A stretch of 54,469 nucleotides of DNA. Origin: Chiloscyllium plagiosum. Its lineage: Eukaryota. Below are positions 1 to 54,469 of this stretch, piece by piece; the stretch's first letter is position 1; the number at the start of each line of letters is the position of its first letter. The position numbers were made by a program, and so were the translations under genes. The notes under the pieces are model-generated. The model ran no database searches and was not told the origin of the DNA. It was given only the letters and a program-made list of their open reading frames with translations. Where the stretch lies: assembly GCF_004010195.1 (NCBI RefSeq), contig NC_057718.1, positions 86,425,835-86,480,303 on the forward strand, read 5' to 3'.

Positions 1-780
1 GGGTGGGGATGAAGGTGATAGGTCAGAGAGGAGGATGGAGTGGATAGGTGGAAAGGAAGATAGGCAGGTAGGACAGGTCAAGAGGGCGGTGCTAAGCTGG
101 AAGGTTGGAGCTGGGGGGCAGTGGGGGGTGAGGAAACTGGTGAAATCCACATTGATGCCCTGGGGTTGAAGTGTACTGAGGCGGAAGATGAGGCGTTCTT
201 CCTCCAGGCGTCTGGTGTGAGGGAGCGGTGGTGAAGGAGGCCCAGGACCTCCATGTCCTCAGTAGAGTGGGAGGGAGAGTTGAAATGTTGGGCCACAGGG
301 TGGTGTGGTTGGTTGGTGCGGGTGTCACAGAGATGTTCCCTAAAGCGCTCTGCTAGGAGGCATCCAGTTTCCCCAGTGTAGAGGGGACCACATCAGGAGC
401 ACGGACACAATAAATGATATTAGTGGATGTGCAGGTAAAACTCTGATGGATGTGGAAGGCTCCTTTGGGGCCTTGGATGGAGGTAAGGGGGAGGAGGTGT
501 GGGCGCAGGTTTTTGCAATTCCTGCGGTGGCAGGGGAAGGTGCCAGGAGGGGAGGGTGGGTTGTTGGGGGGGGGGGGGGAGGGGGAGCGTGGACCTGACC
601 AGGTAGTCACGAAGGGACGGTCTTTGCAGAAGGCGGAAATGGGTGGGGAGGAAAATACATCCCCGGTGGTGGGGTCTGTTTGGAGGTGGCGGAAATGTCT
701 CCAATGCATCTCGTCCACATCCCACCTCACCACCCTCAAACCCCACCCCTCCAACCATAACAAGGACAGAACGCCCCTGG
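1..780 (-). mobile_element. Penelope-like element 3' fragment (GIY-YIG region), with a short inverted segment at ~698-780
   Basis: Frameshifted FTCTSTNIIYCVR../GTFPCHRRNCK; homologous to 32000-32900 on the opposite strand. Confidence 0.8.
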
Positions 781-2379
781 GCCCAGTGCAGGAGATGAGT
801 TTGTTGAAAACGTTGATCATGGATCGGATTTAAGGGGTGAGATCGGAGAGGAGTTTGAGAAAGTGAGAGGTGAGAGTGAGGCAGTGGAAGAATTTACAGC
901 AAGGTTAACTCTCTGGACCATTGGAAGGTGGGAAGCAACAGAAGCAACTGATTGGACGGTCTCAGTCTTTGTGACAAAGATGTCTGTGTACTCCTTCCAT
1001 TTACTGCTGGGGTGGGGGTGGAGAACAGAGGGGAGCGCAGTTTGAGAAGATGTGATCAAAGAGAAAGTAAATCAGGTGTTACCTTTGCACTCCAGGATGA
1101 TTCTGGAATAATAAATTGCTTTAACAAATGATAATTGGGCCCAGTATTATTTTAATTATTCCAGCCAACTCTAGTGGTCAATATGAAACTAGTTTGCCAA
1201 TCTTATTCTTTCATATTTACATCCTTTAGCCTGACACAAGCTGATAACATTGTCCTTGCAATTGAATTGCTAATCTTTCACTTCCAGCTTTCTCATGTTC
1301 CTGATTGTTTTGTTGTCCATTTGATGGCCATGTCCAGGGACTCCATTGCTCACAGGAAGACAGTGATTCTTGCTGTAGACAGTCCCCCATTCATTTCTCT
1401 GACCTACAGGAAGCCAGCATTCTCTTACAGGAAGATGAAGGATATGCATCTTGAGCCTTTTCAGCCAATCAGTTGGATGAAGGTTGTCCCTCAGCTTTAG
1501 AGGGATATAGAATGCAATCCAGTTACAGTTAATGTTAGAGTCACTGTTCCCAGTTTAGGAAGGATATCTGGATTTGGAGAGTGGAAATTATTCAGTTTGC
1601 TAACAAAACAAGAAAGTTCAGATGTTGACCAAGTTGAGTAATTGTGTAATGTACACTGTTAGAAGGGCTGTGATCCAAGGATTTATTTTGAAGATGATGA
1701 GATTCTGTAGAACTACATAAAGGTACCCTACATGTTTTTTTAAAGAAGGACACTTTGCTGAGGAAAAAGGCCTAAGGACAACACCGTGACAATGTTGTAT
1801 CCTGCACAGGGCAGGGAGCTTGGACTGAGTCACACAGTTTGGAGAAGCATGGTGCAGATGTTAACGTACAAGAGAAACGGGACCTGATTCCACTTCATAA
1901 TGAAGCATCCTACGGGGTAAGCAACTGCTGCATTATCACTTCCCACTAAACTCTACGAGCACCTTTTTCAATATTTTGATTCCTTGTGTGAAACAAGACT
2001 CCGTACCTATCGGTAGTTTGCACTCAGTGACTCTGGCTCTTGGAGCTCAATTATTATCTGAGATTATAGAGAGATTTCTTCTTTTTAAAATTGGCCTGTA
2101 AATGTTCCTCCCTCCCTTCCTAACAAGGAAATTGTGTGACTGTATGGCCTTGCCATCTTCTCCCCTCTCCTGCCTCCCCATTCCGCTACTAGCCTCCCCT
2201 GCCCGGCCTCTCCTCTCTGGTCTTTATCACCACCCCCCAACTGCCTCACCTCACTCTCTAGCCTTGGCTGTCCCTCCCCTTCTCACTGCCTCTTCCTCTC
2301 TTTGCTATCGTCTCTCCACCTGAAGTCAGTCTGTGCAAGTAGTTCTGATGGATGCAGAATCCCCCAGAACTAATCACAG

Positions 2380-2645
2380 TATCAAAGGCAAACAATTTAG
2401 GTTTGCGATGAAGTGAAATTCTTCATTCAGAGGTTTGTGAATCTTTGGAATTCTCTCTCCCAGAGGGTTCAGGAAGCTCCGTCATTAAATACATTTAAGA
2501 CAGAGATTGCTAGATTTCTAGTTACTAATGACATCAAGGGATAAAGAGATAGTGCAGGAAGATGGTGTTGAGGTAGACATTCAGCCCTGATTGAGAATGG
2601 TGAGACAGCCTGTGCAGCTGAATGGCTTCCTCCTGGCTCCTGGGT
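2380..2645 (+). mobile_element. Old CR1 LINE 3' fragment
   Basis: ttcttcattcagagg..gtgaatctttggaattctct (FFxQRVVNLWNSL-type CR1 C-terminus). Confidence 0.6.
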
Positions 2646-3564
2646 TCAATGTCCAGCTGCTGCCTGCACTAACCAACTTCTGCCACCAGATGGAGGCATA
2701 AGGTATCTTTTTTTAAGTTAAAAATCACACAACACCAGATTATCAGGTTTAATTGGAAGCACACTAGCTTTTGGAGCGTCGCTCCTTCATCAGGTGGTAG
2801 TGGAGGATTCAATCCTAAGACACAGAATTTATAGCAAAAAATTACAGTGTGATGTAACTGGAATTATACATTGAAAAATACCTTGATTGTCTGTTGAGTC
2901 CTTCATCTGTTAGAATACCATGATAGTTTCACTTCTTTCATGTGTAAATCACAAAAGATTTTTTTAAAACTTGCATTCTCAAGTTGGCTGTAACAATCTG
3001 TGATAGCTAGACAATATGGTGAAGGCGTTAGCCCCCTGTGTTCTCTGTCTATGCCATGATGTTTAGATTGATTCTAATCTAAAAAGTGAGATAACAGAGT
3101 TTTATATAAATTCATGCAGTTTTTGAGCAAAGTACAATGTAATTCTGCAAGTACGTGTCAGAGTGTGGACATAGATACCACCATTACGCGTGGGGACACC
3201 TCCCACCTTGTACATGGCAGGTATTCATATGACTCGGCCAACGTTGTCTATCTTATACGTTGCAGGCAAGGATGCCCGGAGGCATGGGACATTGGGGAAA
3301 CCGAGCAAAGGCTACGACAATGAATGAATAGGCACCGCACAACAGTCAACAGACAGGAGGATTCCCTTCGAGTTGGGGAACACTTCAGTGGTCCAGGACA
3401 TTCAACCTCGGATCTTTGGGTGACCATCCTCGAAGGCGGACTTCGGGACAGGCAGCAGCGAAAAGTGGCCGAGCAGAGGCTGATAGCTACGTTCGGTACC
3501 CATAGGGAAGGCCTCAACCGGGACCTTGGGTTCATGTCACATTACAGGTGACCACCATTGCACT

Positions 3565-3752
3565 ATACACACACACAGACACACACACTCACACACACAC
3601 AGGCGCTCCTATACACGCATACACACAGACACCCACACACACCCTTACAGACACACACTCCCACACTCACACACTCTCTCTCACATTCACAACCCCCAAC
3701 CCAGACAGACACACACACGCACAGACAAAGACCCACATGCACACATATATAT
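3565..3752. repeat. Degenerate (CA)n microsatellite inside the Penelope 3' region
   Basis: CA-rich tract; explains the spurious His/Thr-rich ORFs. Confidence 0.85.
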
Positions 3753-4130
3753 ATTGTGGGGTGAATTTGTACTTGTAGAATTACATTGTACTTTGCTCAA
3801 AAACTACATGAATTCATGTAAAACTCTGTTATCTCACTTTTTAGATTAGAATCAATCTAAACATCATTGCATAGACAGAGAACACAGGGGGCTAACACCT
3901 TCAACATATTGTCTAGCTATCACCCATTGTTAACAGCTAACCTGAGAATGCAAGTTTTAAAAAAAGGTTTTATGATTTACACATGAAGGAAGTGAAACTA
4001 TCACTGTATTCTAACAGATGAAAGACTCAACAGACAATCAAGGTATTTTTCAATGTATAATTTCAGTTACATCACATTGTAAATTATTGCTATAAAATCT
4101 GTGTGTTAGGATTGAGCCCTCCACTACCAC

Positions 4131-4168
4131 CTGATGAAGGAGCGACGCTCCGAAAGCTAGTGTGCTTC
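4131..4168 (+). ncRNA. Hammerhead ribozyme motif (Penelope terminal repeat)
   Basis: CTGATGA-A-GGAGC-GAC-GCTCC-GAAA-GC..GCTTC: core boxes flanking a perfect 5-bp stem II. Confidence 0.65.
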
Positions 4169-4392
4169 CAATTACACCTGATGGACTATAACCTGGTGTT
4201 GTGTGATTTTTAACTTTGTACACCCCAGTCCAACACCGGCATCTCCAAACCACAATCTTTTTTATAAAACATTGTGTGATGCATTTTGTTTTGTGAATTA
4301 TTTCAGCTCAGAATGCAGCGCTGCACATATACAGTGTGGTATCTCAGTTTAGACTTTGCCCTTTCAGGGTGACAAATTTCAAAAGGATTTGA

Positions 4393-4570
4393 GTGTGCGC
4401 TGCTGGAAAAGCACATCAGGTCAGGCAGCATCCGAGGAGCAGGAGAGTCAGCATTTCAGGCAAAAGCCTTTCATCAGAAATGTCGATTCTCCTGCTGCCT
4501 GACCTGATGTGCTTTTCCAGCATCACAAGCTCGACTCGAATCTCCAACATCTGCAGTCCTCACTTTCACC
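4393..4570. mobile_element. Palindromic Penelope-terminus mini-element with decayed hammerhead
   Basis: tgctggaaaagcacatcaggtcaggcagca ... tgctgcctgacctgatgtgcttttccagca inverted arms. Confidence 0.7.
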
Positions 4571-4728
4571 TAAATGTCAAAAGGAGCCCATTGACTCCTA
4601 TGGAACTCATGATTCACTTAAAATTGTTTCATGAAAGATTGCAATTTTCTTGAATGCAGTCACAACTTTAAATGAGAAGTGTATGGGGAACATTACATTT
4701 CTAAGTCCTTATTTTGTTTTCCTTTCAG

Positions 4729-4914
4729 CGTGTGGATATTACAGCACTTTTGATCCAATACAACACCCGTGTCAATGTAACTGATAAACGGGCTGTCACT
4801 CCATTGCATGAAGCAGCACAGAAAGGAAGGACACAACTCCGTGCTCTGCTGCTGGCTCCTGGGGCAGACCTTCCCATGAAGAACCAGGTAGGCCCGACGC
4901 CTTTGGATTTGGCA
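4729..4914 (+). pseudogene. TNKS: Isolated degenerate tankyrase ankyrin-repeat exon
   Basis: [62 protein letters not shown] resembles the tankyrase segment [24 protein letters not shown]; preceded by a polypyrimidine tract+cag and followed by gtaaag; no other TNKS exons seen. Confidence 0.8.
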
Positions 4915-4920
4915 GTAAAG

Positions 4921-5520
4921 TCATAGAGGTGTACAGCACAGAAGCAGACCCTTCGGTCCAACTCATCCATGCTGACCAGATATCCGAAACTAATCTAGTC
5001 CCATTTACCAGCACTTGGCCCATAGCCCTCTAAGGGGTAAAAACAATGATAGAAACCAGATTCTGGATTAGTGGTGCTGGAAGAGCACAGCAGTTCAGGC
5101 AGCATCCAAGGAGCAGCGAAATCGACGTTCCGGGCAAAAGCTCTTCATCAGGAATTTATGTACCTATGTTATAAATGTTATCATTTCACAAGTCTCCAAC
5201 ACTTCCTCTGGCAGCTCATTCCATTTGTGCACCACCCTTTGCATGAAAAAGTTGCATCTTAAGTTCGCTTTAAAATCCTCCCACCTTAACCTAAACCTAT
5301 GCCCTCTAGTTCTGAACTCCCCCACTGCAGGGAAAAGACCTTGTCTATATAACCTATCTATTCCCCCCAGGATTTTTGAAACCTCCATATGGTCACCCCT
5401 CAGCATCCAATGCTCCAAGGAAAACAGCCCCAGCCTATTCAGCCTCTCCCTATAGCTCAAATCCTCCAATCCTGGCAATATCCTTGTAAATCTTTTCTGA
5501 ACCCTTTCAAGTATTATAGC
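4921..5520 (-). mobile_element. CR1 LINE 3' end, interrupted by a hammerhead mini-element (~5050-5155)
   Basis: LERVQKRFTRILPGLEDLSYRERLNRLGLFSLE..NFFMQRVVHKWNELP plus CR1 3' UTR. Confidence 0.85.
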
Positions 5521-5524
5521 ATCT

Positions 5525-5833
5525 GAGCACAGTGGCTCCGTGATTAGCACTACTGCCTCACAGTGCCAGGGACCTGGGTTCGATTCCAACCTCAAGTGAA
5601 TGACTGCATGGAGTTTGTACATTATCCCCATGTCTCTGTGGGATTCCTCCGGGTGCTCCTTTTTCCTCCCACAATCCAAAGAGGTGCAGGTTAGGTAAAT
5701 TGGCTGTGCTAATTTGCCTGTAGTGTTCAGGAATGCATGAGTTAGGGGAATGAGTCTAGGTGGATTGCTTTTCATGAGCTGGTGTGGACTTGTCGGGCTG
5801 AAGGGCCTGTTTCCACACTGTAAGGATTCTATG
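5525..5833 (+). mobile_element. tRNA-derived SINE (HE1/V-SINE-like) with CR1-type tail
   Basis: A/B-box head (agtggctccgtgattagc..gggttcgattcc); tail gggcctgtttccacactgt..ttctatga. Confidence 0.8.
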
Positions 5834-5979
5834 ACATTTCACAGAGACACCAGTTTATGAGTGAGAAATATGTATGCATTTTAAACTCAGTGAGAAAGAA
5901 TTTGACCTGCCTCCAGAGTTCCAGCACATCATCTTTACCACTCAGAGGCGGTTTCTGGAGAGGATTGACTTGGAATCTG

Positions 5980-8190
5980 ATTCTTTATTCTCCCATGGGA
6001 TGTGGGTGTTACTGGCTGGCTGGCCAGCATTTACTGACTGTTCTTCGATGCCTTTGAGAAGGTGGGGGTGAGCTGCCTTTTTAAACTGCTGCAGTCACAT
6101 GCTGTATGTAGACCCACAATGCCCTTAGGGAGGGAAGTCCAGGAGTTTAACCCAACGACAGTGAAGGAAAGGCAATACATTTCCAAATTAGGATAGTGGG
6201 TGGCTTGGAGGGAAATGGAAGGTTGTGGTATTCCCATGTATCTGTTGTCCTTGTCCTTCAAGAAGGAAGTGGTCATGGGTTTGGAAGGTGCTATCTTAAG
6301 GAGCTTCAGTGATTTTCTGCCATGCATCTTGTAGATAGTACACACGGCTGCTACTGAGCATCAATGGTGAAGGGAGTGAGTGATTGCAGATGTGGTGCCA
6401 ATCAAGTGGGCTACTTTGTCCTGAATGATGCCAAGCTTTTTGAGTGCTGTTGGGGTTACACTCATCCAGACACCTGGGGAGCAATCTATCATACTCCTAA
6501 CGTGTGCCTTATAGATGGAAGACAGGCTTTGGGAAGTCAGGAGGTGAGTTATTCATGCAGTATTCCTCGCCTGTGACCCATTGTAGCCAGTGTGTTTATG
6601 TGGTAAGTCCAGCTAAGTTTCTGGTCAATGGTAACCCCAGGAATGTGCTAGTGGGGTATTCAGTTTGGTAACACCATTGAATATCAAGGGGCTCTGGTTA
6701 AATTGTCTCCTATTGTAGATGGCCATTGCTTGGCATTTGTGTAGTGTGAATGCTACTTGCTATTTTGGCAAAATTCCTGATGATGGGCTCCTGCCCAAAA
6801 CGTTGATTTTCCTGCTTCTCGGATGCTGCCTGACCTGCTGTGCTTTTCCAGCGCCATTCTAATCGTTACTTGCATTTTGTCAACCCAAGCCTGGAAATTG
6901 TCCAGATCTTGTTGCACTGGGACACAGACTGCTTCAGTAACTGAGGAGTCGCAAATGGTGCTGAACATTGTGTAATCATTGGTGAACATTCCCATTTCTG
7001 ATTTCATGATGGAGGGAAAGTGATTGATGAAGCAGCTGAAGATTATGGGGCCGAGAAGATGTTTCTGAGGAACTCCTGTAGCAATGTCCTGGAGCTGAGA
7101 TGACTGACCTCCAATAACCACAATCATCGTCCAATGTGCCAGGTACAACTCCAACCACCGGAGAGTGTGTTCCCTCATACCCACTGCTTCCAGTTTTACA
7201 GTGGCTGCTTGATGCCTTCCTCACTCAAGTGGAACATTAATATCAAGGGCTGTCACTCTCAGCTTCCCTTGGCAATTGAGCTCTTTCCTCCATGTTTGAA
7301 CCAAGGCCATGATAAGATCAAGAGCTGAGTGGTCCCGGCAGAATCCAAATTGGGCACCAGTCAGCAGGTTATTGCTGAGCAGGTACTTCTTGATAGCATC
7401 ATCAATGACACCTTCATTACTTTACTGTTGATTGAGAATAGACCAATGGGGCGGTAATTGGCTGGGTTGGATTTGTCTGCTTTTTGTATCCAGGACGTGC
7501 CTGGTCAATGTTCCACATTGTCGGCTCGATGCCAGTGTTGTAACTGTACTGGAAAAGTTTGGCAGGAGTTCCGGAGCACACGTCTTCAGTGCCATGGCCG
7601 CAGTGCTGTCAGGGCCCATAGCCTTTGCAGTATCCAGTGCCTCCAACAGTTTCGCGACATCACCTGAACCAAATTGGCTGAAGGCTGGCATCTATGAGGC
7701 TGGGGACCAATGGAGGAGATTGAAATGGATCATCCCCTCATAACATCTGGCTGAAGATTGCTGCGAATGCTTCAGCCTTGTCTTTTACACTGACATGCTG
7801 GCCTCTTCCATCACTGAGGCTGGGTATATTTGAGGAGAGTCCGCTTCTATTGAGTTGTTTAATTGTCCACCAACATTCCTGACTGGATGTGGCAGGACTG
7901 CAGAGCTTAGACTGATCTGTTGCTTGGGGGATAACTTAGCTCTGTCTATCACTCACTGCTGATGATACTTGACATGCACGTAGTCCTGTTTAATAGCTTC
8001 AGAAGGTTGACATCGCATTTTGAGTTAAACCTGGTGCTGCTCCTGGCCAGCCTTCCTGCACTCTCCATTGAATCAGGACTGATGACTGGGCTTAATGGTA
8101 ATGGTTGAGTGAGGGATATGCTGGGCCAGGAGGTACAGATTATGCTGGAATACAATTCTGCTGCTGCTGTTACCGATGACCACAGTGCCG
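5980..8190 (-). mobile_element. Degenerate CR1/L2-superfamily LINE (RT region and 3' end)
   Basis: RT remnants LRWLELYL..VVIGGQSS..GVPQ..LGPIIFSCFIN and KAMGPD..LKTCAPEL. Confidence 0.8.
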
Positions 8191-8192
8191 CA

Positions 8193-8543
8193 TAGAATCA
8201 TAGAATCCCTACAGCGTGGAAACAGGCCCTTCCCCTAACAAGTTCACACTGACCCTCCAAAGGGTATCCCACCCAAACCATTTCCCATTACTCTACATTT
8301 GCCCCAGACTAATGCACCTAACCTACATATCCCTGAACGCTATGGGTAATTTAGCATAGCCAATTCACTTAAACTGCACATGTTTGGATTGTGGGAGGAA
8401 ACCAGAGCACCCAGACTAAAGCTACACAGACACGGTGAGAATATGCAAACTCCACACAGACAGTCGCCCAAGGCTGGAATCAAACCCAGGTCCCTGGCGC
8501 TGTGAGGCAGCAGTGCTAACCACTGAGCCACTGTGTCACCCAC
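8193..8543 (-). mobile_element. tRNA-derived SINE (HE1-like)
   Basis: Reverse complement of the family at 28103-28438. Confidence 0.85.
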
Positions 8544-9205
8544 AACATGGATGCCCAGTCTTGAGGTCCTAAATCTAATTGAAATATGTTCCTTTTACCA
8601 CAGTGATAGTGTCACACAACACAATGGACAATATTGTTAATGTGGTGGTGCTGCTATGGAGAGAATATTATCTAATGTTCCAGTGAGTTTAATAAGCATC
8701 AAGAAAGAGGCTTTAAGTCTTGCGGTTCGAAGTGTACGTAAACCTTAGTTTGGGGGAAGTACTAATTTATACAAACCACAGCCCACTTCTCGAAGTATTC
8801 AGGTGCATGTATGAGAAAATAGCAATGTAATTACTGATGTTTTATCTAAAGTTTAGTTTAGGAACATAGGAAGGTAAGAAGGTGCTGAGTTGTGATAATT
8901 ATGTCAGGTATTAATTTGTTTAATCCAAATTGTTTAACTTACTTTTAATGCTCATTTATAATAGCTCCAATACAATTCTTCTGTCATTAAAACTATTACT
9001 TTAATATATTAACATATTCTCAAGGATACATAGCATTTCACATCTGTCCAAGACTAAATCTTTCTATTTCAAATCATAAACCTCCTAATTATTAATGTGC
9101 AGGAAAACCCTTGGAAAGTAACCTCTTCTGAATTCATGTTTTTGGAAAAGTATTTTTCAGTAGAATATTTTTAGATTCAAACTTCTTATATCTGTTGAGA
9201 TTGTG

Positions 9206-9330
9206 TTGCCTAATATTTGTTAAAATGATGTACAAATGTTTCTGCTCAGGGACCTTGAACTAATTCCACTCCCTCTGAAACCTAATTGAATCACAGGGGG
9301 GATGTAGTTGCTTTATATAAAGGGCTGTCA
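9206..9330 (+). promoter_or_regulatory. Proximal promoter of GPCR copy A, with TATA box TATATAAA at 9314-9321
   Basis: TATA ~75 nt upstream of the ATG. Blocks TTGCCTAATATTTGTTAAAAT and TAATTGAATCAC are conserved upstream of copy C. Confidence 0.6.
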
Positions 9331-9395
9331 TTAATGAAATACATTTGGTGCTTCAGGTCTATTTTCACGCTTGGTGTTGTCTCCACTCTCTAAAA

Positions 9396-9465
9396 ATGGG
9401 ACTGTCCACAATTGAACAGACAGTTTTCATTTACTATCATTTCATTGCAATTTTTGGAGTTCCTG
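9396..9465 (+). CDS. GPR139/GPR142-like class A GPCR, copy A, exon 1 (MGLSTIEQTVFIYYHFIAIFGVP)
   Basis: ATG at 9396, open frame to CCT G|gtaag donor (phase 1). Joins in frame to the acceptor at 10203/10204 to give TM1 'FGVPANLLTIVLL'. Homologous to 24670-24748. Confidence 0.88.
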
Positions 9466-10203
9466 GTAAGAAACTGAAGCCGGGTGATTATTTATTTCCT
9501 TGTTAACCGATCTTTAACTCGCTTCTTGTTCTACTTCTCACTCAGCCTGGGAAACCTCAGGTTTTGTCTCTTTCGTCTTCAATCCCATTTCAGGCACTCC
9601 TTTGATAAACAGAAAATGCTGCAATTTATGAAGTTTAAATTCATCAGAAATTGTATGGACATGCAGTACATGAGGACATTACGTGCTGGTCCATGTTTGG
9701 AGAAACAGATGTTTCCAGACCCATTGCTCCCGATGCTCTTCACTGCTGGGGCTTTTCATTGTCCCATGTTTGTGTCTGTTATTGATTCATTGATTTCTAT
9801 GATTAGTTCACAACTCGGTGATATCTGTACCTTGTAAATACCAGGAGGGTGGAATGCAAACTGCAGGGAATGTGCTCTTCACTTTCTTAATTCCTAGCTC
9901 CTCCGTTTATTTCTGAATGTTTTCCTGGATTGTGAGGGGAATATGATGGTTTTCCATCTGACCAGTAATATCTCATGTGCATAAACATATTGTGAAGTTA
10001 TCAGGCAGGGAAAGCTCAATCAGGGCATAAAGAAGCAAAGAGAAGGATATTTTGATCTGGGAAGCTGAAGTAAGGTGGGTGGAGGCCCTTGTGGATCATA
10101 AACAGCAGAATACAACTATTGGGAAGAGTGACTTGAACCTTTTGCTGTAGTTTTCAGCTAAGAGGATGTCATTAACTTGGAAATGTTGCTCTTTTTGTTG
10201 TAG

Positions 10204-11150
10204 CTAACCTCCTGACAATTGTCCTTCTGTCTCGAGGAGGCTGTGGTCTATCAAAACGGGTCACTCTTTACTTGGTGGGTATGACAACAGCAGACCTTCT
10301 GGTCATCATTTTCAATGTGATCATCTATTACATGCTTGGATACTATATACCATTTTCATTTCTGGACTACACTTCCATTTACAGCATCAACGAGGTTATC
10401 AATTATTCGATTATTGAATCCTCAATTTGGTTGACGGTCGCTTTTACTGTTGACCGCTTTGTCCTCATTTGTTGTCAACATTTCAGAGAAAAGTATTGCA
10501 GGAAGGAGACTGCAGCTGTGGTGATAGTGACTGTGTGTGTTGTGTTCTCACTCAAAAATATTCCCTTGTATTTTGCGTTTGAGCCAATCTATATAATTAA
10601 CAATGTGGAGTGGGGCGCTCATTTCAAACCAACCTATTACACCTTGCCAGGATGGATCACTTACGACTGGATTGGTACTATTTTGAAACCATTATTACCA
10701 TATTTTATGATTTTGTTATTTAACGTACTGACTGTCCAACACATTGTGATGGCTAATCGAACCCGCAGAGCACTGCAAGGTCAACGCAACACCCAGAACA
10801 GCGACGATCCAGAGATGCAGAGCCGAAGGAAATCCATCATTTTACTGTTCACCATTTCTGGCACTTTTATCGTGCTTTGGATGCCATATGTTGTGTTTTT
10901 CCTCATTTCCAGGATTACAAGAAATCTTTATGAACCAGATCATTATACAGATCCCCTCCTAATCGCAGATTACACTGCAGATATGTTTCAACTGCTGAGC
11001 ACCTGTACAAACACATGTATTTACGCACTGGCCCAGACTAAATTCAGAGAAAGGTTGCGAGATGCCATAACATATCCATTCTATGCACTTTTTAACTCTG
11101 TGAAGAAACTATCGCAACACAGCAGCTGCACTTTGGCAGCAATCTCCTGA
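10204..11150 (+). CDS. GPR139/GPR142-like class A GPCR, copy A, exon 2 (338 aa spliced)
   Basis: ttgttgtag|CT acceptor; 7TM hydrophobic pattern; ADLL (TM2), AFTVDRF (DRY variant), LWMP (TM6), NTCIY (NPxxY variant); TGA ending 11150; 70+947 nt = 339 codons. Confidence 0.92.
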
Positions 11151-11189
11151 ATTGTAATTTGAATTCTTTCCTCAGACTGTGACCTGTCC

Positions 11190-11560
11190 TGTGTGAGCCT
11201 CAGCTCAGTGACTGTCCTCTCACTGCTGCTCAAGTACATGGGGAAATGTTGTAATGTCCATGATGCTCTTTCAGATGAGCAGATAACCCAGGGTCAGCCT
11301 CCCATCTCAGGTGAACAGAATGGATCTCAGAGAATCTTTATGGAAAAGAACCAGGGAGCTCTTTCCATTCTCCTGTTTCTGCCTGAACCAACATCATCAG
11401 AATCAGACTGTGGGGCTCTTTATCTTATTGCTGTTTGTGAAGCTCTGTGATGTATTTGTTCGTTGTTATGATTTCTACATTTCATCGCAATGATTACAAT
11501 AGTGAGAACACTTCAATATAATCTGATGAACGTGAAGTGAGTAGGAATGTACTAAGGTCA
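11190..11560 (+). mobile_element. Ancient Deu-domain-type SINE in the 3' flank of GPCR copy A
   Basis: ctttcagatgag..tctcaggtgaac..gaaaagaaccagggag..attgctgtttgtg resembles the recalled DeuSINE central domain; related copies at ~48020-48390, ~21850-22090 (-) and ~53870-54010. Confidence 0.55.
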
Positions 11561-12309
11561 AAATACTTCCTATCTAAATGTCAACTCAATCTTTCTTTAA
11601 ACTTAAAACAATTTATTATTAAAATCATTGTATTATTTAAAGCCATTTTAATCTTGTGTAATCTTGAAAGTGTATGTGACCACTACTAATAATTACAAAT
11701 GTAGTCATGCAGTCTGTGAAAACTCTAAAACAGTTTGATGTAACTGTTGAAGGAGAGAATACATGTGAGTTTCCATCCTGGTTTTGTGTGGGATAGATCC
11801 CAAAAGGCTCCTGGGAGTTTAGGGACCAGCCGGACACAGATCAACAAAAGCTCAGGGCTGTCACAGTCCGGCCAAAGGATGACCCCATTGGCTCAGTGAT
11901 ACTTCAGTGTGTGACCTCCCCCCAGGTTGAGGGGGGTTCTGTGAGGGTCTATCCACAACTGATGGCCCAAAGGATCCTCAAGGTTAACTACTGAGGGCTT
12001 GAAGGAAGTCTTGATGGAGGTGAGCGGCTGCAGGGTTCAACAATGAAAGTGAATCCAACGCTGAAAGAGAGGGATGCCTGAACAGGCAGGAAAGGGCAAA
12101 AACTGGTCGAGGGGTCTGGGCTAATGTGATCTGGCCCCAGGGCCGATGGTGACTCTGGAATGGGCTGGAGACAAGTTGACCATTCTATTTCTGAGGCAGG
12201 GATCATAGGGAGGACTGTGGAAAGGGAGGACTATTCAACATGACATGAGCTTGCATTGGAAAATCAGAACATGTGCCCATGAGTGGGGGTTGAGCATTCA
12301 GTATTACAA

Positions 12310-13420
12310 GAGCTATATGCATGGAGACAGACCCTTCAGTGCAACCGGTCCACACTGACCATGCTCCCAACTAAAGTAGTCCCACTTGCCTCTGCTTGGC
12401 CCTTATCCCTCTAAAGCTTTCCTCTTCATGAACTTATCAAAAAGTCTTTTAAACATTGTAACTGTGTCTACATCCACCACTTTCTCTGGCAGTTCATTCC
12501 ACACACGAACCACTCTCTGTGTAAAAAGTTATCGCTCATTTCCTTTTTAAATGTTTCCCCTCTCACCTTAATAATATGGCCCCTCGTTTTGAACTTGCCT
12601 AACCCGAGCGAAAAGACCCTTGTCGTTCTCCTTATCGATGATCCTCATGACTTTATAAACCTCAGTAAGGTCACCCTTCAAACTCCTAAGCTCCAGGGAA
12701 AAAGGTCTCAGTCATTCCAGTATTTTAATATCTCAAACCCTCCATTCCCAGCAACGTCCTGGTGTATCCATTCTGAACCTTCTCCAGATTAATAATATCC
12801 TTCCAATAACAGAATGATGGACTTTCCTCCCCTTGGTCATCTCTCTCCGTCTGCCTTTAGAACATTTAAAGATTCTGCTTCCACTGCCTTTTGTGGAGGA
12901 GAATTCCAAAGACACATAAAGTTCTGAGAAAAAAAAATGCTTCCTCATTTCTGTCTTAAATGGGCACCCCCTTATTTTTTAAATGATGACCATTTGATGA
13001 AGGAGCAGAAGTTGGCCATTTTGCCCATTGAGTCTACTCTGCCATTGATTAAGATAATGGCCAATCTGATAATCCTCAACCCCATGTTCCTGCCTTTTCC
13101 CCATAACCTTGATTCCCTTCCTGATTAGAAATGTGTCTATCTCAGCCTTGAATATACTGAATGGCCCAGCCTCGACAGCCCTGTGTGATAAAGAATCCCA
13201 TTGATTCACTGCTCTCTGACAGTCAGACTGTGAGCTTGTGCCCTGTGCTTCTAGACCCTCCCACCAGGGAAACCCCCTCTCCATCGACCCTGTCAATCCC
13301 CCTAAGAATCATGTATGTTTCAATAAGGTGGTCTCTCATTCTTCAAAACCCCAATGAGCACAAGCCCAATGTATTCAACCTCTTCTCATAAGAGACAGTC
13401 TCCATACCGAGAATCAACCG
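12310..13420 (-). mobile_element. Cluster of CR1 3'-end fragments
   Basis: CR1 3' UTR and C-terminal coding remnants (QRAVNQWDSLSHRAVEAG..FKAEIDTFL). Confidence 0.75.
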
Positions 13421-13810
13421 AGTTTTTTATTCACTCACGGGATGTGGGTGTTGCTGAGTAGGCCAATAATCATTACCCTTTTTTTAAAATCAATAAAAGA
13501 TGACCAAAAAAAATAATAAGTTGGGATAATTAAGTTGTGAGGGAAAACTAACTAGTATCCTTGTAGGCAGTGTGAGCTCAGTACGCTAAGCACTTAAAAA
13601 GTGCTTTCTCCTTAATACTAAGAAGGATTGTAATGTTTAACTTTTAACGTTGTTTCTTTACTTTTTACCTAAGACTCTGTACCTAGGTGCCTTTGTACCT
13701 AAAAGGTGCTGTGAGTAGTAACATTTGTACTCATGTACTCTTTACTTCAGCACACTTGACGATAAATTCTAATTCTAATTCTAATATGAAATGGGCAGTA
13801 GGAGCTTAGT

Positions 13811-16800
13811 GTCATAGAGTCATAGTGATGAACAGCAGGGAAACAGACCCTTCGGTCCAACCCGTCCATGCCGACCAAATATCCCAACCCAAACTAGTCC
13901 CACCTGCCAGCACCCGGCCCATATCCCTCCAAACCCTTCCTATTCATATACACATGCAAATGCCTCTTAAATGTTGCAATTGTACCAGCCTCCACCACAA
14001 CCTCTGGAAGCTCATTCCATACACATACCACTCTCTGCGTGAAACAGTTGCCCCTTAGGTCTCTTTTATATCTTTCCNNNNNNNNNNNNNNNNNNNNNNN
14101 NNNNNNNNNNNNNNNNNNNNNNNNNNNNNNNNNNNNNNNNNNNNNNNNNNNNNNNNNNNNNNNNNNNNNNNNNNNNNNNNNNNNNNNNNNNNNNNNNNNN
14201 NNNNNNNNNNNNNNNNNNNNNNNNNNNNNNNNNNNNNNNNNNNNNNNNNNNNNNNNNNNNNNNNNNNNNNNNNNNNNNNNNNNNNNNNNNNNNNNNNNNN
14301 NNNNNNNNNNNNNNNNNNNNNNNNNNNNNNNNNNNNNNNNNNNNNNNNNNNNNNNNNNNNNNNNNNNNNNNNNNNNNNNNNNNNNNNNNNNNNNNNNNNN
14401 NNNNNNNNNNNNNNNNNNNNNNNNNNNNNNNNNNNNNNNNNNNNNNNNNNNNNNNNNNNNNNNNNNNNNNNNNNNNNNNNNNNNNNNNNNNNNNNNNNNN
14501 NNNNNNNNNNNNNNNNNNNNNNNNNNNNNNNNNNNNNNNNNNNNNNNNNNNNNNNNNNNNNNNNNNNNNNNNNNNNNNNNNNNNNNNNNNNNNNNNNNNN
14601 NNNNNNNNNNNNNNNNNNNNACCTTTGAGCCAGTTCTGTATCCTAATGGCTAGTTCTCCCTGTATTCCATGAGATCTAACCTTGCTAATCAGTCTCCCAT
14701 GGGGAACCTTATCGAACGCCTTACTGAAGTCCATATAGATCACATCTACTGCTCTGCCCTCATCAATCTTCTTTGTTATTTCATCAAAAAACTCAATCAA
14801 CTTTGTGAGACATGATTTCCCACGCACAAAGCTATGTTGACTATCACGAATCAGTCCTTGCCTTTCCAAATACATGTACATCCTGTCCCTCAGGATTCCC
14901 TCCAACAACTTGCCCACCACTGAGGTCAGGCTCACTGGTCTATAGTTCCCTGGCTTGTCCTTACCAACCTCCTTAAACAGTGGCACCATATTTGCCAACC
15001 TCCAGTCTTCCAGTACCTCACCTGTGACTATCGATGATACAAATATCTCAGCAAGAGGCCCAGCAATCACTTCTCTAGCTTCCCACAGTGTTCTCGAGTA
15101 CATCTGATCAGGTCCTGGGGATTTATCCACCTTTAACCGTTTCAAGACATCCAGCACTTCCTCCTCTGTAATCTGGACATTTTGCAAGATGTCACCATCT
15201 ATTTCCCTACAGTCTATATCTTCCATATCCTTTTCCACAGCAAATACTGATGCAAAATATGGATTTAGTATCTCCCCCATTTTCTGTGGCTCCACACAAA
15301 AGCCGCCTTGCTGATCTTTGAGGGGCCCTATTCTCTCCCTAGTTACCATTTTGTCCTTAATATATTTGTATAACCCCTTTGGATTCTCTTTAATTCTATT
15401 TGCCAAAGCTATCTCATGTCCACTTTTTGCCCTCCTGATTTCCTTCTTAAGTATACTCCGACTTTCTTTATACTCTTCTAAGGATTCACTCCATCTATCC
15501 TGTCTGTACCTGACATATGCTTCCTTCTTTTTCTTAACCAAACCCTCAATTTCTTTAGTCATCCAGCATTCCCTATAGCTGCCAGCCTTCTCTTTCACCC
15601 TGACAGGAATATACTTGGATATTCTGGATTCTTGTTATCTCATTTCTGAAGGCTTCCCATTTTCCAGCCGTCCCTTTACCTGCGAATATCTGCCTCCAAT
15701 CAGCTTTTGAAAGTTCTTGCCTAATACCGTCAAAATTGGCCTTTCTCCAATTTAGAACTTCAACTTTTAGATCTGGTCTATCCTTTTCCATCACTATTTT
15801 AAAACGAATAGAATTATGGTCGCTGGCCCCAAAGTGCTCCCCCACTGAAAACTCAGTCACCTGCCCTGCCTTATTTCCCAAGAGAAGGTCAAGTTTTGCA
15901 CCTTCTCTAGTAGGTCCATCCACACACTGAATCAGAAAATTGTCTTGTACACACTTAAGAAATTCCTCTCCATCTAAACCTTTAACACAATGGCAGTCCC
16001 AGTCAATGTTTGGAAAGTTAAAATCCCCTACCATAACTACCCTATTCTTCTTACAGATAGCTGAGATCTCCTTGCAAGTTTGTTTCTCAATTTCCCTCTG
16101 ACTATTGGGGGTGTCTATAATACAATCCCAATAAGGTGATCATCCCTTTCTTATTTCTCAGTTCCACCCAAATAATTTCCCTGGATGTATTTCGGGGAAT
16201 ATCCTCCCTTAGCACAACTGTAATGCTATCCCTTATCAAAAATGCCACTCCCCCTCCTCTTTTGCCTCCCTTTCTATCCTTCCTGTAGCATTTGTATCCT
16301 GGAACATTAAGCTGCCAGTCCTGCCCATCCCTGAGCCATGTTTCTGTAATTGCTATGATATCCCAGTCCCATGTTCCTAACCATGCCCTGAGTTCATCTG
16401 CCTTCCCCGTTNNNNNNNNNNNNNNNNNNNNNNNNNNNNNNNNNNNNNNNNNNNNNNNNNNNNNNNNNNNNNNNNNNNNNNNNNNNNNNNNNNNNNNNNN
16501 NNNNNNNNNNNNNNNNNNNNNNNNNNNNNNNNNNNNNNNNNNNNNNNNNNNNNNNNNNNNNNNNNNNNNNNNNNNNNNNNNNNNNNNNNNNNNNNNNNNN
16601 NNNNNNNNNNNNNNNNNNNNNNNNNNNNNNNNNNNNNNNNNNNNNNNNNNNNNNNNNNNNNNNNNNNNNNNNNNNNNNNNNNNNNNNNNNNNNNNNNNNN
16701 NNNNNNNNNNNNNNNNNNNNNNNNNNNNNNNNNNNNNNNNNNNNNNNNNNNNNNNNNNNNNNNNNNNNNNNNNNNNNNNNNNNNNNNNNNNNNNNNNNNN

Positions 16801-18080
16801 NNNNNNNNNNNNNNNNNNNNNNNNNNNNNNNNNNNNNNNNNNNNNNNNNNNNNNNNNNNNNNNNNNNNNNNNNNNNNNNNNNNNNNNNNNNNNNNNNNNN
16901 NNNNNNNNNNNNNNNNNNNNNNNNNNNNNNNNNNNNNNNNNNNNNNNNNNNNNNNNNNNNNNNNNNNNNNNNNNNNNNNNNNNNNNNNNNNNNNNNNNNN
17001 NNNNNNNNNNNNNNNNNNNNNNNNNNNNNNNNNNNNNNNNNNNNNNNNNNNNNNNNNNNNNNNNNNNNNNNNNNNNNNNNNNNNNNNNNNNNNNNNNNNN
17101 NNNNNNNNNNNNNNNNNNNNNNNNNNNNNNNNNNTGGGAGTAATCCAGATATTACTACCCTTGAGGACCTCCTTTTTAAATTTCTGCCTAACTCTCTGTA
17201 ATCTCCCTTCAGAGTCTCAACCTTTTCCCTTCCAATGTCGTTGGTTCCAATGTGGACAATAACCTCCTGCTGGCCTCTCTCCCCCATGAGAACATTCTGC
17301 ACCCTCTCTGAGACATCCTTGATCCTGGCACTAGGGAAACAACACACCATTCTGCTTTTCCTCTACTGGCCACAGAAATGTCTGTCTGTACCTCTGACTA
17401 CAGAATCCACTAACACAATTGATCTCTTGGAAGCCGACATACCCCTCGTTGCATTAGAGCCAGTCTCAATACCAGAAACTTAGCTGTACGTGCTACGTTC
17501 CCCTGAGAAACCATCACCCTCTACATTTCCCAAAACAGCATACCTGTTTGAAATGGGTATATCCACAAAGACTCCTGCTCTAGCTGCCTACCTCTCTTAC
17601 CCTTCCTGGAATTAACCCATCTATGTGACTGTATCTGAGACTTTCCCCCCTTTCTATAACTGCCATCCATCACATACTGTTGCAAATTCCTCATCGCTTC
17701 TATCTGTCTCTCCAACCGATCCACCCAATCTGATAAGATTCGCATCCAACAGCATTTATGGCAGATATAATCCGCAGTAACCCTTAAACTCTCTTTAAAC
17801 TCCCACATCTGACAAGAAGTACATATCACTGCAAAGGCCATTTTTGCTCCTTCACAATCTACAGACCCAGAAAATAACACCGTTGTATTCCTCTACAAAC
17901 ACTGCCGCAGGTTAAATTAATAGCTATGGCTTATATTTTAAGTTTAATCAAGAGACTTATCTCCAAAACATATAATCAAGAAAGAATCCACTGTACCCAC
18001 TACTGCAGCCTTTCTCTTGGACAGACTTAAAACAACAATTAACTTATCTGATTCTGTGCTGTGAACTTCGCCCAACAGTT
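13811..18080 (-). mobile_element. Near full-length CR1 LINE (ORF1 zinc finger + SGNH esterase; ORF2 APE endonuclease + RT), two assembly gaps
   Basis: ORF1 CTSCQMW..YICHKC and VIVHIGTNDIG; APE GDFNFPNIDW, LDLLL, SDHNSI; RT KSPGPD, NYRPVSLTS, YMDFSKAFDKVPH; CTATGACT-type 3' tail; carries frameshifts. Confidence 0.95.
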
Positions 18081-19440
18081 CTCTTTAAACACACAGAAAG
18101 GGAGAGAGGCCAAAGTGAACATCGGCCCCTTAGAGAACATAGAAAAGAGGGTACATGTGAGTTAAGTTCTATAAGTGAGAACCTGGCCAAATGCAATAAC
18201 TTGGGTGAAGAGGTTAACAAGAAAATAAAACTAGAAAATAGACAGTACAAAAATAATATGCAAGTTTATTTTAAGGAAACCAGTTATCATTTCACACAAC
18301 ATAAATATTAGGCTTCTATTAATAGTCGGTGTAGGTTCTTGTCAAGAAAAAGAGGGTGAGATATACTAGAGGGTAAGGCTAGATGACCTAATGAGTACTT
18401 TGTATGAGTCTTTATTGAGGCAAAGTATTTTAATAAAACACCAGTATATTGAATATGGCAGAGATAATGGGCAGGGTGAAAATTGAAAATTATTATGCAG
18501 GATGTAATGGAACGGCTAGGTATGGTTGGGGATGGCTTATATCCTGAGTTTCTTAAGGATACAGGGGAAGAAGTTAGCAGGAGAGAGGCTTCTAATCTGC
18601 TCTAGGTATAGGGGATGTACCAGAGGATTAGAAAGTGGCAAAAATGACACCATTTTCCTCCAGTGGAGACACCAAATGGAATGGGAACATTCTAGAAGTT
18701 TAATAAATGTTTATAAAGGGCTACATGGTAATTTTGGAATTTAGTCCTTCTTGGTAAGTTCTGTCTTAATAAAATTGGTCTGTTGTCAGTTAAAAGCAGA
18801 CCCTATCGTGCCTTACTAGAATCATGAGGAGCAGCTTTCAGACATTTTATGATGCACATAGATACTTCTATTGCATGGCGAGAGTAATTAAATCAAAAGC
18901 AAGATATAAATGGGCAAAAAGCAAAATTCAGAATTGGAAGTTTGTTTTCTGGGGCTTATATGTACATTGGGTTGGAAATCAGGTAGAATGCCTCAAATGT
19001 CACTTGCATCAACAATCTTATTTGAAACTGTCTGTGCTATTGCTACCTGTAAAAGGAGAGAGCTTCACAAAAAGATGCAGCAGTTTTCAAAACTGAAGTA
19101 TCGGTGTGATGCCAGCTAGAATAGATTGTAAGCCTTGCCAAGCAACACCACTGACTTTTCAATATTACAAAATGTAAACATATGGATTAACCCAGAGTAA
19201 TTCACTGCAACTTTTTGCTGAGCAATTTTTTTCAACTGGAATAGTTTGGCTTCAATCTCCCTGCATTCAGAAAACATGTATTACTTAAGAGGCACTAAAA
19301 TTAATCACCCATATTGGTTCAAAAACCTTGAACTGATTCTACTCCTTTAGCTCCTTTGTATAAGGAGCTGTAACAACTGGGGAAAGGCTGAGGTTTCAGG
19401 TCTGTCATTATTGTTCTCATTTTGCCTCCTTTCTCCAAAA

Positions 19441-19510
19441 ATGGAACTGTAAACAATCGAACAGACAGCTTTCATTTACTAACATTTTCTTGTGACCTTT
19501 GGAGTGCCTG
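19441..19510 (+). pseudogene. Orphan dead exon 1 of the GPCR family (copy B)
   Basis: ATG GAA CTG TAA ACA ATC GAA CAG ACA GCT TTC ATT TAC TAA CAT ... GGA GTG CCT G|gtagg: colinear with exon 1 of copies A and C but with two in-frame TAA stops. No matching exon 2 seen before copy C. Confidence 0.85.
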
Positions 19511-19640
19511 GTAGGAAATTGAAGTTGATTATTCTTGTGTTTTTAATTATACTTTAATCCTGCCTTGCTGTTGGTGTGTCTCTCACCATGTAAACCCTCA
19601 GTCTTTCCCTCTTCATACTGAATCCAGGTTGGTCTCCTCC

Positions 19641-19958
19641 CTAACCAACACACTGCCATGGAAAGCATCATACTGTGTGGCTTCAGAGGGCAGCTCCTTG
19701 TGACCAACATTACAGATGCATTGAGGATACCTAACGCATTTCAGTGAACGTTCCTAGCCACAATAATTAGTTGCCTCCATTGAGTTTTCAGCAGAATCTC
19801 TAACCAGCACACTGCTATGGAAAGCATCATACTGTGTGACTTCAGAGGGCAGCTCCTTGTGACCATTACAGATGCATTGAGGATACCTAACGCATTTCAG
19901 TGAACGTTCCTAGCCACAATAATTAGTTGCCTCCATTGAGTTTTCAGCAGAATCTCTA
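19641..19958. repeat. Tandem duplication, 2 x ~159 bp
   Basis: 19641-19799 and 19800-19955 are near-identical (few substitutions, one 3-nt indel). Confidence 0.95.
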
Positions 19959-20419
19959 CAAATTTGCCTTGGCATGATGCAGTTACCATCAAACAACATC
20001 CCAAACACCACTTTTCTAGTTTGGTTTAGTTTTAGCTGGAGACCTAGAGAAGGAGCTACAGTGAAAAGAGGTTCCATGTTTCAACAGACATCATGCTGGA
20101 ATGTTCTCTCTGAATCCTCTTCTGCCTGTAAGACCCTGTGATTGAATTTACCTTTTTGTGAATGGGAATGTTGCAGGAAATTGGATCAGCTTTGTTAAAT
20201 TACAACAGAGTCGGTTAGATTTTCATATTGCTGTCAATCTAAATTCTTTTCTCATTTGCTCGTGTTTCATTTGTTGGCGTGCAGATAAATTGTTTTACTT
20301 GAAGTCAAGTGGTTTGACCAGCTGCATCATTCCTGGGATATCCACCTTACATCTGCCTAAAACTACTAAATAAGTTAGGGTTGGGCTACCTTCTTGAAAT
20401 GTTTTGATGGGTCTGGCCT

Positions 20420-21500
20420 GGTCCATAAGTCTTAGTTTTATCAAGAACACCATGCTTTTCCATCCCATTGCCATTGAGATAAAGACCAACACTTTGATTG
20501 TTAGCTTTATCACCCATGAAGCTTGGATACTAGCTTTCTGTGATTCGTGAATGAGGATCTCCGAATCCCTCTGCACTGTGGCTTACAGCTGTCTTTCCCC
20601 ATTTAAATAATCTTCAGTTCTTATATCCTTCATACATGAACTCACATTTTCCCACATTATGTTCCACTCGCTTAACCCATCTATATTCCTCTGCAGACTC
20701 TTTGTGTGATTTGCATGAACTTGCCTTCCCACCAAGTTTGTGTTGTCCTCAAACTTGGCTACAGCACATCCATCTTCTTCATCCAAGTCATTGATGCATA
20801 TTTTAAATAACTGTGGCCCCAGAACTGACCCACGTGGCACTCTCCTAGTTACAGGTTGCCCTCCTAAAATGTCTCCCTTATCCCAACTCTCCGTCATCTA
20901 TTAGTTAGTCAATCTTCTATCAATGCTTCCACAGGCACTTCTCTTATCAAGTAGCGTCTTTTTTTTTACAGTTCATTCAGGGGATGTGGGCATCACTGGC
21001 TGGACCAGCATTTACTGACCATCCCTAGTTGCCCTTGAGAAGGTGATGATGAGCCACTTTCTTAAACCGCTGCAAGCCATTGGGGAGGGAGTTGTAGGAT
21101 TTGACTCAGTGACAGTGAAGGAACGGTGATATATTTCCAAGTCAAGATGGTAGGTGTTTGGGAGGGGACCTTGTAGATAGTGGTGTTCCCATGTATCTGC
21201 TGTCCTTGTCCTTTTAGATGGCAGTGGTCATGGGTTTGGAAGGTGCTGTCTGAGGAACCTTGGAGAAATTCTGCACTTCATCTTCAAGCTGGTGTACATT
21301 ACTGTTACTGAGTCGGTGGTGGGGAGAGTGGATGCTTGTGGATGTTGAGCCAATCGAATGGGCTTCTCTGTACTGGATGGTATCAAGCTTCTGGAGCTGC
21401 AGTCATCAAGGCAAGAGGAGAGTGTTCCATCACACTCCTCACCTGTGTGTTGTAGATGGTGACCTGGCTTTGGGGAATCAGGAGGTGAATCATGAGCAGG
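20420..21500 (-). mobile_element. CR1 RT fragment followed by a CR1/L2-type 3' fragment
   Basis: VPRGSVLGPQLFKICINDLDE..KFEDNT; 20960-21500 is homologous to 5980-6560. Confidence 0.75.
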
Positions 21501-23619
21501 AGAAACATGGGTCAGAAACAAATGTGCTAATGGGGATGTTTGTGGAGTCTCTTCCTCTGGTTATTGTATTAGTGAGCATCACCATTCCCCATTGGGTTTT
21601 ACATGGGATGTGAAAACAAAAATGATAATTTTAAAATCAAGTCAGTGCTTGACTGGGGTCCTTTTTAGGTCAGTTGATAGATGAATGGAACATGGTGCAA
21701 CGTAAATATGGACCACAATGTTTTTGATGGCTGCAAGATTATGGAGGGTAGAATATGGGAAGCCAGCAAGCTGTACATTATTATAGTTAAGCCTAGAGGG
21801 AATGGAAACAAATGAGGGTTTCAGTAAGAGATGAGTCAGATATGACTCTATTTGCAGGAAGCCTGCTTTATTATTAAACAGAAGCTCAGGAACAGAGTTT
21901 GCTGCAGAAATCAAAACCAATGCTTCAGTCTCCCTCCGAACATAACCTCTAAGCAGTGCCATGGGATCTTTTACAGCAACTTGGCAAGGTAGAGAGGGTC
22001 TTGTTTAAGGTTTCTTATTAAAAACTGAACCTCAAAAAGTGAAGTGCTCCTTCAATTCTACACTGGACATTTCTGCTCAAGCTCAGAAACAGAAACTGGG
22101 AGAACGAGGACACTATTCAATATGACCATACCTCACCCCCTATCCTAATGCCATATTCTTACTTTGTCCCCATACCTCTTCATATTCTTAATACCTGAAA
22201 TGTGATCAATCTCTTTCTTGGTGATATTCAGTGACTTGGCCTCCACTGCCTCCTGTGGGAGAGAATGACATTGGGTCACCAGCCATTGAGTGAAGAATTG
22301 CAGGGGACTGGAACCCAGAGCCTTGTGATTCAGACAGAGGGGATGCCAATTGAGCCACAGTTACATCTGTAAAGGAAATATTTACAGGGAATGAACAGGG
22401 GAGTGGGAATGATTGGATAATTCTTTCAGAAAAACAGCCCAAACCAAAATGGATTTCTTCCAATGATTAAATGGAGATCAGGGAAAATCAGATCCTCAAA
22501 TTGAAACTTCAGTCTAATTTCATGTTAGAATTCATTTTTATCAATTCAATTTCAGTGGAAATAACATGAAAAAAATAAACATTGCAAAAACAAAAGGTCT
22601 CAGATACATGCCCGATAATAGTGTTAAACTGTATTGTAATAACATGACAGTAACCTCTGTATCTATCATGGCATATGGAGAGTTCCTGGACTGATGCTAC
22701 AGATATGAGGTGAACAAATGGGTTTGGGGAACAGAAATATCTCATTTCTCAGACTATTTATATTGTTAGGAAACAGGAGACCCAAATATCTAACAGGAAC
22801 ATCCATTCTTCATGACTTCTACATGTGGTACACTTCTACATGTGCTTCCTCTTGCAGCCCCTCCCATTTGTTTTCCTTCTGTCCTCCAAGTGTTAGTTCA
22901 CAATGTCATAGACGTAGAAAAAGGTGTTTGGTGTGATTTAGTACTATTCATCATTCTTCACCTTTGAGCTGATATAGGAAGTAGGAGCCCCCTAGCCTGC
23001 TCTGCCATTTAATAAGATGATGGTTGATCTGTTTGTGTTTCTAATTCCACATTCCCATGTGTCCCCAGGAACCCATTGATTCCATTCCTTCACAAAAATC
23101 TGTCTACCTCTATAAAAATATTCAACGACTCTCCTTCCACTGCCTTCTGAGGCAAGGTTCCAATTTGCTGCAGCCAACAAAAATCTCCTTATCTATCCAA
23201 AAATGGTGACTTCTAATTTTAAAACCGTATTATTTTTATTATGAGTAAGAGCACTTTTGCTCTACCACAAATTATATCACAGGCAGACTTGATAGCTCAT
23301 GGTGAATGCCAGAACTGTCCAATCATCAACAATCTAAAACATTAATCCAAATGTCATTGTGAGAGGTTAGAGAAAATTCAAAGAGGCCTTGAATTTTTTT
23401 AATTTCATTTTCCTTGAATAATTCTGTTTCTGGATTCTAAAGATAGTGGGGATGGGAGTATAATTGGCTGTTTGACTGGCAATCAGGCAGAGAAGTGAAA
23501 CCAGTCAATATGCTGGAAATGGACCATGAAGGATTTGTAGATGAGAAAGGAATATGAGGGGAGTGGGTGCTGTGGAAATAGTGGGATGGGACAGGGTGAG
23601 TCAGTATGTTTCTCCCATC

Positions 23620-24275
23620 CTAAGATTGTTCAGATCATTGAGTTCAGGAGTTGTGATGTCATGTTGAGTTTGGACAGAACGTTGGTCAGGCAACATCCAA
23701 GGAGCAGGAGAATCGACGTTTCGGGCATGAGCCCTTATTTAGAACGTTGGTGAGGCCACTTTTGGAGTATTGTGTTCCAGCCCTGCTATTAGAAGGATAT
23801 TATTAAATTGGAGAGGGTGTAGAAAAGATGTCCATGGATGTGCCCAGAATGGAAGGTTTGAATTAGAAAGAGAGACTGGATAAACTGGGGCATCTTTCAC
23901 TGGAGTGTAGGAGTTTGAAGGGTGACCTTATTGAAGTTTATAAAGTCATGAGTGGTATAGATATGTGAATAGCTTGGGATTGAAGAGTTCAAAACCAGAG
24001 GGTATAATTTTAAATTGAGAGGAGAAAGATTTACAAAGACAATGAGGGGCAACTTTGTCACACAGACAGTGGCTCTTACGTGGAATGAACCGCCAGAGGA
24101 AGTGGAAGAGGCTGGTACAGTTACAATATTTTAAAGAGATTTGGACAGGAAATACGAAAGGTTTAGAAAGTTATGGGCCAAAAGCAGGCAAATGGGATTA
24201 GTTTCGTTTGGGAAATGTAGTCAGCATAGAGGAGCTGGACCAAAGTGTCTGCTTCCATGGTGTCTGACCCTGACT
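23620..24275 (+). mobile_element. Degenerate CR1 3' end with a small Penelope-terminus insertion (~23687-23740)
   Basis: Homologous to 34980-35580; insertion flanked by AGAACGTTGGT direct repeats. Confidence 0.75.
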
Positions 24276-24497
24276 TTAGAAACTTGTGGCATGTATTAAT
24301 AAAATCCCAAGGTAGAAGAGATTTTAACCATTACTGTGCCAAAGACTGAACTATCTTGTTACAATTTGTAAGTAGCAACCTTTCACTTTATTAGTGGGCA
24401 ATTTAAATGTCCACTTTTCCTGTACTTAAGTTTTTGGACCAAAGTTCTTCAGCTGGAAATGTTGTTTTCCGATCTTTCTGTGTGAACAAACATTATA

Positions 24498-24605
24498 TTG
24501 CCTAATATCTGTTAAAATTAATTATGCCTCAAACTAATTCTACTCTCTCTGCCATTTAATTGAATCACTGGAGGATTTGGTTGTTTTATTTAAGGAGCTG
24601 TCACA
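24498..24605 (+). promoter_or_regulatory. Proximal promoter of GPCR copy C
   Basis: TTGCCTAATATCTGTTAAAAT, AACTAATT, TAATTGAATCAC and TATTTAAGGAGCTGTCA align with the copy A promoter. Confidence 0.5.
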
Positions 24606-24669
24606 AATGAAGAACATCTGGTGATTCAGGTCCACCCTCACTGATTTTTGTCATCTCCTCTTCCGGAAA

Positions 24670-24748
24670 ATGGATCTAATGGAACTGTCGATAATTGAAC
24701 AGACAACTTTCATTTACTATCATTTTCTTGCTATCTTTGGAGTCCCTG
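24670..24748 (+). CDS. GPR139/GPR142-like GPCR, copy C, exon 1 (MDLMELSIIEQTTFIYYHFLAIFGVP)
   Basis: ATG at 24670 (alternative ATG at 24679), CCT G|gtaag donor, phase 1, homologous to copy A exon 1. Confidence 0.88.
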
Positions 24749-25613
24749 GTAAGAAGATCAATCTGATTATTCTTATCCTAATGACTTTTTAACTCTGTTC
24801 TTGCTCTTGATGTCCCTCTCAACATACAACACTTCAATTTCTCTCTCTCTGCGCTGAATTAACTTTCAGGGCATTCTTTCAATTAACAACTCTTTCTGCT
24901 ATTTATTAAGTTTATTCTCTTGCAAAAAAAAGTTTGAGATTCAGCATAAGATGTTTGAGAATTGATTTATGGTAAGTTAGCAATGTTTGAGAGGACTCTA
25001 TCACTGATGGTTTTCCTTGCCTCATATATGTCTGGGTCAGTTGTTGATCCATGGGTAAAGATTGATTGCTATGATTAATCAACAACTCCATTATCCTGTA
25101 ACAGGCAAATATCAGGATGGGCAAACTCAATAGACTTTGCTCTTTTCTATCTATAAATGCCTATGTTTCAGGTCATGTTCCTAATTTTTTCCAGTTTAGG
25201 AGAGGAATTTACTTCATTTTAATCTGTGCAGTATTGCCACACCCATATAGATGTGGTGATTATCAGTTAGGAGCTAGTCACTAAGTACTTAAAGAAGGAA
25301 GTAACATTTTGATATAAAAGCAAAATATTGTAGATGCTGGAAACCAGAAGTATTCTGAAGAAGTCATACTGGACTGGACTTGAAACATTAATGCTATTTC
25401 TTTCTCAACTAATGCCACTAGATCTACTGAGTTTCTCCAGCACCTTCTATTTTTATGTGACATTTTTATATCTGAGACAAGTGACATTGGTGGAGATTCT
25501 TGTGGAGCACAAACACCCACACAGACTTGTTGGAATAAATGACCTGATGCTGAGCTATAATTTCCAAGCAATGCTCTGTCATTAATTTGGAGATTTGACT
25601 CTTTTCTTTGTAG

Positions 25614-26518
25614 CTAACTTCCTGACAATTGTCCTTCTGTCCCAAGGAGGCTGTGGTCTGTCCAAAGGGATCACCCTATACTTGGTGGGTATGACAACAG
25701 CAGACCTACTGGTCATTATTTTCAATGTGATCATCTATTACATGCTTGGATATTATTTACCATTCTCATTTCTCGACTACACTCCCATATACAGTATCAA
25801 TGAGGTGATCAACTATGTGGCCATTGACTGCTCTGTTTGGCTGACAGTTGCTTTCACTGTGGATCGCTTTGTCCTCATTTGTTGTCAAAAGTTCAGAGAG
25901 AAGTATTGTAGGGAGAAGACTGCAGCTGTGATTATAGCAACTGTCTGTATTGTGTTCTGCTTCAAAAACATGCCCTTGTATTTTGCTTTTGAACCTGTCT
26001 ATGTAATTAACAATGTGGAGTGGGGTGCTCAGTTCAAACCAATTTATTACACATTAACAGGATGGGTGACTTTTGACTGGCTTGATACAATTGTAAACCC
26101 ATTGTTACCATACTTTCTCATTTTACTGCTCAACGCACTGACTGTTCGCCACATTGTGATGGCGAATCGAACCCGCAGAGCACTGCAAGGTCAACACAAC
26201 ACCCAGAACAGCGACGATCCAGAGATGCAGAGCCGAAGGAAATCCATCATTTTACTGTTCGCCATTTCTGGCACTTTCATCGTGCTGTGGATGCCATATG
26301 TTGTATTTTTCCTCATTTCCAGAATTACAGACAATCAATACAATCCTCATCAGTACACGGATCCCTTTCTTATTGCAGAATATTCTGCAGATATGTTTCA
26401 ACTGCTGAGCTCCTGTACAAACACATGTGTTTATGCATTGGCTCAAAGTAAATTCAGAAAAAAATTGATAAACATAATAACGTATCCATTGTCTTCAATT
26501 TTTAAATATGTCAAATAA
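25614..26518 (+). CDS. GPR139/GPR142-like GPCR, copy C, exon 2 (327 aa spliced)
   Basis: ttctttgtag|CT acceptor; ORF 25595-26518 with 7TM, AFTVDRF, LWMP, NTCVY; colinear with copy A at offset 15410. Confidence 0.92.
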
Positions 26519-26989
26519 TGAAAACAATCTGAGACACAGCTATATAAAACACTTATAATGAAATCTGCCTTTAAAATTGATACATATTTGCATGTTAAGT
26601 TTTAGCTAATTGGGAATATTCTCATCTCTACATCAGGACATGTGTTCAAAATGTTCCGTGATCAACTTCTTAGATAATAAAACAGCTCATGTACACACGC
26701 AGCACGATCTTGACTGTATTTAAAGTTGCCTGATAATTGGCAAGCAACATTTTCTCTATATCAGTATTAGACAGTGACCAGGGACTCTTGTAGTGTTCCT
26801 ACCTCTGAAGCAGGAGGCATGGTCTCAAGTTCCACCTGCTGCAGAAGTATACAACACACTTGAACAGGTTGGATAAAAAATACAGGCAGTAACAATCCTG
26901 AATGAGAGAGAATCTAATCACCTCACATTGACGTCCAACAGGATTATCATTGGTGAATTCCCCACTTCAACTCATGGGATCTACATGGG

Positions 26990-27084
26990 GATCGACATAG
27001 TGGTACTGGAAAAACACAGCAGGTCAGGCAGCTTTCGAGGAGCAGGAGAATCGACGTTTCGGGCAAAAGCTCTTCATCAGGAAA
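26990..27084 (-). mobile_element. 95-bp hammerhead-carrying mini-element with 12-bp TSD
   Basis: Minus strand CTGATGA-A-GAGC-TTTT-GCCC-GAAAC-GTC; GATCTACATGGG at 26978-26989 and 27085-27096. Confidence 0.8.
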
Positions 27085-28102
27085 GATCTACATGGGAGCA
27101 AATGTACGTAAGGGGTGGAGATATTCACAATTACCTGAAAACTAAGTTGCACCAGCAATTTGTATATTGTGGAGACTGGAAAAGGTCGAACGTTTGCTGC
27201 AAATAACCCATCCTTTGATGCCCTGGCAAAATCTATTCCCTCTTTACAAGGTGCAGGGCAGGTGTCTGATGGAATACTCACCACTTGCTTGGATGAATGC
27301 ATCTCCAAAAACACTTCAGTTCAATACCATCAAGAAGTACCCCGTCCACTAGTGTAAATGTACAGTTGTTTCACTGCTGGCATTCTGTGGAAGCAGCAAT
27401 GGTGCACTTACAAAACACACTGCAGAGATTTGTGAATAATTCCCTCAGCACCACTTTACAAATCTGCAGCCTCGAACAAAAAGGAACAACTGATGTACGT
27501 TAACAAATGTGTGTCAACCTGACACGATCGAATGAATGAATTAAAAAATAAAATCAAAGCAGAGGCTGGAGTTCCATGGTCGGAGCTGTACTTTTACAAA
27601 GGGTATTGGCTCAGAGAGCTGTCTCCAAATCTTTGGTCCATTTCTGCTGTGCATCTTGTAGATAGTACACAAAGCTGCCACTAAGCTTTGGTGCTGTGAG
27701 AATGCTGCTTGTTAATGTGCTTCTAATCAAGTGGGCTGCTTTATCCTGGAAGGTGTCAATTGAGTGTTGTTGGAACTGCACCCATCCATCACATTCCTGG
27801 CCTGTGCCTTATAGATGGTGGACAGGTTTTGGGAAGTCAGGAGATAAGTTATTCATTGCAGTTTTCCTTGTCACTGACCTGCTCTTGTAGTCACTGTGTT
27901 TATGTGGTGAGTCCAGTGAGTTCCTAAGTAGTGAAGTAACCTTACAGTACTACGCTCACCTTTCTGTCCCTCCGTTGGTTTAATATCCATGATCCCACTT
28001 TCCATTTGCTCATATGGGCTTTCACCCTTCTTGCAAGTCCATAATGTGGAACATTGCAAAGTCCAATTGCACAATTGCACAAAGTCCAATTGCACAATTT
28101 GT

Positions 28103-28438
28103 GGGCGGCATGGTGGCGCAGTGGTTAGCACTGCTGCCTCACAGTGCCAGAGACCCGGGTTCAATTCCCGCCTCAGGCGACTGACTGTGTGGAGTTTGCA
28201 CATTCTCCCCGTGTCTGCGTGGGTTTCCTCCGTGTGCTCCGGTGTCCTCCCACAGTCACAAAGATGTGCGGGTTAGGTGAATTGGCCATGCTAAATTGCC
28301 CGTAGTGTTAGGTTAAAGGGGTAAATGTAGGGGTATGGGTGGGTTGCGCTTCGGCGGGTCGGTGTGGACTTGTTGGGCCGAAGGGCCTGTTTCCACACTG
28401 TAAGTAATCTAAAAAAAAGTAATCTAATCTAAAAAAAA
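28103..28438 (+). mobile_element. Young full-length tRNA-derived SINE (HE1-like)
   Basis: Pol III A box TGGCGCAGTGG, B box GGTTCAATTCC, CpGs retained, CR1-like tail ending in (AATCT)n/A-rich repeats. Confidence 0.9.
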
Positions 28439-28608
28439 CAGTATTACCCTCATCACCCCTGAACATTATTTTGTCACCTTATTCAATCAAGTTCATGAAT
28501 GATGATTTATTTTTAACAAATCTGAGTTTAATTTATTAGCTCAATTTTCAAAATAGGTATTAATTGTATCCCAGATTATTTCCTCTAAAAGCTTCCCTAA
28601 CACTGATT

Positions 28609-29880
28609 GTCATAGAGTCATAGTCATAGAGATGTACAGCATGGAAACAAACCCTTCGGTCCAACCCGTCCATGCCGACCAAATATCCCAACCCAATCTA
28701 GTCCCACCTGCCAGCACCCGGCCCATATCCCTCCAAACCCNNNNNNNNNNNNNNNNNNNNNNNNNNNNNNNNNNNNNNNNNNNNNNNNNNNNNNNNNNNN
28801 NNNNNNNNNNNNNNNNNNNNNNNNNNNNNNNNNNNNNNNNNNNNNNNNNNNNNNNNNNNNNNNNNNNNNNNNNNNNNNNNNNNNNNNNNNNNNNNNNNNN
28901 NNNNNNNNNNNNNNNNNNNNNNNNNNNNNNNNNNNNNNNNNNNNNNNNNNNNNNNNNNNNNNNNNNNNNNNNNNNNNNNNNNNNNNNNNNNNNNNNNNNN
29001 NNNNNNNNNNNNNNNNNNNNNNNNNNNNNNNNNNNNNNNNNNNNNNNNNNNNNNNNNNNNNNNNNNNNNNNNNNNNNNNNNNNNNNNNNNNNNNNNNNNN
29101 NNNNNNNNNNNNNNNNNNNNNNNNNNNNNNNNNNNNNNNNNNNNNNNNNNNNNNNNNNNNNNNNNNNNNNNNNNNNNNNNNNNNNNNNNNNNNNNNNNNN
29201 NNNNNNNNNNNNNNNNNNNNNNNNNNNNNNNNNNNNNNNNNNNNNNNNNNNNNNNNNNNNNNNNNNNNNNNNNNNNNNNNNNNNNNNNNNNNNNNNNNNN
29301 NNNNNNNNNNNNNNNNNNNNNNNNNNNNNNNNNNNNNNNNNNNNNNNNNNNNNNNNNNNNNNNNNNNNNNNNNNNNNNNNNNNNNNNNNNNNNNNNNNNN
29401 NNNNNNNNNNNNNNNNNNNNNNNNNNNNNNNNNNNNNNNNNNNNNNNNNNNNNNNNNNNNNNNNNNNNNNNNNNNNNNNNNNNNNNNNNNNNNNNNNNNN
29501 NNNNNNNNNNNNNNNNNNNNNNNNNNNNNNNNNNNNNNNNNNNNNNNNNNNNNNNNNNNNNNNNNNNNNNNCTGCGACTCCATTTTCAAGGAGCTATGAA
29601 CCTGCACTCCAAGGTCTTTTTGTTCAGCAACACTCCCTAGGACCTTACCATTAAGTGTATGAGTCCTGCTAAGCTTTGCTTTCCCAAAATGCAGCACCTC
29701 ACATTTATCTGAATTAAACTCCATCTGCCACTTCTCAGCACATTGGCCCATCTGGTCCAGATCCTGTTGTAATCTAAGGTAATCCTCTTCGCTGTCCACT
29801 ACACCTCCAATTTTGGTGTCATTTGCAAACTTACTAATTGTAGCTCTTATGCTCGCATCCAAATCATTTATGTAAATGAC
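28609..29880 (-). mobile_element. 5'-truncated CR1 LINE with assembly gap
   Basis: YINDLD..SKFANDTKIGG..KWQMEFNSDKCEVLHFG; 3' UTR near-identical to 13811-13935. Confidence 0.9.
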
Positions 29881-31086
29881 CCTTTGGAGCTGTGAACTGT
29901 GAGCCGAAAATGACCTTTGGATTGTGAGCAGGAACTTGCGCTGAAAAGAAAGGGACAAACAAGTCAGTCTTTGTTTGAAAGGTCAGGCCTGGAAGTTAAT
30001 TGCAAATTGGTTCTTGTTCAAAAGATTCTGCAGACTCTTGGACAATGGAGGAAAGCAGTATGTCTAACCAGATAGCAGATATTTGACCATTAATGAGGTC
30101 AAGTGGGCGAGATCATGATGGTCAAACAGAGGGAGAGTCCAAAGAGTTTGACCTGGGTTTTGGACTGTGTTTCTAAGGAGGAGAAGTTTGATGTTGATGC
30201 TCCAGCATAGATTTGAAAGCTCCCTGTCTAGAGTGATAGCTCTGTGCCTGTCGGAGAGATGCATGCTGTCCTGTCTCTCTTGCAGACAGGTATTGCCACA
30301 ATGATGCTGAAATGTCTCCTTCAGACAGGCAGTTGGTAAACTGAGACAAAAGAATCATGAGTGGGTGGGGGTCAGGGTTCACACAGATGCAGAAAGGGGT
30401 TTATGATTGCTTTCAATTGGTGAGAAGATTTCTGTTGGGGCCTGAAAACTGCTAGACTGAAATCTTAGACAATAAGCTTCCTCTTAAAAATCAAGAAAGG
30501 CACATTGTTCCTTTCTTCTGGACCAGACAGCGGCAGTGCATGAGTACCACAGTTTTTTTTGCTGAATTGCATTTTTGCCAAAGTATGTGTTTGCTGCCTA
30601 TATTGGAACAATTGATGATTAGTGGTTAAATAATATGTTATATTTTTAAGTAATTTAATAGAGTTAAAGCCATGCCAATTCTTTTTTGTTTGTTTTTGTA
30701 TTTTAACTGTGTTGGAAATAAAATGTGTTTTGGTTAAATCCTGGTGGTGGACCCATCTAATCACATCTAGAACACAGTACCTTATACAGTCTTTAAGTAA
30801 CTATAAAAGTTTGGGTATAGGCTATCCCCTTCCCATACTTTTGGGGTAGGAGGGTTGGTTTGACCTGGTCCATAATACTAACCATCCATTATCAGCTCTT
30901 GGAAGTTCAGAGAATAGAAATTAAATAATATGTTACTGAATCTTCCTCTGTGTGAACCAAAAAGGTGACACTGATTGATCGCCTTCAGAAAATCAACCAA
31001 GAAACATTTATGTTTGTTTCTCATCTGTTGTACAAATCTTACATTTTTTATGTCTCCTTTATTTCTCTTATTTAACTGTTATAACT

Positions 31087-33035
31087 TTAGTCATCTGAAG
31101 AGCTGAATGCCTGGAAGTTTTTTTCCTTTCCTCCAGTGGTGACTGTGGGATGCATGGGGGTGGAAGTGGCATCATGTGTGACGTAGGCGATGCTGTCGGC
31201 GGTGTTCAGGTGAGTGATGTCAGTGGAGGCGGAAGTGGTTGCGACGGCGGCAGCTATAGGGGTGGAAGTGACATCACAGTAGGTGATGTCATTGGGGGTG
31301 GATGTGACTGCGGCAGTGGCAACAGCGTGGGCAGTGATGTTCCGGTTAGGTCTCGCGTTGGTTTCAGGCACGATGGATGTAGTAGTTGTTGCAGAGGTGA
31401 TTACCTGGCTGGTGGTCACGGCGGCAGCAGAGTCAGCCGTGGCTGTGGGAACAGAAGTGACGTAATTGTTTGCCTCGGTGGTGATGGCTGGATGGTGGCT
31501 GAGCAGTTCTGGAAGCCTGGGGAAGCTTCTGGAATGTTCGAGGAATCCCGACTATTGAGGTAGGTACATGAAGGTTTGTGGTACTTACAGTTTTTGATGT
31601 CCAATATGGTGTAGAAAAAAGCATTTGTTGAGTGTGTGAATTCTTCTGAGGATGTAAAACAGCAGGGATCCTTTGCAGTTCTGAGAGACTGTGGCCCTCA
31701 GCTGAGACAGGGCTGACTGTAGAGAGGTTAGGTGGCGGTTCATTGCTGCGAGTGTGGAGCGGAGGATTCGGAAGGAGAACCGTTTCTGGAGGTTTTGAAT
31801 TTGTAGTAGGTACTGGTTGTCCTGGTCAGATCCCAATTGTGTTGGTCTGAATGTAGTCCAGAGTCCACACGGGATCAGTCAGTTCTGTAGGCAGGCACTG
31901 AGGAAGGAGATGTGGCTGTGGTAGCGAGTCTGCTCCAGGACGTGGCTGAAGAGCTTCAGGGCAGAGGAGACAACATGGAGGTGTAGTGAGAGCGCAATTT
32001 CCCCTCCCACGTGGTTGATGATGCTCTCCAGTGCATCTTATCCACTTTCCGCATCTCTGCCCTCGAACCACAACCCTCCAACTAACAAGGACGGAACCCC
32101 CCCCCCCCCCCAGGTCCTGACCTTTTACCCCACCAACCTCCGGATACATCAGATCATCCTCCGCTATTTCCGTCACCTACAAGCAGACCCCACCACCAGG
32201 CATATATTTCCCTTTCCACCCCTATCCGAATTCCATAAAGACCATTCCCTTCACGGCTCTCTTGTCAGGACCATGCCCCCTACCAACCCATGCTCCACTC
32301 TTGGCACCTTCCCCTACCACCGCAGGGATTGCAAAACCTGCACCCCACCTCTCCCCTCACCTCCATCCAAGGCCCCAAAGGAGCTTTCCACATCCATCAG
32401 AGATTTACCTGGTCTTCCACACATCATTTAATGTGTGCGTTGTTCACGATGCAGTCTTCTCTACAATGGGGAGACAGGATGCCTACTTGCGGAATGTTTC
32501 AGAGAACATCTCTGGGACACACTCACTAAATAATCCCACCACCCCGTGGTCGAACACTTTGACTCCCCCTCCCACTCAGCCAGGGACATGCAGGTGCTGG
32601 GCCTCATCCATTGCCAAGCCCTAACCTCCCGATGCCTGAGGAAGAACACATCATCTTCCGCCTCGAGACCCTCCAACCACACGGGATTCATTGGATTTCA
32701 CCAGTTTCCTCATTTCCCCTCCCCCAACCTCATCCCAGATCCAACCTTCCAACTCGGCACCGCCTTCATGACCTGTCCTACCTGTCCATCTTCCTTCCCA
32801 CCTATCCGTTCCATCCTAATTTCTGACCTATCACCATTACCTCACTTTCATCTACCTATCGCACTCACAGCTACTTTCCCTCCACCCCCACCCTCCTCCC
32901 ATTTATCTCTCTACCTCCTTGGTTCACAAACCTCATTCCTGATGAAGGGCCTATGCCCAAAACATCAATTCTCCTGCTCCTTGGATGCTGCCTGGCCTGC
33001 TGTGCTTTTCCAGCACCACAATTTCAACGCCAATT
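31087..33035. mobile_element. Bipartite Penelope-like locus: N-terminal ORF part on - (31087-~31990); GIY-YIG/3' terminus with hammerhead on + (~31995-33035)
   Basis: + part: ILRYFRHLQADPTTRHIFP..GTFPYHRRDCKTC, VEHFDSPSHS, ending CTGATGAAGGGCCTATGCCCAAAAC; - part: decayed ORF resembling a PLE N-terminus (less certain). Confidence 0.75.
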
Positions 33036-34134
33036 TTTAATCCCAATCCACATGGAGCCAGGCCCCTTTTCAACTCAGTGAATGTGCCCCTCTTCCACTT
33101 AATTATTTTATGCATTATTGCTTTTTGAGTTCCAAATGACATGATGGTGACTTTTCCCCAAATATTCCAAACTGAAAGACACGTCACTTGCACCACAGTA
33201 TCTTCCAGAGCTACAACTGTCCCTACCTCATTCTACATTGGGTTGTAAACACACAGATCAAGAAAATACTCCTGTAGACATTTCAGGAATTTTATCCCTT
33301 CATGTTGTTACTATCCTAACTTACAATTATGGATGATTGGAGGTCCCAGTATCAACATTCTGTGGTTATTACATTCTGAAGAAATTGTTCTGCAACTTTG
33401 GCTCCTCCAATTCCCTCTCACTATATGATGACTTACACTGTACATACAGAAGTATAATAGGTATTCCTTAGTTTAAATCAAATAGATTCTATCTTTGAAT
33501 TATACATCCTCTTCAGTGCTATGATAGATTTCTTGATCAATCCTGTGCCAGCTTATTTCTTCCTTCCCTATCTGACTGGAACACCTTGTTCCTAAGAATA
33601 TCAAGGTCTCAACTGGTCAATTCTTTGAGCTAGGCCTCAGTCATTGCCACGACAACATTGTCCTTTCTGACTCTGCTTCTATCCTTGTTTTATGACTTAT
33701 GCCTGCAGCTCAGTAACCTAATTACCATCTACACATGAACTGCTAAATACATCTTGGGTTGAATTAGCCCACTGTTTGATTCCCACCATGACTAAGCTAT
33801 TCTTTACTCTACGGCAATGTATAAGCTGCTACTCCCTTCTTCAGCCTGGTGCCCACCGAGTTGCCAAGTTAGGTTAAATCCACCACCACAGTGCTAGTTA
33901 TGCTTCCTTCACGGGCACTGGTTCTAGCTTCAAGATATAGTCTGTGAACCATGAACAAGTCTGTGATACTGTCGAAGCGTTCCACCTACACCATTTTTCA
34001 AGCCATGCGTTAACTAGCTTTATTGTACTATTCTTACAGATCTTAGCATGTGACGGAGGGAGTAATCGAAGATTTGCTAGCTTGGAGATCCTGCTCTTTA
34101 ATTTCTTCAAGAGCTCCTGAAACTCTGACTGCAA

Positions 34135-35580
34135 GACTTTTTGTCATTTACGTAAATTATTTAGATGTGAACATTGTGGGTACAATTAGTACATTTGCAG
34201 ATGACACCAAAATTGCAAGTGTGGTGGACAGCAAAGTACCTCAGATAGGCCAATGGGCTCAAAAGTGGCAGATGGAGCTTAATTTAGATAATAGACACTA
34301 GACAATAGGTGCAGGAGTAGGCCATTCAGCCCTTCGAGCCTGCACCGCCATTCAATATGATCATGGTTGATCATTCCTAATCAGTATCCTCTTCCTGCCT
34401 TATCTCCATAACCCTTGATTCCACTATCTCTGAGAGCTCTATCCAACTCTTTCTTAAATGAATCCAGAGACTGGGCCTCCACTGCCCTCTGGGGCAGAGC
34501 ATTCCACACAGCCACCACTCTCTGGGTGAAGAAGTTTCTCCTCATCTCTGCCCTAAATGGTCCACCCCATATTTTTAAGCTGTGTCCTCCGGTTCGGCAC
34601 TCTCCCATCAGCGGAAACATGTTTCCTGCTGCCAGAGTGTCCAATCCTTTCATAATCTTATATGTCTCAATCAGATCCCCTCTCAGTCTTCTAAACTCAA
34701 GGGTATACAAGCCCAGTCGCTTCAGTCTTTCAGTGTAAGGTAATCCCGCCATTCCAGGAATTGACCTTGTGAGGTGTTACATTTTGAATGTTACATTTTA
34801 AATGTGAGGTGTTACATTTTGCAAAAGCAAATCAGAGTAGGATATATGCACTTAATGGTAAGGTCCTGGGGAATGTTGCTGAACAAAGAGACCTTGGAGT
34901 GCAGGTTCATAGTTCCTTGAAAATTGAGTCACAGGTAGATGGGATAGTGAAGAAGGCATTTAGTATGCATGCGTTTATTGGTCAGAGCATTGAGTATAGG
35001 AGTTGGGAGGTCATGCTGCAGCTGTACAGGACATTGGTTAGGCCACTATTGGAATATTCTGGTCTCCTCCTATTGGAAGGATGTTGTGAAACTTGAAAGG
35101 GTTCAGAAAAGATTTACAAAGATGTTGCCAGGGTTGGAGAGTTTGAGCTATAGGGAGAGGCTGAATAGGGTGGGCCTGTTATCCCTGGAGGGTTTGGAGG
35201 CTGAGGGGTGACCTCATAGAAGTTTATAAAATCATGAGGGGCATGAACAGGATAAATAGACAAAGTATTTTCCCCGGGGTTGGGGAGTCCAGAACTAGAG
35301 GGCGTAGGCTTAAATATGAGAGGGGAAAGATAAAAGGGACCTAAGGGGCAACTTTTTCACACAGAGATTGGTGTGTGTATGGAATGAGCTGCCAGAGGAA
35401 GTGGTGGAGGCTGGTACAATTACAACATTTAAAAGGCATCTGGATGGGTATATGAATTGGAAGGGTTTAAAGGGTTGTGGGCCAGGTGCTGGCAGGTGGG
35501 ACTAGATTAATTTAGGATAGCTGTTTGGCAAGTTGGTCTGAAGGGTCTGCTTCCATGAAATACATCTTGATGACTCTATG
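34135..35580 (+). mobile_element. CR1 RT/3' end containing a nested opposite-strand CR1 3' fragment (~34295-34768)
   Basis: FADDTKIA..KWQMELN | KCEVLHFAK..DLGVQVH; insert on - strand GLPYTERLKRLGLYTLEFRRLRGDLIETYK. Confidence 0.9.
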
Positions 35581-36821
35581 ACCAAAGCCCCTTCTTCTTC
35601 GTACAGCATTGGTTCCCCCATGCACCATGACTTCTGGGTGTTCACCTTCGCTCCTCAAAATATTCTGTATCCTCTCAGCGATGTCCTTCACCCTGGCATC
35701 AGAGAGGTGAGACACTGTGCAGGACTCATGTCAGTGGTTACAGAAATACCTGCCTCGCCCTCTGAATAGTGTTTTCTTATGACCACTGTATTACTTTGCA
35801 CTGCTGCACTCCATAGTGCTGAGGAAGAGTTCCAGTCTGCACTTCCCTGAGATATCACTGTCTTCTACAGCACTTCAATCTAGTTTGAGAACTACACTCT
35901 CAATGGTTTCCTTCTCTGATTACCTCTTCCTTTCCTGGTGGTATTTAGGTAGGCCACCCATTTAGTATTCTCCTCAATACTTTGTAATCATGGGTGACCA
36001 CTTCCTAAAACCTATTTTTCCAGAAATTGTCATCCCGTCTGCTTTGCAGTGCCTCCTGCTGGTCTTCAATACTAGAAATCTTGAACTTGAGTAACGAGAG
36101 GCACTTCTCACACATGGTTATGCAGGTCACTTGATAACCTCCTGGTGTTTAAATGGCACAGGAATTGTAGATGACTGTCCTGATTACTTTGCTCACAAGT
36201 CTCTCCACTTATGACATCCTCCTTTTCATTTTAATTCCTATCCCTTTCTATCTAACTAATTCTGATTATTTACGATCCACTGGGTTGCGTCTTGGTTAAA
36301 GCCCTGTCTCTCCCTTTGGAGTGAACCCCCAGCTCAGCAATTCCCCATTGGTCAGTCTGTGTTGTAACCAGCTCATTTCCCAGATATTCCCAGTTTTGCT
36401 TTTCTTGGGAATCAGAACAAGCTTTGTGACATTTCAGCGACAGTTTTGACAGTTTCAAGAAAGTTGCGCTATATTGCCATTATGGAGAGTTTGAACACTT
36501 TTGAAATGTAGGGATTTCAGCTAGTTTCAAAATTTTGAGTATTTGGTATAGCCAATTGGATTTACAAGGTATTATATATCCCCAAGGTCAGGAATTGGAA
36601 CAAGATGCTCAATATTCCTAATCTTGGTAATTGGATATGATGTCTTCAATTCTCCATAATAGGACCCTGGATGAAGTGTCATAGATTTCCGACATCACGA
36701 GGTTAGTCAAGGTGCAGTCCTGTCTTCAGAGACTTTATGGAGACACTCCGGCTTCTAAAGTGCTATAAACAATATTTACTTCAAGAACTTCCAGTCTGCA
36801 GACTTTCTGACATACTCCAAG

Positions 36822-37004
36822 TCACACAGACACCATAATCTCATCCAGTGGCTTGCGCTTAAAGTCTGGTACGGTAGCATCTTTCGCTGGGTAACCAACC
36901 GGCAGCAGCAGCAGCAACTTTTCATTCTTTGGGCGCCCAAGAAGAACACGCACCCGAGGACCACAATTCAGAGGTGTTGTAGTGACTGTCACAAGGCCAG
37001 CATT
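36822..37004 (-). CDS. IYD: Iodotyrosine deiodinase, last coding exon
   Basis: [60 protein letters not shown]; ctcacag acceptor, phase 0. Exon 1 (membrane anchor) not found and probably lies beyond the window end. Confidence 0.95.
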
Positions 37005-37259
37005 CTGTGAGAAGGGTGAAGAAATTAAACACTTCATTAACATTTCATTTCACAACTTCAACACTGGTCTGGGCTGAGCTAAGAACACTAAGTATGTTAG
37101 AGAGAGATTGAGCCCTTGTGGGGAAAGCCCAGTTAGGACTGGGTGCAGGCCCAGATCTAAAGGAGGACTGTAATTTGGAACTTTTAACGTAATTATTTAT
37201 TTACTACTCTATACTGAGACGAACTGTAATGATGAACTTCTAATTTATGTCTTCATTCA

Positions 37260-37660
37260 AAGTTTGTGCGAAGATTTGTAGCTCGGGTGCTCGTTGTTGT
37301 GGTTCTGTTCGCCGAGCTGGAAGTTTTTGTTGCAAACGTTTCGTCCCCTGGCTAGGCGACATCATCAGTGCTTGGGAGCCTCCTGCGAAGCGCTTCTTTG
37401 ATGTTTCCTCTGGTGTTTATAGTGGTCTGTTCCTGTCGCTTCCGGTTGTCAGTTTCAGCTGTCCGCTGTAGTGGTTGGTATACAGGACACTATTCAAAAG
37501 GTTTGTTGATGGAGTTTGTGGATGAATGCCATGCCTCTAGGAATTCCCTGGCTGTTCTCTGTCTGGCTTGCCCTATGATAGCAGTGTTGTCCCAGTCAAA
37601 TTCATGTTGCTTGTTGTCTGCGTGTGTGGCTACTAAGGATAGCTGGTCGTGTCATTTCGT
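37260..37660 (-). mobile_element. Penelope-like 3' fragment in IYD intron 4
   Basis: GIY-YIG C-terminal remnant (REFLEAWHS-type) plus terminal hammerhead; homologous to 38165-38650. Confidence 0.8.
37332..37371 (-). ncRNA. Minimal hammerhead ribozyme motif with intact core
   Basis: Minus strand GCA-CTGATGA-T-GTCGCCT-AGCC-AGGGGAC-GAAAC-GTT-TGC: 3-bp stem I, stem II, palindromic AACGTT stem III. Confidence 0.72.
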
Positions 37661-38164
37661 GTTCCATTTATATCGTTTATTGATTTATCTCACTGGGTTT
37701 CAACCTCATTAAATGATTACCTTGTACTAAGATGGTGCTGTTAATGGAGACATTGAAAACTCCTGTATCCCTGCACTTGAGAACACGTGTCAATGACACC
37801 TCATTTTAAATTGAGTTGCTGTTTCACTAGGAGCCACTCCAGCTGGGAATTGATACAACGCACTTGACGTTGTTTCGTCATTGAAACCAACTATCACAAA
37901 TCTACAAATTGCCATTTGTTAATGAGTCCAAAGGTTTACAGAGAGGAGGCTACTATAGGGTCTTGTTAGTGTACTGGTAGAGGTAGTGCTGTTGAAGTCT
38001 GGGTCCAAGCCCCACTGGCACAAAGGGTCATATCATAACATGTCCGAGCAGACTGGTTAAAAATAAAACCCTGCGATTATTTCCCCTCTGACCTGCACTC
38101 ACCAACCTGCACTAGTTTGTGGACAGACAAGAATAATGTCACTGGACAAGTAAACAGAGACACA

Positions 38165-38650
38165 GGTTCAAGTTGTAGTTTTGCTCACTGAACTGGAAGG
38201 TTGGTTTTCAGATGTTTTGTCACCATGCTATGTAACATCATCAGTGAGCACCCAGTGAAGCGCTGTTGTTATGTCCCGCTTTCTATTTATGTGTTTTGGT
38301 TTCTTAAGGTAGGTGACATCATTTCTGGTTCTTTGTCTTAGAGGTAGGTAAATGGGGTCCAAATTGGTGAATTTATTGATGGAGTTCCGGTTTGAATGCC
38401 AGGTCTCTGGGAATTCCCATGCGTGTCTCGGTTTAGCTTGTCCTAGGATGGATGTGTTGTCTCAGTCGAAGTGGTGTCCTTGTTCGTCTGTATGTAAGGA
38501 TGCTAGTGATACTGAGTCATGCCTTTTGGTGGCTAGTTGGTGTTTGTGTATCGTGGTGGCTAGTTTTCTGCCTGGCTGTCCGATGTAGTGTTTGTTACCG
38601 TTCTTGCAGGGTATTTTGTAAATGACATTCATTTTGCTGGTTGTCTGAAA
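38165..38650 (-). mobile_element. Penelope-like fragment (GIY-YIG)
   Basis: NVIYKIPCKNGNKHYIGQPGRKLATTIHKHQLATKRHD; decayed hammerhead near 38210-38245. Confidence 0.85.
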
Positions 38651-41359
38651 ACAAACCTTCCAGCTTAATGCACAAACCTCAACCTGAGCTACAACTCTTT
38701 TCAAACATCGCAGGGACACAGGTGCATTTTTCACCGTGGTTGTTGCTGGAACTTAAGGGTGATTGTACCTGAATGCCTGCCTCTCTTTGGTGGTTATGCC
38801 TGTTCCTGAGCGCCCGTGGAGGAGGATCTTACTCCATCTGCCAGCATCCTCCTGACCTTCCACAACCAGTGGACAGACATGGCAATGGAGTGTATGATCA
38901 CTCCTCCAAATAATATGTAAATTTGAGAAGGTTCCTTTGAAATTTTGATATGATTATAGTGCCACTAAGTGGCTGTCAATTCCAAGATTTGGCTATGACG
39001 TTCATTTAAAATAATAGAGGAGGATACTATACTCGGTACCTTGTAATGCAGTAATATTGTCCTGACTTCAGGGCCAAGAAGCTCCAAGTTCAAGCCTCAC
39101 CTCAGGATGTAATGGCTGAGGAGGTGCGTCATAACATGTTAATGAAAAATAAATTACACTGGGTCCATGTTCAAGTCCATCTGCTCTGGAGTTGTGTCAT
39201 AACATGTTCGAACAGGTTAATTAAAAATAAATTACAGTAAATGTTTTATTATCCAGCACTTATGGAACCAGGAATGTGCTATTTGATCAAATATTCTGGA
39301 TAATTAAGAGGTCCATATAATCAATGTAAAAACACACACCAAACAAGAGAAACACAATGCAGGGGCTGTACACACTGTTATGCATTATTTACAGTATAAA
39401 TCACTTCAATAATAATGCAACTTTGCCTTAAATAAAACTTACTGGCAGCGAGCCTTCTCACCCACACCTTCAACTGACTACTCAGATATCGTGGTGGATT
39501 GGGATATTTGAAATTGAATTAATTGTTGATACTTCATGTGGCCACTCAATTGAGCAACAAGTATATTTACATCAAGGTAAATATATTAAATAAACTGTAA
39601 TAAATGGACAGATTAAGAGAGTAAACTTTGTGGTATTGAGGCACAAATTTTTGCTGGTTTATCAAAAGTGACAGTTCATTCAGGTGCCAGTTAAGGTTTG
39701 CTGCACTTTGAGTCTGAAGGTTCACGTCCCAACTATCCTGAAGGTGGTCATAACATGCCTAAGCACAATCTTTTCTTTTTAGGAGGAGGCCACTACACAA
39801 CAATGATGTTCTTGAAGATTGATGTATTTGTCCTTTCAAGCTGTGGCTCAGTGATAAAACTTCTTATTCATCCATGGAAAGTTAATGTAGCTGGAAAGGC
39901 CAACATTTATTACCCATCCCTAATCCACACACTGTGCTGTTCGTGGTCCTTTTGGAACCCAAACTGAGCATAAGTGAGCCAGTTATTGATGAGCGGGTGC
40001 CACTTAAAAGCCAATGATACAATCCATCATGTTACCAATGATTGAGCTAAATGGTCAGACTGGCTCTGTTCAGCCTTATAGGGACAAGGTATACTTAGGC
40101 AACTTCCACATTTTTTTGCACTGCTCATGGGATGTCAGTCTCTCTGGCTATATCAGCATTTTTTGGTCATCCTAAATTGCCCAAGTCAACCACATTGCTG
40201 TGGGTCTGGACTCATTTACAGGCCAGACCAGGTATGTATGACAAATTTCCTTCCCAAAAGGCCATCAGTGATCCAGATGGGCTTTTACAATCATTGACAG
40301 TAGTTACATGGTCACCAATAAAATAGCTTTTTATTCCAGATTTTCCTTTTTAAATTGAATTCAAGTGTCACATCTTTCACGATGGCATTCAAATCTATAA
40401 CTCCCCACCCTCCAAGAACATTAGCCTGGAGTTCTGAACCATTAATCAAGTGTCATTGTCAATACATGACTGCCTTCCTCCTTTGTTGGGTGAGTCCCAG
40501 TATTATTGCTGAGATGGGTCAGTGCTACTGGTTACCTGCATGGCTGGTCCTGAAGCACGGGTTTCAGCACCACATTCCATTCGACAATGTGTGCCAAGTT
40601 GAACAGGAAATCATAGACCCTCCAGCTTTAGGGGAATAGAAAGTTGCAATACAAGGTCATTATCTCAGAGGGCACTTCAATATGGAGTCGTCCTTGAGGG
40701 AGTGAATAGATGCAGTCTTTAACTGCATGCCTACCAATGCTGGCAGGGCAAGTTGTGAACTGTGTGGAACACAGACACCTGGCCTGCTGCTGGCTACTTG
40801 CCTAGTGTTGTGTTGGGGGAACTGGAAAATCACAGCCTACTTTAACTGAGTCTAACAGAGCGCTTGCTGAGTCTAATTGGTGCCTACCTCCTCGGTACTT
40901 GTAGGCCAGAGAGGCCCTTTGCCCAGCTTGGTAAAAATGGTCAATGGAGGTAATGTCGTCAGAAAGCCAAAGCTGGTATTTTTAGATTCCCGTCCATCCA
41001 TGTTCCCAGTATCAACAGGCCTCAAAATTTCACTCCCCAGAGGTTTCCATTAATAATGGTTTCTAACTTTCATGATTTTCTTTAATGGTGGAGTGTAAGT
41101 GTTTATGTCTTTCCATGAATAATAAGTTCAGTCTGTCTCATCATTTATAATGGGTTCCAGCTCCAAATCTTTCCAAAATCAGAAGATTTTGATGGAATAC
41201 AGCCCCTTTGTCTGAATGAATAAAGCTCTAACAACACTGAAAAAACATGATCCACATGATTAACTCCCAGTCACTATCTTAAACCATCACTTCCTTCAAC
41301 ATTGGTATCTCATGGCAGAAATACAAGATCTACAAAATTTGCCAAGGTTCCTTTGACAG

Positions 41360-42185
41360 CATAGTGGACAGTGTTTATCGAAGATTGATCAACTGGGTCA
41401 ATGGGCTAAAGAGTGGCAGATGGAGTTTAATTTGGATTTATGTGAGGAACTGCACTTTAGTAAAACAAACAAGGGCATTAAAAGTACGACCTTGAGTAGT
41501 GTTGTAGAACAGAGAGACCTCGGAGTTCTTTGAAGTTTGCATCACATGTAGGTCAGGAGGTGTTTAGTATGCTTGCCTTCAATGCTCAGACCTTACAGTA
41601 AAGTAGTTAGGACTTTCTGTTGTGATTGTACAGATGTTGGTGAGGCTTTTTCTAGAATACTGTCTCCTGTTAAAGGAAGGATGTTACTAAGCTGGAGAGG
41701 GCTCCGAAGCGATTTAGCAGAATGTTGCTGGAAATGGAGGGAATGACTTATAAGGAGAGTCTGGCTAGGCTGGAACTTGCTTCACTAGAGCGGAGGAGGT
41801 TAAGGGGTGACCTTTGAGGTTTACAAAATCATGCAGGGTAAAGATAAGGTGAATGGCAGGTGTCTTTTCCCTAGGGTAGGGAATTTCAAGATAAGGGGGT
41901 AATATTTTAAGGTAAGAGGAGAAAGATTTTTTAAAAAGACATGAGGCGCAATTGCTTTTTACACAGAGAGTGGTTCATAGTGGAATGAATTTCTAGAGGA
42001 AGTGGGTTGCGGACACATTTACAATGTTTAAAAGACACTTAGGGAAGTACATGAATAAGAAATATTTAGAGGGATATGGGCCAAGTGCAGGCAGGTAGGA
42101 CTAGTTTAGTTTGGGATTATAGTCAGCATGAACTGGTTGAATTGAAAGTTCTGTTTCCGTGATATGTGAATTCATAACTCTACCT
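41360..42185 (+). mobile_element. Degenerate CR1 3' portion
   Basis: Homologous to 34220-35580. Confidence 0.75.
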
Positions 42186-42519
42186 ATGAAACCCACAACC
42201 TCTGCCATCTAGAAAGACAAGGGTAGCAGGTGCATGGTACAGGTTTCCCTCCAAGTCACGTATCACCTTGACCTGGAACTACAAGTTCCCTCATTGTTGC
42301 TGGTTCAAAAAGCTGGAGTTCCTTCTCTGATGTCACTGTGGGTGCACTCCGCATGGACAGTGACACTTCCAGAGACAGCTCACTTGCATTCATGGGCAAT
42401 AAGATTGTCTGGAATGTGTGCAACTGGCACACATCACCAATTGTCCAGGTCTTGCTGCAAATGGCCACAGACTGCTCCAGTATGAAGTGTTGTAAAAGGC
42501 ATGGAAAACTGTGCAAGCA

Positions 42520-43900
42520 GTAGGGGCCATTCCACTTATGATGGAGAGAAGGTTCTTGAGGAAGCAGCTGAAGATGGCTAGGCCTAGGGATTCCTGAAGA
42601 AAGTTCTGGGCCAAAGATGATTGACCTCTAATACCAACCACCATCTTAATTTGTTCTAGACTTGCTTGCAATCAATGAAGAATTTTCCTTGATTCATTGG
42701 ACTTTATCTTTGCCAGAGTTCTTTGATGTCACACTGGCGCCTTGATGTTAAGGGCAGTCACTCTCACCTCTGGAGTTCAGCTCTTTCATGTATACTTGAA
42801 CCAAGGCTGTTTTGACATTTACAGGGAGGATGTGTGTATGGGTAGCATAACTATACAGCTTTGATCTGACCCATCAGTTGAGAGGATTTCTTTAAATATG
42901 TCCATCAATCGCATGCTGCTTCCTCTACCTAGATTGCGAGCAGTCCTGTCTTTACTTTGACCAGGCTGACATCTTATTTTTGGTTTGACCTCTCTTGAAA
43001 AGCTCTTCCACAGCACTCGCTGAACCTTGGTTTATCCCCCAGTTTGGTGACAATGGTAGAGTTAAGGATATGCTGGAACACAAGGTTACAGACTGTGGTT
43101 AGCTGCTATTCTGCTGTAGCTGCTAATGGCCCCTGGAGTTGATTGAGTGCCCAGTATTTGAACTGCTAGGTTTACTCTGAAACTATCCCATTTAACATAA
43201 TTGAAATACCACCCAACATGAGGGTAGGCATCCTTAATGTGAGCTGATATTTGATCTGCACAAGGACTTTGTGGTGGTCACTCTCCTATCAATATTGTCA
43301 TGGATCAGCAACAGATGGATTAGTGAAGATGGGGTCAAGAAGGGGCTTCCTTTCGTTCTTTCTTTTACCACCCGCCATGGGTCCAGTCTGGTAGTTATAC
43401 ACTTCAAAACTCATCCAGCTTGGTCAATACTGGTCATGCCAATGGAGCCAGTCTTGGTGAAAGACATCAAAGTTCTCCACCCAGAGTAGATTATATGCCT
43501 TGATTAGTATGCATACATCTTCCATGTAATATTCAACATGGAGGAGTAATGATTCTTCATATTGATGGAGGGTGTTGGTAACAATCAGCAGGACTTATTT
43601 TTGCCCGTGTTTTACATGAGGCCATGAGATTTCAATGGGTCTATAGTCAGTATTAAGGATTCCCAGGACAACTCCCAAGCGACTGTGTGTAGCATGCCAA
43701 TGCCCCTGGTGGATCTGTCTTGCTCTGGATCAGGACAAATCCAAGGATGATGCTAAAAGAGTCTAGAATACTGGTTCTACTCGATTCAATCAGTATGACA
43801 ATGTGAGGCTGTTGCTTAACTGGTCTGCAGAACAGGTTTGGCACAAATCTTTGAATATTAGTGAGGAAAAGTTTGTAGGGCTGACTGGGATGAGTATGCT
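42520..43900 (-). mobile_element. Highly degenerate CR1/L2-type LINE body
   Basis: Colinear similarity to 7010-7320 and 7900-8170. Confidence 0.6.
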
Positions 43901-44197
43901 CAAGTTGAGGTTACAATTTGCAATTTGCAGGATGAGTTTTGGGAATTATTTCCAAAGGAGATTGCTAGCACTTCTGACTTGGTTTACACTGGGAAGTGGC
44001 ATCTATTAACTCTAACGTTCTCCAATTTTTCTCATATCTGCAGTCACACTTTAAACAAGTTCATGTTCCCTGTGAGATATATCAGCTGCTTAGAGGTAGC
44101 AGTAGCGATTGCATTGGGAGGAGAGTCTGTAAAAATAATAATTAATTCTGTCGAACCTATTCACTTCAACCATAGTATGTTACATTATCAGGATTAC

Positions 44198-44351
44198 CTG
44201 CAGAGCTGCCAGGAGAATACCACAGGAAATTGAAACACTGATCTCATTGTAATAATGGGTCTTCTTGCCAGTGGGTAGGATTCCATAAATTTGTTTAAAT
44301 ACAAGGATGAGATAGGGTGCAGTGTCAAGGTAGGGTTTAATCCAGTGTGTC
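44198..44351 (-). CDS. IYD: Iodotyrosine deiodinase, coding exon 4 (154 nt; not in the ORF track)
   Basis: Manual translation: (R)[51 protein letters not shown]; tttttgtag acceptor, gtaatc donor, phase 2/0. Confidence 0.93.
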
Positions 44352-44569
44352 CTACAAAAAGGAGAACAGTAATATGTACCTTATATAGCTTCAGTCACAA
44401 GCATTGACAGTACCATGACATATAAGCCTGAGGGCTTAGACTTAATTTTATTTATACAGGAGAGATTCTTCTAATCAGTAACCGCAAACAAAATCAAACA
44501 GTATGAAAAGACTGCAAACCTCAAAACTTTACAATTCTTAAGAGTTCCTTGAAATCTGATTGCATTACA

Positions 44570-45205
44570 ATCATTGAATCAATATTCTGGGCTTTACCTT
44601 TGACCAGAAACTGAACTGGACTCACCACACGGTGACTCATTTGTGGGTACAAGAGTAGGTCAGGGACCAGGAATTCTGCACCAACGTATCTCTTGACTTC
44701 CCCAAACCTGTTCACCATTAACAAGGCACAAGTCAGAAGTGTGATGGAATACTTCCCACTTATGTGGATGAGTATAGCTCCAATGACACTCAAAAGACTT
44801 GAGACCAGCCCACCTGACTGGCACCACATTCACAAGCATCCACTCCCTCCACCATTGACACTCAATAGCAGCAGTGTGTGCCATCTACAAGATGCACTGC
44901 AGAAATTCACAAGAAGATCCTCAGACAACATCCCCCAAACCCACTAACACCAAAAAGGGCAACAGATGCATGGGAACACTACCCCTCAAATTTCCCTCAA
45001 ATCCACTCACAGTCCTGACTGGGAAATATATTGCCGGTCCTTCGCTGTCACTGGATCAAAATCCTGGATTTCCCTCCCTGACAACATTGAGAGTTTACCT
45101 ACAGCACATGGACTGCAGAGTTCAAGAAAGCAGCTCATCACCACTTTCTCAAGGACAATAAACACTGAGCCAGCCAATGACCCACATCTCACGAGTGTAT
45201 TGAAA
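44570..45205 (+). mobile_element. CR1/L2-type LINE 3' end
   Basis: LFTINKAQVRSVMEYFPLMWM; reverse complement of the family at 5980-6680. Confidence 0.75.
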
Positions 45206-46279
45206 ATAATCTGTCGAAATTTTAAACTATTTTATGTCAGTTTACCAGATAGTTGTGACATTTTTAGAAAGCTGTTCCTGTGCTATCAGAACCAAACAGC
45301 ACAGAAAGTAATCATTCAATACATCTTGTTTGTTTGGTCTCTTTGAAATTTATCCTATTATTTCTACATTTCCCCTGATCTTTCCCCATAACCATGCAAA
45401 TTTATTCATTCAAGTATGCCTTTTTAAAAATTTGTTTATACCACATTTTCAAGATGACCATTCCCAGATTGTGTATAAAGAAATATCTTCCACTCCCACC
45501 ACCAACCCAGCTTCTTCACTCATTTACTTGAGGATTTCTGAATGATCAATTCACAACTAATTTTATTGACTTTAACTGAAGGTTTAGGGGATTTATTTAA
45601 GTGTCATGGTATCAAAGCCACATTTCCACTAGATCTCGCTGCCACCCCAGCCTCAGAGGTAAAGGTAATCGCTTTTCGACATGTGCTCAAAATGTGAAGT
45701 GTGGAAATCTCTATTCAATTAGTGCAGGGGGAATCTCCTCAATTCCTGCTGGTACATCAGGTCCACGCTCCTTTGGGCACGAGTTTTGGGAAGGGGAGGC
45801 AAGTAAAGTCTTTTCATGGATCTGCTCCTCAATTTGGTCAAGATGTGGAACTATGGATCCAGTCATGAGGGGGACTGTGTAGCTCTGGTTGCCTGACTCT
45901 TTACTGCAGGGTTGTGAATGGCACTAAATGGAAGCATGCAGTACCAGCAGTGTACTCAGGGCAGGGATATCCATGACCAATGGATACTACACTGTGTCAA
46001 CCAGCAATAATCAGTAAGGTGACATTTGGATTCTGTTGTTTCATCACTTTAAGCATGTTCTAGTTTAATCAGACCATCTGTTTTGATGCCATTAATGGTA
46101 TCCTTGAAGGGACAATGGACAGTATTGGCCCAACTCAATGCCTCCAAATTAGAAGAGTGTGGGTTGAAATATTATTTCAGCGATCTGAACGCAAATTGTA
46201 AACCAACACGGAGGAAATTCTGCACTTGTGGGTGTGCCATCTTTCTGTTGGGTCACTTAACTGAACATATTCCAATCAA

Positions 46280-46356
46280 GGCTTTTGCCCGAAACATCGA
46301 TTTCGCTGCGCCTTGGATGCTGCCTGAACTGCTGTGCTCTTCCAGTACCACTAATC
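46280..46356 (+). mobile_element. 77-bp Penelope-terminus insertion with 14-bp TSD
   Basis: CATATTCCAATCAA at 46266-46279 and 46357-46370; insert starts within hammerhead stem II (GGCTTTTGCCCGAAAC). Confidence 0.85.
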
Positions 46357-46405
46357 CATATTCCAATCAATTATTGAATGGATCTCATCATGCGATTGGA
46401 CATAC

Positions 46406-46565
46406 CTCATTTGTTTTAAGTCAGAGACCCATTTCTTCCCCATCCTCTTCTTATAGTTAACCTCTTCTTCCTCCTCAATGATTTCACGAATTCGATGTTT
46501 TGTTTCTGGGTCTTGTACAACTACAAAGGTCCAGGGCTCTGTATGTGCTCCACTTGGAGCAGTAC
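46406..46565 (-). CDS. IYD: Iodotyrosine deiodinase, coding exon 3 (160 nt)
   Basis: [54 protein letters not shown]; taaag acceptor, gtatg donor; phases fit neighbouring exons. Confidence 0.95.
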
Positions 46566-46883
46566 CTTTAAGAAAGCAGGAAATTGTCTGATTTAATGAG
46601 GCCATTGTTAACCATGTCAACGTACCGTCACGGACTATTACAGCACAGGAAGCCATCATTTGGCCCACTGTAGCTGTGGCAGCTCTTTAAAGCCATCGGA
46701 ACAATCTCACTTCCCTGCATTTTCTTCACAGCTTACAAATGTCTCCTTTTCAAGTGTGTATCCAATTCTGCTTTCAAAGATATTCGTGATTATGCTTACA
46801 TCATCCTTTCAGGGCAGTTTATTTGCCAGAATGATTCACTATGGGAAAAAGAAATCTCTTTTGGCAGGTACTTTAATCAAGTT

Positions 46884-47254
46884 GGGGCGGCACGGTGACT
46901 CAGTGGTTAGCAATGCTGCCTCACAGCACCAGGAACATGGGCTTGATTCCAGCTTCGGGCTACTATCTGTGTAGAGTTTGCACATTCTCCCAATGTCTGC
47001 GTGGGTTTCCTCCAGGTACCCCGGGGGGGAGTTCCTACCACAGTCCAAAGATGTGCAGGTTAAGGGAACTGGCTATGCTAAAATGCCCATAGTGTCCAGG
47101 GATGTGCAGCCTAGGCGGATTAGCCATGGGAAATGCAGGGTTAAAGAGATAGAGTGGAGGGATGGGTCTAGTGGGATGCTCTTTTGGGGGGAGTATGTGG
47201 ACTTCATGGGCCGAATGGCCTGCTTCCATACTGTAGGCATTCTATGATTCTATG
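46884..47254 (+). mobile_element. tRNA-derived SINE (HE1-like)
   Basis: Same head, body and tail as 28103; ends ttctatgattctatga. Confidence 0.85.
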
Positions 47255-48543
47255 AAATCAAGTATCTAAGGTTTCAGCCCTTCTACCGACAATAAGGTTC
47301 TTCTGTACAATGTCTACAATAAATATTGTCACCAATTCAGGCACTGTAGCATTCTCCCCAACTATCAGAATGATTCTCTAGCTGTTTCCTGTAAATCAGG
47401 AGCTCCCCTGGAAACAATTACAATTTACTCGCAACAAAAACTGAAGTTGCTGGAAAAGCTTAATAGGTCTGGCAGCATCTGTGCAGAGTATTCAGAGTTA
47501 ATTTTTCAGGTCAAGGAAGCCTTCCTCAGAGTTGATGGTAGCTATGAAAATGTTAGTTTATATGAAGAAGACAGGATGGAGGGAGAGAGTAAGGTGTAAA
47601 ACAGTAGGTGGCTATAGTGCCCACAGATGGAGAAGAACAGTTGGACAGACAAAGAAGTGGACAATGATTGGGCTAGAAGGATGCATACCTATTAATGGAC
47701 GCTGTTAGTGGCTAACAATGGGTTATGTGTAATAGTATGTGATAACAAGGCCTGGTGTGTGAATGTCGGGGTAAGGACTTGGGAGGGCTCAAGCTCTAAA
47801 GTTATTGAACTTGATAGAGTCCAGAAGGCTGGAGGGTTCTTTAAGCTTGAGCTTTGCTTCGCTGGAGTACTACAGCAAGCCTGAGGTAAATCAATCTCTT
47901 AAAACTATATTTGCCAAAAATGTTTATATTCCGTGGAGAGGCTACTGTCCCTGTCCAGTCTTCACAAGGCCTTGAATTCCCTTGATGTTTAAAGGATCAA
48001 GATAAACCAGTCTCCTGTAGATCCATACTGATATACTCACCTCTGAGCCACAAATGTGGATCAGAGACCCTGTTCAGAAACTGGAGTACACTGTCCAGGA
48101 TGACATTAGTGCAGCCATGTAAGACGCAAACCTTTCAGAAGAGATATTAATTTGAAGTTCTGTCTGTTCTCTCAGGTAGACAAAAAAAGATATGCAGGTG
48201 ATACTTTGAAGAAAAGCAGGAGAGTTCTCCCTCTGTCCTAGCCAATCTGCATCACTCAACCAACACTGTTAATACAGCACCCCCACAGCTGTTAATGGAA
48301 CTCTGACCAAATTGGCTGCTGTGTTTCCGACAGTCGTAACATTTCAAAAACATTTAATTGGCTGTAAAGCATTTTTGGGGTTTCTGTAACGTTTGTTTGG
48401 ATTCATGTTGAACTGAGAAATAAATCGATCATTGCATAGATACTTGCTGGCACTCGACACTTTGAAAACAAAAACTGATATTTTCCCTCAAAGCGTCTCA
48501 TTTTTCCCTGTTGATCTGCAAATGGCCGACTAACAGACAAGGT

Positions 48544-48810
48544 AGATCAGCAGAAGGCTGGGAGAACACAGCAAGCTGGGCAGCATCAGGAGGTGGAGAA
48601 GTCGATGTTTCGGGTATGACCCGACTTCAGGATTGGGGTTGGGTGTAAGGGGAGTTGCAGGTCTCCTTACACCCACCCCCAGTCCTGAAGAAGGGTTACA
48701 CCCAAAATATCAACTTCTCCACCTCCTGATGCTGCCTGGCTTGTTGTGACCTCCCAGTCTCCTGCTTGTCTACCTTGGATTCCAGCACCTGCAGGGTTTT
48801 TTTTGCCTAA
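48544..48810. mobile_element. Palindromic hammerhead mini-element with 13-bp TSD
   Basis: TAACAGACAAGGT at 48531-48543 and 48811-48823; ~110-bp inverted arms, each with a decayed CTGAAGA..GGGT..ACCC..GAAAC. Confidence 0.85.
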
Positions 48811-49114
48811 TAACAGACAAGGTCTAATCTACAGAGATTGTCCAGCCAGCTTCCAACCTAACCCTGAGAGTAAGGTGATCCACAGCCTGTCTTTCAACCA
48901 CATTAGAGTGATTGTAAAATTCCCTGATCTGTTTACTCTTTGCTGGTTTAATTTGAATAGAAGTTTATTTTACATGGCACTTCCAGAAGGGTAGTACCTA
49001 CAAGATAGGAAAAGGTCTGAGCAATGTTGCAGCCAGTGAATTCTCAGAATAGCAGTGCACTTCATTTTAAATTCAGCATGTAAGAGAGTGAACATGCAAG
49101 TCCCAACAGTTGAG

Positions 49115-49580
49115 GAACAGGAAGGGAACGAGACCATGGAAAAGAAGGGAATGTGGAAAGAGGGAAAGAGGACAGAAAGGAAGGAAGGGCAGAGGGATAG
49201 AAGAAAGAAGTGGGAGGTAAAGGAATGAAGGGGGGCAAGAGCAATNNNNNNNNNNNNNNNNNNNNNNNNNNNNNNNNNNNNNNNNNNNNNNNNNNNNNNN
49301 NNNNNNNNNNNNNNNNNNNNNNNNNNNNNNNNNNNNNNNNNNNNNNNNNNNNNNNNNNNNNNNNNNNNNNNTGAGGCCAGATATCGGGGGAAAAGGATGG
49401 AGAGAGAGGTAGCAAGGAAAGGAAAGAAGGCAGGAAACAGGATGGAAGGATAGGATAGAAAGCAAAGAGGCAGGAGAGACAGAAAGTAGCAATAGCCAGG
49501 AAGAATGGAGGAAAGAAGGTGAGAAGGAAGAAGAATAGAGGAAGACCACACGATTTGTAGTAGGAAGTGAAGGGGAAGTG
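49115..49580. repeat. Purine-rich (GA/GGAA) low-complexity tract spanning a gap
   Basis: Strong A/G strand bias. Confidence 0.8.
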
Positions 49581-49702
49581 AACCTTACATCCTCGGGATG
49601 TCCAACAATGACAGGTAGCCAATTAATCATTTGAAACTCGCTGCTGTGGAATGCTGTTGAATTTCCAGCTTCTTGTTTTGTCAGAGCTGTAACTGGTCAT
49701 AC

Positions 49703-49891
49703 CTGCTGTCCTAATGACGCTGTCAATCACCTCCCTGGGCACTGCTTCCTCACTGATAAAGCGGACACTCCTTCGTGCATTCATCAGTTGGTAAAACTCA
49801 TTGGCTCTGCGGATCATTTCATCCTCTGAATAACGCTGTGATGAATATGGAATATGCTGCACCTCAGGTTCATCATTAAGAAAACTCTCAG
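49703..49891 (-). CDS. IYD: Iodotyrosine deiodinase, coding exon 2 (189 nt)
   Basis: HIPYSSQRYSEDEMIRRANEFYQLMNARRSVRFISEEAVPREVIDSVIRTAG, including the nitroreductase-fold RRSVR FMN motif; ttccag acceptor and gtatga donor, phase 1/1. Confidence 0.93.
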
Positions 49892-51189
49892 CTGGAAATG
49901 GAAGGATCAGAGTGAAATTTGGTGCATTACACGGAACCACATAGAACTAAACATTCAGTGAGGGACGCAAAAAACAAAAATTCTGAATTAAAGCTGACGG
50001 CACAAAATATCCATGGACGTTTTGGCCAAGCGGGTACTTAAGGTTACATCACTGCTACTCCAGTTAGCAGACCTCATGTTGTCTGTCATCGTGGGTGTGA
50101 CAGACTGAATCACTCAGTAAAATAATGAGTCTGTTCAGAGATGTTATTACACACTTCTGGAGCATGTGGGACTTGAACTCAGACCTTCTGTCTCAGAGGC
50201 AGGAACACTACTGCTATGTCACAAAAGCCAAAACATGCTGAGGACTTGTTGTCACGTGATTTGTATTATCATGCAGGGTCAAAATCCACCCAAACTTTTA
50301 AATTAGCTGTCTGATCATTAGCTCAGCCTCTGTTTTAAAAAAATAGTTCCACACCAGCTCTTTTCAAACTCAAATGAGCCCCAAGATGTAATCCCTAGGG
50401 CCTCAGTAATTAACTGTTTTCAATCAAATAGTGAAAGAGGGACCTGATTGTCACCTATTTCGGGCAGTTTCAGTGAAGGGGTCAGTTTACACAGGCCCAA
50501 TTCCAGTCTGAGACACCAAAAGAAACTAGTGTCAGACCACTTTTAAATAGAAACAATTACTTACAAAAAACAAACAGGCACCTTGGTGGAGTTTATCATT
50601 CAAAGCCTGGTCAGCTCCAGCACTGACCTGGCCCACAGTTACATCCTTCAGTAATGGGAAGGGAAGAGCAAAGCTTCCATCCTCAGGATGTGCACAGTGA
50701 CAGGTAGCTCATGAATAATTTGAAACTCACTGCTTCTGAAATGTGTCCAATGACATTTTCTTCTGTAAAAGTTGAGAAAGAGGTGGTCTGACCATGCTCT
50801 CCTAATGAGCCTGTCAATAAAATGCTGCAAGGCAGCTTGTACCAAGGGATGGGGATGAGCTGGACCCACAATAAACTTCAGTACTTTGGTGGATGTACGG
50901 GATGCTTGTTCTGCCCATTTATGCATGGATTGTGCATCAATCACTCAAAATCAGTGCATGATACCACATTCTGTGGCATCAGGTAGGTGTTGCAAGTCAA
51001 TTGTAGGGTCCCTTCCCCATCTCACTACCTATGTTTCAGGTGCAAAACAGCTAAAAGGAATTTTCCTCCTAGTAATTGAAGTTGCAATTTCAAACAATGA
51101 CTACTACAATCAGCTCAATCACACTAGCAACTCCTTATGTAATTTGATGAATCACACAATGCCTAGTGTAATTAGGTTAGTCAAATATA

Positions 51190-51480
51190 GAAAACAGATG
51201 CAGGAATGGGCCATTCAGCCCTTCCAGCCTGCACTGCTATTCAGTATGATCATAACTGATTATGCGATTTCAGTATTCCATGCCTGCTTTCTCTCCATAC
51301 CCCTTGATCCCTTTAGCTGCAAGGCTCATATCCAGCTCCCTCTTGAACATATCTAATAAACTAGTCCCAACAGCTTCCCGTGGTAGAGAACTCCACAAGT
51401 TCGCAGTTTTCTGCGTGAAGAGATTCTTCCTCATCCTGGTTCTGAATGGCTTACCTGTTATTCTTAGACTGTGACCCCTA
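51190..51480 (-). mobile_element. CR1 3' fragment
   Basis: Homologous to 34305-34590. Confidence 0.7.
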
Positions 51481-53580
51481 GGTCTAAGCTTTGGAAAAGA
51501 GTGAAAAAGACATGTATTCGAGTGGTACCAGTGATAAGCAATTTTAGATATACAGCGAAACTGGGAATGTTCTATTTAATGCAAAGGTGAGTTTTAATAA
51601 GGAATGTTCAAACTTATGAATGGTTTCAACATCATAAATAAGGAGAAATTATTCCAGTGATATAGAATCAGTAACCAGAGGACATATACTTAAGGCAATT
51701 GGGAAAACAATGAGAGGGGATGTGCTGAAACATGGAATTAAAATTCTGTGGAGACACCACAGGCCCTGGAGCTGGAGGTGGCTGGTGACCCCACTTCAGA
51801 CAGGCAGTGGGACCAATGGAGCTATACTGCCAAATGCCCCTGGAGCCACCAGTGAAAGATAGCACCAAACACCCAAGAGCTACCATCTTAATCAGAGTGG
51901 CCATTGCCAAGGCTGTAACTATAGTAAAATAATGTGTCCATCACCCAGATGCCCTTGAAGAAAGGTAAGTTGATTTGGGGAATGGTGGGGGTCAGGGAGA
52001 CAGACTGTAATGACTGGGCTGGTCAAGTGGTAACACTGGAGATTTAGAAGACATCAGGCACACCCTCACACTTTCCCACACCATTTTGCCAGTGATTTTT
52101 ATCTCCCAGCCTAACCTGAAAAGGGCCTGGAAAACCCTGGAAATTATTTTACAGTGAGTTGTTGTAAACTGGGTTACACTGATTGAAATGGATGGAGGAA
52201 GCAGATTCAATGGTATCATTCCAAACAAACTTGGATACTTGAAGGGAGTTTGTTTATAGGGCTACAAGGAGAAAGCAGAGCTGTGTAACTAATTGGATAG
52301 CTCTTCTAGAGAGCCAGCACAGGTACAATGGGTCAAATGGCTGCTTTTGTGCTGCATTATTCTGTGATTCTACATGAATGACCACCAATGCACTAAGAAG
52401 TGTTTCCAAACGCTGGTGGAATAAGTGCTCACAATGTCAAGCAGCAACCATTCATTGAATGGAGTGTCCTTCACATTGAAGGGTCTATGGGTGAATGGAG
52501 GTAAGTCTGAAAAGAACTGTCTTTGCCAAGCCTAAGCAATTTGTCTAAGTCAATATCAAGAAGCCAAGCAGTGAACTGAACATTGGGAGAAAAATCCTTT
52601 GAAAGCATCAATGAGTAGCTTACAGAACGATTAGAATGTGGACTGCACTAATAAATGGAAGAGTTGAGTAAAATAATACCTTCAGTGTAAGCTAGAAAAG
52701 TCAGTGAGAGACAAAGGAATAGAAAAGCAAGATAATAGGGTCAGAATAGGGTCAGAGGAGGCTAGAATGAAACTAAATATTGGCACAAATCAGCCTATAT
52801 TCATCCAATCAATTGGTTTCATAACCTTAAAGACCTCTATCAGCTTAATGCATCAGACTTCACTCTTCTGTAGATAAAAACCTCAGTCAGTTCAGCTTTT
52901 CTTGATGGGTCCAATCTCTCAATTCCAGAATCAATCTGAATAAAACTAATGTTAAACAATAGTTACCAGACTCTGCCTTTTAAATGTGGTCAATGTCCTG
53001 GTTGATATAATCACTTTAGATTGGGAGATGAAGATTAGGGATCAAATATAATGCCGTGGCCAATAAATTCAACAGGGAATTCAGCAGAAACATCTTTATT
53101 CAGGCAATGGCTAAAATGTGAACCTCAGTATCACAAAGAGTAATTTGTTGAGAATGAAGCATTTAAGGTGAATCTAAATGGACATATGAAAACAAAGGAA
53201 ATAGAGGTTACAGTAATAACTTTGGATGAAGAGGGCTAAGCGGAGGCTTGTACAGAGCATGAACAACCATTGAGCCAAATGGTCTGTTTTTATGCTGTGC
53301 TTTTTATCTATTTGTACATAAACATTTCAAGCCTAGGTCTGGTCTTGATATCAGTTGCCAAAGGTGCACACTGACAGCCGAATTAGTGAATTATCTTTTT
53401 ATAGTGTTAAAGGTCGGTTGATAATTCACTGAGATAACAGTAACAGGCATTTTCTTACATTCCACATCTAAGAACAGTGAAAGTATGTGGTTTCTCTCAC
53501 ACAACTTTTTCTTCTCTGCGGCAAAATCGATATTGATATCCCATTGCTGCCCTGTATCACTTTTGAACATAGCACTGGTT

Positions 53581-53850
53581 TTAGATTAGATTAGATTACT
53601 TACAGTGTGGAAACAGGCCCTTCGGCCCAACAAGTCCACACCGCCCCGCCGAAGCGCAACCCACCCATATCCCTACATTTACCCCTTACGAACACTACGG
53701 GCAATTTAGCATGGCCAATTCACCTGACCTGCACATCTTTTGGATTGTGGGAGGAAACCGGAGCACCCGGAGGAAACCCACGCAGACACGGGGAGAACGT
53801 GCAAACTCCACACAGTCAGTCGCCTGAGGCGGGAATTGAATCCGGTTCTC
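53581..53850 (-). mobile_element. Young HE1-like SINE, truncated in the tRNA head
   Basis: Near-identical reverse complement of 28150-28430; (TTAGA)n tail. Confidence 0.88.
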
Positions 53851-54153
53851 GATACTTTACACACCTCTCATGCCAGAGGTCAAACTAGGGATGACGCAAT
53901 GCCTCAGTAATGCTGTCCTGTCAATGGTACAACATTAAATAATGGCACCCAACTACCCTCTTAGGCTAACGTTTAAATTATCATGAAACTATTCGAATAG
54001 AAGAAGAGTTACTTATGTTATTTGATTAGATTCCCTACAGAGTGGAAGAGTGGCCCAACAAGTCCACATCAACCCTTCGAAGAGTAACCCACACAGATCC
54101 ATCTCCCTCTGACTAATGCACCTAATACTATGGACAATTTAGCAAGGCCAATC

Positions 54154-54469
54154 CTCAGAGATACGATTGCCTACGTGCAGGACAGGGGGGTGGACACCTG
54201 CCTCATCAGCCTGGACCAGGAGAAAGCCTTTGACAGGATATCGCATACATATATGAGGGATGTCCTCTCCAAAATGGGCTTCGGGGAGGGAATCGCTAAT
54301 TGGATCAGACTGCTCTACACCAACATTGTCAGTGCAGTCTCAATCAATGGGTGGGAATCAGATAGCTTCCCAGTCAGATCTGGAGTCAGGCAGGGCTGCC
54401 CTCTCTCTCCTGCCTTGTTTGTGTGTTGCATAGAGCCATTTGCCGAGTCCATCAGGAAGGATGCGAGCC
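54154..54469 (+). mobile_element. L1/Tx1-clade non-LTR retrotransposon RT fragment (runs off the window)
   Basis: Open frame LRDTIAYVQDRGVDTCLISLDQEKAFDRISH..SGVRQGCPLSPALFVCCIEPFAESIRKD. Confidence 0.9.

What the first reader, a model, noticed from the sequence alone, without database searches (positions are those of the whole stretch)
10380..10620. Both GPCRs have lost both cysteines of the near-universal TM3-ECL2 disulfide
Counting back from R3.50 of DRF, position 3.25 is Tyr (TAC at 10380-10382; 25790-25792 in copy C) rather than Cys, and ECL2 (FEPIYIINNVEWGAHFKPTYY / FEPVYVINNVEWGAQFKPIYY) has no Cys. The C3.25-ECL2 bridge is conserved in most class A GPCRs. Paired loss in two intact, diverged ORFs suggests a functional subfamily with a remodelled extracellular pocket rather than decay. 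The N-terminus is also only ~7-10 aa.
Basis: partly seen in the sequence, partly recalled or inferred. Interest (0 to 1): 0.7.

Follow-up and report, generated by a model that had tools for sequence, protein, structure and literature searches.

The report
Shark receptors repeatedly lose conserved disulfide
Two intact shark receptor genes lack both cysteines of the bond that normally pins the outer loop of this receptor class; the loss is old, is shared by a whole shark subfamily, and recurred separately in other branches of the same large gene family, which likely makes the family a natural test of how receptors work without that bond.

Summary
Observation confirmed: Tyr at 3.25 (10380, 25790), Ala at the ECL2 cysteine site (10617, 26027), no compensating extracellular Cys. 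Both genes are two-exon members of the large cartilaginous-fish 'GPR139-like' family, under purifying selection (dN/dS 0.22). The loss is not decay and not family-wide: 325 of 389 scored family proteins keep both cysteines. The window genes belong to one Cys-less clade (8 named shark species) whose sister, a chimaera orthologue, keeps both, so this is a single old inherited loss. A second clade (31 proteins, sharks, skates, rays) lost the pair independently (AU p=0.0002). A third shows intermediates that lost the ECL2 Cys but mostly keep C3.25. After loss, 3.25 becomes one of the fastest-changing sites, at a rate that neutrality could also give. Novelty is limited: human GPR139 is already known to lack the bridge, and the short N-terminus is family-wide. 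A remodelled pocket, ligand and sense expression are not shown; the one raw RNA run laid shows mainly an antisense polyadenylated transcript.

The parts
9396..9465 (+). Gene A exon 1 (ATG, short N-terminus, first part of TM1), ends at phase-1 GT donor
   Evidence: same N-terminal exon in named orthologues P0004-P0011; no spliced read seen (one search covered gene C only)
9466..10203 (+). Gene A intron, GT..AG, phase 1
10204..11150 (+). Gene A exon 2, rest of 7TM receptor (338 aa spliced model)
10380..10382 (+). Gene A position 3.25, Tyr instead of Cys
10617..10619 (+). Gene A ECL2 cysteine site, Ala instead of Cys
10755..10850 (+). Near-identical tract shared with gene C 26165-26260 (ICL3/start of TM6), likely gene conversion
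   Evidence: 1 mismatch in 96 bases, reached in 1 of 2000 codon shuffles
19441..19510 (+). Copy B: decayed orphan exon 1 with two stop codons, no exon 2 remnant in the window
24679..24748 (+). Gene C exon 1 (an in-frame ATG also at 24670)
24749..25613 (+). Gene C intron, GT..AG, phase 1
25614..26518 (+). Gene C exon 2 (324 aa spliced model)
25790..25792 (+). Gene C position 3.25, Tyr instead of Cys
26027..26029 (+). Gene C ECL2 cysteine site, Ala instead of Cys
26028..26800 (-). Antisense polyadenylated RNA over the 3' half of gene C; 3' ends at 26028-26032, poly(A) signal at 26043-26048; upstream extent not known
   Evidence: (run X7)

Best explanation
Genes A and C are tandem, purifying-selected members of one old shark subfamily of the cartilaginous-fish GPR139-like class A receptors that lost both TM3-ECL2 cysteines once, after the split from chimaeras, and they likely fold and signal with the outer loop held by non-covalent contacts instead. 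Shown: the loss, its single origin for this clade, a separate origin in a second clade, intermediates in a third, and rapid change at 3.25 afterwards. Inferred: the ECL2 cysteine went first and the unpaired C3.25 followed (order seen only in clade 3); a retained ECL2 hairpin with a newly fixed Glu (residue 159) holds the loop; the freed pocket-mouth positions now differ between paralogues and likely shift ligand access or preference for a small ligand (amino acid or short peptide), by analogy with GPR139, though not through GPR139's Arg6.51.
For: dN/dS 0.22, bootstrap 0.15-0.31, dS 0.48. All 16 named proteins P0004-P0019 (68-84% identity) lack both Cys. Clade support 97/87 and sister Callorhinchus P0022 with both Cys 100/98 (38-row subset); salamander, coelacanth and teleost outgroups keep both. 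Clade 2: 31 proteins, 29 without both; union with clade 1 rejected, p-AU 0.000193. Clade 3: ECL2 Cys absent in 8 of 8, C3.25 kept in 5 and lost in 3 at two places of the tree. AlphaFold2 model pLDDT 87, pTM 0.84, seven helices plus ECL2 hairpin. Glu159 in 16 of 17 clade-1 proteins against 1% elsewhere. GPR139 is the best solved-structure match by sequence (E 1.6e-10) and signals without the bridge (PMC5430874).
Against: No spliced sense transcript was seen in 4 runs laid on gene C; sense-direction depth in X7 was about 1-2 reads and the main signal was antisense. The model's hairpin comes from an alignment dominated by Cys-keeping proteins, so it does not test the loop without the bond. The rate at 3.25 (7 changes against a mean of 1.7; 12 against 2.7) is 4-6 times the mean, about what a neutral site gives at dN/dS 0.22, and the ECL2 site in clade 1 is only moderately variable (Ala in 12 of 17). 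Foldseek does not single out GPR139 (rank 15 among near-equal class A matches). The clade-1 stem is short (0.033), and the AU test used the simpler model that the tool says wrongly rejected 5 of 71 true clades.
Confidence: 0.7

Rival explanations
1. Neutral tolerance: the bond was never critical in this family, was lost by drift in several lineages, and the two sites now drift freely with no change in pocket or ligand.
For: Site rates match the neutral expectation of about 4.5 times the mean. Common replacements at 3.25 (Arg, Tyr, Gly, Phe) are one base change from Cys. Single-Cys proteins exist (12 of 389). GPR139 works without the bond.
Against: Both Cys are invariant across most of a very variable family (325 of 389), which implies strong constraint elsewhere. 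Losses cluster in a few clades, 59 of 64 non-CC proteins have Gly before the ECL2 site against 155 of 325 (not independent), and clade 1 fixed new residues.
Confidence: 0.2
2. The genes are silent or decaying relics whose low dN/dS reflects past selection; the locus is now transcribed mainly antisense.
For: Antisense polyadenylated RNA dominates in X7, and X1 contigs appear unspliced. A dead third copy lies between them. Birth-and-death family.
Against: Open frames, GT-AG sites, TATA-like boxes and downstream poly(A) signals in both genes. Intact orthologues in 8 named species. Receptors of this kind can be rare and tissue-restricted, and only about 2% of one raw run of unknown tissue was read.
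Confidence: 0.07
3. The Cys-less state is inherited from a common ancestor with GPR139/GPR142, so the window genes are close to true GPR139.
For: Both lack the pair, and both have Glu3.29 and Trp6.48.
Against: GPR139 matches at only E 1.6e-10, against 1e-109 for the Cys-keeping chimaera sister. The clade nests inside a Cys-keeping family with Cys-keeping bony-vertebrate outgroups. Arg6.51 and Glu3.32 are Tyr and Asn here. GPR139 itself was not in my tree.
Confidence: 0.03

Closest known systems
GPR139 (human; PDB 7VUG, 9M42) and, by recall, GPR142
   Same: Best solved-structure match by sequence. Lacks Cys at both 3.25 and 45.50 (PMC5430874, Homology modeling passage). Shares Glu3.29, Trp6.48 and an aromatic 3.33.
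   Different: Distant (E 1.6e-10). ECL2 is about 11 residues longer here. 3.32 Asn, 6.51 Tyr and 7.39 Asp replace Glu, Arg and Asn. The loss here arose inside a Cys-keeping family, so it is convergent.
RefSeq 'probable G-protein coupled receptor 139' models of sharks, rays and chimaeras
   Same: Same two-part protein layout, length near 324 aa, motifs and short N-terminus; 50-84% identity; at least 1679-2767 clusters at E<=1e-20.
   Different: Most keep both cysteines (325 of 389 scored). The label is automatic; none of my 10 paper searches found a description of the expansion or of its cysteine states.
Class A GPCRs without the TM3-ECL2 bond: melanocortin, cannabinoid, S1P, LPA receptors (list recalled, not tested here)
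   Same: Functional class A receptors without the canonical bridge.
   Different: By recall these are ancient family-wide states, often with other loop disulfides; here there is no other extracellular Cys, and sister lineages that keep the bond, plus intermediates, still exist.

Membership tests
Class A (rhodopsin-like) GPCR | 7tm_1 profile above the curated cut-off | tested here: met
   PF00001 58.6 and 56.9 bits against cut-off 30.5
Class A (rhodopsin-like) GPCR | Seven-helix fold with helix 8 | tested here: met
   AlphaFold2 pLDDT 87; Foldseek TM-scores about 0.7 to class A structures
Class A (rhodopsin-like) GPCR | C3.25-ECL2 disulfide (typical, not obligatory) | tested here: not met
Class A (rhodopsin-like) GPCR | Ligand-driven G-protein signalling | not testable with these tools
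   DRF and W6.48 are present; no assay
Cartilaginous-fish GPR139-like expansion | Nests among chondrichthyan members to the exclusion of bony-vertebrate relatives | tested here: met
   support 97/93
Cartilaginous-fish GPR139-like expansion | Two-exon gene with short first exon, N1.50 near residue 25 | tested here: met
   splice junction from sequence and homology only
GPR139 orthologue | High identity and reciprocal closeness to GPR139 | tested here: not met
   E 1.6e-10, while more than a thousand shark paralogues are far closer
GPR139 orthologue | Pocket residues F3.33, W6.48, R6.51, N7.38/39 for Trp/Phe binding | tested here: not met
   Tyr, Trp, Tyr, Asp here
GPR139 orthologue | Position in a tree that includes GPR139/GPR142; synteny | not tested
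   No stored GPR139 protein and no whole genome
Chemosensory receptor repertoire | Expression in sensory epithelium, one receptor per cell | tested here: inconclusive
   tissue unknown, mainly antisense signal

The most novel reading that the evidence does not exclude
The cartilaginous-fish GPR139-like expansion is an undescribed chemosensory repertoire, and shedding the TM3-ECL2 disulfide is a repeated adaptive route (at least three origins, ECL2 Cys first) that turns two invariant structural cysteines into diversifying ligand-specificity sites at the pocket mouth.
Probability: 0.18. Interest if true: 0.72.

Novelty: new variant of a known kind. Interest (0 to 1): 0.42.

Why it matters
The C3.25-ECL2 bond is among the most conserved GPCR features, and known exceptions are, by recall, old family-wide states whose transition cannot be studied. 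Here a Cys-keeping sister gene at 61% identity, two independent Cys-less clades and half-way forms coexist in one family. That makes two questions directly testable: what permits a class A receptor to drop the bond, and whether dropping it changes ligand range. It also gives a close model for the same loss in GPR139, a neuropsychiatric drug target. If the sites merely drift, the finding is a tidy but modest piece of receptor evolution.

Tried and rejected
Whole-genome survey: no genome is held, so no copy count or synteny. Pseudogene decay: rejected by dN/dS and orthologues. Compensating Cys pair: none. Short N-terminus as a linked trait: rejected. Single origin of all Cys-less shark receptors: rejected for clades 1 and 2; clade 3 was not put through the AU test. 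Foldseek: generic class A matches only. Run search: no RNA holder listed. Other coding genes in the window: 141 of 147 stop-to-stop frames of 75 aa or more were scanned (6 overlapping the receptor exons left out); 7 had a Pfam match, 5 of them LINE reverse transcriptase or endonuclease and 2 below cut-off, so no host gene for the antisense RNA was found. The 26-base satellite noted by another agent was not found here. Paper searches for the shark expansion or its cysteines found nothing relevant in the listings. PMC6367278 passages had no mention of the disulfide. The supplement of PMC11979771 could not be read and may list these genes or their expression. One search failed at rooting and one search's N-terminus pattern was off by one; both were rerun.

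Full report
Observation. The window holds two intact receptor genes on the + strand, A and C, 80% identical in protein over exon 2. Position 3.25 is Tyr (TAC 10380-10382 and 25790-25792) and the ECL2 cysteine column is Ala (10617-10619, 26027-26029). Each gene has a 70-base first exon and a phase-1 GT-AG intron (A 9396-9465 + 10204-11150, 338 aa; C 24679-24748 + 25614-26518, 324 aa); the junction rests on sequence and on the matching N-termini of named orthologues, not on reads. No cysteine lies on the extracellular side. A decayed exon 1 with two stops (19441-19510) and no exon 2 lies between them. The rest of the window gave only LINE-type Pfam matches above cut-off.

Family. Both proteins match 7tm_1 and C folds as a class A receptor (pLDDT 87). 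The homologue search returned 1679 proteins at E<=1e-20, the listed 120 all from sharks, rays or chimaeras and mostly labelled 'probable GPR139'. Human GPR139 is the best solved match but distant (E 1.6e-10). Closer single relatives exist in salamanders, coelacanth and teleosts and keep both cysteines, so the bond is ancestral.

Cysteine states. Of 485 proteins aligned, 389 ingroup proteins passed an 85% coverage filter: 325 keep both Cys, 52 lack both, 9 keep only C3.25, 3 keep only the ECL2 Cys. This sample over-represents losses, because three searches were centred on Cys-less queries; among 50%-identity representatives, 98 of 101 scorable proteins keep both. Trees were built without the two Cys columns. 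Clade 1 (the window genes plus P0004-P0019; Heterodontus, Carcharodon, two Scyliorhinus, Stegostoma, Chiloscyllium, Pristiophorus, Heptranchias) lacks both throughout; no skate or ray member appeared. Its sister is a Callorhinchus gene with both Cys (97/87 and 100/98 in a 38-row subset). The loss therefore falls after the chimaera split and before galeomorph and squalomorph sharks parted. Clade 2 (31 proteins; sharks, skates, rays) lacks both in 29 and has one lone Cys in 2; joining it to clade 1 is rejected (p-AU 0.000193, LG+G4). Clade 3 (8 proteins) lacks the ECL2 Cys in all, keeps C3.25 in 5 and lacks it in 3 at two places in the tree, which suggests an ECL2-first order. Three Hypanus proteins on a long branch also lack both, with unsure placement, and five singletons outside these clades lack one Cys.

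Selection. A against C gives dS 0.48, dN 0.105, dN/dS 0.22 (bootstrap 0.15-0.31). A 96-base tract with one mismatch in ICL3/TM6 looks like gene conversion (1 of 2000 shuffles). After loss, 3.25 ranks 2 of 263 sites by entropy in clade 1 and 2 of 286 in clade 2; the ECL2 site ranks 32 and 1. On the clade trees 3.25 changes 7 times (mean 1.7) and 12 times (mean 2.7), the ECL2 site 4 and 17 times. A neutral site would run at about 4.5 times the mean, so these numbers do not separate release from diversifying selection; no DNA of relatives was available for codon models. Clade 1 fixed Glu159 in ECL2 (16 of 17; Pro in the chimaera; 1% elsewhere) and Tyr280, candidates for compensation.

Expression. 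Four runs were laid on gene C only. No exon1-exon2 joint was seen. In X7 (single-cell poly(A) reads, about 2% read, tissue unknown) first mates lie on the + strand behind non-templated poly-T at 26028, 26029 and 26032 (13, 27 and 16 reads), with a minus-strand poly(A) signal at 26043-26048: an antisense polyadenylated RNA ending in the ECL2 codons. Sense-direction depth was about 1-2. In X1 (another species, RNA status a guess) contigs bearing gene A's letters have depth 40-86 and appear unspliced; C's 3' part has depth 17. Sense expression is thus neither shown nor excluded.

Mechanism. Most likely these are working receptors whose ECL2 hairpin is held without the covalent bond. The ECL2-first order, the compensation and any effect on ligand are inferred. 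The model was built from an alignment rich in Cys-keeping proteins and cannot test the loop. By analogy with GPR139 (Trp/Phe-activated, PMC5430874) a small ligand is my best guess, but Arg6.51 is Tyr and Glu3.32 is Asn here, so GPR139's binding mode is unlikely to carry over.

Prior knowledge. PMC5430874 (passages) states that GPR139 lacks Cys at 3.25 and 45.50. PMC12294341 (passages) states that the bond is well conserved. PMC8514136 (passages) places GPR139/142 with protostome MIP, FMRFamide and related peptide receptors. PMC11979771 (passages; supplement unreadable) describes small olfactory receptor families in the catshark and has no '139' or 'GPR1' match in its main text. PMC6367278 and bioRxiv 2025.04.18.647407 (passages) added nothing on the bond. 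Ten searches (listings only, apart from the papers named) found no account of the shark expansion or its cysteines; the library lacks most subscription papers. Other bond-less class A families are named from recall.

Verdict. Real, functional-looking, and a new variant of a known kind. Interest 0.42.

Noticed in passing
window 26028-26800, minus strand: Antisense polyadenylated RNA whose 3' end falls in or next to the codon of the former ECL2 cysteine of gene C; its poly(A) signal is spelled by Ile167-Tyr169 codons and is absent from gene A. Source gene unknown.
   Followed up: partly
window 10755-10850 and 26165-26260: Gene-conversion-like tract that homogenises ICL3 and the start of TM6 (the G-protein side) while the extracellular parts diverge.
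   Followed up: partly
window 19441-19510: Orphan exon 1 with conserved upstream region and donor site but two stop codons; exon 2 is missing; a 156-base tandem duplication follows at 19641-19958.
   Followed up: partly
window about 9314-9321 and 24587-24594: Conserved TATA-like boxes some 80-90 bases upstream of both start codons, also in copy B.
   Followed up: no
proteins P0403, P0386, P0458, P0390, P0486, P0380, P0381, P0465: Family members that keep an unpaired C3.25; several also have Cys at 3.33.
   Followed up: partly
proteins P0309, P0366, P0369: Salamander proteins are the closest bony-vertebrate relatives of the shark expansion in my trees (long branch, placement unsure).
   Followed up: no
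window 2715-3154 and 3769-4216: Inverted repeat pair, 448 bases, 92% identical; another near-palindrome at 48538-48777.
   Followed up: no
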